Shown: positions 1 through 64,000 of the stretch, one piece after another | Position numbering within the stretch: position 1 is the stretch's first letter | How the letters are laid out: each line of letters opens with the position of its first letter | Assembly: GCF_011045215.1 (NCBI RefSeq) | Contig: NZ_CP049201.1 | Strand: one strand, 5' to 3' | From: Escherichia coli | GTDB lineage: Bacteria > Pseudomonadota > Gammaproteobacteria > Enterobacterales > Enterobacteriaceae | Length of the DNA stretch: 64,000 bases | The notes under the pieces: model-generated | Told to the model about the DNA's origin: nothing | Database searches by the model: none | Seen by the model: only the letters and a program-made list of their open reading frames with translations | Position numbers and translations under genes: made by a program

Positions 1-850
1 AGAGGCGCTGTTCGTCAATATCAACCGCAACAACCTGCGCTTCTGGTGCCACCTCAAGGATATGCGTTGTTTTACCGCCGGGGGCGGCACAAAGATCCAG
101 AATGTGTTCACCGTTTTGTGGCGCAAGCCAGGTCATGCAACCTTGTGCTGATGCATCCTGAACGGTAACCCATCCGTCTTCAAAACCAGGTAGCGCATGA
201 ACAGGTGCAGGTGTTTCCAGCCGTACAGCATCAGGGTAATCCGCATGCGGGAAACCTTTCATTCCTGCTTCATCCAGCAATGCAAGCCAGCTGTCGCGGG
301 AATGATGCGTACGATTAATACGCAGCCACATTGACGGACGCTGGTTATTGGCTTCGACGATGGATTGCCACTGCTCTGGATACGCTTTTTGCAGACGCTT
401 CAGCAACCAGGAAGGATGCAGATAACGTGCATCACTGGTATTAAACTCGGCTAATAACTCTTCTTGCTGACGCTGGAACTGGCGTAATACACCGTTAATC
501 AACCCTTTAAGTTGCGGACGCTTAATTGCGATAGCGCCTTCAACCGTTTCAGCCAGCGCAGCATGAGGTGGAATGCGGGTATAAAGCAGTTGATACAAAC
601 CAACCATAATCAGGTAATGCACAGTGCGCTGTTTGCCGGTCATCGGACGGGCCATTAACTTATTAATCAGCCAGTCTAACTGCGAAAGCGTACGCAGTAC
701 GCCAAAGCACAACTCTTGAAGAAGTGCTTTGTCTTTATCGGAAACTTTTTGCTGGAGCGGTGGCAGAATGTTGCTTAATGATTGCCCTTGCTCGACGACT
801 TGTTCAACGGCCTGGGCCGCCATGCTACGTAAATTACGTTGTTTTTTCAT
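1..850 (-). CDS. rsmB: 16S rRNA m5C967 methyltransferase RsmB, N-terminal part (gene continues beyond window start)
   Basis: Reverse strand from ATG at 850 translates [26 protein letters not shown]..., recognised as RsmB; sits downstream of fmt as in the def-fmt-rsmB operon. Not in the ORF track because it is truncated by the window edge. Confidence 0.85.
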
Positions 851-895
851 AAGTATAAAAATGCCCGGCAAGACCGGGCTTAGAAGATTGGACTA

Positions 896-1843
896 TCAGG
901 CCAGACGGTTGCCCGGAACAAACCATTCCCGACGAGAATTCAGGAGGTCTTGCGCGCTCATCGCTTTCTTACCCGCAGGTTGTAACGAGAGCAGATTCAG
1001 GATGCCATCACCAGTCGCAACCTGAATGCCTTGTTTGTTGGCTTCAAGGATCGTTCCTGGTGCAGCGTTGGTTGCCGTATCAATGACCGACGCTTTCCAG
1101 ACTTTAATCGGCTGTCCTTCAATTTCCAGCCAGCTCATTGGCCATGGATTGAAAGCACGAATGCAGCGTTCAAGCTGTGCTGCCGAAAGTGACCAGTCAA
1201 TACGCGCTTCTTCTTTACTCAACTTCTCGGCGTAAGTGACAAGAGTTTCGTCCTGAACTTCTGGTTTCGCCGTGCCGTCTGCCAATTGTTTCAACGTGGT
1301 GATAAGCCCTTGTGGGCCAAGCTCTGCCAGCTTGTCGTACAGCGTACCACTGGTATCTTCTGCAGTAATCGGGCAGGAGAGCTTATAGAGCATGTCACCG
1401 GTGTCTAAACCAACATCCATTTGCATAATGGTCACACCAGTTTCTGCATCACCCGCCCATAGTGAGCGTTGGATTGGTGCAGCACCGCGCCAGCGTGGCA
1501 GCAGTGAACCATGAACGTTGATACAGCCAAGACGCGGCATCTCCAGCACTGCTTTAGGCAGAATTAAGCCATAGGCGACGACAACCATAACATCAGCCTG
1601 TAGATCGGCGACCAGTTGCTGGTTTTCTTGTGGACGCAGGGAAACCGGTTGAAAAACGGGCAGACCTTTTTCCTCAGCCAGAACTTTAACCGGGCTGGGC
1701 ATCAGTTTTTTACCGCGTCCTGCCGGTCGGTCTGGCTGGGTGAACACGCCAACGACGTTATGACCAGAAGACAACAGCGCGTCGAGATGACGCGCTGCAA
1801 AGTCAGGTGTACCCGCAAAAATAATACGTAGTGATTCTGACAC
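896..1843 (-). CDS. fmt: Methionyl-tRNA formyltransferase
   Basis: 315-aa [27 protein letters not shown]...; length and sequence match Fmt; immediately downstream of def. Confidence 0.95.
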
Positions 1844-1857
1844 GTTAGTTCTTATCC

Positions 1858-2367
1858 TTAAGCCCGGGCTTTCAGACGATCCAGTTTTTCAACTTTCTGA
1901 CGAATACGTTGTTGTTTCAGCGGTGACAGATAATCCATAAACAGTTTGCCGACCAGGTGATCCATCTCATGCTGAATACAGATGGCTAACAGACCGTCTG
2001 CTTCCAATTCAAATGGTTTACCGTCACGGTCCAGGGCGCGAATTTTAACTTTCTCTGCGCGTGGCACTAAAGCACGTTGTTCAGGGATCGACAGGCAACC
2101 TTCTTCAATGCCTGTTTCGCCGCTTTTTTCTAAAAGCTCCGGATTGATTAACACCAGCCGTTCGTCACGGTTTTCCGAAACATCAATAACAATGATACGT
2201 TGATGGATATCAACCTGGGTTGCCGCCAGGCCAATACCTTCTTCTGCGTACATCGTCTCGAACATATCATCGACGATACGCTGAATTTCTGCATTCACTT
2301 CTTCTACCGGTTTAGCAACTTTGCGAAGCCGCTCGTCCGGAATATGTAACACTTGCAAAACTGACAT
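1858..2367 (-). CDS. def: Peptide deformylase
   Basis: 169-aa [27 protein letters not shown]... with GCLS and HEMDH metal-binding motifs. Confidence 0.95.
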
Positions 2368-2496
2368 AAATCTCCAGAGATGTGTTCAGGAGTTAGAAAG
2401 ATTATTTCTTCTATTCTAGACAAATCCCCCTCTGATTGACAGCATCACTGACCAATCGCAAAGATTGCTAAGGCTGCTTATGGCAGGGAGATAAGG

Positions 2497-3621
2497 ATGG
2501 TCGATACAGAAATTTGGCTGCGTTTAATGAGTATCAGCAGCTTGTACGGCGATGATATGGTCCGTATAGCTCACTGGCTGGCAAGACAGTCGCATATTGA
2601 TGCGGTTGTATTGCAGCAAACAGGGCTTACATTGCGGCAGGCACAACGCTTTCTTTCATTTCCGCGGAAGAGTATCGAAAGCTCACTTTGTTGGTTGGAG
2701 CAACCCAACCATCATTTAATCCCTGCGGACAGCGAATTTTATCCTCCTCAACTTCTGGCGACGACAGATTACCCCGGCGCACTGTTTGTTGAAGGAGAAC
2801 TGCACGCGCTGCATTCATTTCAGCTTGCCGTAGTGGGGAGTCGGGCGCATTCATTGTATGGCGAGCGATGGGGACGATTATTTTGCGAAACTCTGGCGAA
2901 GCATGGAGTGACAATTACGAGTGGACTGGCGCGTGGAATCGATGGTGTAGCGCATAAAGCAGCCTTACAGGTAAATGGCGTCAGCATTGCTGTATTGGGG
3001 AATGGACTTAATACCATTCATCCCCGCCGCCATGCCCGACTGGCTACCAGTTTGCTTGAACATGGTGGGGCACTTGTCTCGGAATTTCCCCTCGATGTTC
3101 CACCCCTTGCTTACAATTTCCCACGAAGAAATCGCATTATCAGTGGTCTAAGTAAAGGTGTACTGGTGGTGGAAGCGGCTTTGCGCAGTGGTTCGTTGGT
3201 GACAGCACGTTGTGCGCTTGAGCAGGGGCGTGAAGTTTTTGCCTTGCCAGGACCAATAGGGAATCCGGGAAGCGAAGGGCCTCACTGGTTAATAAAACAA
3301 GGTGCGATTCTTGTGACGGAACCGGAAGAAATTCTGGAAAACTTGCAATTTGGATTGCACTGGTTGCCAGACGCCCCTGAAAATTCATTTTATTCACCAG
3401 ATCAGGAAGACGTGGCATTGCCATTTCCTGAGCTCCTGGCTAACGTAGGAGATGAGGTAACACCTGTTGACGTCGTCGCTGAACGTGCCGGCCAACCTGT
3501 GCCAGAGGTAGTTACTCAACTACTCGAACTGGAGTTAGCAGGATGGATCGCAGCTGTACCCGGCGGCTATGTCCGATTGAGGAGGGCATGCCATGTTCGA
3601 CGTACTAATGTATTTGTTTGA
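2497..3621 (+). CDS. dprA: DNA-processing protein DprA/Smf
   Basis: 374-aa ORF, divergent from def; DprA/Smf Rossmann-like domain recognisable in translation. Confidence 0.9.
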
Positions 3622-4066
3622 AACCTATATTCACACAGAAGCTGAGTTGCGTGTGGATCAAGACAAACTTGAACAGGATCTTACCGACGCAGGATTTGAT
3701 CGAGAAGATATCTACAATGCCCTGCTTTGGCTGGAAAAGCTTGCGGATTATCAGGAAGGACTGGCAGAACCGATGCAACTGGCCTCTGATCCACTCTCCA
3801 TGCGTATTTATACCCCTGAGGAGTGTGAAAGACTGGATGCCAGCTGTCGTGGTTTTCTGCTTTTCCTTGAGCAAATTCAGGTGCTTAACCTTGAAACCCG
3901 TGAAATGGTGATAGAGCGAGTGCTCGCGCTGGATACCGCAGAGTTCGACCTGGAAGACCTGAAATGGGTAATCCTGATGGTGTTGTTCAATATTCCGGGC
4001 TGCGAAAATGCGTACCAGCAAATGGAAGAATTACTCTTTGAAGTGAATGAAGGTATGCTGCATTAA
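3593..4066 (+). CDS. smg: Smg protein (DUF494)
   Basis: 157-aa [33 protein letters not shown]...; start overlaps dprA 3' end by 29 nt. Confidence 0.9.
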
Positions 4067-4094
4067 TCATTTCTTTAATTCAGCATAAGTTGTT

Positions 4095-4637
4095 ATGGCG
4101 AAATCAGCACTGTTCACGGTGCGTAATAATGAATCCTGCCCAAAATGCGGGGCTGAACTGGTTATTCGATCCGGGAAACACGGTCCGTTTCTTGGCTGCT
4201 CACAGTATCCGGCGTGTGACTACGTCCGTCCTCTGAAATCTTCAGCGGATGGACATATTGTCAAAGTTCTGGAGGGGCAGGTTTGCCCTGCATGTGGCGC
4301 AAATCTGGTATTACGCCAGGGACGCTTTGGTATGTTTATTGGTTGCAGTAACTACCCTGAATGCGAACATACCGAACTTATCGATAAACCGGACGAAACA
4401 GCAATTACATGTCCCCAATGCCGGACGGGCCATCTGGTCCAGCGCCGCTCCCGTTATGGCAAAACATTTCACTCCTGTGATCGCTACCCGGAGTGTCAAT
4501 TTGCCATTAACTTCAAACCCATAGCTGGAGAATGCCCTGAGTGTCATTATCCGCTACTCATCGAAAAGAAAACCGCGCAGGGTGTAAAACACTTTTGTGC
4601 CAGTAAACAATGTGGAAAGCCGGTTTCGGCGGAATAA
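4095..4637 (+). CDS. yrdD: Topoisomerase-I-C-terminal-like zinc-ribbon DNA-binding protein YrdD
   Basis: 180-aa ORF with three repeated C-x2-C ... C-x4-C zinc-ribbon units ([12 protein letters not shown]; [12 protein letters not shown]; CPQCR..CDRYPEC) plus a fourth CPEC. Confidence 0.85.
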
Positions 4638-4641
4638 TAAC

Positions 4642-5214
4642 GTGAATAATAACCTGCAAGGAGACGCTATCGCAGCTGCGATAGATGTCCTCAATGAAGA
4701 ACGTGTCATCGCCTATCCAACGGAAGCCGTTTTCGGCGTCGGGTGCGATCCTGATAGCGAAACAGCAGTGATGCGACTGTTGGAGTTAAAACAGCGTCCG
4801 GTTGATAAGGGGCTGATTTTAATCGCGGCAAATTACGAGCAGCTTAAACCCTATATTGATGACACCATGCTGACTGATGCGCAGCGTGAAACCATTTTTT
4901 CCCGCTGGCCAGGTCCTGTCACCTTTGTCTTTCCCGCGCCTGCGACAACACCGCGCTGGTTGACGGGCCGCTTTGATTCGCTTGCTGTACGAGTCACCGA
5001 CCATCCGTTGGTGGTTGCTTTGTGCCAAGCTTATGGTAAACCGCTGGTTTCTACCAGTGCCAACTTGAGTGGATTGCCACCTTGTCGAACAGTAGACGAA
5101 GTTCGCGCACAATTTGGCGCGGCGTTCCCGGTTGTGCCTGGTGAAACGGGGGGGCGTTTAAATCCTTCAGAAATCCGCGATGCCCTGACGGGTGAACTGT
5201 TTCGACAGGGGTAA
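4642..5214 (+). CDS. tsaC: L-threonylcarbamoyladenylate synthase TsaC (YrdC/RimN)
   Basis: GTG start at 4642 gives the 190-aa protein [38 protein letters not shown]... (YrdC/Sua5 fold); the ORF-track entry 4597..5214 is an upstream in-frame extension. Confidence 0.85.
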
Positions 5215-5218
5215 CATA

Positions 5219-6037
5219 ATGGAAACCTATGCTGTTTTTGGTAATCCGATAGCCCACAGCAAATCGCCATTCATTCATCAGCAATTTGCTCAGCAACTGA
5301 ATATTGAACATCCCTATGGGCGCGTGTTGGCACCCATCAATGATTTCATCAACACACTGAACGCTTTCTTTCGTGCTGGTGGTAAAGGTGCGAATGTGAC
5401 GGTGCCTTTTAAAGAAGAGGCTTTTGCCAGAGCGGATGAGCTTACTGAACGGGCAGCGTTGGCTGGTGCTGTTAATACCCTCATGCGGTTAGAAGATGGA
5501 CGCCTGCTGGGTGACAATACCGATGGTGTAGGCTTGTTAAGCGATCTGGAACGTCTGTCTTTTATCCGCCCTGGTTTACGTATTCTGCTTATCGGCGCTG
5601 GTGGAGCATCTCGCGGCGTACTACTGCCACTCCTTTCCCTGGACTGTGCGGTGACAATCACTAATCGGACGGTATCCCGCGCGGAAGAGTTGGCTAAATT
5701 GTTTGCGCACACTGGCAGTATTCAGGCGTTGGGTATGGACGAACTGGAAGGTCATGAGTTTGATCTCATTATTAATGCAACATCCAGTGGCATCAGTGGT
5801 GATATTCCGGCGATCCCGTCATCGCTCATTCATCCAGGCATTTATTGCTATGACATGTTCTATCAGAAAGGAAAAACTCCTTTTCTGGCATGGTGTGAGC
5901 AGCGAGGCTCAAAGCGTAATGCTGATGGTTTAGGAATGCTGGTGGCACAGGCGGCTCATGCCTTCCTTCTTTGGCATGGCGTTCTGCCTGATGTAGAACC
6001 GGTCATCAAACTATTGCAACAGGAGTTGTCAGCGTGA
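5219..6037 (+). CDS. aroE: Shikimate dehydrogenase
   Basis: Internal ATG at 5219 gives 272 aa [28 protein letters not shown]...; NADP-binding GAGGASRG motif present. Confidence 0.9.
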
Positions 6038-6291
6038 ATCAGGCCATCCAGTTTCCGGACAGGGAAGAGTGGGACGAGAATAAAAAATGTGTATGTTTTC
6101 CCGCTCTCGTGAATGGCATGCAACTGACATGTGCGATCTCTGGCGATAGCCTGGCGTATCGCTTTACTGGAGATACGCCAGAGCAGTGGTTAGCGAGTTT
6201 TCGTCAGCATCGCTGGGACCTGGAAGAAGAAGCGGAAAACTTAATTCAGGAACAAAGTGAAGATGATCAAGGTTGGGTCTGGTTACCCTGA
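6034..6291 (+). CDS. yrdB: DUF1488 family protein YrdB
   Basis: 85-aa [35 protein letters not shown]...; start overlaps aroE stop. Confidence 0.8.
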
Positions 6292-6821
6292 TCCAGGTAT
6301 TCGTCTTTCCATTTCACGTAATTATTCGCGGAGTAACGTAACCCAGCCTTCTCTTCATCACTTAACGGGCGGATCTGTTTGACGGGACTACCGAGATACA
6401 GATATCCGCTCTCCAGCCGTTTATTTTGTGGGACCAGACTACCCGCACCAATCATCACATCATCTTCTACTATTGCGCCATCAAGTAAAATTGAGCCCAT
6501 CCCAACCAAAACTCGATTGCCAATGGTGCAGCCGTGGAGCATCACCTTGTGACCAACAGTGACATCTTCGCCAATGGTTAATGGGTTGCCATCTGGGTTG
6601 TACGAGGATTTATGAGTGACATGCAACATACTGCCATCCTGGATATTGGTGCGTGCTCCGATCTGTACATAATGTACATCTCCACGAATCACAACGAGCG
6701 GCCAGATCCCCACATCATCAGCCAGACGAACGTCACCAATCACGACACTGCTATCGTCGATCATTACGCGCTGACCGATTTGTGGAAAAAGATCGCGGTA
6801 TGGGCGTAAAACATCAGACAT
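6267..6821 (-). CDS. yrdA: Gamma-carbonic-anhydrase-like hexapeptide-repeat protein YrdA
   Basis: ATG at 6821 gives 184 aa MSDVLRPYRDLFPQIGQRVMIDDSSVVIGDV... (left-handed beta-helix repeats); the 293-aa track ORF is an N-terminal over-extension running into the rrn promoter region. Confidence 0.85.
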   Translation of the reverse strand: MSDVLRPYRDLFPQIGQRVMIDDSSVVIGDVRLADDVGIWPLVVIRGDVHYVQIGARTNIQDGSMLHVTHKSSYNPDGNPLTIGEDVTVGHKVMLHGCTIGNRVLVGMGSILLDGAIVEDDVMIGAGSLVPQNKRLESGYLYLGSPVKQIRPLSDEEKAGLRYSANNYVKWKDEYLDQGNQTQP

Positions 6822-6929
6822 ACTTACCTCAGCAATAAATGATTTACTAATGACTTTGGGGGCATTATTGGCCTTGTGCAAGTCTTTTAGTATGCAAAAA
6901 AGCACCGTTTTGTGTGCGATTGCAGCAAA

Positions 6930-7001
6930 AAGGGTGAAAAAACAACAAACAGAAAAAAAGATCAAAAAAATACTTGTGCAAAAAATTGGGATCCCTATAA
7001 T
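6930..7001 (+). promoter_or_regulatory. rrnD P1 promoter with A-rich UP element
   Basis: TTGTGC (6974-6979), 16-bp spacer, TATAAT (6996-7001), GC-rich discriminator GCGCC; preceded by an A-rich tract 6935-6973 typical of rrn P1 UP elements. Confidence 0.75.
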
Positions 7002-7081
7002 GCGCCTCCGTTGAGACGACAACGTGAAACACTTCACAGGATGGTCGGAACAACGAAGAGAAAAAACCCTGAAATTCAGGG

Positions 7082-7109
7082 TTGACTCTGAAAGAGGAAA
7101 GCGTAATAT
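7082..7109 (+). promoter_or_regulatory. rrnD P2 promoter
   Basis: TTGACT (7082-7087) and TAATAT (7104-7109) with 16-bp spacer, about 100 bp downstream of P1 as in E. coli rrn operons. Confidence 0.7.
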
Positions 7110-7149
7110 ACGCCACCTCGCGACAGTGAGCTGAAAGCCGCGTCGCAAC

Positions 7150-7162
7150 TGCTCTTTAACAA
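7150..7162 (+). promoter_or_regulatory. rrn leader boxA antitermination element
   Basis: TGCTCTTTAACAA matches the boxA consensus between P2 and mature 16S. Confidence 0.75.
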
Positions 7163-7293
7163 TTTATCAGACAATCTGTGTGGGCACTCGAAGATACGGA
7201 TTCTTAACGTCGCAAGACGAAAAATGAATACCAAGTCTCAAGAGTGAACACGTAATTCATTACGAAGTTTAATTCTTTGAGCATCAAACTTTT

Positions 7294-8835
<1,542 letters not shown>

Positions 8836-8903
8836 CCTTAAAGAAGCGTTCTTTGTAGTGCTCACACAGATTGTCTGATGAAAATGAGCAGTAAAACCTC
8901 TAC

Positions 8904-8980
<77 letters not shown>

Positions 8981-9022
8981 AATTTGCACGGCAAATTTGA
9001 AGAGGTTTTAACTACATGTTAT

Positions 9023-9098
9023 GGGGCTATAGCTCAGCTGGGAGAGCGCCTGCTTTGCACGCAGGAGGTCTGCGGTTCGATCCCGCATAGCTCCACCA
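9023..9098 (+). tRNA. alaU: tRNA-Ala (TGC)
   Basis: GGGGCTATAGCTCAGCTGGGAGAGCGCCTGCTTTGCACGCAGGAGGTCTGCGGTTCGATCCCGCATAGCTCCACCA; 76 nt with G3:U70. Confidence 0.97.
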
Positions 9099-9161
9099 TC
9101 TCTGTAGTGATTAAATAAAAAATACTTCAGAGTGTACCTGCAAAGGTTCACTGCGAAGTTT

Positions 9162-9174
9162 TGCTCTTTAAAAA
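9162..9174 (+). promoter_or_regulatory. 16S-23S spacer boxA element
   Basis: TGCTCTTTAAAAA in the spacer downstream of tRNA-Ala, at the usual position of the second boxA. Confidence 0.6.
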
Positions 9175-9272
9175 TCTGGATCAAGCTGAAAATTGAAACA
9201 CTGAACAACGAAAGTTGTTCGTGAGTCTCTCAAATTTTCGCAACTCTGAAGTGAAACATCTTCGGGTTGTGA

Positions 9273-12175
<2,903 letters not shown>

Positions 12176-12268
12176 ACAACGCCGAAGCTGTTTTGGCGGA
12201 TTGAGAGAAGATTTTCAGCCTGATACAGATTAAATCAGAACGCAGAAGCGGTCTGATAAAACAGAATT

Positions 12269-12388
12269 TGCCTGGCGGCCGTAGCGCGGTGGTCCCACCT
12301 GACCCCATGCCGAACTCAGAAGTGAAACGCCGTAGCGCCGATGGTAGTGTGGGGTCTCCCCATGCGAGAGTAGGGAACTGCCAGGCAT
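12269..12388 (+). rRNA. rrfD: 5S ribosomal RNA (first copy)
   Basis: TGCCTGGCGGCCGTAGCGCGGTGGTCCCACCTGACCCCATGCCGAACTCAGAAGTGAAACG...GCCAGGCAT; 120 nt. Confidence 0.97.
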
Positions 12389-12400
12389 CAAATTTAGCGT

Positions 12401-12476
12401 GCTGATATGGCTCAGTTGGTAGAGCGCACCCTTGGTAAGGGTGAGGTCCCCAGTTCGACTCTGGGTATCAGCACCA
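12401..12476 (+). tRNA. thrV: tRNA-Thr (GGT)
   Basis: GCTGATATGGCTCAGTTGGTAGAGCGCACCCTTGGTAAGGGTGAGGTCCCCAGTTCGACTCTGGGTATCAGCACCA; 76 nt. Confidence 0.95.
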
Positions 12477-12513
12477 CTTTTTAGGTTAAAGTTCGGCAGA
12501 TTAGAAAAGAATT

Positions 12514-12633
12514 TGTCTGGCGGCAGTAGCGCGGTGGTCCCACCTGACCCCATGCCGAACTCAGAAGTGAAACGCCGTAGCGCCGATGGTAGTGTGGGGC
12601 CTCCCCATGCGAGAGTAGGGAACTGCCAGACAT
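12514..12633 (+). rRNA. rrfF: 5S ribosomal RNA (second copy)
   Basis: TGTCTGGCGGCAGTAGCGCGGTGGTCCCACC...GCCAGACAT; 120 nt; differs from rrfD at a few positions including compensatory changes in the terminal helix. Confidence 0.95.
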
Positions 12634-12644
12634 CAAATCAAGCG

Positions 12645-12672
12645 AAAGGCCATCCGAAAGGATGGCCTTTTT
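12645..12672 (+). terminator. rrnD rho-independent terminator
   Basis: AAAGGCCATCC-GAAA-GGATGGCCTTTTT: perfect 11-bp stem followed by a T-run. Confidence 0.85.
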
Positions 12673-12693
12673 GCTTTTCGAACTAACATTCAA

Positions 12694-12909
12694 TTAATGG
12701 ATTACCTGCGATAAAAATGCCCTCGTACGCTCTGATTTAGGATGCGCAAAAAATTCATCAGGTGCAGCTTGCTCCACTATTTCCCCACGATCCATAAAAA
12801 TTACCCGGTCAGCGACGGTTCGTGCAAACCCCATCTCATGTGTTACACACAACATTGTCATACCCGACTGCGCCAGCCCAATCATCGTATCCAGCACCTC
12901 TTTCACCAT
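12694..12909 (-). pseudogene. yhdZ: yhdZ 3' fragment (ABC ATPase residues 182-252) separated from its 5' part by an IS insertion
   Basis: Translates MVKEVLDTMIGLAQSGMTMLCVTHEMGFARTVADRVIFMDRGEIVEQAAPDEFFAHPKSERTRAFLSQVIH, containing the ABC H-loop (CVTHE) but no Walker A/B; contiguous in frame with the N-terminal fragment once the IS is removed. Confidence 0.9.
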
Positions 12910-12910
12910 C
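12905..12910. repeat. Target-site duplication (ACCATC), right-hand copy relative to yhdZ
   Basis: ACCATC immediately abuts the IS end at 12911; identical hexamer at 14865-14870. Confidence 0.8.
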
Positions 12911-15412
<2,502 letters not shown>

Positions 15413-15419
15413 AGTGTCC

Positions 15420-16523
15420 TCAATGCGGTGTACGCCCGGTAGTAAAACGTTTTTCCAGATGTTGGCTATAACGTGACATGCTGAAACAGAAGATCCAGTA
15501 GATCAGCGCGGCGAAAACATACCCTTCCGTCGACATACCCAACCAGGCGGGATCAACGGTTGCCTGCTGAACGCTACTGAAAAGATCGAACAACCCGATG
15601 ATGATCACCAGGCTGGTATCTTTGAAGAGTGCGATGATGGTATTTACCAGCCCAGGAATTACCAGCTTCAACGCCTGTGGCAGAATAACCAGCCCCTGAG
15701 TTTTCCAGTAACCCAATGCCAGTGACTCTGCCGCTTCATATTGCCCTTTAGGCAGCGCCTGTAATCCGCCTCGCACGACTTCCGCAACATATGCTGACTG
15801 AAACAGGATCACGCCAACCAGCGCGCGGATCAGTTTGTCGATACTGGTGCCTTCTGCCATAAACAACGGCAGCATGACCGAAGACATAAACAATACGGTA
15901 ATCAGCGGTACGCCGCGCCAGAACTCGATAAAAATGACCGATAAGATACGCACAATCGGCATATGGGAGCGGCGACCTAACGCCAGTAAGATCCCCCACG
16001 GTAGCGCCCCCGCAATCCCAACGGATGCAATAATTAAAGTTAGCGTCAGCCCGCCCCATTGCCGGGTTTCAACCCGCTCAAGAGCAAAAAAACCGCCATA
16101 CATCAGCCACCAGACAATCAGTGGGTAAATCACCGCCCAGGCCGCAATATAGCGACCGCGATGCGGGAGTATTTTCCAGAACATTGGTGCGATCGACACA
16201 AGCCCAATCAGTAATGCGAGGTTAATTCGCCAGCGTTGGTCGTGTGGGTAAAGCCCATACATAAACTGACCAAATCGTTCGTGGATGAAGACCCAACAGG
16301 CACCAGCTTTTGTGCAGTCGGCACGCGTTGAGCCAACCCAGTTAGCCTGCAAAAATGCCCAGTTCAGCAACGGTGGGATCAGTTCCCACATCAACCATAT
16401 GCAGCCAATAGTCAGCAGGCTATTGCTCCAGCTGGAGAACAGATTTTTTCGCACCCACACCATCGCGCGGTTTGAGTTATGGCTCGCCGGGCGCGGGGGA
16501 TGAGACAGCAATACTTTTGTCAT
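15420..16523 (-). CDS. yhdY: Amino-acid ABC transporter permease YhdY
   Basis: 367-aa membrane protein from the second Met of the 368-aa track ORF (tandem Met, start choice +/-3 nt); ABC permease EAA-like loop present. Confidence 0.88.
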   Translation of the reverse strand: MTKVLLSHPPRPASHNSNRAMVWVRKNLFSSWSNSLLTIGCIWLMWELIPPLLNWAFLQANWVGSTRADCTKAGACWVFIHERFGQFMYGLYPHDQRWRINLALLIGLVSIAPMFWKILPHRGRYIAAWAVIYPLIVWWLMYGGFFALERVETRQWGGLTLTLIIASVGIAGALPWGILLALGRRSHMPIVRILSVIFIEFWRGVPLITVLFMSSVMLPLFMAEGTSIDKLIRALVGVILFQSAYVAEVVRGGLQALPKGQYEAAESLALGYWKTQGLVILPQALKLVIPGLVNTIIALFKDTSLVIIIGLFDLFSSVQQATVDPAWLGMSTEGYVFAALIYWIFCFSMSRYSQHLEKRFTTGRTPH

Positions 16524-16532
16524 CATGACTCC

Positions 16533-17714
16533 TTAGCGTTCAACGATCGCGATGCGGCGGTTATAGATATTCATCAGCAGCGAGATAGTCAGGCTGATAA
16601 TCAGATAGACCGACATGGTCATGGCTATCGTCTCGATGGCTTGCCCCGTCTGATTGAGCACGGTGCCGGCAAACAGCGAAACCATATCGGGATAGCCAAT
16701 AGCGGCGGCAAGAGAGGAGTTTTTGACGATGTTGAGATACTGGCTGGTTAACGGTGGAATAATCACCCGCAATGCCTGGGGAATAATGACCTGGCGTAGC
16801 GTAACCGGGTTGGGTAATCCCAGTGACCGAGCCGCTTCATGTTGACCATAAGGCACTGCCTGGATCCCAGCGCGGATAATCTCGGCGATAAATGCAGATG
16901 TATAAACCGAAAGTGCCAGCGTTAAGGCTGCCAGTTCAGGAATTAAAACCATCCCGCCGCGGAAGTTAAAGCCTCGTAGGGCTGGGACATCCCAGTGTAG
17001 TGCTGCGCCAAAAAGCCATTGCGCCAGTAAAGGCAAACCAATGATCAACACTGCGGCGATCGGCCAGGTGCGGCGCAGTTGTCCGGTCTTTATCTGGTAT
17101 GTTTTATTAAAGCGGAATAGCCCAACAGAAAGGACTATAGCCATAACAACAGCCAGGATAAACGCAATAAATCCGTCTCCCAGCTGCGGTGACGGAATAT
17201 AAAGCCCACGATTGCTCAAAAAGGCCAGATCAAACGCGCTCACAGTCTGGCGTGGTCCGGGCAAATTGCGCAACACGGCAAAGTACCAGAAGAAGATTTG
17301 CAGCAGCGGGGGAATATTACGGAAGATCTCAATATAAATTGTGGAAAGCTTTCGTAGCAGCCAGTTATCCGAAAGTCTCGCCAGACCGATAAAGAAGCCC
17401 AAAACAGAAGCGAACACAATACACAATGCAGAAACCAGTAGCGTATTGAGTAAGCCGACAATAAAAACGCGTCCGTAGGTGTCGCCCTGCTGGTAATCTA
17501 TCAAATGCTGGACAATACCGAAGCCGGCGCCGCGATCCAGAAAGGCAAAACCTGAAGTAATGCCACGATTATTGAGATTCGTTACAGTGTTGTGAAATAA
17601 CCAACCAACAATGCCGACAACAGCAACAACGGCAAGGATCTGGAATAACCAGGCACGAACCGTAGGGTTGGCAAAGGAGAGTGAGCCTTTAACGGTTGAG
17701 CGGCGATGAGACAT
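16533..17714 (-). CDS. yhdX: Amino-acid ABC transporter permease YhdX
   Basis: ORF 16533..17732; start placed at internal ATG (MSHRRSTVKGSLSF...) giving 393 aa; polytopic membrane protein. Confidence 0.85.
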   Translation of the reverse strand: MSHRRSTVKGSLSFANPTVRAWLFQILAVVAVVGIVGWLFHNTVTNLNNRGITSGFAFLDRGAGFGIVQHLIDYQQGDTYGRVFIVGLLNTLLVSALCIVFASVLGFFIGLARLSDNWLLRKLSTIYIEIFRNIPPLLQIFFWYFAVLRNLPGPRQTVSAFDLAFLSNRGLYIPSPQLGDGFIAFILAVVMAIVLSVGLFRFNKTYQIKTGQLRRTWPIAAVLIIGLPLLAQWLFGAALHWDVPALRGFNFRGGMVLIPELAALTLALSVYTSAFIAEIIRAGIQAVPYGQHEAARSLGLPNPVTLRQVIIPQALRVIIPPLTSQYLNIVKNSSLAAAIGYPDMVSLFAGTVLNQTGQAIETIAMTMSVYLIISLTISLLMNIYNRRIAIVER

Positions 17715-17781
17715 AGAAACCTCGGAAAGCATAACGCTGAAGAGAGCGCCGCCGTAGCGACGCTCGTTACCTCACACCGAC

Positions 17782-18807
17782 TTAACGCACGGGCGGCGCG
17801 TACTGAATACCGCCGTTATTCCAGAGATTATTTTGCCCACGTTTAATTTTCAGCGGGCTTTCTGAACCTACGTTACGCTCAAAAATTTCCGAGTAGTTAC
17901 CCACCTGTTTGATGATGTTATAGGCCCATTTATTATCCAACTTCAGATCCTTGCCGTAATCGCCTTCTTTACCCAGCAGATGTGCCATATCAGGCGTTGC
18001 TGGATTAGCCGCTTTTTCATCGACGTTCTGGGAATTGATGCCCATCTCTTCAGCATTTAGCATGGCGAAAAGCGTCCAGCGTACAATCGAGAACCATTCA
18101 TCATCGCCACGACGAACTACCGGCCCAAGCGGTTCTTTAGAGATAACCTCCGGTAAGACAATCCATTCAGCCGGGTTGCTTAATTTGATGCGCAGGGCAT
18201 ACAGTTGGGATTGATCCGAAGCCAGCGTATCGCAGCGACCAGATTCCAGTGCCTTCGCTGATTCGTCAGAGCGATCGAAAGTCACTGGTGTGTACTTCAT
18301 ATTGTTTGCCTTGAAATAGTCGGCGACGTTGAGTTCGGTATCAGTACCCGCCTGAATACAGACGGTAGCGCCATCCAGTTCTTTCGCGCTTTTTAGCCCC
18401 GCTTTATCGTGCGTCAGGAAGCCTATGCCGTCGTAATAAGTGACGCCAGTAAATGCCATTCCCATCCCGGCATCGCGAGATGAAGTCCAGGTCGTATTAC
18501 GGGAGAGCAAATCCACCTCCCCTGACTGTAAAGCGGTGAAGCGTTCTTTTGCAGTGAGCGGGGTATATTTCACTTTCGTGTCGTCACCAAATACAGCAGC
18601 GGCAACACCACGACAAATATCAACATCAATACCTGAAAATTTACCGTCAGCATCGGCATAAGAGAACCCAGGTAATCCATCACTGATCCCGCATTGCACA
18701 AAACCTTTTTTCTGTACGGCATCAAGCGTCGCGCCAGCATGCGCCTGATTTGCAACGGCAAGCAGCACGCTGGCGGCAGCCAGTGTGGCTATCATCATCT
18801 TTTTCAT
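17782..18807 (-). CDS. yhdW: Periplasmic amino-acid-binding protein YhdW of the ABC transporter
   Basis: 341-aa ORF with N-terminal signal peptide MKKMMIATLAAASVLLAVANQAHA; solute-binding protein family 3. Confidence 0.9.
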   Translation of the reverse strand: MKKMMIATLAAASVLLAVANQAHAGATLDAVQKKGFVQCGISDGLPGFSYADADGKFSGIDVDICRGVAAAVFGDDTKVKYTPLTAKERFTALQSGEVDLLSRNTTWTSSRDAGMGMAFTGVTYYDGIGFLTHDKAGLKSAKELDGATVCIQAGTDTELNVADYFKANNMKYTPVTFDRSDESAKALESGRCDTLASDQSQLYALRIKLSNPAEWIVLPEVISKEPLGPVVRRGDDEWFSIVRWTLFAMLNAEEMGINSQNVDEKAANPATPDMAHLLGKEGDYGKDLKLDNKWAYNIIKQVGNYSEIFERNVGSESPLKIKRGQNNLWNNGGIQYAPPVR

Positions 18808-18887
18808 AATGCTTCCTGTGAGGCGAAAATTATCGTTATAGGACGTTTGGGAAACGTCTTTTACCTGTCTGTGGCCATCCTCTTATA

Positions 18888-18903
18888 AGCAAAAGTAGTG
18901 CCA
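18888..18903 (-). promoter_or_regulatory. Sigma54 (RpoN) -24/-12 promoter upstream of yhdW
   Basis: Reverse strand reads TGGCAC-TACTT-TTGCT, an exact fit to the TGGCAC-N5-TTGCW consensus, about 80 bp upstream of the yhdW ATG and oriented toward it. Confidence 0.7.
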
Positions 18904-18992
18904 GCTTTTGCGCACGATTTCGCGTCGCAATAAGCTGAGTGTAGACAGGAAATAATAAAAACAGCGCCCCGCAATGGTGCGAAAATGAAACA

Positions 18993-19011
18993 TGCGCCAC
19001 ATTTTGGCGCA
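18993..19011. promoter_or_regulatory. Palindrome TGCGCCA-N5-TGGCGCA, candidate enhancer-binding-protein site upstream of the sigma54 promoter
   Basis: Perfect 7-bp inverted repeat about 100 bp upstream of the sigma54 promoter; resembles NtrC-type half sites (TGCACC/GGTGCA) but with atypical spacing. Confidence 0.4.
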
Positions 19012-19203
19012 AAATATTTACGCGTGTTTTACTAAGCAGAATAATGATTGTTAGCGTGAGTATATTTCTGGTGGGAAGTGTGAAAATTAAATTGATGCGT
19101 TATTTCGAAAGCGGCGAAATAACGCGATATAACATGCTAAATCAGCAGGGAATTATCCAGCAGAATATAGCAATATTTTATCTTATGGAGAGATACTGTA
19201 TCG

Positions 19204-19237
19204 TTAAACAGAGCGCGGAAATCCGCGCCCTGTTCAG
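19204..19237 (-). terminator. Putative terminator downstream of yhdV
   Basis: GC-rich hairpin GCGCGG-AAAT-CCGCGC directly after the yhdV stop, followed by a weak T-rich tract on the reverse strand. Confidence 0.45.
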
Positions 19238-19459
19238 TTATTTCGACAGAGCGATGATCCCCATCGTCAGGCCAGCAACAGCTGCTGCCCCGCCAGCAAT
19301 AGCCCCAGCCGTTTCCCAGTTATCCTGAGTCGTGCCTTTCATACAGGTATTGGTGTGAACCAGACGACCCTGATCGTCATAAACCGGAACGCAGGGCGAA
19401 TCATGAGCACAGCCCGCCAGCAATGCGGTGAGCAATGCCACAGGAATTAATCTTTTCAT
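19238..19459 (-). CDS. yhdV: Small outer-membrane lipoprotein YhdV
   Basis: 73 aa, MKRLIPVALLTALLAGC lipobox signal, Gly/Ala-rich C-terminus. Confidence 0.85.
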   Translation of the reverse strand: MKRLIPVALLTALLAGCAHDSPCVPVYDDQGRLVHTNTCMKGTTQDNWETAGAIAGGAAAVAGLTMGIIALSK

Positions 19460-19677
19460 GGTGTTACCTCAGTAATAAACGCTAACGCTTAATAAGTTAA
19501 CTCTCTTATTAACGTGCTGAATGCCATTTTATCACCGGAGGTTATAAATCTTGCGGAATGAATAATGACAAATTATGTGAATTGTAAAAATAGTGAAGGG
19601 AGCGGGAACTATAGAAAGTTTTTAAAGAGTGAGAAGAAGAATATCTTATTAATTTTTATGGGTTTCACTGAGAATAA

Positions 19678-19700
19678 TAAAGGCGCCCGAAAGCGCCTTT
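19678..19700 (-). terminator. Rho-independent terminator downstream of acrF
   Basis: AAAGGCGC-CCGAA-AGCGCCTTT hairpin followed by a T-rich run on the reverse strand, 12 nt past the acrF stop. Confidence 0.7.
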
Positions 19701-19711
19701 ATGTTTCTGAT

Positions 19712-22700
19712 TTATCCTTTAAAGCAACGGCGGATCACCACAAAGAACACCGGTACGAAGAAGATTGCCAGCAACGTTGCAGAGACCATTCCTCCCATTA
19801 CCCCGATACCCACAGCGTTCTGCGCGCCACTGCCGGCACCGTTACTGATAGCCAGCGGTAATACGCCGAGAATAAAGGCGAGAGAGGTCATCAGGATAGG
19901 ACGCAGACGCATACGTACTGCCATTAGTGTCGCTTCAACAACATCTTTACCCTCTTTCTCCATGAGATCTTTAGCGAACTCAACAATCAAAATAGCGTTT
20001 TTGGCCGACAAGCCAATTGTCGTTAGCAAGCCCACCATAAAGTAGACGTCATTTTTTTGATTAAAGAGTGTCGCCGCCAGCAGCACGCCGACAATCCCTA
20101 ACGGCACGACCAACATAACCGAGACAGGAATTGACCAGCTTTCATAGAGTGCAGCAAGGCACAGGAAAACAACCACAAAGGAAATTGCTACCAGAGCGGG
20201 AGCCTGGTTTCCCGATAAGCGTTCCTGATACGACATACCCGTCCAGTCATAACCAATGCCCGCAGGTAATTTTGACGCAAGGTTTTCCATCAACGCCATG
20301 GCATCGCCGGAACTGGTTCCTGGCGCGGCTTCCCCCTGAATCTCCATTGACGGCAGACCGTTGTAGCGTTCCAGTCGCGGAGAGCCATACACCCAATGTG
20401 AAGTGGTAAAGGCAGAGAATGGCACCATTTCGCCGTTGGCGCTGCGGACATAAAGTTTATCGACATCTTCTGGCAGCATACGGAATTTGGCATCCGCCTG
20501 AACATACACCTTTTTCACGCGACCACGGTCGATGAAGTCGTTAACGTAAGTCCCACCCAGCGCCGTTGAAATGGTCTGATTGATGTCAGAAAGTGAAACA
20601 CCTAATGCCTGCGCCTTTTCCTGGTCAACTTCCAGTTTAAACTGCGCGGTGTCTTCCAGGCCATTAGGACGCACGCTGACTAAGCTGGCAGGATGTTGCG
20701 CCGCCATACCAAGCAACTGGTTACGGGCCTGGGTTAGGGCATCGTGACCCAGCCCAGCCTGATCAATTAACTCAAAGTCGAAACCCGTTGCCGTGCCCAG
20801 TTCAACAATGGCTGGCATGTTGAATGGAATGACAAAACCGTCGCGGATCTTGCCCAATTCCATTTTGGCACGATGGATTACCGCTTCCGCACTGTTTTCG
20901 TCACCATTACGCTCTTCCCACGGTTTCAGACTGACGAAGGCCATACCGGCGTTTTGTGCCTGGCCGCTGAAGCTAAAGCCGTTAACCGTAAAGACACTTT
21001 CAACGTTCGCTTTCTCGTTCTTCAGATAGTAATCCGTCACTTGATCCAACACTTTTTGCGTCCGCTCTTGCGTCGCGCCAGCGGGTAACTGAATCATGGT
21101 CAGAAAGACACCCTGATCCTCTTCAGGTAAGAAGGAAGACGGAAGACGTAAAAACAACACCACCATTCCTGCAACAATCAGCGCATAGATCAGTAAATAT
21201 CGTCCTGTGGAACCGAGGATTTTGCCGACGCTGTTGGTGTAGTGGTTAACGCTATGATCGAAGGTGGTATTAAACCAGCCGAAGAAACCGCCCTTATTTT
21301 CGTGATGCTCAGCAGAGACGGGTTTAAGCAGCGTTGCACATAACGCAGGGGTAAGAATCAATGCCACCAGAACAGAAAGCGCCATTGCCGAAACGATGGT
21401 GATAGAGAACTGGCGATAAATTGCCCCAGTAGAACCGCCGAAGAATGCCATCGGAATAAATACCGCTGACAGCACCATCGCGATACCCACCAGTGCGCCC
21501 TGGATTTGCGACATTGATTTTTCCGTCGCTTCTTTTGGCGGGAGCTTATCCTCCATCATCACGCGCTCGACGTTCTCCACCACCACTATCGCATCATCGA
21601 CGAGCAGCCCGATGGCAAGCACCATCCCGAACATCGTTAGTGTGTTGATGGAGTAACCAAAAGCGGCGAGGATGGCAAACGTCCCTAACAACACCACGGG
21701 TACCGCAATGGTGGGGATCAGCGTTGCTCGCATATTCTGCAAGAACAGATACATCACCAGGAACACCAGCATAATAGCTTCGAACAGTGTTTTTACCACT
21801 TCGTGAATAGAAAGCTGGACGAATGGCGTGGTGTCATAAGGGTAGAGAACCTTCATTCCCTGCGGGAAGAATGGCTGTAATTCCGCCAGTTTTGCCTTAA
21901 TGGCTTTCGCGGTATCGAGAGCATTCGCGCCGGTTGCCAGCTTAATACCCAGGCCCGCCGCCGGTTTTCCGTTGATGCGAGCGATAACGTTATAGTTTTC
22001 ACCGCCAAGTTCAACCCGTGCGACATCTTTCAGGCGTACCACCGAGCCGTCACTGTTTACGCGCAGGGTCACTTTGCCGAATTCTTCCGGATTTTTTAAC
22101 CGCGTCTGAGCAATAATCGAGGCATTCAACTGTTGCCCTGGTAACGCTGGCGTTCCGCCCAACTGTCCGGCAGCGATCTGATCGTTCTGTACCTTCAACT
22201 GGTTAATCACATCAACCGGTGTCAGTTTATATTTGTTTAGCAGATCGGCGTCCAGCCAGATACGCATCGCATACTGTGCGCCGAAAAGCTGTACGTCACC
22301 GACGCCATTCAGACGGCTAAGCGTATCTTTAACGTTAGAGGCCACATAGTCCGAGATATCGTCCTGTGTGGTGTCTGGGTTATCAGAGACAAAGCCCGCC
22401 ACCATCAAATAGCTGCTACTGGACTTTTCAACACTGATCCCCTGCTGCTGAACCTCCTGCGGCAGCAACGGCGTGGCGAGCTGGAGTTTGTTCTGCACCT
22501 GCACTTGCGCGATATCAGGATCGGTCCCGGACTGGAAGGTAAGGGTAATTGTCACGCTACCGGCGGAATCGCTGGTGGAGGACATATACATCAGGTTATC
22601 GATACCGTTCATATTCTGTTCGATAACCTGCGTCACCGTATCCTGCACGGTCTGCGCATCAGCGCCCGGATAGTTTGCTGAAACAGAAACCGCTGGCGGT

Positions 22701-22816
22701 GCAATGGTTGGATACTGAGCGACGGGCAATTGTAGGATCGCCAGTGCGCCAGCCATCATCAGAATAATGGCCAGCACCCATGCAAATATCGGTCGTCGAA
22801 TAAAAAAGTTTGCCAT
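19712..22816 (-). CDS. acrF: RND multidrug efflux pump inner-membrane component AcrF
   Basis: 1034-aa [48 protein letters not shown]...; 12-TM RND architecture. Confidence 0.95.
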
Positions 22817-22827
22817 GTCAGATTACC

Positions 22828-23985
22828 TTACTTCGATGCAGTATCTGCGGGGGTATCGGTAGTGGCTTTAACCTGCTCTCCCGGACGCGCTTTTTGCAGG
22901 CCGCTGACAATGACTTGATCGCCAGATTTCAGACCTTCGCTAATCAACCATTTATCGCCAATCGCCTGACTGGCAACGACAGGGCGCGCTTCAACCTGAC
23001 TTTTATCGTTAACAATCAGCACGGTTGCATCACCACGCGGTGTGCGGCTAACGCCTTGTTGCGGGATAAGAATGGCGTCAGGTTGGACGCCTTCATCAAT
23101 CCGTGCACGCACAAACATACCCGGCAAAAGCGTATGTTGCGGGTTAGGGAAGACAGCACGTAGGGTTATGGAGCCGGTGCTTTCATCAACGGTCACATCG
23201 GAGAATTGCAGCGTACCTTTCAGGGGATAGGTTTGACCGTTTTCCATGACCAACTCTACGTTGCTGGTGGCGTTTTCCTTATGCAAATTTCCTTGCTCTA
23301 CGGATTGCTTCAGCCTCATAAAATCGTTGCTGGATTGGGTCACATCAACGTAGATAGGATCGAGCTGCTGGACAGTTGCCAGTTCAGTCGTTTGCCCATT
23401 AGTGACAAGAGCGCCTTCGGTCACAGTTGATTTGCCGATACGTCCGCTAATTGGCGCAGTCACTTTGGTATAAGCAAGATTGATGCGAGCGCTTTCGACT
23501 GTGGCTTTTGCGGCAATCACGGCGGCATCGGCCTGGCGAGCATCAGCAATGGCCTGGTCGTACTCCTGCTGGCTGATGTATTTCGTACCCACGAGCGGAA
23601 CGTAACGTTTTACCGTCAAATGCGCGATGGCGGCGGCGGCTTCACTTTTCGCCAGTTCGCCTTTCGCGCTGTCATAATTTGCCTGATAGGTCGCGGGATC
23701 GATCTGGTACAGGGACTGGCCTGCTTGCACATCGCTGCCTTCAGTGAAATTGCGATTCAGTACGATCCCGCTAACCTGTGGGCGAACTTCGGCTATACGA
23801 TAAGCATTGGTGCGGCCTGGTAATTCAGTCTTAACTTCTAACGGGGCCGTTTTTACAATATGAACGGTAACCTGCGGTTCACCGACGTGAGCTTTCTCTT
23901 CTCCCTTATCGTTACAATCGGCGATTAAAGCCGCGGAGATCAGAATAAAGGAGGGCAGGAGGAAAAACCTGGCATGTTTCGTCAT
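22828..23985 (-). CDS. acrE: RND efflux membrane-fusion (periplasmic adaptor) protein AcrE
   Basis: 385-aa ORF with lipoprotein signal (MTKHARFFLLPSFILISAALIADC); upstream of and co-oriented with acrF. Confidence 0.95.
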   Translation of the reverse strand: MTKHARFFLLPSFILISAALIADCNDKGEEKAHVGEPQVTVHIVKTAPLEVKTELPGRTNAYRIAEVRPQVSGIVLNRNFTEGSDVQAGQSLYQIDPATYQANYDSAKGELAKSEAAAAIAHLTVKRYVPLVGTKYISQQEYDQAIADARQADAAVIAAKATVESARINLAYTKVTAPISGRIGKSTVTEGALVTNGQTTELATVQQLDPIYVDVTQSSNDFMRLKQSVEQGNLHKENATSNVELVMENGQTYPLKGTLQFSDVTVDESTGSITLRAVFPNPQHTLLPGMFVRARIDEGVQPDAILIPQQGVSRTPRGDATVLIVNDKSQVEARPVVASQAIGDKWLISEGLKSGDQVIVSGLQKARPGEQVKATTDTPADTASK

Positions 23986-24383
23986 TACTATTCCTCAAAA
24001 AACCAAAAGCGCGTTATTTACCCAAAAAGGCAACGCGTTAACTCGCAGAAAGAAAAATACAGTTCGCTATCCTACAAATTATCATTCGTCGATGTAAGGA
24101 ATAGTTATGAATACAGGCGTCTCAAGGCACATAAACACAAAAAAAGATTAATATTCTACTGTTTTATTTTGACGCGGGTTGAAAGAGGCAGAATTAAAAC
24201 CTCGTAAATTGAAATATATATTGATGTAGTGAATGTATCTTAGGTAAATAATATATATTATTTATTTAACGATTTATAGCAACTCAATATTAGCCTCTCG
24301 TATAAATACACATTAGGTGATAGATTAACCTTCGCTATTTTCTCACTCTGTGTCGAATATATTTATTTCCTGAATAATTAATC

Positions 24384-25046
24384 ATGGCAAAAAGAACCAA
24401 AGCCGAAGCTCTGAAGACCCGGCAAGAACTGATTGAAACTGCCATCGCCCAGTTTGCGCAGCATGGCGTAAGCAAGACGACGCTCAACGACATTGCCGAC
24501 GCCGCTAACGTTACGCGTGGCGCTATCTACTGGCACTTCGAAAACAAGACTCAACTGTTTAATGAGATGTGGTTGCAACAGCCTTCATTGCGGGAGTTAA
24601 TCCAGGATCACTTGACGGCTGGGTTAGAGCATGACCCGTTTCAACAATTGCGTGAAAAATTGATTGTCGGCTTGCAATATATTGCCAAAATTCCCCGCCA
24701 GCAGGCGTTGCTGAAAATCTTATATCACAAATGTGAATTTAATGATGAGATGCTGGCCGAGGGAGTGATACGCGAAAAGATGGGCTTTAATCCGCAGACT
24801 CTCCGTGAAGTATTGCAGGCGTGTCAGCAAAAAGGTTGTGTAGCAAATAACCTCGATTTAGATGTTGTGATAATTATTATTGATGGTGCCTTCAGCGGAA
24901 TTGTTCAAAACTGGTTAATGAATATGGCGGGTTATGATCTTTATAAACAAGCCCCCGCTCTTGTCGATAACGTATTAAGAATGTTCATGCCAGATGAAAA
25001 CATAACGAAATTAATTCATCAAACGAATGAATTAAGTGTCATGTAA
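24384..25046 (+). CDS. acrS: TetR-family transcriptional repressor AcrS (EnvR)
   Basis: 220-aa ORF divergent from acrE; N-terminal TetR HTH (SKTTLNDIADAANVTRGAIYWHFENK). Confidence 0.92.
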   Translation: MAKRTKAEALKTRQELIETAIAQFAQHGVSKTTLNDIADAANVTRGAIYWHFENKTQLFNEMWLQQPSLRELIQDHLTAGLEHDPFQQLREKLIVGLQYIAKIPRQQALLKILYHKCEFNDEMLAEGVIREKMGFNPQTLREVLQACQQKGCVANNLDLDVVIIIIDGAFSGIVQNWLMNMAGYDLYKQAPALVDNVLRMFMPDENITKLIHQTNELSVM

Positions 25047-25054
25047 ATTCACAT

Positions 25055-25228
25055 TCAGTCCTGAAAATTCAGTTCGTCACAGTTAACCAGTTTTAGTGGA
25101 TTAACTGAGTTCATATTGCGGCATTTGTCTGTTTCTGTTGCCAGCAGTTCAATCCACTGCATCAGTAAAGTATCAAACAGAAAAACGAAGACAGCGAAAA
25201 CGACGAGCCACCAATACTTGCGAATCAT
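25055..25228 (-). CDS. yhdU: Small membrane protein YhdU (DUF2556)
   Basis: Internal ATG gives 57 aa MIRKYWWLVVFAVFVFLFDTLLMQWIELLATE...; single TM helix. Confidence 0.7.
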   Translation of the reverse strand: MIRKYWWLVVFAVFVFLFDTLLMQWIELLATETDKCRNMNSVNPLKLVNCDELNFQD

Positions 25229-25311
25229 TACCTGAGCCTGTGCATGTTTAACCAAGTCTGGCAGGAAATATACACGAAATGAATAATCTGAAAACCAGGC
25301 TTACACATCCT

Positions 25312-26196
25312 TTACTTTGTAATGAGATCGGGGTCAACTTCGCTTAACCGGCTTCGTTTTGACAGGTTGCCGGTCTTTCTTTTTTTCACTTTCGCCAGTT
25401 CTTCCGCAGAGTAATGCGACGCGACATCCAGCCGTCGAAGCCCCATTTTGATGTACTCGCTGTTGATCTCAATACCAATGAATTTTCGTCCGCTGGCGAT
25501 GGCTACGGCACCGGTAGTAAAGCTACCAGCAAACGGGTCGAGAACGATATCGCCTGGGTTGGAAGAGGCGAGAATAATGCGTTTCAGTAAGGCTTCCGGT
25601 TTTTGCGTCGGGTGGTTTTCATATTCATCCATCAAATAACGCACGCGAGGAAAATCCCAGACGTTACCCGGTACTTTTTGATGATTGTAAGGCTGTGGAG
25701 GATTTTTGCGATAATCGATCAACGCGCGCTGCGATCCGGTTTTGGCTTCTACCAGAATAGCATCACCGTTGAATGTGTAGTTCTTTGCGTCTTTCACCAT
25801 CATCAGGATGGGTTCGTACATGGAGCCGTAGTGTTTTTTCGCCTGCACTCCAGAACTGTCATAGGACCAGACGATCCGACTTTTGATGGTAAAAAGCTTG
25901 CGGCACTGGAGATCGATAAAGGGCATGTTTTCCGTACTGTTCATGATGTACATGCTGCCCTGCTTTTTCAGAACGCGGTGGCACTCTGCAATCACTTCAA
26001 ACAGCCAGTCGATAAACAGATCTTCTTTCCAGGCTTCGATCAGACCATCAAAATTTTTACCGATGTTATACGGTGGGTCGGCAAAGATCAGATCGACGCT
26101 TTCAGTAGGTAGCTTTTTAAGTTCGGCAAGGGCATCACCGTGAATAATGGTCTTAGCTTCATTACCAAACCGGGTCGGTTCACATCCTGTTCTCAT
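25312..26196 (-). CDS. yhdJ: Solitary DNA adenine (N6) methyltransferase YhdJ
   Basis: 294 aa from ATG at 26196 (MRTGCEPTRFGNEAKTIIHGDALAELKKLP...); DPPY catalytic motif (IFADPPYNIG) and AdoMet-binding region. Confidence 0.9.
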   Translation of the reverse strand: MRTGCEPTRFGNEAKTIIHGDALAELKKLPTESVDLIFADPPYNIGKNFDGLIEAWKEDLFIDWLFEVIAECHRVLKKQGSMYIMNSTENMPFIDLQCRKLFTIKSRIVWSYDSSGVQAKKHYGSMYEPILMMVKDAKNYTFNGDAILVEAKTGSQRALIDYRKNPPQPYNHQKVPGNVWDFPRVRYLMDEYENHPTQKPEALLKRIILASSNPGDIVLDPFAGSFTTGAVAIASGRKFIGIEINSEYIKMGLRRLDVASHYSAEELAKVKKRKTGNLSKRSRLSEVDPDLITK

Positions 26197-26221
26197 GGTC
26201 ACTCCCTTTGTGACACCTATA

Positions 26222-26258
26222 AAAAAGGCGCTTCCCCATGCCGAGTAGCGCCTTTTTA
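26222..26258 (-). terminator. Rho-independent terminator downstream of fis
   Basis: AGGCGCTACTCGGCATGGGGAAGCGCCT hairpin followed by TTTTTT on the reverse strand. Confidence 0.75.
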
Positions 26259-26281
26259 ATCAAGCATTTAGCTAACCTGAA

Positions 26282-26578
26282 TTAGTTCATGCCGTATTTT
26301 TTCAATTTTTTACGCAGCGTACCACGGTTGATGCCCATCATCAGCGCAGCACGGGTCTGGTTACCACGGGTGTATTGCATCACCATGTCCAACAGGGGCT
26401 GTTCTACTTCAGCCAGTACCAGCTCATAGAGGTCATTCACATCCTGACCATTCAGTTGAGCAAAATAGTTCTTCAGTGCCTGTTTAACCGAGTCACGCAG
26501 GGGTTTTTGGGTTACCTGATCCTGAGAGTTAACGGTAGAAACGGTCAGTACGTCAGAATTTACGCGTTGTTCGAACAT
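26282..26578 (-). CDS. fis: Nucleoid-associated protein / global regulator Fis
   Basis: 98-aa [101 protein letters not shown]. Confidence 0.98.
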
Positions 26579-26603
26579 AGTTCTGTCAGCTCTTTATTTC
26601 TGT

Positions 26604-27569
26604 TTACGCAAAATTTTCGAAGTATGCCTCCAACGCCTCCAGCTGTTCGCTGGCATCCTCAATGGCGTTGAATGTGCGCCGAAACTGGTCATTTGGAGCG
26701 TGTTCCTGGAGATACCAGGAAACGTGTTTACGTGCAATTCGGTACCCTTTTGCCGGACCATAAAAGTCATGCAGTTCCCGAACGTGCGCGCAAAGCAAGC
26801 GCTTAACCTCTGCCAAAGGCAGCGGGGGCAGCAACTCCCCAGTGTCCAGATAATGCTGGATTTCCCGAAAGATCCAGGGTCTTCCCTGAGCTGCGCGGCC
26901 TATCATCAGGGCATCCGCCCCTGTATAGTCGAGCACAGCTCTGGCTTTAAGCGGGTCAGTAATGTCGCCATTCGCGATAACCGGAATGGAAACTTTCTGC
27001 TTAACTGCCCGAATACTGTCGTACTCAGCTTCTCCATTGAACAAACAGGCGCGTGTACGGCCATGAATGGTCAGAGCCTGAATGCCACAGTCTTCAGCCA
27101 GTTGGGCAATCTCTTCGCAGTTACGGTGTTCCGGTGCCCAGCCAGTGCGAATTTTCAGGGTAACAGGAACGTCCACTGCATTGACGACCTCGGTAAGGAT
27201 CGATTTAACGACATCCGGGTACTGCAAGAGGGCTGAACCTGCGAGCTTGCGATTCACTTTTTTAGCCGGGCAACCCATATTGATATCAATAATCTGGGCA
27301 CCGCTTTCCACGTTAATACGTGCTGCATCTGCCATTTCTTTCGGATCGCTACCAGCAATTTGCACGGTGCGAATACCGGGTTCATCAATGTGCACCATCC
27401 GTAAACGAGATTTGTCGCTTTCCCAAACCTGTGGGTTAGAAGACATCATCTCGGATACTGTCAATCCGGCTCCCATCTCGTAGCACAACGTCCGAAAAGG
27501 TCTGTCTGTAATGCCAGCCATGGGCGCTGCGATCAGGCGATTTCTGAGCTGATATTGTCCGATGCGCAT
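26604..27569 (-). CDS. dusB: tRNA-dihydrouridine synthase B
   Basis: 321-aa [38 protein letters not shown]...; TIM-barrel Dus family; co-transcribed upstream of fis. Confidence 0.95.
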
Positions 27570-27897
27570 GAGTTAAGAAATGACCATACTGTGACTGCAA
27601 GGCGGCGTATATTACGCATTTTTTGCACGAGATGAAAGGCCAAACTTTGACCAATCCTCTGAGATGGATCAAAGAATTGCATTTAAAATGAGCGTGGTGC
27701 GATAATTACTCATAAAAATCATCATATTAGAAAATAGTGACTAAAATTTACACTCAAAGAAATTTGAGTAAGTTCTCAATTTTTCTTTATGAATGAAAAT
27801 TTTGGCACGCAAATTTGCGTAAATAATCGGCAAATTTACGTGCCTTTTGTGAGCTTGCTCGCACTTCGCCCCGCGTCACCCTACGGCGATGCGAAGG
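27570..27897 (-). promoter_or_regulatory. dusB-fis operon promoter and regulatory region
   Basis: AT-rich 328-bp intergenic region upstream of dusB; individual -35/-10 hexamers and Fis/IHF sites not resolved by eye. Confidence 0.35.
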
Positions 27898-28779
27898 TTA
27901 ATTCTTACGACCGGTAATACGGCACCACTCTTCTTTTTCCACGACCGGGTCCAGTGCGAAGCTGTCGGCATAAGCTTCACAAACGCTCTCTGCCTGGCTT
28001 GCCAGAATACCGGAAAGGCCCAGCAAACCGCCTGAAACCGGCAGGACGCTGATTAACGGTGCCAGTTCACGTAATGGGCCTGCAAGGATGTTAGCGACCA
28101 CCACGTCAGCTTTCATTTCTTCTGGCTGATCTTTCGGTAAGTAGAGTTCCAGACGGTCAGAAACGCCATTACGTTCGGCGTTATCGCGGCTGGCCTGAAT
28201 CGCCTGCGGATCGATATCAATACCAATGGCTTTTGCTGCACCCAGTTTCAGCGCCGCGATCGCCAGAATGCCGGAACCACAGCCAAAGTCGATGACTGTT
28301 TTACCGGTTAAATCGAGGCTGTCGAGCCATTGCAGGCACAGAGAGGTGGTTGGATGGGTACCCGTACCAAACGCCAGCCCTGGATCTAACATCACGTTGA
28401 CGGCGTTTTCGTCCGGCACATCACGCCAGCTAGGGCAGATCCACAGTCGTTCACCAAAGCGCATCGGGTGGAAATTATCCATCCATTCGCGCTCCCAGTC
28501 TTTATCTTCTAGTTGTTCGATTTTATGCGCGAAGCCTGCGCCGAGCAGCGGATGGTTTTCCAGAATCGCCACCACGTCGTTCATATCGGTTTCAGCGTCG
28601 AACAGACCAATCACATCGGTGTCGCCCCACAGGCGCGTTTCGCCCGGCAGCGGCTCAAATACTGGCGTATCGTGGGTATCCTGAAAAGTGATAGAAACGG
28701 CACCCGCTTCCATCAGCGCATCGCTAAGATCTTCCGCGTTCGCGCCGGTGGTGTTCAGTTTCAGTTGGATCCAAGGCAT
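27898..28779 (-). CDS. prmA: Ribosomal protein L11 methyltransferase
   Basis: 293-aa [37 protein letters not shown]...; AdoMet motif [10 protein letters not shown]. Confidence 0.95.
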
Positions 28780-28790
28780 GGCAAAACTCT

Positions 28791-30242
28791 TTATTTATCA
28801 GTAGTCAAAACGGTAGCTTGCGGGACGGATGTACCGAAACGGTTTCCGACCAGGAAAGCCAGCAAACTTAGTAGTAACGAGGGCACGATAGGGTGGAAGC
28901 CCAGGTACTGAATATTCAGCGTCGCGAGTACGGCATACAGCACGCCGCCAACGATCATCGCACTTAGCGCGCCTTTGGCGTTGGCGCGTTCCCAGTAAAG
29001 ACCCAGCACCAGCGGCCACAGGAAAACGGCTTCCAGCCCACCGAAGGCCAACAAATTCAGCCAGATGATCATTTCTGGCGGCTTCCAGGCGGCAAGCAGC
29101 AGCAACGCGCCGAGAACTAACGTAATTACCGCCGACATCCGCTTCAGACGCGTCTCGTTTTGCATTTGATCCGGACGGATATTCAGATAGAGATCTTTAA
29201 TGATCGTAGCGGAACTTTGTAGCAATTGGGCGTTAATTGTCGACATGATCGCAGCCATAGGTGCAGCCAGAAAGATCCCGGCAGCAAACGGTGGCAGCAC
29301 TTTTACCATTAACGTCGGGATCACCAGATCCGGTACGGTGAGATCGGGGATCACTGCACGACCTAACGCTCCTGCCAGGTGCATACCGAACATCAGGATT
29401 GCGACTACAATCGTACCGATGATGATCCCCCGGTGTACTGCTTTGCTGTCTTTATAAGAGATACAGCGCACCGCAGTATGCGGCAGGCCTATAACGCCAA
29501 AGCACACCAGTACCCAGAACGACGTCATAAAGGCAGGCGACAGAATATCGTCAGCGCCTTGTGGCGTAACCAGTTGCGGATCGATGGTTTGCAAGGTCTG
29601 TACTGCGTTGCTTAAGCCGCCAGCGGCATGTACCACGCCAATAAGCAGCACAACGGTGCCAATCAGCATCACAAGCCCTTGCATGGTGTCGTTCAGCACG
29701 CTGGCGCGAAAGCCACCAAAGGCGGTATATAACGCAATGCTGATACCAAAAATCAGCAGCCCGGTTTCATAAGGAATACCCGCCGCGGTTTCCAGCAGGC
29801 GCGCACCGCCGATAAACTGCACGGTCATCGCACCAACGAACGCAACCAGCAAACTCAAACTCGCCAGCCACACCAGAAGACGACTCTGGTAGCGGGCAAA
29901 CAGCATATCGTTCAGCGTCACTGCATTGTAGCGGCGCGCAAGAATCGCAAACTTCTTGCCGAGAATACCGAGCGAAAGCCAGACTGCAGGAAGCTGAATC
30001 ATCGCCAGCAATACCCAGCCAAGGCCGTATTTGTAAGCAGCTCCAGGCCCGCCGATAAACGAACTGGCACTGATATAAGTCGCGGTGAGCGTCATCGCCA
30101 GCACAATACCGCCCATAGAGCGGCTGCCGAGGAAATACTCATTAAGAAAGGTGCCGGTGCTCCGTTTACGCATCGCATAAACCGAGATACCGAACACCAC
30201 TACCAGATAGGCGACCAGCGGTAGAATTACTTCAAGCTGCAT
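28791..30242 (-). CDS. panF: Sodium/pantothenate symporter
   Basis: 483 aa from [26 protein letters not shown]...; SSS-family polytopic transporter; start choice +/-6 nt. Confidence 0.9.
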
Positions 30243-30474
30243 CGTCATCCTCCAGCGGGATATCGCGATAGATAAATTTCACCATCGCCCAGCACAGTCC
30301 AATAAACAGCAGCGGTGTCAGGATGCAGGCCATCTCAAACCAGCGCGGAAAGCCGGTAAAACCGGGGGCAACGCCAGGTAAGTAAGCGGCTACTAACCAT
30401 ACCGCCAGATACAAAAGGGTCAGCCCCAGCGCCCAGCGCGCCTCTTTATGGGCCTGAACAAAACGAGTGTCCAT
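30232..30474 (-). CDS. yhdT: Small membrane protein YhdT (DUF997)
   Basis: 80-aa ORF MDTRFVQAHKEARWALGLTLLYLAVWLVAAYLPG...; immediately upstream of panF. Confidence 0.8.
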   Translation of the reverse strand: MDTRFVQAHKEARWALGLTLLYLAVWLVAAYLPGVAPGFTGFPRWFEMACILTPLLFIGLCWAMVKFIYRDIPLEDDDAA

Positions 30475-30540
30475 TTTTTGTCCCTGATGGGTGAAGAAAG
30501 CGGGGATTGTACCTTATGGGGGTTGTCGATCCCCAGTAAT

Positions 30541-30568
30541 AAAAAAGGCCGGAAAATCCGGCCTTTTG
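30541..30568 (-). terminator. Rho-independent terminator downstream of accC
   Basis: AAAAGGCCGGATTTTCCGGCCTTTTTT on the reverse strand, just past the accC stop. Confidence 0.75.
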
Positions 30569-30582
30569 ACGCTTTAGCAGTC

Positions 30583-31932
30583 TTATTTTTCCTGAAGACC
30601 GAGTTTTTTCTCCAGATAGTGGATGTTAGTGCCACCATGCTGGAAGTTCTCGTCATTCATGATGCGGATCTGCAGATCAATATTGGTCTTGATACCGTCG
30701 ATGATCAGCTCCTGCAGCGCATTCTTCATGCGAGCAATCGCCACGTCACGGTTTTCACCGTAGCAAATCAGTTTGCCGATCATTGAGTCATAGTACGGCG
30801 GTACAGTGTAGCCCGCGTAGATATGAGACTCCCAACGCACGCCAAAACCGCCAGGTGCGTGGAAACGGGTGATTTTGCCTGGGCTTGGCAGGAAGGTGTT
30901 CGGATCTTCGGCGTTAATACGGCATTCCACCGCATGGCCGCGAACATGAACCTCTTCTTGCTTGATCGACAGCGGTTGACCTGCCGCGATACGCAGCTGT
31001 TCTTTGATCAGGTCAACGCCGGTGATCATTTCAGTAACCGGGTGTTCTACCTGAATACGGGTGTTCATTTCGATGAAATAGAACTCGCCGTTTTCGAACA
31101 GGAACTCGAAAGTACCTGCACCGCGATAGCCGATATCAACACACGCTTTAGCGCAACGTTCGCCGATGTAGCGGCGCAGTTCCGGGGTAATGCCCGGTGC
31201 TGGCGCTTCTTCGACCACTTTCTGATGGCGGCGCTGCATGGAGCAGTCACGTTCCGCCAGATAGATAGCGTTGCCCTGACCGTCAGCCAGTACCTGAATC
31301 TCGACGTGGCGAGGATTTTCCAGGTATTTCTCCATGTAAACCATGTCGTTATTGAAAGCGGCTTTCGCTTCCGCACGGGTCATGGAGATGGATTGTGCCA
31401 GTTCCGCGTCGCCGCGCACTACGCGCATACCGCGACCGCCGCCGCCGCCGGAGGCTTTGATAATCACCGGATAACCAATGCGTTTAGCAATGGCGCGGTT
31501 TTTATCCATATCGTCGCCCAGCGGGCCGTCAGAACCTGGTACACAAGGAACGCCCGCTTTTTTCATCGCGGCGATTGCCGACACTTTGTCACCCATCAGG
31601 CGAATAGTGTCTGCTTTCGGGCCGATGAAGATAAAGCCAGAACGTTCAACCTGCTCGGCAAAATTGGCGTTCTCGGAGAGGAAGCCGTAACCCGGATGGA
31701 TTGCTACTGCGCCGGTGATTTCAGCGGCGCTGATGATTGCCGGGATGTTCAGATAACTTTTTACTGACGGAGCAGGGCCGATACAGACCGTTTCATCTGC
31801 CAGTAATACGTGTTTTAGATCGCGATCCGCGCTGGAGTGCACAGCGACAGTCTTGATGCCCAGTTCTTTACAGGCACGAAGAATACGCAATGCAATCTCG
31901 CCGCGGTTGGCAATAACAATTTTATCCAGCAT
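30583..31932 (-). CDS. accC: Biotin carboxylase subunit of acetyl-CoA carboxylase
   Basis: 449 aa from internal ATG ([33 protein letters not shown]...); ATP-grasp fold. Confidence 0.97.
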
Positions 31933-31942
31933 GTTCGCCTCG

Positions 31943-32413
31943 TTACTCGATGACGACCAGCGGCTCGTCAAATTCTACCGGTTGTCCACTTTCGACCAGA
32001 ATTGCTTTCACAGTACCGGATTTGTCTGCTTCGATCTGGTTCATCATTTTCATGGCTTCAACGATGCACAGGGTATCGCCCACGTTGACTTTCTGACCCA
32101 CTTCGATGAACGCTTTTGCGTCCGGGCTTGGGGTGCGGTAGAAAGTACCAACCATCGGGGAGCGTACGATGTGACCACTGATTTCCGCTGCTGCTGGCGC
32201 TTCCATGGAAGGAACTGTCGCCGGAGCGGCTGCGTTAGATTGAGCTGGCTGCTGCATCATTGGTGCAGCGTAAGCTTGTTGCATCACAGGGAAACTTGCG
32301 GCAGGAGCTGCACGGCTGATGCGTACTGACTCTTCGCCTTCGGAGATTTCCAGTTCGGAGATGCCTGATTCTTCAACCAGCTCGATCAGTTTTTTAATCT
32401 TACGAATATCCAT
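31943..32413 (-). CDS. accB: Biotin carboxyl carrier protein of acetyl-CoA carboxylase
   Basis: 156 aa; Ala/Pro-rich linker; biotinylation motif [10 protein letters not shown] near C-terminus. Confidence 0.97.
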
Positions 32414-33389
32414 GAGTGGGTTCCGTACTCTTTGTTTAGTGTGATTGTGACAGGCGTTTCACCGCCGTCTGTAAAGCGTATGCCCCGACAGCTGTATGCA
32501 TAGCGATAAATTCCAGCAGGCCGGGACGCCGGTCTATTTTGCCCCAGAGTGTCAATGTTAGACTTGACGGACATTGTGCAGCGATCTGCTGCTATCCTCC
32601 GGCAAAAAACAAAATATACCTTCGTTGCGCCAATGTCACCTTTTCCGCAGCGCAAAAACTGCGTCAGGGAGGACGAGGTCGCACATTATAACGATTTCGT
32701 AGCAATTGGCAGCTAAATACTGGTCTTATCAGGGAAGATAATCAACAGCTAACATGTAAATAACCTTCAACACCGTGTAATTTGCAACAAGCCGCACAAT
32801 TCACGAAATTAGCGCCATCATCGACGGAACTTCTTATAACGTAAGGTGAAAAGCTGTAAAGCCAGCCCTGCGAAGATGAGGGCTGCAATGAGATAATCTT
32901 CACAGACCACAAATAATGTAGGGATGCCAGGATCGCGACAAGATAGACGACATTACGCAGCGGTTGCTGGGGATTACCCAATTTTCACTGCATCGTCTGG
33001 ATAGATGTGAATGCTAAAGCACGCAAAATTAACCGATTGACAATGCTCAGCATTAAATAGGTTCGAGTGATTAATTTGTAGTCAAACAAAATCAGATTAT
33101 TCACCCCATGGTACCAGAAATAAGTAAGGGGTTAAGCGTAGCGTCGCCCAAGCAAAGCACCATAAACCTAACAGGCGACGGAGGCGTATCAATAATAGCT
33201 GTTTAGTGGAGTATCAATGCGCATCAATTTATGGTCAGTCGAAATCATGACTTTCCAGTTTGGATGATGTTGTACAACTTCATGACCAAGGTGTTCGACG
33301 AAAGCTGTCCGGCTAACCGCTTTTCCCGTTAACCGATTGAATAATGATTTCAAAATGAGTTCCCTCTCTTATTATTCCTTGCTAAATGG

Positions 33390-34364
33390 TTAGTTAACCT
33401 TCACCAGCGTGCGACCTTGGATCTGGTTATTAATGATGGCCTCGGCAAAGTTCGGTGCCTCTGACAGAGATATCTCTTTTGCCGCCTGGGTATAGAATGA
33501 TTCCGGTAAATCGGCGACCAGTCGCTGCCAGGCTTGTGCGCGGCGTTCTGGTGGCGTCATTACTGAATCCACCCCTTGCAAACGGACATTACGCAGAATA
33601 AATGGCATGACCGTGGTTGGCAGAGTAAAACCACCCGCCAGACCACAGGCCGCCACGCAGCCGCCGTAATTCATTTGCGCCAGCACTTTTGCCAGCACTT
33701 TGTCGCCAACGGTGTCAATTGCCCCAGCCCACACTTGTTTTTCCAGAGGACGGGATTCGGCAAACTCATCACGAGGGAGAATACGGCTGGCACCTAAACT
33801 TTTCAGATATTCATGGGTACTTTCGCGACCGGAAACGGCAACGACCTGGTAACCCAACTTATGCAGCAGCGCTACGGCGGTACTGCCGACGCCACCACTG
33901 GCACCCGTCACAACAATCTCTCCGTCCTGCGGGCGAACACCGGCATCTTCCAGCGCCATCACACACAGCATGGCGGTAAAACCGGCAGTACCGATAATCA
34001 TTGCTTTACGCGCGTCCAGCCCTTGCGGCATGGCAACCAGCCAGTCACCTTTCACTCGCGCCTGCTCCGCCAGCCCACCCCAGTGGTTTTCACCAACGCC
34101 CCAGCCAGTGAGTAACACCTCCTGACCGGCATGAAAACGCGGATCTTCGCTGGTGCATACAGTTCCGGCAAAATCGATCCCAGGAATCATCGGAAAATTA
34201 CGGATGATTTTTCCCTTACCGGTAATCGCCAGCGCATCTTTATAGTTCAGGCTCGACCAGTGAACATCGACCGTGACATCGCCCTCCGGCAGGCGACTTT
34301 CGTCCAGAGTCTGTACTGATGCGAGAGTTTTGCCGTCCTGCTGTTCTAAAAGTAACGCCTGCAT
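33390..34364 (-). CDS. acuI: NADPH-dependent acrylyl-CoA reductase AcuI (YhdH), MDR-family oxidoreductase
   Basis: 324-aa ORF MQALLLEQQDGKTLASVQTLDESRLPEGDVTVDVHWSSLNYKD...; quinone-oxidoreductase-like. Confidence 0.9.
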   Translation of the reverse strand: MQALLLEQQDGKTLASVQTLDESRLPEGDVTVDVHWSSLNYKDALAITGKGKIIRNFPMIPGIDFAGTVCTSEDPRFHAGQEVLLTGWGVGENHWGGLAEQARVKGDWLVAMPQGLDARKAMIIGTAGFTAMLCVMALEDAGVRPQDGEIVVTGASGGVGSTAVALLHKLGYQVVAVSGRESTHEYLKSLGASRILPRDEFAESRPLEKQVWAGAIDTVGDKVLAKVLAQMNYGGCVAACGLAGGFTLPTTVMPFILRNVRLQGVDSVMTPPERRAQAWQRLVADLPESFYTQAAKEISLSEAPNFAEAIINNQIQGRTLVKVN

Positions 34365-34515
34365 AAGTGGTCCTCATGTGCATGATGGATTGGAAAATAA
34401 TTTCTGAAGACTATACTCGCTAATGGAAAAGCAAAGCCGATGAAGCGCAATAAATTGCGAGATAAATCTGATTTGCTAGTATGCCCGCTTCCTCACTATC
34501 GGAGTTAACACAAGG

Positions 34516-36456
34516 ATGAGATTAACGACGAAATTTTCGGCCTTTGTTACGCTGCTCACCGGGTTAACAATTTTTGTGACTTTGCTGGGCTGTTCGCTAA
34601 GTTTCTACAACGCCATTCAGTATAAGTTTAGTCATCGCGTTCAGGCGGTGGCGACGGCGATTGATACCCACCTTGTGTCGAATGACTTCAGCGCATTAAG
34701 GCCACAAATTACCGAATTAATGGTGTCAGCAGATATCGTTCGTGTAGACCTGCTGCATGGTGATAAACAGGTTTATACCCTGGCCAGAAATGGTAGTTAT
34801 CGTCCGGTTGGCACCAGCGATCTGTTTCGTGAACTGAGCGTTCCGTTGATAAAGCATCCGGGGATGTCGTTGCGTCTGGTTTATCAGGATCCGATGGGCA
34901 ACTATTTCCATTCGTTGATGACCACCGCGCCGCTCACGGGGGCGATTGGCTTTATCATTCTTATGCTCTTTCTGGCGGTACGCTGGTTACAACGGCAACT
35001 TGCCGGGCAAGAATTGCTGGAAACCCGGGCTACTCGTATCTTAAACGGTGAGCGTGGCTCTAATGTGTTGGGAACCATCTATGAATGGCCGCCCACAACC
35101 AGCAGTGCGCTGGATACGCTGCTTCGTGAAATTCAGAACGCACGCGAACAACACAGCCGTCTTGATACGCTGATCCGCTCTTATGCCGCACAGGACGTGA
35201 AAACCGGCCTCAATAACCGACTCTTTTTCGATAATCAGTTAGCAACGTTACTGGAAGATCAGGAGAAAGTAGGTACCCACGGGATCGTGATGATGATTCG
35301 TCTGCCGGATTTCAATATGTTGAGCGATACCTGGGGGCACAGCCAGGTTGAAGAACAGTTCTTCACTCTGACGAATCTGCTGTCGACATTTATGATGCGC
35401 TACCCTGGCGCACTGCTGGCGCGTTACCACCGCAGTGATTTTGCTGCGCTGTTACCGCACCGGACGTTAAAAGAGGCAGAGAGCATCGCCGGTCAGTTAA
35501 TCAAAGCCGTCGATACCTTGCCGAACAATAAAATGCTCGATCGCGACGATATGATCCACATTGGTATCTGCGCCTGGCGTAGTGGTCAGGATACCGAGCA
35601 GGTAATGGAACATGCAGAGTCTGCCACGCGTAATGCGGGATTGCAGGGCGGCAATAGCTGGGCTATTTACGATGACTCGTTGCCTGAAAAAGGACGCGGT
35701 AATGTTCGCTGGCGTACGCTTATCGAGCAAATGCTCAGTCGCGGCGGCCCGCGCCTTTATCAAAAACCGGCGGTTACTCGCGAAGGTCAGGTTCATCATC
35801 GCGAACTCATGTGCCGCATCTTTGATGGTAATGAAGAGGTTAGCTCGGCGGAGTATATGCCGATGGTCTTGCAGTTTGGCTTATCGGAAGAGTATGACCG
35901 TCTGCAAATCAGCCGTCTTATTCCACTATTGCGTTACTGGCCAGAGGAAAATCTGGCGATTCAGGTTACCGTTGAGTCGCTGATTCGCCCGCGTTTTCAG
36001 CGTTGGCTGCGCGATACGTTAATGCAATGTGAAAAATCACAACGAAAACGCATAATTATTGAACTTGCAGAGGCCGATGTAGGTCAACATATCAGTCGTT
36101 TACAACCTGTTATTCGTTTAGTGAATGCTTTAGGGGTACGGGTAGCCGTCAACCAGGCTGGTTTGACGCTGGTAAGCACCAGTTGGATCAAAGAACTTAA
36201 TGTTGAGTTACTCAAGCTCCATCCGGGGCTGGTCAGAAACATTGAGAAGCGAACGGAGAACCAGCTGCTGGTTCAAAGCCTGGTGGAAGCCTGCTCAGGG
36301 ACCAGCACCCAGGTTTACGCCACCGGTGTGCGTTCGCGAAGCGAGTGGCAGACCCTGATTCAGCGCGGTGTTACAGGCGGGCAAGGGGATTTTTTCGCGT
36401 CCTCACAGCCACTTGATACTAACGTGAAAAAATATTCACAAAGATACTCGGTTTAA
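34516..36456 (+). CDS. csrD: RNase E specificity factor CsrD (degenerate GGDEF-EAL protein)
   Basis: 646-aa ORF with N-terminal TM segments followed by GGDEF-like and EAL-like domains. Confidence 0.9.
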   Translation: MRLTTKFSAFVTLLTGLTIFVTLLGCSLSFYNAIQYKFSHRVQAVATAIDTHLVSNDFSALRPQITELMVSADIVRVDLLHGDKQVYTLARNGSYRPVGTSDLFRELSVPLIKHPGMSLRLVYQDPMGNYFHSLMTTAPLTGAIGFIILMLFLAVRWLQRQLAGQELLETRATRILNGERGSNVLGTIYEWPPTTSSALDTLLREIQNAREQHSRLDTLIRSYAAQDVKTGLNNRLFFDNQLATLLEDQEKVGTHGIVMMIRLPDFNMLSDTWGHSQVEEQFFTLTNLLSTFMMRYPGALLARYHRSDFAALLPHRTLKEAESIAGQLIKAVDTLPNNKMLDRDDMIHIGICAWRSGQDTEQVMEHAESATRNAGLQGGNSWAIYDDSLPEKGRGNVRWRTLIEQMLSRGGPRLYQKPAVTREGQVHHRELMCRIFDGNEEVSSAEYMPMVLQFGLSEEYDRLQISRLIPLLRYWPEENLAIQVTVESLIRPRFQRWLRDTLMQCEKSQRKRIIIELAEADVGQHISRLQPVIRLVNALGVRVAVNQAGLTLVSTSWIKELNVELLKLHPGLVRNIEKRTENQLLVQSLVEACSGTSTQVYATGVRSRSEWQTLIQRGVTGGQGDFFASSQPLDTNVKKYSQRYSV

Positions 36457-36634
36457 CCTGCCGTTTAATCCGTTTTCACGTAGAATAACGCGCGCTGCGT
36501 CTCATGGGAGTGTGCTTGTCTGCTCGCCAGATTGTTGCAGCACATATGCAGATGAATGACCTTACGCGGTTGCAAACAGGCGAGGAATGCTGCTGATGCA
36601 TTAAGCCTTTCTGGACTCAGGCAGAGATTTGTAA

Positions 36635-37804
<1,170 letters not shown>

Positions 37805-37869
37805 TCGGATGCAGGCAGGGGAAGCGTCTGTTTACCCTGCCTGGTCTGATACGAGAATACGCATAACTT

Positions 37870-39461
<1,592 letters not shown>

Positions 39462-39469
39462 AGGTTTCT

Positions 39470-40063
39470 ATGACTTCTCTGTATTTAGCTTCCGGTTCTC
39501 CGCGTCGTCAGGAGTTACTTGCGCAACTTGGCGTGACCTTTGAACGTATTGTTACGGGCATTGAGGAGCAGCGTCAGCCGCAGGAGAGCGCGCAGCAGTA
39601 TGTTGTGCGTCTGGCGCGCGAGAAAGCACGGGCAGGTGTCGCGCAAACGGCGAAGGATCTCCCGGTGCTGGGTGCGGATACTATCGTTATCCTGAACGGA
39701 GAAGTGCTGGAGAAACCGCGCGACGCAGAGCATGCGGCGCAGATGTTGCGCAAATTATCGGGTCAGACCCATCAGGTGATGACGGCAGTGGCGTTGGCCG
39801 ACAGCCAGCACATTCTCGATTGCCTGGTGGTCACCGATGTGACTTTCAGAACGTTAACAGACGAAGACATCGCGGGCTATGTCGCCAGCGGTGAACCGTT
39901 AGATAAAGCAGGTGCATACGGTATTCAGGGGCTGGGTGGCTGTTTTGTCAGGAAGATAAATGGCAGCTATCACGCCGTAGTCGGCTTACCGCTGGTTGAA
40001 ACGTATGAATTATTAAGTAATTTTAACGCACTGCGTGAGAAAAGGGATAAACATGACGGCTGA
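39470..40063 (+). CDS. yhdE: Maf-family nucleoside triphosphate pyrophosphatase YhdE
   Basis: 197-aa [31 protein letters not shown]...; Maf family. Confidence 0.92.
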
Positions 40064-41522
40064 ATTGTTAGTAAACGTAACGCCTTCGGAAACGCGAGTG
40101 GCGTATATTGATGGCGGTATTCTGCAGGAAATTCATATTGAACGTGAGGCGCGACGCGGAATAGTAGGCAATATCTACAAGGGTCGTGTAAGTCGTGTAC
40201 TTCCGGGTATGCAGGCGGCTTTTGTAGATATTGGGCTGGATAAAGCCGCGTTTCTTCATGCTTCCGACATCATGCCGCACACCGAATGTGTGGCGGGTGA
40301 AGAACAAAAGCAATTCACGGTGCGCGACATCTCGGAACTGGTTCGTCAGGGGCAAGATCTGATGGTGCAGGTGGTGAAAGATCCGCTTGGCACTAAGGGG
40401 GCGCGCCTGACCACCGATATCACGCTGCCTTCTCGCTATCTGGTCTTTATGCCAGGGGCTTCTCACGTTGGTGTTTCCCAACGTATTGAAAGCGAATCAG
40501 AACGTGAACGCCTGAAAAAAGTGGTCGCAGAGTATTGCGACGAGCAGGGCGGGTTTATCATCCGTACCGCAGCGGAAGGGGTTGGCGAGGCTGAACTGGC
40601 CTCCGATGCCGCTTATCTGAAACGCGTCTGGACCAAAGTTATGGAGCGTAAAAAACGCCCGCAGACCCGTTATCAGCTGTACGGCGAACTGGCGCTGGCG
40701 CAGCGTGTTCTGCGTGATTTCGCCGATGCCGAACTGGACCGCATTCGCGTTGACTCACGCCTGACTTACGAAGCATTACTTGAGTTCACCTCGGAGTACA
40801 TTCCCGAGATGACCAGCAAGCTGGAGCATTACACCGGACGCCAGCCGATTTTCGATCTCTTTGATGTCGAAAACGAAATCCAGCGAGCGCTGGAACGCAA
40901 AGTAGAACTGAAATCCGGTGGTTATCTGATTATCGACCAGACCGAAGCGATGACCACCGTGGACATCAATACCGGAGCGTTTGTCGGTCATCGCAATCTT
41001 GACGACACCATTTTCAATACCAATATTGAAGCGACGCAGGCTATCGCTCGCCAGTTACGGTTGCGCAATCTGGGCGGGATTATCATTATTGATTTCATCG
41101 ATATGAATAATGAAGATCACCGCCGCCGAGTGCTGCACTCGCTGGAGCAGGCGTTGAGCAAAGACCGGGTGAAAACCAGCGTTAATGGTTTTTCGGCGCT
41201 GGGGCTGGTGGAGATGACGCGTAAACGCACCCGCGAAAGCATTGAGCACGTACTGTGTAACGAATGCCCAACCTGCCACGGTCGCGGAACGGTGAAAACC
41301 GTGGAAACGGTATGCTATGAAATCATGCGCGAGATTGTTCGTGTCCACCATGCTTACGACTCCGACCGTTTCCTGGTCTATGCTTCTCCGGCAGTAGCTG
41401 AAGCCTTGAAAGGCGAAGAGTCACACTCGCTGGCGGAAGTGGAAATTTTCGTTGGTAAACAGGTTAAAGTACAAATTGAACCGCTCTATAACCAGGAGCA
41501 GTTTGACGTCGTAATGATGTAA
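40053..41522 (+). CDS. rng: Ribonuclease G
   Basis: 489 aa from ATG at 40053 ([31 protein letters not shown]...); S1 domain plus RNase E/G catalytic core; start overlaps yhdE 3' end by 11 nt. Confidence 0.95.
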
Positions 41523-41589
41523 ACAGATGCTGGGCCGCCATCCGGCAAAGGGTTTTTGAGTCACATATTTAGCAGACAAGGAGTGACGG

Positions 41590-44500
41590 GTGAGGCGATT
41601 GCCGGGGATTTTACTGCTTACTGGAGCCGCGCTCGTTGTGATCGCTGCCCTGCTGGTTAGCGGCCTGCGTATTGCTTTACCGCATCTTGACGCCTGGCGT
41701 CCGGAAATCCTCAACAAAATAGAATCCGCGACTGGCATGCCGGTTGAAGCCAGTCAGCTCTCAGCCAGCTGGCAGAATTTTGGCCCGACGCTTGAAGCAC
41801 ACGACATCCGTGCAGAACTAAAAGATGGCGGCGAATTTTCGGTTAAACGCGTTACTCTGGCGCTGGATGTCTGGCAGAGCCTGTTACATATGCGCTGGCA
41901 GTTTCGCGACCTCACTTTCTGGCAGCTGCGCTTTCGCACCAACACTCCTATCACCAGCGGTGGTAGAGATGACAGTCTGGAAGCCAGTCACATCAGCGAT
42001 CTGTTTCTTCGTCAATTTGACCATTTCGATCTCCGCGACAGTGAAGTCAGTTTCCTGACGCCATCCGGTCAGCGCGCCGAGCTGGCGATCCCACAACTCA
42101 CCTGGCTGAACGATCCACGTCGACACCGTGCGGAAGGCCTGGTAAGCCTCTCCAGCCTTACCGGACAGCACGGCGTGATGCAGGTGCGCATGGATTTGCG
42201 CGATGATGAGGGGTTGTTAAGCAATGGTCGCGTCTGGCTCCAGGCGGATGACATCGACCTGAAGCCGTGGCTCGGTAAATGGATGCAGGACAATATTGCG
42301 CTGGAAACGGCACAGTTCTCCCTTGAAGGCTGGATGACGATCGACAAAGGCGATGTAACCGGCGGTGACGTCTGGCTGAAACAGGGCGGTGCCAGCTGGT
42401 TGGGCGAGAAGCAAACGCATACGCTGTCGGTGGATAATCTGACCGCGCATATTACGCGTGAAAATCCGGGCTGGCAGTTCTCTATTCCCGATACACGGAT
42501 CACGATGGACGGCAAACCCTGGCCGAGCGGAGCATTGACGCTGGCCTGGATACCGGAACAGGACGTTGGCGGCAAAGACAATAAACGCAGTGACGAACTC
42601 CGGATTCGCGCCAGTAATCTGGAGCTGGCAGGCCTGGAGGGCATACGCCCGCTGGCCGCGAAACTTTCACCTGCACTGGGTGATGTTTGGCGCTCCACAC
42701 AACCGAGCGGCAAGATTAACACGCTGGCGCTGGATATCCCGCTTCAGGCGGCAGACAAGACCCGTTTTCAGGCATCGTGGAGCGATCTGGCCTGGAAGCA
42801 ATGGAAATTATTACCGGGTGCGGAACACTTCTCCGGGACGCTTTCCGGCAGCGTTGAAAATGGTTTGCTTACCGCGTCGATGAAGCAGGCAAAGATGCCT
42901 TACGAAACGGTATTCCGTGCGCCACTGGAAATCGCCGACGGCCAGGCAACTATAAGCTGGCTGAACAATGACAAAGGTTTCCAGCTGGATGGGCGTAATA
43001 TTGACGTTAAAGCCAAAGCCGTCCATGCGCGCGGCGGTTTTCGTTACCTGCAACCTGCTAACGATAAACCCTGGCTGGGTATTCTGGCTGGCATCAGTAC
43101 CGATGATGGTTCACAAGCCTGGCGCTATTTCCCGGAAAACTTGATGGGTAAAGACCTGGTTGATTACTTAAGTGGCGCGATTCAGGGCGGTGAAGCGGAT
43201 AACGCGACGCTGGTTTATGGTGGCAATCCGCAACTCTTCCCCTATAAACACAACGAAGGTCAGTTTGAAGTGCTGGTGCCGCTGCGCAACGCGAAGTTTG
43301 CCTTCCAGCCGGACTGGCCTGCATTAACTAACCTTGATATTGAACTGGACTTTATTAACGACGGTTTATGGATGAAAACCGATGGCGTTAATCTGGGCGG
43401 CGTGCGCGCGAGTAATCTCACCGCAGTGATCCCTGACTACTCGAAAGAAAAACTGCTGATTGACGCTGACATTAAAGGTCCGGGTAAAGCCGTTGGCCCT
43501 TACTTTGATGAGACACCGCTGAAAGATTCTCTGGGGGCGACCCTGCAAGAACTCCAGCTCGACGGCGATGTGAATGCTCGCTTACATCTTGATATCCCGC
43601 TGAACGGCGAACTGGTAACCGCGAAAGGTGATGTGACGCTGCGTAATAACAGTCTGTTTATCAAACCACTCGACAGCACCCTGAAAAATTTGAGCGGTAA
43701 ATTCAGCTTTATCAATGGCGATCTGCAAAGTGAACCACTGACAGCAAGCTGGTTTAATCAGCCGTTGAACGTGGATTTTTCCACCAAAGAAGGGGCAAAA
43801 GCCTACCAGGTCGCGGTGAATCTCAACGGTAACTGGCAACCAGCGAAAACCGGCGTTCTGCCTGCAGCGGTGAACGAAGCATTGAGTGGCAGCGTGGCGT
43901 GGGATGGTAAAGTGGGCATTGTTCTGCCTTATCATGCTGGCGCGACGTATAACGTAGAGCTAAACGGCGATTTGAAGAATGTGAGCAGTCACTTACCTTC
44001 ACCGTTAGCCAAACCTGCGGGTGAACCACTGCCGGTAAACGTTAAGGTTGATGGCAATCTCAACAGCTTTGATTTAACCGGACAGGCTGGTGCGGATAAC
44101 CATTTCAATAGCCGCTGGTTGCTCGGTCAAAAGCTGACGCTCGACCGTGCTATTTGGGCGGCAGACAGTAAAACGCTCCCGCCGTTGCCGGAACAAAGTG
44201 GCGTTGAACTCAATATGCCGCCGATGAATGGTGCCGAGTGGCTGGCCCTGTTCCAGAAAGGCGCGGCGGAGAGTGTCGGTGGTGCAGCGAGTTTCCCACA
44301 ACACATAACGTTACGTACGCCTATGTTGTCACTGGGAAATCAGCAATGGAATAACCTGAGTATTGTTTCGCAACCGACGGCAAATGGCACCCAGGTTGAG
44401 GCGCAAGGGCGTGAAATCAACGCCACGCTAGCGATGCGTAATAACGCGCCGTGGCTGGCGAATATCAAATATCTTTATTACAACCCGAGCGTGGCGAAAA

Positions 44501-45390
44501 CTCGTGGTGATTCAACGCCGTCATCACCTTTCCCGACAACGGAGCGCATTAACTTCCGTGGCTGGCCGGACGCACAAATACGATGCGCAGAGTGCTGGTT
44601 CTGGGGGCAAAAATTCGGTCGTATTGACAGTGATCTCACCATTTCTGGCGATACATTAACGCTGACCAATGGACTGATTGATACCGGTTTCTCGCGGCTT
44701 ACTGCCGATGGTGAATGGGTTAATAATCCGGGGAATGAACGTACCTCGCTGAAAGGAAAACTGCGCGGGCAGAAAATTGATGCCGCCGCAGAATTTTTTG
44801 GTGTCACGACGCCCATACGGCAGTCGTCATTTAATGTGGATTACGATTTACACTGGCGTAAAGCACCGTGGCAGCCAGATGAGGCGACGTTGAATGGCAT
44901 CATTCATACTCAACTGGGTAAAGGCGAAATTACCGAAATCAATACCGGACATGCCGGGCAATTGCTGCGCTTATTGAGCGTAGATGCCCTGATGCGTAAG
45001 CTGCGTTTTGATTTCAGAGACACTTTTGGCGAAGGGTTCTATTTTGACTCCATTCGCAGCACCGCGTGGATTAAAGACGGCGTTATGCACACCGACGACA
45101 CGCTGGTGGATGGCCTGGAGGCGGATATCGCCATGAAAGGGTCGGTAAATCTGGTACGTCGCGACCTGAATATGGAAGCGGTTGTCGCACCAGAGATTTC
45201 TGCGACGGTGGGCGTGGCTGCGGCTTTTGCGGTTAACCCCATTGTTGGCGCGGCAGTGTTTGCCGCCAGTAAAGTGCTGGGGCCGCTGTGGAGCAAAGTC
45301 TCCATTTTGCGCTATCACATTTCGGGTCCGCTGGACGATCCGCAAATCAACGAAGTGTTGCGCCAACCGCGTAAAGAAAAAGCGCAATGA
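41590..45390 (+). CDS. yhdP: AsmA-like inner-membrane-anchored giant protein YhdP
   Basis: 1266-aa ORF from GTG with N-terminal TM anchor (LLLTGAALVVIAALLVSGL) and long beta-rich periplasmic body. Confidence 0.93.
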   Translation: MRRLPGILLLTGAALVVIAALLVSGLRIALPHLDAWRPEILNKIESATGMPVEASQLSASWQNFGPTLEAHDIRAELKDGGEFSVKRVTLALDVWQSLLHMRWQFRDLTFWQLRFRTNTPITSGGRDDSLEASHISDLFLRQFDHFDLRDSEVSFLTPSGQRAELAIPQLTWLNDPRRHRAEGLVSLSSLTGQHGVMQVRMDLRDDEGLLSNGRVWLQADDIDLKPWLGKWMQDNIALETAQFSLEGWMTIDKGDVTGGDVWLKQGGASWLGEKQTHTLSVDNLTAHITRENPGWQFSIPDTRITMDGKPWPSGALTLAWIPEQDVGGKDNKRSDELRIRASNLELAGLEGIRPLAAKLSPALGDVWRSTQPSGKINTLALDIPLQAADKTRFQASWSDLAWKQWKLLPGAEHFSGTLSGSVENGLLTASMKQAKMPYETVFRAPLEIADGQATISWLNNDKGFQLDGRNIDVKAKAVHARGGFRYLQPANDKPWLGILAGISTDDGSQAWRYFPENLMGKDLVDYLSGAIQGGEADNATLVYGGNPQLFPYKHNEGQFEVLVPLRNAKFAFQPDWPALTNLDIELDFINDGLWMKTDGVNLGGVRASNLTAVIPDYSKEKLLIDADIKGPGKAVGPYFDETPLKDSLGATLQELQLDGDVNARLHLDIPLNGELVTAKGDVTLRNNSLFIKPLDSTLKNLSGKFSFINGDLQSEPLTASWFNQPLNVDFSTKEGAKAYQVAVNLNGNWQPAKTGVLPAAVNEALSGSVAWDGKVGIVLPYHAGATYNVELNGDLKNVSSHLPSPLAKPAGEPLPVNVKVDGNLNSFDLTGQAGADNHFNSRWLLGQKLTLDRAIWAADSKTLPPLPEQSGVELNMPPMNGAEWLALFQKGAAESVGGAASFPQHITLRTPMLSLGNQQWNNLSIVSQPTANGTQVEAQGREINATLAMRNNAPWLANIKYLYYNPSVAKTRGDSTPSSPFPTTERINFRGWPDAQIRCAECWFWGQKFGRIDSDLTISGDTLTLTNGLIDTGFSRLTADGEWVNNPGNERTSLKGKLRGQKIDAAAEFFGVTTPIRQSSFNVDYDLHWRKAPWQPDEATLNGIIHTQLGKGEITEINTGHAGQLLRLLSVDALMRKLRFDFRDTFGEGFYFDSIRSTAWIKDGVMHTDDTLVDGLEADIAMKGSVNLVRRDLNMEAVVAPEISATVGVAAAFAVNPIVGAAVFAASKVLGPLWSKVSILRYHISGPLDDPQINEVLRQPRKEKAQ

Positions 45391-45464
45391 TTTGACGAGG
45401 GCGCATAATTGCCCCAATCTCATAAGATAATCGTTGCCAAAGGCCAACGAGCCAGAACATAACC

Positions 45465-45502
45465 GTAGGCTGGATAGGGCGTTCACGCCGCATCCGGCAG
45501 CC
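45465..45502 (-). repeat. REP (repetitive extragenic palindromic) element
   Basis: Reverse strand reads GCTGCCGGATGCGGCGTGAACGCCCTATCCAGCCTAC, matching the E. coli REP consensus; in the yhdP-tldD intergenic region. Confidence 0.8.
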
Positions 45503-45530
45503 GTAAAAAATCCTCTACTGCAGTAACTAA

Positions 45531-46991
<1,461 letters not shown>

Positions 46992-47118
46992 TAATTTCAT
47001 TATTTTCAGAAGGATAATTAATCTTTCTACGTGCACGAACGGTCCCCTCGCTCCTCTGGGGTTAGGGTGAGGGGAACCCGTTAGCACAGGTTTGTACAAC
47101 GTAACAGTACAATATGAA

Positions 47119-48048
47119 TTACTTCTCTTTCCCGCGCCCGTGCATCTCCTGAAACAATTTACCGACCTCAACAAAATAATCCGTCAGCGAGTTGATCACG
47201 ACCTGTACCTTCAGCGGCAGCTTATCTTTTTCGGTATATAACGCATAAACCGGGCGTGGATCTGACTGATAACGCGGCAGCAGGATCTCCAGCTCCCCAC
47301 GATTGATCTCGTTGATCACCCACATCAGCGGCACGTAGGCGATCCCGGCACCCGCCGTTAGCCAGCGCACCAGCGTCATCGGATCATTAGTCACAAATCT
47401 CCCTTGCGGGATCAGGCGAGTCGAGATCCCTTCCGGTGCAATCAGTTCAAATTCATTGTCGGGCCGCACGCTGTATTCAAGCCATGAATGGCTACTTAAA
47501 TCGGCGGGTTTTTCCGGTATACCGTATTGTGTGAGATAGCTTTTCGCGGCGCACACCACCATTGGCATCGCGCCAAGACGGCGGGAAAACAGGCTGGAAT
47601 CCTGCAACGCGCCGACGCGGATCACCACATCCAGACCGTCGGCAATCAGGTCGGGGGCTGGAATTCCGGTAACCAGATTGACGCTCAAACCTGGGTATTC
47701 TTTCAGCATTTTGGCTGTCAGCCCGGCGAGAACATTTTGTGCCATAGTTGAAGAACAGCCAATGCGTAGCGTCCCGATGGGGGTGTTATTGAAGGCATAC
47801 AGTTGCTCATGAACATCCTGCACTTCATGAAGCATACGACGGCAGCCCTGGTAGTAAATTCTGCCGGCTTCGGTCAGGCCAATGCTGCGTGTGCTACGGT
47901 TTAACAGCTTTACCTGCAACTCATCTTCCAGTTTTGACACCGTCTGACTGATGGACGAAACGCTCATCTGTAGCTGTCTGGCGGCGGCGGTAAAAGAGCC
48001 AAATTCAACTACTTTGGCAAACACCGACATGCGTTTTAGTCGTTCCAT
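47119..48048 (-). CDS. aaeR: LysR-family transcriptional activator AaeR
   Basis: 309-aa ORF with N-terminal LysR HTH; divergent from aaeXAB. Confidence 0.92.
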   Translation of the reverse strand: MERLKRMSVFAKVVEFGSFTAAARQLQMSVSSISQTVSKLEDELQVKLLNRSTRSIGLTEAGRIYYQGCRRMLHEVQDVHEQLYAFNNTPIGTLRIGCSSTMAQNVLAGLTAKMLKEYPGLSVNLVTGIPAPDLIADGLDVVIRVGALQDSSLFSRRLGAMPMVVCAAKSYLTQYGIPEKPADLSSHSWLEYSVRPDNEFELIAPEGISTRLIPQGRFVTNDPMTLVRWLTAGAGIAYVPLMWVINEINRGELEILLPRYQSDPRPVYALYTEKDKLPLKVQVVINSLTDYFVEVGKLFQEMHGRGKEK

Positions 48049-48230
48049 TATTCACTCTGACTTAAAAGTGATTTAGATCACATAATATAGATAACAGCAT
48101 AACAGTTACGCTAATATATTAAATATCAATCTACAGCAATGTTGCTCTCGCCCGGCTTTCCATGCCCTTCTCTGCGGCGACAGATGCTGAAAATAATAAC
48201 GCCTGCTCTCTCTATACAACCAAGGTCAAC

Positions 48231-48434
48231 ATGAGTCTGTTTCCCGTTATCGTGGTGTTTGGGCTGTCCTTCCCACCGATATTTTTTGAATTGCTTTTAT
48301 CACTGGCGATTTTCTGGCTGGTGCGCCGGGTACTTGTGCCAACAGGTATCTACGACTTTGTCTGGCATCCGGCGTTGTTCAACACCGCGCTCTATTGCTG
48401 CTTGTTTTATTTGATATCGCGACTGTTCGTTTGA
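48231..48434 (+). CDS. aaeX: Small membrane protein AaeX
   Basis: 67 aa from internal ATG ([43 protein letters not shown]...). Confidence 0.85.
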
Positions 48435-48441
48435 GGTTGAA

Positions 48442-49374
48442 GTGAAAACACTAATAAGAAAATTCTCCCGTACGGCCATCACGGTCGTATTAGTCATTCT
48501 GGCCTTCATCGCAATTTTTAATGCCTGGGTCTATTACACCGAATCCCCGTGGACGCGTGACGCGCGCTTTAGCGCTGACGTCGTTGCGATCGCGCCGGAC
48601 GTTTCTGGACTCATTACCCAGGTGAATGTTCATGATAACCAGCTGGTGAAAAAAGGACAGGTACTGTTCACCATCGACCAGCCGCGCTATCAAAAGGCGC
48701 TTGAGGAAGCGCAAGCCGATGTTGCTTATTATCAGGTACTGGCACAGGAGAAACGCCAGGAGGCCGGACGTCGTAACCGTCTCGGTGTGCAGGCGATGTC
48801 TCGCGAAGAGATCGACCAGGCCAACAACGTACTACAAACGGTTCTGCATCAGTTAGCGAAAGCGCAAGCGACCCGCGATCTGGCAAAACTGGATCTTGAA
48901 CGCACGGTGATCCGCGCGCCAGCGGATGGCTGGGTGACCAACCTCAACGTCTATACCGGTGAGTTTATTACTCGAGGATCAACGGCGGTTGCGCTGGTGA
49001 AACAGAACTCCTTCTATGTACTGGCCTATATGGAAGAAACTAAGCTGGAAGGGGTGCGCCCTGGGTATCGTGCAGAGATCACGCCGCTTGGCAGTAACAA
49101 AGTGCTGAAAGGGACTGTTGATAGTGTTGCCGCTGGGGTCACCAACGCCAGCAGCACGCGTGACGATAAAGGGATGGCGACCATCGACTCTAACCTTGAA
49201 TGGGTGCGTTTGGCGCAACGTGTTCCGGTTCGTATTCGTCTCGACAACCAGCAAGAGAACATCTGGCCTGCGGGCACCACTGCTACAGTGGTGGTCACTG
49301 GCAAACAAGATCGCGACGAAAGCCAGGATTCGTTCTTCCGTAAAATGGCCCATCGCCTGCGTGAGTTTGGTTAA
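48442..49374 (+). CDS. aaeA: Aromatic carboxylic acid efflux pump membrane-fusion subunit AaeA
   Basis: 310-aa ORF (GTG start) with N-terminal TM and HlyD-like periplasmic domain. Confidence 0.93.
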
Positions 49375-49379
49375 TCACG

Positions 49380-51347
49380 ATGGGTATTTTCTCCATTGCT
49401 AACCAACATATTCGCTTTGCGGTAAAACTGGCGACCGCCATTGTACTGGCGCTGTTTGTTGGCTTTCACTTCCAGCTGGAAACGCCACGCTGGGCGGTAC
49501 TGACAGCGGCGATTGTTGCCGCCGGTCCGGCCTTTGCTGCGGGAGGTGAACCGTATTCTGGCGCTATTCGCTATCGTGGCTTTTTGCGCATCATCGGCAC
49601 ATTTATTGGCTGTATTGCTGGACTGGTGATCATCATTGCGATGATCCGCGCACCATTATTGATGATTCTGGTGTGCTGTATCTGGGCCGGTTTTTGTACC
49701 TGGATATCCTCGCTGGTACGAATAGAAAACTCGTATGCGTGGGGGCTGGCCGGTTATACCGCGCTGATCATTGTGATCACCATTCAGCCGGAACCATTGC
49801 TTACGCCGCAGTTTGCCGTCGAACGTTGTAGCGAGATCGTTATCGGTATTGTGTGTGCGATTATGGCGGATTTGCTCTTTTCTCCGCGATCGATCAAACA
49901 AGAAGTGGATCGAGAGCTGGAAAGTTTGCTGGTCGCGCAATATCAATTAATGCAACTCTGTATCAAGCATGGCGATGGTGAAGTTGTCGATAAAGCCTGG
50001 GGCGACTTGGTGCGACGCACCACGGCGCTACAAGGCATGCGCAGCAACCTGAATATGGAATCTTCCCGCTGGGCGCGGGCCAATCGACGTTTAAAAGCGA
50101 TCAATACGCTATCGCTGACGCTGATTACCCAATCCTGCGAAACTTATCTTATTCAGAATACGCGCCCGGAATTGATCACTGATACTTTCCGCGAATTTTT
50201 TGACACGCCGGTAGAAACCGCGCAGGACGTTCACAAGCAGCTCAAACGCCTGCGGAGAGTTATCGCCTGGACCGGGGAACGGGAAACGCCTGTCACCATT
50301 TATAGCTGGGTCGCGGCGGCAACGCGTTATCAGCTTCTCAAGCGCGGCGTTATCAGTAACACAAAAATCAACGCCACCGAAGAAGAGATCCTGCAAGGCG
50401 AACCGGAAGTAAAAGTAGAGTCAGCCGAACGTCATCATGCAATGGTTAACTTCTGGCGAACCACACTTTCCTGCATTCTGGGCACGCTTTTCTGGCTGTG
50501 GACGGGCTGGACTTCCGGCAGTGGTGCAATGGTGATGATTGCGGTAGTGACGTCACTGGCAATGCGTTTGCCGAATCCACGCATGGTGGCGATCGACTTT
50601 ATCTACGGGACGCTGGCCGCGCTGCCGTTAGGGCTGCTCTACTTTTTGGTGATTATCCCTAATACCCAACAGAGCATGTTGCTGCTGTGTATTAGCCTGG
50701 CAGTGCTGGGATTCTTCCTCGGTATAGAAGTACAGAAACGGCGACTGGGCTCGATGGGGGCACTGGCCAGCACCATAAATATTATCGTGCTGGATAACCC
50801 GATGACTTTCCATTTCAGTCAGTTTCTCGACAGCGCATTAGGGCAAATCGTCGGCTGTGTGCTCGCGTTCACCGTTATTTTGCTGGTGCGGGATAAATCG
50901 CGCGACAGGACTGGACGTGTACTGCTTAATCAGTTTGTTTCTGCCGCTGTTTCCGCGATGACTACCAATGTGGCACGTCGTAAAGAGAACCACCTCCCGG
51001 CACTTTATCAGCAGCTGTTTTTGCTGATGAATAAGTTCCCAGGGGATTTGCCGAAATTTCGCCTGGCGCTGACGATGATTATCGCGCACCAGCGCCTGCG
51101 TGATGCGCCGATCCCGGTTAACGAGGATTTATCAGCGTTTCACCGACAAATGCGCCGCACAGCAGACCATGTGATATCTGCCCGTAGCGATGATAAACGT
51201 CGTCGGTACTTTGGTCAGTTGCTGGAAGAACTTGAAATCTACCAGGAAAAGCTACGCATCTGGCAAGCGCCACCGCAGGTGACGGAACCGGTTCATCGGC
51301 TGGCGGGGATGCTCCATAAGTATCAACATGCGTTGACCGATAGTTAA
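49380..51347 (+). CDS. aaeB: Aromatic carboxylic acid efflux pump subunit AaeB
   Basis: 655-aa polytopic membrane protein (fusaric-acid-resistance-like family). Confidence 0.93.
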
Positions 51348-51350
51348 GTC

Positions 51351-51378
51351 AAAACCGACGCCAAAAGCGTCGGTTTTT
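51351..51378 (+). terminator. Rho-independent terminator downstream of aaeB
   Basis: AAAACCGACGC-CAAAA-GCGTCGGTTTTT. Confidence 0.8.
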
Positions 51379-51437
51379 CATGGCTATACTTAGCGATGCA
51401 CGGCAGAACTCGCCGCGAAACGTGACGGTGGCAACAG

Positions 51438-51710
51438 ATGAATATTTATACCTTTGATTTTGATGAGATTGAGAGTCAGGAGGATTTTTATCGTGACTTT
51501 AGCCAAACCTTTGGTCTGGCGAAAGATAAGGTGCGCGATCTCGACTCACTATGGGATGTGTTAATGAACGATGTCCTGCCGCTACCACTTGAGATTGAAT
51601 TTGTTCATCTGGGAGAGAAAACGCGTCGCCGTTTTGGCGCGTTAATATTGCTGTTTGATGAGGCAGAGGAAGAGCTGGAAGGGCATTTGCGTTTTAATGT
51701 TCGTCATTAG
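51438..51710 (+). CDS. yhcO: Barstar-like protein YhcO
   Basis: 90-aa acidic [49 protein letters not shown]...; barstar-family immunity-protein fold recognised from sequence. Confidence 0.8.
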
Positions 51711-51713
51711 CGC

Positions 51714-51740
51714 AAAAAAAAGCCCCCGAACCGGGGGCAA
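51714..51740. terminator. Bidirectional terminator between convergent yhcO and yhcN
   Basis: AAAAAAAAGCCCCCGAACCGGGGGC hairpin flanked by A-run on one side (T-run on the other strand). Confidence 0.7.
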
Positions 51741-51765
51741 TATCGTCGGACAAGACGATGAGGGT

Positions 51766-52029
51766 TTATTTGTACAGTTCAGCCGTAGCGTGCCAGGTGT
51801 CACCGCTACGAGCTTCAGTAATCTGGTAGGCCGTTGCGCCTTTCTCTTCCGCTTTTTTGTTCAGCATTTCACGTATATCCATTGGCGAAGACGCCACACC
51901 ACTTACGGATACGGTCCCGATTGCTTCACGGTTTTGTGCTTGTGCAGCATCAATGGAGTCGGCAGCGAATGCACCGAAAGAGAGAACAGAAAGTACGCTT
52001 AATGCAGCAACAGTGGTTTTGATTTTCAT
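51766..52029 (-). CDS. yhcN: Stress-induced periplasmic protein YhcN (DUF1471/YdgH-BhsA family)
   Basis: 87-aa ORF with signal peptide MKIKTTVAALSVLSVLSFGAFA. Confidence 0.88.
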   Translation of the reverse strand: MKIKTTVAALSVLSVLSFGAFAADSIDAAQAQNREAIGTVSVSGVASSPMDIREMLNKKAEEKGATAYQITEARSGDTWHATAELYK

Positions 52030-52393
52030 GATTTTTACCTCGACATAATCTTTTTGCTGGGTCTTTGTTTCGTGACCCTTATCACAAAATCAAGTATACA
52101 CTAATTATTGGGCTAATTAATACCACGCTAACTGTTTCTGTTGATACTAAGTGTTAAAAATGTGAATTTTAATAACAAAAAAGAATTAAAAATACGGTTA
52201 TTTATCTTTAATTCTAGTATTTTCAATTAGATAATGAATTTTGCATAATGTGCTTTTTTTACCGTATGTATTCATTGTGTGAATGACATGTCGCAGTAAA
52301 ACGCACTATTCGTTAAATTAATCGCAGGGGAAAGCAGGGGGTTGAGAGGGATAAGCAACATTTTCCCCGCCGCCAGAAGCGACGGGGCAGAGA

Positions 52394-52867
<474 letters not shown>

Positions 52868-52885
52868 TCACCCGATATGGTGGTT

Positions 52886-52926
52886 GATACAACATTATTG
52901 TGCATACAGATGAATTTTTATGCAAA
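52886..52926 (-). promoter_or_regulatory. Tandem ARG boxes (ArgR autoregulation) in the argR promoter
   Basis: Reverse strand reads TTTGCATAAAAATTCATC followed by TGTATGCACAATAATGTTGTAT, both fitting the TnTGAAT-w4-ATTCAn ARG-box pattern, 20-60 bp upstream of the argR ATG. Confidence 0.7.
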
Positions 52927-53223
52927 CAGTCAGCCCTGAAGAAGGCTGAAATAATGTTATGAAAGAGCGGGATTTTATCAAATTTCGTTATTGAGAAACA
53001 TGCCTGCGTCACGGCATGCAAATTCTGCTTAAAAGTAAATTAATTGTTATCAAATTGATGTTGTTTTGGCTGAACGGTAGGGTATATTGTCACCACCTGT
53101 TGGAATGTTGCGCTAATGCATAAGCGACTGTTAATTACGTAAGTTAGGTTCCTGATTACGGCAATTAAATGCATAAACGCTAAACTTGCGTGACTACACA
53201 TTCTTGAGATGTGGTCATTGTAA

Positions 53224-54237
<1,014 letters not shown>

Positions 54238-54255
54238 TTGATTAGCGAATAATAA

Positions 54256-54286
54256 AAAACCGGAGCACAGACTCCGGTTTTTTGTT
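54256..54286 (+). terminator. Rho-independent terminator downstream of mdh
   Basis: AAAAAACCGGAGCACAGACTCCGGTTTTTTGTTTT; probably also serves convergent degS. Confidence 0.8.
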
Positions 54287-54299
54287 TTGAGCACTCGAC

Positions 54300-55367
54300 T
54301 TAATTGGTTGCCGGATATTCCTGAATGGTGACCTGCAGCGTTAACTGCTTATCATCACGCATCACTACAACCGGGATCACCGAACCAGGGCGAATTTCTG
54401 CCACCTGATCCATCGTCTCCAGAGCAGAGATGGCCGGTTTGTTATCCACCGAAATAATCAGATCGTTGACCTGAATACCCGCATTCGCCGCCGGGCCGTC
54501 AGGTGACACTTCATTAACCACGATCCCTTGCAGTTGATCTATACCACCGCCCTGCGCGTGCAGTGGTGCGATCTCGCGTCCGCCGATACCAATGTAGCCG
54601 CGGATCACGCGACCATCGCGGATCAGCTTATCCATAATTTTGGTTGCTAACTGGAAAGGAATCGCAAAGCCGATACCTTCCGGCGTTTCGCCATCGTTAC
54701 TCTTATCAAACGACAGCGTGTTAATGCCCATCAGTTCGCCCAGCGAGTTCACCAGCGCGCCGCCAGAGTTACCATGGTTAATGGAAGCATCGGTTTGTAG
54801 GAAGTTTTGCCGCCCGGTCGGGTTCAGACCGATTCGACCCGTGGCACTAATAATCCCCTGGGTAATGGTCTGCCCGAGGTTGTACGGGTTACCGATCGCC
54901 AGTACCACGTCGCCAATGTGCGGTACGCGACGTGCATTGATTGGAATGGTAGGTAAACCGCCAGTGGCATTAATTTTGAGTACCGCCAGATCGGTTAGAG
55001 AGTCAGATCCCACCAGCAATGCTTCAAATACACGTCCATCCTGTAAGGCGACGATGATCTGATCGGCGTCGTTGATGACGTGTTTATTGGTGATGATATA
55101 ACCGCGTTGATCCATGATTACACCGGATCCCAGGGTGCGGATCTCAAGCTGGTTGTGAGAGTTGGTGTTCAAACCACGGTTGTAAACGTTAACCACCGCT
55201 GGCGCGGCGCGGCGAACCGCCAGATTATAACTGGCAGGCGTCTCATCGGTACTGTCAAATTGCGGAGTGGAAAGTGGGTTAAGGCTGCGCAGCGAAGGCA
55301 TGGCAACCAGCAGAATAGCGCCGACAATTAATCCAATCGCAACGGAACGTAAGAGCTTCACAAACAT
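54300..55367 (-). CDS. degS: Envelope-stress serine endoprotease DegS
   Basis: 355-aa ORF with N-terminal TM anchor, trypsin-like catalytic domain (GNSGGAL) and one PDZ domain. Confidence 0.95.
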   Translation of the reverse strand: MFVKLLRSVAIGLIVGAILLVAMPSLRSLNPLSTPQFDSTDETPASYNLAVRRAAPAVVNVYNRGLNTNSHNQLEIRTLGSGVIMDQRGYIITNKHVINDADQIIVALQDGRVFEALLVGSDSLTDLAVLKINATGGLPTIPINARRVPHIGDVVLAIGNPYNLGQTITQGIISATGRIGLNPTGRQNFLQTDASINHGNSGGALVNSLGELMGINTLSFDKSNDGETPEGIGFAIPFQLATKIMDKLIRDGRVIRGYIGIGGREIAPLHAQGGGIDQLQGIVVNEVSPDGPAANAGIQVNDLIISVDNKPAISALETMDQVAEIRPGSVIPVVVMRDDKQLTLQVTIQEYPATN

Positions 55368-55456
55368 GATGGAGGCGTCATTAAAAAAGGGAACGGCAGC
55401 AGCATACCACGAGTTAACCGGACATCACACGTCAGCCTGATGCCCGGTTTACGACA

Positions 55457-56824
55457 TTAACGCATCAGCAGATAGATGCTTTCATTGCCGCGTACAATTT
55501 GCAGGGCGATGATGGCCGGTTTTGCCGCCAGCACTTTACGCATTTCAGCAATCGAGTTCACCCGATCGCGGTTGACGCCAATGATCACATCGTCTTTTTG
55601 CAAGCCAGCCTGAGCAGCTGGGCTTCCTTTGACAACTTCATCGATTTTAATACCTTTGCCGCCATCTTTTAGCTGACCATCGCTCAACGTTGCACCTTCC
55701 AGCGCTGGCGTGATCATTTCAGCGCTGGCCGACGAAGAGGTGCTGGTATCGAGCGTCACTTCTACTTCCAGTGGTTTGCCGTTACGCAGCAGGCCAAGCT
55801 TCACTTTCGTGCCCGGCTCGGTGGTCGCGATACGAGAGCGCAACTCAGCAAAGCTATTCAGCGGTTTGCCGTTGAGGCTGGTAATAATATCGCCCGCTTT
55901 GACGCCCGCTTTCGCCGAGCCAGAACCTGGCAACACTTCGCTGACAAACGCGCCACGCTGCACGTCAAGGTTGAAGGCTTTGGCGATATCGGCACTCATC
56001 TCGGTGCCTTTGATGCCTAACAAACCGCGTTTGATTTCACCAAAGTCGATAAGCTGCTGCGCCAGTGTTCGCGCCATATTACTGGGGATGGCAAATCCAA
56101 TTCCGACGCTCCCGCCGCCAGGCGCAAGGATTGCAGTGTTGATGCCAATTAACTCACCGTTAAGGTTTAACAGTGCACCGCCGGAGTTACCGCGGTTAAT
56201 GGAAGCATCTGTCTGGATAAAGTTTTCCAGACCTTCAAGATTCAACCCGCTGCGTCCTAATGCGGAAACAATGCCAGAGGTGGCGGTTTGCCCAAGGCCA
56301 AATGGGTTACCGACCGCCACGGCAAAATCACCGACGCGCAATTTATCGGAGTCGGCAATAGCGATTTGCGTTAATTTGCTCGGGTTTTGAATTTGCAACA
56401 GGGCGATATCGCTCTGGTCATCGCTACCAATCAGTTTTGCATCAAACTCGCGCCCATCATTGAGCTGAATACTGATTTTCTGTGCCTGATTAATCACATG
56501 GTTGTTGGTCAGCACATAGCCTTTACTGGCGTTGATGATGACACCGGAGCCTAAACCTTCGAAGGGTTGTGCAGGTTGATCCGGTAAATCATCACCAAAA
56601 AACTTTTTGAATTCTTCCGGGATTTTCTGTCCCTGACTGGCCGTTCCTTCCACCCGTACGCTCACCACTGCCGGAAGCACTTTTTCCAGCATTGGAGCCA
56701 GACTGGGGAGGGGGGCCTGATCGGCAACCTGGCCTGGAATCGACGCGACGGCCTGAAATGACGCCGAGAGAGTTAACCCGACACTTAACGCTAATGCACT
56801 CAACAGCTGGGTTTGTTTTTTCAT
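55457..56824 (-). CDS. degQ: Periplasmic serine endoprotease DegQ
   Basis: 455 aa from ATG at 56824 (MKKQTQLLSALALSVGLTLSASFQAVA signal peptide); HtrA family with two PDZ domains. Confidence 0.95.
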   Translation of the reverse strand: MKKQTQLLSALALSVGLTLSASFQAVASIPGQVADQAPLPSLAPMLEKVLPAVVSVRVEGTASQGQKIPEEFKKFFGDDLPDQPAQPFEGLGSGVIINASKGYVLTNNHVINQAQKISIQLNDGREFDAKLIGSDDQSDIALLQIQNPSKLTQIAIADSDKLRVGDFAVAVGNPFGLGQTATSGIVSALGRSGLNLEGLENFIQTDASINRGNSGGALLNLNGELIGINTAILAPGGGSVGIGFAIPSNMARTLAQQLIDFGEIKRGLLGIKGTEMSADIAKAFNLDVQRGAFVSEVLPGSGSAKAGVKAGDIITSLNGKPLNSFAELRSRIATTEPGTKVKLGLLRNGKPLEVEVTLDTSTSSSASAEMITPALEGATLSDGQLKDGGKGIKIDEVVKGSPAAQAGLQKDDVIIGVNRDRVNSIAEMRKVLAAKPAIIALQIVRGNESIYLLMR

Positions 56825-56977
56825 TATTCCTGCTCTCGTACCTGAATGATAAGAAAAGAGATTCAAAACAGTTTGATGTTATTGAATTTTCAGACGGCTA
56901 ACAATGAGACACCAGATTAAATGATAGTCGGGGAGGGAGAGAAGAGGAGGGCGCAATGGCTGCGCCCGAAAAATAAA

Positions 56978-57376
56978 TTAGTCGCGCTTCGCGCCTGTAC
57001 GCAGCAGGCCGGATGCGCCTTCAGAATAGTCGCGAGGCATCTGCACCGGTGCCTGATCGTTGCTGGCTTCAGACTCTGCCAGACGATTACGGAACGGGTT
57101 TGCTTCAGCAGACAGTTCCGGCAGCAGGCTGCTGGAGCTTTTCGCCATGTGCTGATACAGCTGGCGATAGTCGTGCGCCATGGTATCCAGTAATTCCGCG
57201 CTGCGGGCAAAGTGGCTAACCAGCTCTTCGCGATACTCGTCCAGTTCAGCTTTATTCTTTTCCAGTTCGTACTGCAACGCCTGTTGCTGGCGTAGTTTAC
57301 GATTACCAAAACGCATGGCCACAGCACCAATAATGATGCCGACGACTAACCCAATTAGCGCATATTCCCAGGTCAT
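56978..57376 (-). CDS. zapG: Z-ring-associated inner-membrane protein ZapG (YhcB)
   Basis: 132-aa ORF MTWEYALIGLVVGIIIGAVAMRFGNRKLRQQQALQYELEKNKAELDEYREEL... Confidence 0.9.
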   Translation of the reverse strand: MTWEYALIGLVVGIIIGAVAMRFGNRKLRQQQALQYELEKNKAELDEYREELVSHFARSAELLDTMAHDYRQLYQHMAKSSSSLLPELSAEANPFRNRLAESEASNDQAPVQMPRDYSEGASGLLRTGAKRD

Positions 57377-57569
57377 GAATATCTCCCGTTGTCTTTTGTT
57401 TCCGTAGGGTGTTGGCTTCAGGCTCCATGCCTGCGGCTGATTATGCCACTATAACCGTTAATTCCACAGAAGTGGAATCCCGACTGCATATCGCGTAGTG
57501 TAGAACGGCCTTTTTTTCGTCAACCGTGAACAACGGCGCACCGATTATTCAAGGAATAACAATAAGATC

Positions 57570-58697
57570 ATGCAAAGCGTTACCCCAACATCGCAATACC
57601 TGAAGGCGCTCAATGAAGGCAGCCATCAACCCGACGACGTTCAAAAAGAGGCCGTCAGCCGCCTGGAAATTATTTATCAGGAACTCATCAATAGCAGGCC
57701 ACCAGCCCCCAGGACGAGTGGGCTAATGGCGCGGGTCGGTAAGCTGTGGGGTAAACGCGAAGACACAAAGCATACGCCAGTGCGTGGCTTATATATGTGG
57801 GGCGGTGTAGGACGCGGGAAAACCTGGCTGATGGACCTTTTCTATCAAAGCCTGCCGGGAGAGCGGAAACAGCGCCTGCACTTTCACCGTTTTATGCTGC
57901 GGGTGCACGAAGAGCTAACTGCCTTACAGGGGCAGACCGATCCGCTGGAAATTATTGCCGATCGCTTTAAAGCCGAAACTGACGTGCTCTGTTTTGACGA
58001 ATTTTTTGTTTCTGATATTACCGACGCCATGCTACTTGGCGGTCTGATGAAAGCCCTGTTCGCCCGCGGTATTACCCTGGTAGCGACGTCAAATATTCCG
58101 CCGGATGAACTTTATCGAAATGGCCTGCAACGTGCGCGTTTTCTGCCTGCAATCGATGCCATTAAACAGCATTGTGATGTAATGAACGTGGACGCTGGTG
58201 TTGATTATCGACTGCGTACACTCACTCAGGCGCATCTGTGGCTTTCGCCACTCAACGATGAAATCCGGGCGCAAATGGATAAACTATGGTTGGCGCTGGC
58301 GGGGGCGAAACGAGAAATTTCACCAACGTTAGAAATCAACCATCGGCCATTAGCGACAATGGGCGTCGAGAACCAGACGCTGGCGGTCTCTTTTACTACG
58401 CTGTGCGTCGACGCCCGCAGTCAGCATGACTATATTGCGCTCTCACGTCTCTTTCATACGGTCATGTTGTTTGATGTACCAGTTATGACGCGGTTGATGG
58501 AGAGCGAAGCGCGGCGCTTTATTGCGCTGGTGGATGAGTTTTACGAGCGCCATGTCAAATTAGTGGTGAGTGCAGAAGTGCCGCTGTATGAAATTTATCA
58601 GGGTGAGCGGCTGAAGTTTGAGTTCCAGCGTTGCCTGTCACGTCTGCAAGAGATGCAAAGCGAAGAGTATCTGAAGCGCGAGCATTTGGCGGGTTAA
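57570..58697 (+). CDS. zapE: Cell-division ATPase ZapE (YhcM), AFG1 family
   Basis: 375-aa ORF with Walker A GGVGRGKT. Confidence 0.92.
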   Translation: MQSVTPTSQYLKALNEGSHQPDDVQKEAVSRLEIIYQELINSRPPAPRTSGLMARVGKLWGKREDTKHTPVRGLYMWGGVGRGKTWLMDLFYQSLPGERKQRLHFHRFMLRVHEELTALQGQTDPLEIIADRFKAETDVLCFDEFFVSDITDAMLLGGLMKALFARGITLVATSNIPPDELYRNGLQRARFLPAIDAIKQHCDVMNVDAGVDYRLRTLTQAHLWLSPLNDEIRAQMDKLWLALAGAKREISPTLEINHRPLATMGVENQTLAVSFTTLCVDARSQHDYIALSRLFHTVMLFDVPVMTRLMESEARRFIALVDEFYERHVKLVVSAEVPLYEIYQGERLKFEFQRCLSRLQEMQSEEYLKREHLAG

Positions 58698-58828
58698 AAC
58701 CTGTCACAAATCACAAAAAGGGGTCGATCTTTGACCCCGACTTCTCTATAATCCTGCGACCCCACGTTACAAGAAAGTTTTTTTCCCAAAACTTTTTGTG
58801 TGCTGGCATAGGCTATTCGAAGGGGTAG

Positions 58829-59344
<516 letters not shown>

Positions 59345-59356
59345 TCGGGATTATAG

Positions 59357-59752
<396 letters not shown>

Positions 59753-59784
59753 TTGGCTTCTGCTCCGGCAGAAAACAATTTTCG

Positions 59785-59811
59785 AAAAAACCCGCTTCGG
59801 CGGGTTTTTTT
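59785..59811 (+). terminator. Rho-independent terminator of the rplM-rpsI operon
   Basis: AAAAAACCCGCTTCGGCGGGTTTTTTT. Confidence 0.9.
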
Positions 59812-60146
59812 ATGGCTAAAATCTGAATCAGCGTAAAAACTGGAATGTTGCTTTTTGCTGCCACCTGACAGACAGGTAAAACAAAAACCACATCGCCAAT
59901 AAGGGACTAAGTCAACTATTTCAGACTAAAGCGCATCTCTTTTTCCCCATTTCCGGCATCGACTCACCACAAAGGTCGCAAAATCTGGTAAACTATCATC
60001 CAATTTTCTGCCCAAATGTCGGGTATTGCTCATTTTTTGTTTGATTTTCGAACAAAGAGAGTCGTTCCTTACTGGGTAACACAACTTCTGACTGGCCACC
60101 TGGTGGCTGGTAGCAGTAAAAATTCTGACTATACCTGGAGGTTTTC

Positions 60147-60785
60147 ATGGCTGTCGCTGCCAACAAACGTTCGGTAATGACGCTGTTTTCCGGTCCTACT
60201 GACATCTATAGCCATCAGGTCCGCATTGTGCTGGCTGAGAAAGGTGTAAGTTTCGAGATCGAACACGTGGAAAAGGACAATCCGCCTCAGGATCTGATTG
60301 ACCTCAACCCGAATCAGAGCGTTCCGACCCTGGTGGATCGTGAGCTGACCCTGTGGGAATCTCGCATCATTATGGAATATCTGGATGAGCGTTTCCCGCA
60401 TCCGCCACTGATGCCTGTTTACCCGGTAGCTCGCGGTGAAAGCCGTCTGTACATGCATCGCATCGAAAAAGACTGGTACACGCTGATGAACACCATCATC
60501 AACGGTTCAGCTTCTGAAGCAGATGCCGCACGTAAGCAACTGCGCGAAGAACTGCTGGCGATTGCGCCGGTCTTCGGTCAGAAGCCGTACTTCCTGAGCG
60601 ATGAGTTCAGCCTGGTCGATTGCTACCTTGCTCCGCTGCTGTGGCGTCTGCCGCAACTGGGCATCGAGTTCAGCGGCCCGGGTGCGAAAGAGCTGAAAGG
60701 CTATATGACCCGCGTCTTTGAGCGTGACTCTTTCCTTGCTTCTTTAACTGAAGCAGAACGTGAAATGCGTCTGGGCCGGAGTTAA
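60147..60785 (+). CDS. sspA: Stringent starvation protein A (GST-like)
   Basis: 212-aa ORF MAVAANKRSVMTLFSGPTDIYSHQVRIVLAEKGVSFEIEHVEKDNPPQDL... Confidence 0.97.
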   Translation: MAVAANKRSVMTLFSGPTDIYSHQVRIVLAEKGVSFEIEHVEKDNPPQDLIDLNPNQSVPTLVDRELTLWESRIIMEYLDERFPHPPLMPVYPVARGESRLYMHRIEKDWYTLMNTIINGSASEADAARKQLREELLAIAPVFGQKPYFLSDEFSLVDCYLAPLLWRLPQLGIEFSGPGAKELKGYMTRVFERDSFLASLTEAEREMRLGRS

Positions 60786-60790
60786 TCTGT

Positions 60791-61288
60791 ATGGATTTGT
60801 CACAGCTAACACCACGTCGTCCCTATCTACTGCGTGCATTCTATGAGTGGTTGCTGGATAACCAGCTCACGCCGCACCTGGTGGTGGATGTGACGCTCCC
60901 TGGTGTGCAGGTTCCTATGGAATATGCGCGTGACGGGCAAATCGTACTCAACATTGCGCCGCGTGCTGTCGGCAATCTGGAACTGGCGAATGATGAGGTG
61001 CGCTTTAACGCGCGCTTTGGTGGCATTCCGCGTCAGGTTTCTGTGCCGCTGGCTGCCGTGCTGGCTATCTACGCCCGTGAAAATGGCGCTGGCACGATGT
61101 TTGAGCCTGAAGCTGCCTACGATGAAGATGCCAGCATCATGAATGATGAAGAGGCATCGGCAGACAACGAAACCGTTATGTCGGTTATTGATGGCGACAA
61201 GCCAGATCACGATGATGACACTCATCCTGACGATGAACCTCCGCAGCCACCACGCGGTGGTCGACCGGCATTACGCGTTGTTAAGTAA
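60791..61288 (+). CDS. sspB: ClpXP adaptor protein SspB
   Basis: 165-aa ORF MDLSQLTPRRPYLLRAFYEWLLDNQLTPHLVVDV... with acidic tail ending in the ClpX-binding motif (GGRPALRVVK). Confidence 0.97.
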   Translation: MDLSQLTPRRPYLLRAFYEWLLDNQLTPHLVVDVTLPGVQVPMEYARDGQIVLNIAPRAVGNLELANDEVRFNARFGGIPRQVSVPLAAVLAIYARENGAGTMFEPEAAYDEDASIMNDEEASADNETVMSVIDGDKPDHDDDTHPDDEPPQPPRGGRPALRVVK

Positions 61289-61292
61289 TACA

Positions 61293-61318
61293 AAACAGGC
61301 CCTGGTGGCCTGTTTTGT
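61293..61318. terminator. Bidirectional terminator between convergent sspB and dcuD
   Basis: AAAACAGGCC-CTGGT-GGCCTGTTTTGTCTTTT. Confidence 0.75.
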
Positions 61319-61329
61319 CTTTTAATGGC

Positions 61330-62697
61330 TTAATAAAATAGCGTGATTGTGGCAATCATATTCACCACGAAACCGACTGCCATGGGGATCGCTGTCCGCT
61401 TCACCACCGCAAAAGGCGAAACGCCTGCAATTCCTGACGTAACGACCACCACCGCAGTAATCGGCGAAACCGCGCGTGCTAGCGTCGTGGCAAAATGCAT
61501 CGGCATAATCATTACAACCGCTGGTACATGTAGTCCGGCTGCGATATTCGGAATAAGACTGGCAAATGACATAAACGGCGCATTGCCAGAGCCCATCACA
61601 ATGGCACAAATGGCAATGACCAGCGCCATAATAATCATCACGCCAATACCGCCCAGACCAGAATGCTCCGCACCCCTGATAACCGCATCGACAGTGCCAA
61701 TCGTCGTTAAGCCTTTCGCAAATATTTCACCCGCGACCACCAGCGTTACCACGTTGGCAAACTGCGTACCCATGCCGTCAAAAAACGCCTGCACATCGTC
61801 CATTGTTTCGCGCAAGTTATGCTTGCGGAAGAACTCAACAAACATCGTCACCGTCAAACTCAGTAACATCACCACCACCAGATGCAGTTCTGACTGCATC
61901 AGCCCGATGTGGGCGAGGAACAGCGAGCCGAGCATCAGGATTAACGGCATCACAGGTAAAATGGCGTAATAGTGCGGCGGGACATTATCGAGAGCTTTTT
62001 GCTCTGCCTGTTCGTGATTGATATTTTTATCTTTTTTGTCAAAAGCGCGTTGCACGAAAAAGTGGGAGATCGCCACCGAGATAATGACGCAAGAGGCGAC
62101 CGGAAGCTGGTAGTGGAAGAAGTAAGTGGCAATTTTCATTCCCGCTACCTGGGCAGCAAAAATGGAGTTCGTTTCCAGAATCCCCCACTCAATGGACATT
62201 GTGGTTGCGATAACCGCCACCGCAGAGAGACGGCTTACTCCCAGACTCACCAGCGTCGGAAATAAGGTGACCATCAGCAACATACCCAGACCGGAGGCGC
62301 TGGTAATAAACTGCGCCATGATTTGGCCGATGACGTAAGTTGCCGACAGAATAATATACGGCGAGCGAATGAGTTTTAACGGGCGGCTTAACAAGCTCAC
62401 CATCGCGCGACTGGCCCCTATGCGCTCCATGTAGCGGGCATAACCGCCCACCGCCATAATCGACAGCCCCAATCCGGCAATGCGGTTGGACAGCATGCGC
62501 AGGATTTCATTATAAATATCGACGATCAAGTAGCCGCTGCTTTTGGTGGGATCGAGTACACCACCGAACCCTAACCAGACACCGCACATCATCAGGAAGA
62601 TACCTGCGGCAGCCAGCACCACCTGAGGTTTGTAGTTTTTCAGGATCAAATAGCCCATCGTAATTAATACGATGACAGATATAATTATGCCGAACAT
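61330..62697 (-). CDS. dcuD: Anaerobic C4-dicarboxylate transporter DcuD (DcuC family)
   Basis: 455 aa from ATG at 62697 ([25 protein letters not shown]...); polytopic membrane protein. Confidence 0.9.
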
Positions 62698-63076
62698 TGT
62701 TGAACTCCGTGTCAAAAGAAAACGGTCAATCCCATAAACGGCAGATTGAAAACAATGATGTTATATTTTTTGCAAGTCTATTTATGGTGCGGATGTCGTG
62801 TTTTTAATTGTAGGTGAGGTGATTTTTCATTAAAAAATATGCGCTTATGATTATTTTGTAAGAACACATTCATAATATTCATAATGCTCGTGAATAGTCT
62901 TATAAATAATTCAATCGGGATGTTTTTATCTGCGTTACATTAATTTTTCGCAATAGTTAATTATTCCGTTAATTATGCTAATGATGAGGCACAAAGAGAA
63001 AACCCTGCCATTTTCCCCTACTTTCAATCCTGTGATAGGATGTCACTGATGATGTTAATCACACTGACCTTACAGA

Positions 63077-63868
63077 ATGGGCCTTATGAACGCATTTGAT
63101 TCGCAAACCGAAGATTCTTCACCTGCAATTGGTCGCAACTTGCGTAGCCGCCCGCTGGCGCGTAAAAAACTCTCCGAAATGGTGGAAGAAGAGCTGGAAC
63201 AGATGATCCGCCGTCGTGAATTTGGCGAAGGTGAACAATTACCGTCTGAACGCGAACTGATGGCGTTCTTTAACGTCGGGCGTCCTTCGGTGCGTGAAGC
63301 GCTGGCAGCGTTAAAACGCAAAGGTCTGGTGCAAATAAACAACGGCGAACGTGCCCGCGTCTCGCGTCCTTCTGCGGACACCATCATCGGCGAGCTTTCC
63401 GGCATGGCGAAAGATTTCCTTTCTCATCCTGGTGGGATTGCCCATTTCGAACAATTACGTCTGTTCTTTGAATCCAGCCTGGTGCGCTATGCGGCTGAAC
63501 ACGCCACCGATGAGCAAATCGATTTGCTGGCAAAAGCACTGGAAATCAACAGTCAGTCGCTGGATAACAACGCGGCATTCATTCGCTCAGACGTTGATTT
63601 CCACCGCGTGCTGGCGGAGATCCCAGGTAACCCAATCTTCATGGCGATCCACGTTGCCCTGCTCGACTGGCTGATCGCCGCACGTCCAACCGTGGCTGAT
63701 CAGGCTCTGCACGAGCATAACAACGTTAGCTATCAACAGCATATTGCGATCGTTGACGCGATCCGCCGCCACGATCCTGACGAAGCCGATCGTGCGTTGC
63801 AATCGCATCTCAACAGCGTCTCTGCTACCTGGCACGCCTTCGGTCAGACCACCAACAAAAAGAAATAA
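63077..63868 (+). CDS. nanR: GntR/FadR-family repressor of sialic acid catabolism NanR
   Basis: 263-aa ORF with GntR HTH ([31 protein letters not shown]) and FCD domain. Confidence 0.93.
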
Positions 63869-63921
63869 TGCCACTTTAGTGAAGCAGATCGCATTATAAG
63901 CTTTCTGTATGGGGTGTTGCT

Positions 63922-63944
63922 TAATTGATCTGGTATAACAGGTA
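63922..63944 (+). promoter_or_regulatory. NanR operator: three direct GGTATA repeats in the nanA promoter
   Basis: GGTATAACAGGTATAAAGGTATA, 46 bp upstream of the nanA ATG. Confidence 0.8.
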
Positions 63945-63989
63945 TAAAGGTATATCGTTTATCAGACAAGCATCACTTCAGAGGTATTT

Positions 63990-64000
63990 ATGGCAACGAA
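63990..64000 (+). CDS. nanA: N-acetylneuraminate lyase NanA, first codons only (window ends)
   Basis: ATGGCAACGAA at the expected position after nanR and its operator; identification rests mainly on synteny. Confidence 0.55.

Follow-up and report, generated by a model that had tools for sequence, protein, structure and literature searches.

The window analysed here, a single stretch of 64,000 nucleotides of Escherichia coli DNA, carries the short gene yhcO between aaeB and yhcN (Table 1), and the RefSeq record for the same DNA labels it "yhcO: barstar family protein" with these two genes on either side. The gene is already known, as it has been annotated, its product crystallised twice and found to be non-essential. 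However, we found no functional study of YhcO in the literature, where it figures in transcriptome lists and in one genomic-context module only. The first-pass annotation had described a small, acidic protein of the barstar family, and both points were confirmed: YhcO has 90 aa and a pI of 4.48 (21 D+E versus 10 K+R), and its sole recognised domain is Pfam PF01337, Barstar (E value of 2.1e-9; 37.6 bits against a cut-off of 23.4). The structure PDB 2CX6, deposited as "Hypothetical protein yhcO" of E. coli, is YhcO over 90/90 residues, and that of the Salmonella orthologue, 5F4C, shares 77-79% identity with it. The AF2 model that had been proposed as a check (pLDDT of 95.8; Foldseek TM of 0.99 against 2cx6) shows the barstar alpha/beta fold, with a three-stranded parallel sheet and four helices, and superimposes on the Bacillus barstar chains with a TM of 0.80-0.82 and an rmsd of about 2 A. 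A Foldseek search of the PDB with this model returned no credible structural relatives besides barstar, and hhalign joins YhcO to barstar with a probability of 98.9% and an E value of 2.3e-17. Profile, fold and motif thus place YhcO in the barstar family, and the initial observation is correct, as the ORF, Pfam, PDB, fold and RefSeq evidence agree. Neither the NCBIfam models nor those of PADLOC matched YhcO (the latter did not match the Yersinia RNase described below either), and an Rfam search over 51000-52400 returned only sub-threshold, terminator-like chance matches.

Table 1. Genes and sequence elements at the yhcO locus, numbered from the first letter of the window
Feature	Position	Strand	Remarks
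aaeB	49380..51347	+	Upstream neighbour and synteny anchor
Predicted intrinsic terminator of aaeB (hairpin + U run)	51351..51379	+	-18.8 kcal/mol, z -5.6; 0/200 shuffles as stable
CTATACTTA, putative sigma-S-type extended -10 element	51384..51392	+	46-54 nt upstream of the ATG
GGTGG, putative weak Shine-Dalgarno-like element	51427..51431	+	6 nt before the ATG
yhcO CDS	51438..51710	+	ATG-to-TAG ORF, 90 aa plus stop; barstar-family RNase-inhibitor homologue
Binding-segment codons 30-48 of yhcO	51525..51581	+	Homologous to the barnase-binding loop, helix 2 and next loop of barstar (hhalign register)
GC-rich hairpin between convergent yhcO and yhcN	51722..51738	.	Terminator scan; folds of -15.1 and -14.8 kcal/mol
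yhcN	51766..52029	-	Convergent downstream neighbour; Pfam PF07338, E 6.4e-23

Of the 5426 complete E. coli genomes searched, all but one (5425) carry the gene segment. Its G+C content is 43% (aaeB, 52%; yhcN and argR, 48%; window, 51%), and synteny indicates vertical inheritance. A location on mobile elements was considered and discarded, as the plasmid and phage matches were mislabelled chromosomes or very large chromosomal fragments. YhcO is also encoded on a 241-bp scaffold of Corynebacterium lipophiloflavum (100% identity) and on a 422-bp contig of Hydrogenophaga intermedia (71% identity), and these tiny contigs are almost certainly enterobacterial contamination of the assemblies.

Signals around yhcO and the search for a toxin gene

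The predicted terminator downstream of aaeB, which is kept in the genera without an aldehyde dehydrogenase gene at this position, separates yhcO from the aaeXAB operon. Right after it lies a sigma-S-type -10 box that was spotted by eye and proved, when tested, to be both unique and conserved: CTATACTTA is unique in the window (chance expectation, 0.15), and its CTATACT follows the aaeB terminator at the same position in Escherichia, Klebsiella, and Pseudocitrobacter. We take CTATACTTA to resemble the sigma-S extended -10 consensus and consider it a candidate promoter element of yhcO; a generic sigma-70 promoter scan found nothing upstream of the gene. This conserved box agrees with the strong RpoS dependence that has been published, with a wild-type/rpoS expression ratio of 214 for yhcO in stationary-phase EDL933 (PMC2907692). 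The gene is also induced by a rapid acid shift (PMC2270276) and activated by LldR (PMC10272880). A weak candidate (8/14) for the LldR box of the latter study, CTTTGGTCTGGCGAAAG (51509-51525), is located inside the yhcO coding sequence and not upstream of it. Closer to the start codon, "ggtggc" is retained in the Escherichia loci. On the other side of the gene, the hairpin shared with yhcN has a U8 tail on the minus strand, as a terminator of yhcN, and an A8 tract upstream on the plus strand. The gap between aaeB and yhcO measures only 90 bp in E. coli, while in Escherichia albertii (9212-9937 of locus L011) it is filled by a 177-bp unit repeated 4.1 times with 95% matches, and the GCCTGATGCGCTACGCTTATCAGGCCTAC found in this repeat presumably belongs with the REP palindromes, which it resembles.

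The first-pass annotation had named aaeB and yhcN as the neighbours and reported no toxin gene beside yhcO, and the ORF list, the Pfam scan and the tblastn searches all agree with this; the yhcN product is a periplasmic YdgH/BhsA/McbA-like stress protein and not a toxin. Its accompanying statement, that no partner ORF of 60 aa or more occurs, holds in general but fails for two antisense ORFs, one of 115 aa with a TTG start inside yhcN and one of 83 aa inside aaeB. The other mechanical ORFs overlapping the flanks of yhcO are shorter (25 aa on the plus strand, 38 and 53 aa on the minus strand), and the small-ORF search that had been suggested, run on the flanks for ORFs of at least 20 aa, gave no candidate for a cognate toxin. 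Nothing significant was obtained in a Pfam scan of five flank ORFs, the 83-aa ORF reaching an E value of 0.18 against PF18529, below the cut-off. Two small upstream ORFs, at 51380-51457 (+) and 51390-51506 (-), are preserved in Escherichia alone, among near-identical DNA sequences, and both are broken in Klebsiella and Pseudocitrobacter; the one on the plus strand begins on the putative -10 box, upstream of any likely transcript start. We rejected a hidden toxin beside yhcO, as there is no significant Pfam match and the upstream ORFs are not conserved beyond Escherichia.

The search was then widened. Four microbial RNases used as tblastn probes (barnase, binase, RNase Sa, and RNase T1, with manually entered sequences) detected no barnase-like sequence in the 64-kb window, the best E value being 0.089. 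The RNase genes of Yersinia and Pantoea had no match in the 5,426 E. coli genomes in a distant blastn search, at the nucleotide level. An RNase regained on a plasmid was likewise rejected, since the tblastn matches were only to Bacillus, Clostridium, and mislabelled Proteus chromosomes. No member of the barnase/T1 family is known among the catalogued RNases of E. coli K-12.

Orthologous loci with and without the RNase gene

Relatives of YhcO are few, as a search of 1.84 billion representative proteins returned only 112 at an E value of 1e-3 or lower. The nearest ones outside the enterobacteria are metagenomic (38-45% identity), and the gene for each of them directly follows a PF00545 "Ribonuclease" gene. 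From a scan of one genome per species we took the 80 best of 259 related loci and annotated them by tblastn, using the genes around yhcO in the window as queries and bearing in mind that the loci and sequences compared are phylogenetically non-independent. Among these 80, all of the 36 RNase-paired loci have the RNase gene ending 2-7 nt before the ATG of the yhcO-like gene. They belong to Yersinia, Serratia, Edwardsiella, Xenorhabdus, Regiella, Enterobacillus, and related MAGs, and their inhibitors, 50-57% identical to YhcO, are also encoded downstream of aaeXAB. Where enough upstream sequence was available, the order is tldD, aaeR, aaeXAB, aldehyde dehydrogenase, RNase, yhcO-like gene, darP (on the minus strand), and pmbA, while in Xenorhabdus, Regiella, and one MAG the pair comes directly after tldD. 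The chromosomal pairs (Yersinia, Serratia, Edwardsiella, Xenorhabdus, and Proteus) share with yhcO the strand and the upstream tldD-aaeR-aaeXAB-aldehyde dehydrogenase neighbourhood, and in these species the yhcO-like gene is translationally coupled to the RNase gene, not to the dehydrogenase gene. One record's annotation calls the Yersinia pestis inhibitor "YPO3690".

The RNase of the paired loci is, by sequence, a genuine barnase homologue. It matches barnase PDB 1A2P with an E value of about 8e-37 in an alignment of 101 residues that brings the WREAD, R..DR, and DHY catalytic stretches into register. It scores 55-58 bits in Pfam (PF00545) and carries an N-terminal hydrophobic leader (signal peptide). 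Its best 120 homologues come from Yersiniaceae, Morganellaceae, Budviciaceae, and Erwiniaceae, Erwinia amylovora included, and Escherichia, Salmonella, and Klebsiella are absent among them.

At the Enterobacteriaceae-type loci, by comparison, the RNase gene was found in 0 of 41 (among the same best 80 of 259), even at a tblastn E value below 1. These orphan loci come from Escherichia, Salmonella, Citrobacter, Klebsiella, Enterobacter, Lelliottia, Buttiauxella, Kosakonia, Cedecea, Trabulsiella, and others, with Erwinia mallotivora grouped among them, and they follow the order tldD, aaeR, aaeXAB, aldehyde dehydrogenase (in most genera), yhcO, yhcN (minus strand), argR, and mdh. In the genera that keep the dehydrogenase, its stop codon is located some 20-60 nt before yhcO. 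As the RNase gene is present in 36/36 loci of the sister families and in 0/41 of the Enterobacteriaceae type, yhcO appears to be a true orphan, an inhibitor gene left behind by deletion of the RNase gene. We therefore consider it very probable that yhcO is the positional orthologue of the barstar gene of an ancestral barnase/barstar operon, from which the RNase gene was cleanly excised in the lineage of the Enterobacteriaceae. The exact branch of the deletion can be placed only approximately, because Erwinia mallotivora is of the orphan type, yet Erwiniaceae carry RNase/barstar pairs. The "orphan" of the earlier description, offered there as one half of an either/or with a non-immunity role, thereby gains a concrete meaning; the either/or itself is supported and stands.

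Other differences were seen in the same region. A gene for an aldehyde dehydrogenase of about 500 aa (PF00171, E value of 1e-170) is located between aaeB and yhcO or the RNase gene in most Enterobacterales (at about 8400-9970 in loci L014-L052 and 7896-9413 in L063), and it is missing in Escherichia (51348-51437 of the window), Salmonella, Klebsiella, and Pseudocitrobacter. The gap of Salmonella arizonae retains a 3' remnant of it (15 aa with 60% identity; 16 nt with 94%), and the losses suggest independent deletions. Downstream of yhcO, most Enterobacteriaceae have two tandem yhcN paralogues (at about 10330-11000 in L015-L052; 50-65% and 63-84% identity to E. coli YhcN), and a single yhcN was found in the five Escherichia loci, in two of the three of Citrobacter amalonaticus and in one Enterobacteriaceae MAG. 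A rearrangement breakpoint falls right after yhcO (51711 onward in the window versus about 10300-12500 in L051-L088), so that the inhibitor gene is followed by darP (minus strand) and pmbA in the paired species and by yhcN, argR, and mdh in the Enterobacteriaceae; darP (yjgA) and pmbA are presumably elsewhere on the E. coli chromosome. Last, barnase/barstar pairs of Erwiniaceae (Pantoea sp. A4 and an Erwiniaceae bacterium; 6001-6712 of L092 and 6001-6760 of L093 and L094) occupy unrelated loci, beside srfB/virulence-factor genes and near a RES-Xre toxin-antitoxin pair. Their barstars would represent a different lineage of the pair, as they have an FGNNLDALWD motif but a divergent C-terminal half.

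Selection on yhcO and remodelling of the RNase-binding segment

The gene does not behave as a relic in decay. An intact ORF of 89-92 codons is present in 41/41 orphan-type loci, from more than 15 genera, and the median dN/dS amounts to 0.13 for the orphan clade, 0.11 for its RNase-paired counterpart and about 0.04 within Escherichia, values calculated by the simple pairwise Nei-Gojobori method that are approximate because dS is near saturation between genera. Residues 63-87 (R63-N87) are under even tighter constraint in the orphan clade than in the paired one (0.035 versus 0.073). These substitution rates indicate that yhcO is kept under purifying selection.

In barstar, the acidic residues D35, D39, E76, and E80, together with the tryptophan W38, fill the active site of barnase. 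The hhalign profile alignment places YhcO residues D36, W39, D40, E75, and E79 opposite D35, W38, D39, E76, and E80, all five are invariant in both clades, and D36 and D40 are so across 50 homologues. YhcO therefore has the helix-2 DxxxD motif described for these proteins (PMC3482391) together with the acidic contacts of helix 4. Apart from this DxxWD helix and the two glutamates, it resembles the barstar of Bacillus amyloliquefaciens (PF01337; PDB 1BRS, 1A19, and 1BTA) in fold, profile, length (about 90 aa), and acidity, but the identity between them is only about 20%. Barstar residues Y29, Y30, G31, N33, T42, G43, and W44 are replaced by D30, K31, V32, D34, M43, N44, and D45 in YhcO, which has one extra residue in the following loop, and there is no barnase gene beside yhcO. 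An RNase gene directly upstream, present in 36/36 sister-family loci, is a feature of genomic context and not a requirement for membership of the barstar family.

The comparison with the chromosomal pairs of the sister families locates the changes more precisely. The C-terminal half of these orthologues is nearly identical to that of YhcO, RRRFGA(I/L)(I/V)LLF(E/D)EAEEEL.G.LRFN, while the invariant FGxNLDALWD...TG-G of the paired proteins corresponds to (K/Q)VxDLDSLWD plus an extra residue in the orphan clade, and the type of motif and the presence of the RNase are perfectly associated in our sample (36/36 and 41/41). Codons 30-48 hold, besides the invariant D36, W39, and D40, the orphan-clade-specific K31, V32, D34, S37, extra residue 44, and L47. 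Counting as replaced those sites that are at least 85% conserved in the paired orthologues and have the same residue in at most 10% of the orphan clade, we found seven in total, with five of them within residues 29-48 (Fisher p of 0.005-0.008): F31 to K/Q, G32 to V, A37 to S, a one-residue insertion at 44, and I47 to L. In addition, N34 has mostly become D, and T43, invariant in the paired proteins, is variable in the orphan clade. Several of the new residues are fixed or nearly so in the latter (V32 in 34/34; S37, L47, and P48 in 33/34 each), and the dN/dS of residues 27-48 is about twofold higher there than in the paired clade (0.20 versus 0.11). This pattern suggests that the old specificity was lost first and that constraint then set in anew.

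Possible roles for an inhibitor homologue without its RNase

The explanation that we favour, although tentatively and with somewhat less than even confidence, is that YhcO is an orphan barstar kept as standing immunity against imported barnase-type toxins. The gene very probably is what remains of an old chromosomal barnase/barstar operon, its inhibitor half, which stayed behind once the RNase gene had been cleanly deleted in an ancestor of the Enterobacteriaceae. It is transcribed alone, in E. coli from the putative sigma-S-type promoter after the aaeB terminator, in line with the published RpoS dependence, and has since been kept under purifying selection. As the barstar fold, the acidic residues and the tryptophan are retained, YhcO most likely still acts as a stoichiometric 1:1 inhibitor that plugs the active site of a basic barnase-type RNase. 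The RNase-recognising loop and helix were remodelled upon the loss of the RNase, which would have moved the specificity away from the ancestral partner. The RNase once made by the cell itself cannot be the present target. Since no such RNase is adjacent or detectable at the nucleotide level elsewhere in E. coli, the favoured targets would be the barnase-domain toxins injected by competitors, met mainly in dense stationary-phase populations. Rhs/T6SS effectors of the barnase type with barstar-type immunity proteins are known from Salmonella and more widely (PMC10469887, PMC3482391), and protection from the toxins of neighbouring bacteria has been proposed as a plausible benefit of orphan immunity genes (PMC3482391).

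Like other orphan immunity genes (orphan cdiI, those of the Rhs/T6SS arrays and stand-alone colicin immunity genes), yhcO persists without a toxin and has orthologues elsewhere that are paired with the cognate toxin. Unlike them, as they are usually accessory, strain variable, located in toxin islands and fast diversifying, it belongs to the core genome and the RpoS regulon, occurs as a single copy at the same locus throughout the family and is under purifying selection, and its lost partner was a Sec-type secreted enzyme and not a delivered polymorphic toxin. A universal and positionally fixed gene without diversifying selection counts against immunity, and the replacement or variability of the ancestral-partner positions (F31, G32, A37, the gap at 44, I47, N34, and T43) fits with a loss of the former specificity. 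The likeness to type II antitoxins is that of a small acidic protein neutralising an RNase by direct binding, but yhcO has no adjacent toxin gene and YhcO no DNA-binding domain, and the ancestral order, with the secreted toxin first and then the inhibitor, is the barnase/barstar layout and not that of a toxin-antitoxin module.

The most serious alternative, which we regard as possible but less probable than immunity, is that YhcO was re-tooled for an endogenous basic RNA- or DNA-binding protein or for another RNase, with a role in stationary phase or acid stress. It would account for the concentration of the replaced sites in the binding segment (five of seven, several then fixed), for the tighter constraint on residues 63-87 and for a core gene under stress regulation by RpoS, acid, and LldR. 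It would also agree with the report that E. coli laboratory strains do not tolerate Bacillus barnase unless Bacillus barstar is coexpressed (PMC8403359). All of these strains carry yhcO, and so YhcO is either no inhibitor of Bacillus barnase or absent from growing cells. A narrower form of this idea, in which YhcO is no longer a barnase inhibitor and its rebuilt and frozen binding face makes it a sigma-S-controlled acidic "plug" for another endogenous basic protein, seems to us rather unlikely. The frozen face may consist of V32, S37, L47, P48, the extra loop residue and the almost invariant helix, and the targets may be toxins of the RelE/YoeB type (a barnase-related fold class) or a stationary-phase RNA- or DNA-binding protein; if true, it would document the recruitment of an immunity protein into core stress physiology. 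Against any such re-tooling, the residues that were kept are exactly the acids with which barstar contacts barnase, barstar is the sole structural relative in the fold search, and the accessible part of the E. coli atlas (Hu 2009) links yhcO by genomic context only, with no physical partner.

The remaining explanations have far less in their favour. The persistence of an unbroken pair, with the toxin in an unannotated small ORF nearby or elsewhere in the E. coli genome, is very improbable. The two small upstream ORFs could be invoked for it, as could the fact that the genome was read over 64 kb and the E. coli collection searched at the nucleotide level, where divergent toxins could escape, but the flank ORFs have neither a Pfam match nor conservation in Klebsiella and Pseudocitrobacter, the window holds no barnase-like sequence, and two enterobacterial barnase genes had no blastn match in 5,426 genomes, all in keeping with the known RNases of K-12. 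We give even less credence to a functionless remnant, mere debris awaiting loss. Although no cognate RNase and no phenotype reports were found, and the gene is listed as non-essential in the same atlas (Hu 2009; PMC2672614), such a reading is contradicted by the selection data (41/41 intact ORFs and the dN/dS of about 0.13, or 0.04 within Escherichia), the near universality in E. coli (5425/5426) and the conserved promoter-like element with strong RpoS-dependent expression. Equally improbable is a function for yhcO within the aaeXAB efflux/aldehyde dehydrogenase cluster. The order aaeXAB-(aldehyde dehydrogenase)-yhcO is conserved across the Enterobacterales, and a genomic-context module joins yhcO with aaeA, aaeB, aaeX, and aldehyde dehydrogenases in the same source (PMC2672614). 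However, synteny is expected among close families without functional coupling, yhcO has a strong terminator before it and a promoter-like element of its own, the coupling in the sister families is to the RNase gene and not to the dehydrogenase gene, and the fold is that of a protein inhibitor, neither an enzyme nor part of a transporter.

The gene itself is ordinary, and it is the evolutionary reconstruction that is mildly useful. As far as the searched literature shows, the deletion history, the remodelling of the interface and the promoter are undescribed, and they represent an incremental advance. The published statement that E. coli has no barstar gene (PMC8403359) overlooked yhcO, present in essentially every E. 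coli genome, and is corrected here. The "function unknown" of YhcO can now be turned into sharp questions, namely whether it inhibits RNases of the barnase type, either enterobacterial or delivered by Rhs systems, and what it binds in stationary phase. More generally, the locus amounts to a natural experiment, and a clean one: throughout a whole family of bacteria, a very tight protein pair has been reduced to a single partner, and this survivor shows purifying selection, a remodelled interface and what appears to be its own stress promoter. It also serves as a model of the orphaning of immunity proteins and of their possible recruitment to new roles.

Follow-up and report, generated by a model that had tools for sequence, protein, structure and literature searches.

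The element at positions 52889..52926 (minus strand) of the E. coli sequence analyzed here is the already known argR operator of E. coli K-12. It consists of two tandem ARG boxes, a strong one and a weak one, and is very probably bound by ArgR in such a way that the promoter proximal to argR would be occluded, resulting in negative autoregulation. The window referred to below is the entire stretch of 64,000 nucleotides that was analyzed. The assignment as an operator is supported by the identity of the gene, by a weight matrix constructed without argR, by a statistical excess over null sequences, by identity with K-12, and by the conservation of sequence, spacing, and position. Since the element is real, deeply conserved, and the same as in K-12, it is an ordinary operator. 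Its recovery carries little weight beyond annotation, as it re-identifies the classical operator for negative autoregulation. It can be used as a positive control, in which a sequence-only reading placed a true transcription factor site to within 3 nt.

The argR locus and its two ARG boxes

The coding sequence of argR occupies 52394..52864 on the minus strand, divergent from mdh, and encodes a protein of 156 amino acids. It is annotated as argR in RefSeq, and the A of its ATG is found at window position 52864. The open reading frame matches NCBIfam NF003457 (ArgR) with a score of 289.8 bits against a cutoff of 194. The malate dehydrogenase gene (mdh) was identified by a profile match at 53299..54237 on the plus strand. 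Of 5426 complete E. coli genomes, 5425 contain the 909-nt stretch from argR to the start of mdh, with the two genes annotated as argR and mdh. A comparison with the K-12 argR promoter had been suggested in the first-pass annotation and bears out its reading: the whole mdh–argR intergenic region of 434 bp is without difference from K-12 MG1655, and the operator is the same, base for base, as the K-12 control region (3384641..3384678). The only three DNA differences from MG1655 are located within argR. All three are synonymous, and the ArgR protein is therefore that of K-12.

A Shine–Dalgarno-like sequence, GGGTGA, was read from the sequence at 52868..52873 (minus strand); its GGT is kept in at least 90% of 22 aligned Enterobacterales. 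On the sense strand, the DNA 5' of the argR ATG reads ...ctgTTTGCATAAAAATTCATCtgTATGCACAATAATGTTGTatcaaccaccatatcGGGTGActtATG. An Rfam scan of the mdh–argR intergenic region gave no match. Elsewhere in the window, an rRNA operon is located at 7294-12631 (16S, two tRNAs, 23S, 5S, a tRNA, and a second 5S), with an Rfam match to StyR-44 at 9166-9265, immediately before the 23S gene. A 90-residue open reading frame at 51438-51710 (plus strand) occupies the position of K-12 yhcO (annotation: putative barnase inhibitor) and has no NCBIfam match at E ≤ 0.001.

On the argR sense strand the operator reads TTTGCATAAAAATTCATC-tg-TATGCACAATAATGTTGT. The distal (promoter-distal) box TTTGCATAAAAATTCATC is located at 52909..52926, the 2-bp spacer tg between the boxes at 52907..52908, and the weak proximal (promoter-proximal) box TATGCACAATAATGTTGT at 52889..52906, all on the minus strand. 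The pair lies 25-62 nt upstream of the argR ATG, in agreement with the 20-60 bp first proposed. The interval given at that time, 52886-52926, ended at the correct nucleotide and began 3 nt too far out, the true start being 52889. The palindromic form TnTGCAT-w4-ATTCA that had been ascribed to both boxes is followed exactly by the distal box; the proximal box has the left half of this form but not the right, which is ATGTT. This degenerate half agrees with ATTCA at 2 of 5 positions. Relative to the consensus WNTGAATWWWWATTCANW the distal box departs at 2 positions, and a consensus scan of the window returned it among 15 matches versus 7.9 expected.

A position weight matrix was constructed from 18 boxes of nine other K-12 operators, with argR left out. 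The control regions used for training were those of carA, argF, argI, argA, argG, argD, argC/E, artJ, and artP, and the box-pair model was obtained by iterative refinement starting from the textbook consensus. The pairs selected for carAB, argF, argI, and argECBH are the boxes described in the literature, whose strings were found verbatim in K-12. The training boxes score 8.2-22.5 bits. A matrix scan of this kind had been named as a check on the two boxes, and its outcome is divided. The distal box scores 15.5 bits, which is inside the range of the training boxes and ranks second among 63,983 window positions. The proximal box is low at 6.45 bits, ranks 53 in the window, and falls under all 18 training boxes (the weakest being 8.2 bits).

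The claim that two adjacent ARG-box-like elements stand upstream of argR is nonetheless upheld by the score of the pair. With the 2-bp spacer the tandem totals 22.0 bits and is the best tandem in the 64-kb window, the runner-up reaching 13.7 bits. A score of 22.0 was reached in 0 of 200 Markov-1 nulls of 64 kb, for which the maximum was 19.0, and in 26 of 20,000 sequences generated under a stricter null, for which the AT-rich intergenic region of 434 nt (38% G+C) itself served as the model. The outcome was unchanged when argF, the paralogue of argI, was dropped from the training set. The register is also defined by the matrix. At a spacing of 2 bp the proximal box reaches +6.5 bits, at 3 bp it falls to -13.5 bits, and because of the latter value the pair would total just 2.0 bits in the 3-bp register, which was rejected for the argR boxes on this ground.

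The possibility that AT-rich promoter DNA resembles ARG boxes by chance, with no function related to ArgR, has to be weighed against these values. In 25% of the 64-kb nulls there is at least one box that matches the distal one in strength, and comparable isolated boxes occur in coding DNA at two places in the window. Because a single box of this quality is not rare, the significance of the element rests on pairing, position, and conservation together. The tandem frequencies in both sets of nulls argue against coincidence, as does the conservation described below.

Two isolated ARG-like boxes were recorded in the window, each without a partner. One is located at 40004-40021 in yhdE (15.7 bits) and the other at 36423-36440 in the 3' end of csrD (14.1 bits), the genes being identified by mapping to K-12. 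The maximum single-box score of the Markov null is 14.4 ± 1.9 bits per 64 kb. Given null maxima of comparable size, both boxes probably arose by chance, and they were set aside as ArgR sites since both are isolated in coding DNA.

Conservation upstream of argR

Among complete E. coli genomes, 5368 of 5425 have the 60-nt operator segment with 100% identity. In the one variant that was inspected, the change precedes the distal box by 5 nt and leaves both boxes untouched. A broader survey was made with one genome per species and comprised 79 gammaproteobacterial argR loci of approximately 2.86 kb each. In 58 of the 79, the top-scoring tandem of the entire locus falls within the 300 nt preceding argR, a segment that makes up about one-tenth of its length. 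Boxes of at least 15 bits number 41 in the 200 nt upstream of the argR homologues (2.69 per kb) and 5 elsewhere in the same loci (0.02 per kb), an upstream enrichment of more than 100-fold. In addition to the Enterobacterales, strong boxes are found upstream of argR in Shewanella, Pseudoalteromonas, Pasteurellaceae, and Endozoicomonas. Unlike in the Enterobacterales, the best partner box in these more distant groups is often missing or placed at 3-bp spacing, and the start codon is at another distance. The argR gene itself belongs to the conserved core of the gammaproteobacterial ArgR regulon (PMC5343134), and this core membership in the RegPrecise reconstruction (Leyn et al. 2016, PMC5343134) is reproduced by the locus survey.

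An alignment was prepared for 22 Enterobacterales genera, ranging from E. albertii to Providencia and Photorhabdus. The sole invariant block 5' of the ribosome binding site and start codon is formed by the core of the distal box, TTG(C/A)ATAAAAATTCA, together with the left half of the proximal box. The element is thus invariant in 22 genera amid diverged intergenic DNA, and boxes are enriched more than 100-fold at this position. A chance likeness has a negligible probability and is excluded by this conservation.

The arrangement of the pair is conserved along with its sequence. A spacing of 2 bp outscores spacings of 1, 3, and 4 bp in 23 of 23 Enterobacterales loci that have the distal box. 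The end of the distal box is 43-48 nt from the argR ATG in 22 of these 23 loci. Of the proximal box, the left half (TGCA(T/C)AAT) is kept across the Enterobacterales and the right half within the Enterobacteriaceae only. In other members of the Enterobacteriaceae the proximal box attains 9-15 bits, in the same 2-bp register; its score is only about -1 to 3 bits in Pectobacterium, Brenneria, Photorhabdus, Providencia, and Rosenbergiella.

The fixed distance to argR bears on whether the boxes have some other role, either in the control of the divergent mdh gene or as an accessory site for recombination like that of ColE1 cer. The divergent synteny of mdh and argR is conserved across the Enterobacterales, and ArgR assists recombination at cer as an accessory factor (PMC6245113), both of which would suit such a role. 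The boxes are, however, 373 nt from the mdh start codon and 25 nt from that of argR, and their distance of 43-48 nt to the argR ATG hardly varies between loci, which makes a different role highly improbable. The cer site uses the same protein and the same type of box as the argR operator, but it has one box and functions in recombination, whereas at argR two boxes stand in tandem and keep a fixed distance to the start codon.

A direct repeat, AATGCATAAGCG / AATGCATAAACG, was observed in the mdh-proximal half of the intergenic region at 53115-53126 and 53168-53179, 53 bp apart. On either strand, the ATGCAT core of each repeat has the score of a strong ARG half-site. Retention of the repeats is limited to Escherichia, with one copy in Citrobacter, and for this reason they were not added to the operator as extra half-sites. 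They may represent a candidate site for a regulator of mdh.

Putative promoter elements and the proposed repression

The two boxes contain a promoter-like arrangement. A -35-like hexamer of a putative promoter, TTGCAT, was read from the sequence at 52920..52925 (minus strand), inside the distal box, and a -10-like hexamer, CACAAT, is located 17 nt after it at 52897..52902 (minus strand), inside the proximal box. In most relatives the latter hexamer is CATAAT. The arrangement TTG(C/A)AT-17-(-10-like) is kept in 23 Enterobacterales loci, the relatives having TTGNAT-17-CATAAT. A scan of 52300..53400 for sigma-70 promoters placed TTGCAT-17-CACAAT below the threshold, and the -35 hexamer matches TTGACA at 3 of 6 positions. 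Transcription from this promoter would be predicted to start near 52888-52891.

The location of TTGCAT-17-CACAAT inside the boxes fits autorepression by promoter occlusion. In the proposed mechanism an arginine-loaded ArgR hexamer would bind 52889..52926 through the strong distal box and the weak proximal box, separated by the 2-bp spacer. The boxes would hold the -35-like TTGCAT and the -10-like CACAAT of the promoter nearest argR. Because these hexamers lie inside the boxes, bound ArgR would exclude RNA polymerase and lower the transcription of argR. Autorepression by ArgR had been put forward in the first-pass annotation, and it gains support from the assignment of the gene as argR, from a tandem score unsurpassed in the window, from the conserved site and register, and from the identity with K-12.

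Autoregulation of argR in K-12 was reportedly described by Lim et al. 1987 (Lim, Oppenheim, Eckhardt & Maas, PNAS 84:6697), with two promoters of which the one overlapping the operator is autoregulated, and arginine-dependent binding of ArgR and repression in vivo in K-12 were reportedly observed in the same work and in Tian et al. 1992. The occlusion model with two promoters would agree with this account. A literature search for explicit statements of argR autoregulation in E. coli and for names of the argR promoters provided indirect support only, and neither argR nor mdh is named in the text of the ChIP-exo paper. The operators of strongly repressed ArgR targets overlap the -35 and/or -10 elements (PMC6640053). 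At carAB P2 the binding of ArgR and that of RNA polymerase are mutually exclusive (PMC6245113).

The weakness of the proximal box allows for a variant in which only the distal box, with or without the left half-site of the proximal box, is truly recognized by ArgR. This is rather unlikely, and so to the same degree is its corollary that the proximal box has been kept mainly as a -10 element and that ArgR represses chiefly at the -35 region. Such a variant would account for the low proximal score (6.45 bits in E. coli, with values of about -1 to 3 bits among the distant genera) at loci where CATAAT is nevertheless kept 17 nt after TTGNAT. It would also account for the right half ATGTT, with its 2 of 5 matches to ATTCA, and for the survival outside the Enterobacteriaceae of the left half alone, which is the -10-like hexamer. 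The scores of 9-15 bits in the Enterobacteriaceae, obtained consistently at a spacing of 2 bp and in no case at 1, 3, or 4 bp, speak for recognition of both boxes, as would footprints reported to cover both argR boxes. ArgR hexamers are also described as binding two boxes cooperatively (PMC6245113). We regard this variant as a refinement of promoter occlusion at the tandem operator and not as a contradiction of it.

A second promoter-like site, TTGATA-16-TAACAT, is located at 52954..52981 (minus strand), upstream of the boxes and outside of them. This putative promoter is the only sigma-70-like match in 52300..53400, and it is at consensus level. The block that contains it, TTGATAAAAT...TTTCATAACATTATTTCAG, is kept in the Enterobacteriaceae and absent outside this family. 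Transcription from this site is predicted to start near 52947, which would place the boxes at about +21 to +58. In the occlusion model the upstream promoter, being outside the boxes, would escape repression and would probably provide a basal floor of repressor.

The same site could instead be the relevant promoter of argR, with ArgR bound at about +21 to +58 stopping the elongating polymerase. Its standing as the only consensus-level sigma-70 match, its retention in the Enterobacteriaceae, and the downstream position of the boxes are in line with a roadblock of this kind. Other ArgR targets provide precedents to the contrary: ArgR bound at carAB P2 lets through polymerase from P1, which is 67 nt upstream (PMC6245113; PMC6524683), and at lrp, where ArgR binds downstream of the start, its direct effect is small (PMC6640053). 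In view of carAB and lrp a roadblock at argR is unlikely, and we consider it less probable than the variant with incomplete recognition of the proximal box. Moreover, the upstream block is missing outside the Enterobacteriaceae, where the boxes and TTGNAT-17-CATAAT persist. Occlusion of the promoter inside the boxes is the preferred explanation.

An imperfect palindrome was also observed at 52996-53019, reading TGCATGCC-GTGACGCA-GGCATGTTT in the argR sense. It is approximately 140 nt upstream of the argR ATG and precedes the predicted start of the upstream promoter by approximately 57 nt. When its conservation was checked (52998..53019) in the Enterobacteriaceae, CGTGAnnnAGGCATGTT (one arm and the center) was found to be kept, and the palindrome was not. 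The palindrome may be a candidate binding site for some regulator.

Relation to other ARG operators

The canonical ARG operators of argF, argI, argA, argECBH, argD, argG, carAB P2, artJ, and artP are recognized by the same repressor. These operators and that of argR are composed of 18-bp imperfect palindromes of the form wnTGAATwwwwATTCAnw, arranged in tandem and overlapping promoter elements, which at argR are putative, as the second box there is a weak match. The argR operator differs from the canonical set in three respects. Its spacer is 2 bp, whereas that of the canonical operators is 3 bp. Its second box is weaker than each of the 18 boxes in the nine other operators. The left half is TGCAT in both argR boxes, in contrast to TGAAT in the canonical operators. 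The 2-bp case among ARG operators is presumably argR itself. The strict form with a 3-bp spacer is not found at argR, and the spacing lies within the published range, which allows 2 or 3 bp between the two 18-bp boxes of an ArgR site (Cho et al. 2015, PMC4381063). As a minor comparative point, argR autoregulation has two unusual traits that are conserved across the Enterobacterales, the 2-bp spacer and the weakness of the second box.

The proximal box of Escherichia also differs from that of most relatives at one position. Position 7 is C (CACAAT) in Escherichia, E. albertii, and Citrobacter and T (CATAAT) in 19 other Enterobacterales loci. The C lowers both the match to a -10 element and the score of the box, which is about 6.3-6.5 bits versus 9-15 bits in other Enterobacteriaceae. 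The change to CACAAT hints at a lineage-specific weakening of the promoter and the operator.

The argR operator may, as a tentative proposal, be a conserved, detuned variant of the ARG arrangement, built across the Enterobacterales on the 2-bp register (20 bp from center to center) and having only about one and a half good boxes. Within this proposal, and no less tentatively, Escherichia and Citrobacter could have fixed a T-to-C change at the conserved position 7 that weakened the box together with the -10 hexamer (CATAAT to CACAAT). If the operator is detuned in this manner, autoregulation of argR could be graded and of lower affinity, as opposed to the switch-like repression of the biosynthetic operators.

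Follow-up and report, generated by a model that had tools for sequence, protein, structure and literature searches.

The closest described relative of this locus is the nanA control region of Escherichia coli K-12 MG1655, in which the three GGTATA repeats of the nanA promoter, (GGTATA)3, are the published operator of the sialic acid repressor NanR (PMC8012715, PMC3658417, PMC8786299). NanR is a dimeric protein, and three dimers bind (GGTATA)3 cooperatively with a Kd of 20–39 nM and a Hill coefficient of approximately 2 (Horne et al., PMC8012715). The operator-NanR complex has been covered by EMSA, ultracentrifugation and cryo-EM, and the same work reports that one repeat alone is poorly bound, that lengthening the spacers by 6 nt attenuates NanR binding, and that Neu5Ac weakens the binding of NanR to DNA 28-fold (PMC8012715). 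A review (PMC8786299) puts the three repeats on top of the −10 element and attributes repression to steric occlusion. The nanATEK genes are activated by CRP and repressed by NanR (PMC12562284).

The window analysed here is a stretch of 64,000 nucleotides from E. coli that ends at the start of nanA. A first-pass annotation of this DNA had reported three tandem GGTATA repeats in the nanA control region and had called them the recognised NanR operator. The repeats are present as an exact 23-mer, and the identification is borne out, as the spacer that contains them is identical to that of MG1655 (121/121), where the operator is published. The interval that had been delimited, 63869 to 63989, corresponds exactly to the nanR-nanA intergenic region, with the nanR stop codon ending at 63868 and the nanA ATG beginning at 63990. 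The features of the locus are as follows:

61330–62715, minus strand: dcuD, encoding a DcuC-family transporter, divergent and upstream of nanR (profile match)
63077–63868, plus strand: nanR ORF, 263 aa (ORF list, NCBIfam NF003011, identity to MG1655 and PDB NanR)
63869–63989, plus strand: nanR-nanA intergenic control region, 121 bp, 100% identical to MG1655
63878–63893, plus strand: putative CRP-like site AGTGA-N6-TCGCA, matching TGTGA-N6-TCACA at 8 of 10 positions
63925–63931, plus strand: TTGATCT, conserved 5' flank of the operator, present at all three MG1655 operators, with TTG.TCT kept in Enterobacter
63932–63954, plus strand: near-certain NanR operator, three direct GGTATA repeats, GGTATAACAGGTATAAAGGTATA, an exact match identical to the K-12 operator
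63932–63937, 63941–63946 and 63949–63954, plus strand: GGTATA hexamers, no mismatch
63934–63948, plus strand: candidate −10 hexamers TATAAC (63934–63939) and TATAAA (63943–63948), each matching TATAAT at 5 of 6 positions
63981–63984, plus strand: Shine-Dalgarno sequence GAGG of nanA, read from the sequence, 5 nt before the ATG
63990–64000, plus strand: start of nanA (N-acetylneuraminate lyase), of which 11 nt precede the window edge (aligned annotation of NZ_OZ197100.1 and MG1655)

The gene order dcuD-nanR-nanA is the same as in annotated E. coli genomes. The nanA start at position 63990 follows the annotation of NZ_OZ197100.1, a genome with 100% identity to the window over positions 63000–64000. 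The complete gene set nanA-nanT-nanE-nanK-nanQ is found in that genome downstream of the identical kilobase, and MG1655 exhibits the same layout. Outside the nanR-nanA kilobase, identity between the window and NZ_OZ197100.1 is only approximately 99.1%, and the two do not represent one strain.

The nanR gene product matches the NCBIfam model NF003011 "transcriptional regulator NanR" with 408.9 bits against a cutoff of 260, and lower matches, below cutoff, were obtained to the LldR, GlcC, PdhR and FadR models. The protein is identical at 262 of 263 residues to MG1655 NanR and to the PDB entries 6ON4, 6WFQ and 6WG7, the sole change being T207A. Residues 1–263 align full length to 6ON4, with the N-terminal extension present and residues 1–32 identical. 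At the DNA level nanR differs from the K-12 gene at 23 of 792 nt, of which 21 differences are synonymous and two lie in codon 207, giving T207A. On sequence grounds this predicted protein is NanR, a member of the FadR subfamily within the GntR superfamily.

The T207A substitution raises the possibility that the operator is intact while the switch is functionally altered, as this is the single residue that differs from the characterised K-12 NanR and it is located in the C-terminal effector domain. Such a change in function is very unlikely, because alanine is likewise found at the corresponding position of the Enterobacter Bisph1 ortholog. The substitution is conservative, nanR contains no frameshift or stop, and many O157:H7 genomes, with NanR as the gene's annotation, match a 1-kb query carrying the nanR allele of the window at 99.8% identity. 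The first-pass annotation had described the sialic acid switch as intact at the window edge; this is correct for the repressor gene and the operator but does not reach the operon, because the window stops 11 nt past the beginning of nanA.

The three GGTATA hexamers are separated by spacers of ACA (3 nt) and AA (2 nt), and Tandem Repeats Finder describes the operator as a repeat of period 8 with 2.7 copies and 93% matches. The sequence GGTATAACAGGTATAAAGGTATA is the sole match in the 64-kb window on either strand with up to three mismatches allowed, and a double or triple GGTATA repeat was seen in none of 100 dinucleotide-preserving shuffles of the window. Single GGTATA hexamers number 24 against 14.7 expected, three of these belonging to the operator. 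The non-random feature is the tight tandem arrangement of GGTATA, single hexamers being common.

The distance to nanA had been given as 46 bp upstream of the ATG, which is inexact: 35 nt lie between the last base of the array and the ATG, the first G is 58 nt upstream, and the quoted figure fits only the centre of the repeats, approximately 47 nt upstream. Likewise, the array had been placed immediately downstream of nanR. The order of nanR followed by the operator is confirmed, but 63 nt separate the nanR stop codon from the first repeat.

No other GGTATA was found between window positions 60135 and 63932, and there is thus no alternative operator of this kind near nanR or nanA. The dcuD-nanR spacer likewise contains no GGTATA, indicating that the promoter region of nanR itself carries no operator. 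A scan of the nanR-nanA spacer found no terminator-like site, and an Rfam scan of positions 62700–64000 identified no family, the only hit being a chance snoRNA match (E = 0.63). A 41-aa ORF on the minus strand (63844–63969) runs over the operator; it was rejected as spurious, as it has a TTG start, lies in a regulatory spacer and is unannotated in the genomes examined.

Alignment with the MG1655 nanA promoter, which had been proposed as a check on the operator, gave 121 identical positions of 121 with the repeat periodicity kept. The dcuD-nanR spacer differs from K-12 at 4 of 361 positions. Were its 121 bases neutral and diverging at the rate of nanR, the nanR-nanA spacer should show approximately 3.5 differences; it shows none and so looks constrained. 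Of 5426 complete E. coli genomes, 5410 gave a megablast hit to window positions 63000–64000, in every case under an annotation of nanR next to nanA; identity to this 1-kb query, most of which is nanR, reaches 99% in only 1024 of the 5410. The first 112 bp of the spacer (63869–63980) are present in 5408 of the 5426 genomes and at least 99% identical in 5384 of these 5408. The 36 bp with the repeats at their centre, used as a probe, recur without change in 5355 of the 5426 (98.7%).

In two Enterobacter species, whose NanR and NanA are approximately 83% and 90% identical to those of E. coli, the identical 23-mer is found between nanR and nanA although the surrounding spacer has diverged. The Enterobacter alignment contains further conserved blocks, namely AGTGA-N6-TCGCA (63878–63893), TGCTTA.TTG.TCT immediately 5' of the repeats, and the ribosome-binding site, where the region GAGGTAT.TATGGCAA is conserved. 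The near-invariance across approximately 5400 E. coli genomes, together with the identity in Enterobacter, confirms strong constraint on a textbook regulatory site.

A natural variant of the array is present in E. coli PSJ-07 (NZ_AP027619.1; L123, approximately 1264–1295), in which a 9-bp duplication of GGTATAACA has produced GGTATAACAGGTATAACAGGTATAAAGGTATA, a nanA operator with four repeats. The nanR and nanA genes of this strain are otherwise annotated as intact.

The PSJ-07 duplication shows that slippage happens at the nanA operator, and period-8 and period-9 GGTATA arrays are plain microsatellites in unrelated genomes. Both observations would suit a triple repeat produced by chance or slippage that has no regulatory role. 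This explanation is extremely improbable: the sequence is exactly that of an operator studied by EMSA, ultracentrifugation and cryo-EM in published work, the repeats are retained almost without exception among the complete E. coli genomes, the 23-mer is invariant in Enterobacter between diverged flanks, and the spacer has no differences from K-12 against 23 in 792 nt of nanR.

The sequence at 63932–63954 is almost certainly the operator through which NanR controls the nanATEK-yhcH (nanATEKQ) promoter by the published repressor-operator mechanism, and no observation speaks against this reading. In this strain the assignment draws on sequence identity, genomic position, the intact repressor gene and conservation; binding, stoichiometry, induction and CRP dependence are carried over from the literature. 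In the absence of sialic acid, three NanR dimers would occupy the three GGTATA repeats, cooperating through their N-terminal extensions. In this state the −10 region would be covered and RNA polymerase kept out. Binding of N-acetylneuraminate in the C-terminal effector domain would weaken the interaction with DNA approximately 28-fold, and the freed promoter, together with cAMP-CRP bound upstream, would allow transcription of the genes for sialic acid uptake and catabolism. The site in the window is the canonical, textbook form of the NanR operator, which is already known, and nothing about it is new. The strain keeps the standard sialic acid repressor and operator that govern the use of a host-derived nutrient, and the result has annotation value only, with no new biology.

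A strict consensus scan of the nanR-nanA spacer for sigma-70 promoters did not identify a full promoter, a result compatible with dependence on an activator. Kalivoda et al. (2003, 2013) reportedly used S1 mapping to locate the start site and obtained a footprint of approximately 30 bp that covers the promoter. We infer that the CRP activator site is the element at 63878–63893, and this exact position, like the choice of −10 hexamer, is deduced. CRP-like sites matching at 8 of 10 positions number 27 in the window against 28 expected, so that by sequence alone the element is no better than chance; both of its half-sites are invariant in the two Enterobacter species. The centre of this CRP-like site would fall near −61.5 if TATAAC is the −10 hexamer, with transcription beginning near 63946–63947, or near −71.5 if it is TATAAA, with transcription beginning near 63955–63957. 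It is scarcely credible that the TATA-rich repeats serve only as −10 elements with repression exerted elsewhere, for although the array contains two hexamers, TATAAC and TATAAA, that each differ from TATAAT at a single position, and although a perfect TATAAT arises from the last repeat in the loci of Hungatella and Synergistales described below, the operator and −10 roles are not mutually exclusive, the literature puts NanR on the repeats, overlapping the −10 element, and the window has no other GGTATA from 60135 up to the array.

Elsewhere in the window, comparison with NZ_OZ197100.1 revealed an insertion of 1.95 kb at 12912–14864, which is an IS100 element of the IS21 family encoding two genes:

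12977–13759, minus strand: IS100 istB
13756–14778, minus strand: IS100 istA

This copy is 99.5–99.8% identical to IS100 copies on E. coli chromosomes and plasmids. The element is inserted in the 3' part of yhdZ, which encodes the ATPase of an amino-acid ABC transporter, and the remnant is an ORF of 206 aa (14792–15412, minus strand) compared to approximately 252 aa in the reference genome. The acrF gene (approximately 19710–22814, minus strand) is open throughout in the window, whereas in the closely related genome NZ_OZ197100.1 it has an internal stop and is annotated as a pseudogene.

Beyond the enterobacteria, a contig scan for the pattern GGTATA-N2-3-GGTATA-N2-3-GGTATA returned at least 120 loci, mostly period-8 or period-9 microsatellites in Bacteroidota MAGs, with nan-like genes nearby at six loci among the matches listed. 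Pseudoalteromonas sp. TB64 (L003, 9135–9221) contains approximately ten GGTATAACT units with no nan genes nearby. A Shewanella locus (L012, 431–490) and many of the Bacteroidota MAG loci are likewise GGTATA microsatellites, either GGTATAGAA arrays or period-8 arrays, and nan genes are absent nearby. The occurrence of such microsatellites without nan genes means that the GGTATA pattern alone is not diagnostic of a NanR operator outside the enterobacteria.

Exact triple GGTATA repeats spaced by 2–3 nt also adjoin genes for regulators with GntR and FCD domains in distant phyla, namely in Hungatella (Firmicutes; L050, 6003–6024, and L058, 6788–6809), in Synergistales (L025, 8520–8541) and in a Sphingomonadales MAG (L066, 1040–1062). 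The regulators are 35% (Synergistales) and 53% (Sphingomonadales) identical to NanR. At the Hungatella GGTATACCGGTATACTGGTATA site, TTGACC-GGTATACCGGTATACTGG-TATAAT, the repeats occupy both the spacer and the −10 of a promoter close to consensus. This promoter precedes a cluster of cyclase, ketopantoate-reductase-like and DHDPS (NanA-family) genes, the aldolase gene being located approximately 1.8 kb downstream. In the divergently encoded Hungatella regulator (L050, 5247–5978) the HTH domain starts at residue 37, and the protein may have an N-terminal extension like that of NanR. Judged from these sequences, an extension of direct-repeat GGTATA operators beyond the enterobacterial NanR is possible but doubtful.

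Among known systems, the K-12 nanATEK-yhcH operator (Kalivoda 2003/2013; Horne 2021, PDB 6WFQ/6WG7) features the same 23-mer, the same spacers, the same 121-bp region and the same position between nanR and nanA. The window differs from the K-12 system only by NanR T207A and the 21 synonymous changes in nanR, with no difference in the control region. The K-12 nanXY (yjhBC) and nanCMS operators have TTGATCT followed by GGTATAACAGGTATAAAGGT in common with the nanA operator. The nanX/yjhB and nanC operators of MG1655 occupy L125 positions 6625–6647 (plus strand) and 42921–42943 (minus strand). The nanX/yjhB operator has a 23-mer identical to that of nanA, whereas the third repeat of nanC is a degenerate GGTGCA. 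The nanXY and nanCMS operators lie approximately 410–420 nt upstream of their start codons, compared to 35 nt for nanA, and they differ from the nanA operator in the sequence further upstream. In an ungapped alignment of the three K-12 operators, the bases tgtatgg..tg are shared approximately 15–25 nt further upstream. With shared bases beyond the repeats, what was copied seems to have been a promoter-operator module and not the repeats alone. The nanA, nanX and nanC modules of MG1655 match the three-operon sialoregulon of the literature.

The FadR-subfamily GntR regulators FadR, PdhR and LldR have the same fold as NanR, composed of a winged-helix GntR domain and an FCD domain. Their operators are palindromic, with one dimer on an inverted repeat, whereas the NanR operator consists of direct repeats that accommodate three dimers, a binding mode called unique among reported GntR regulators (PMC8012715).
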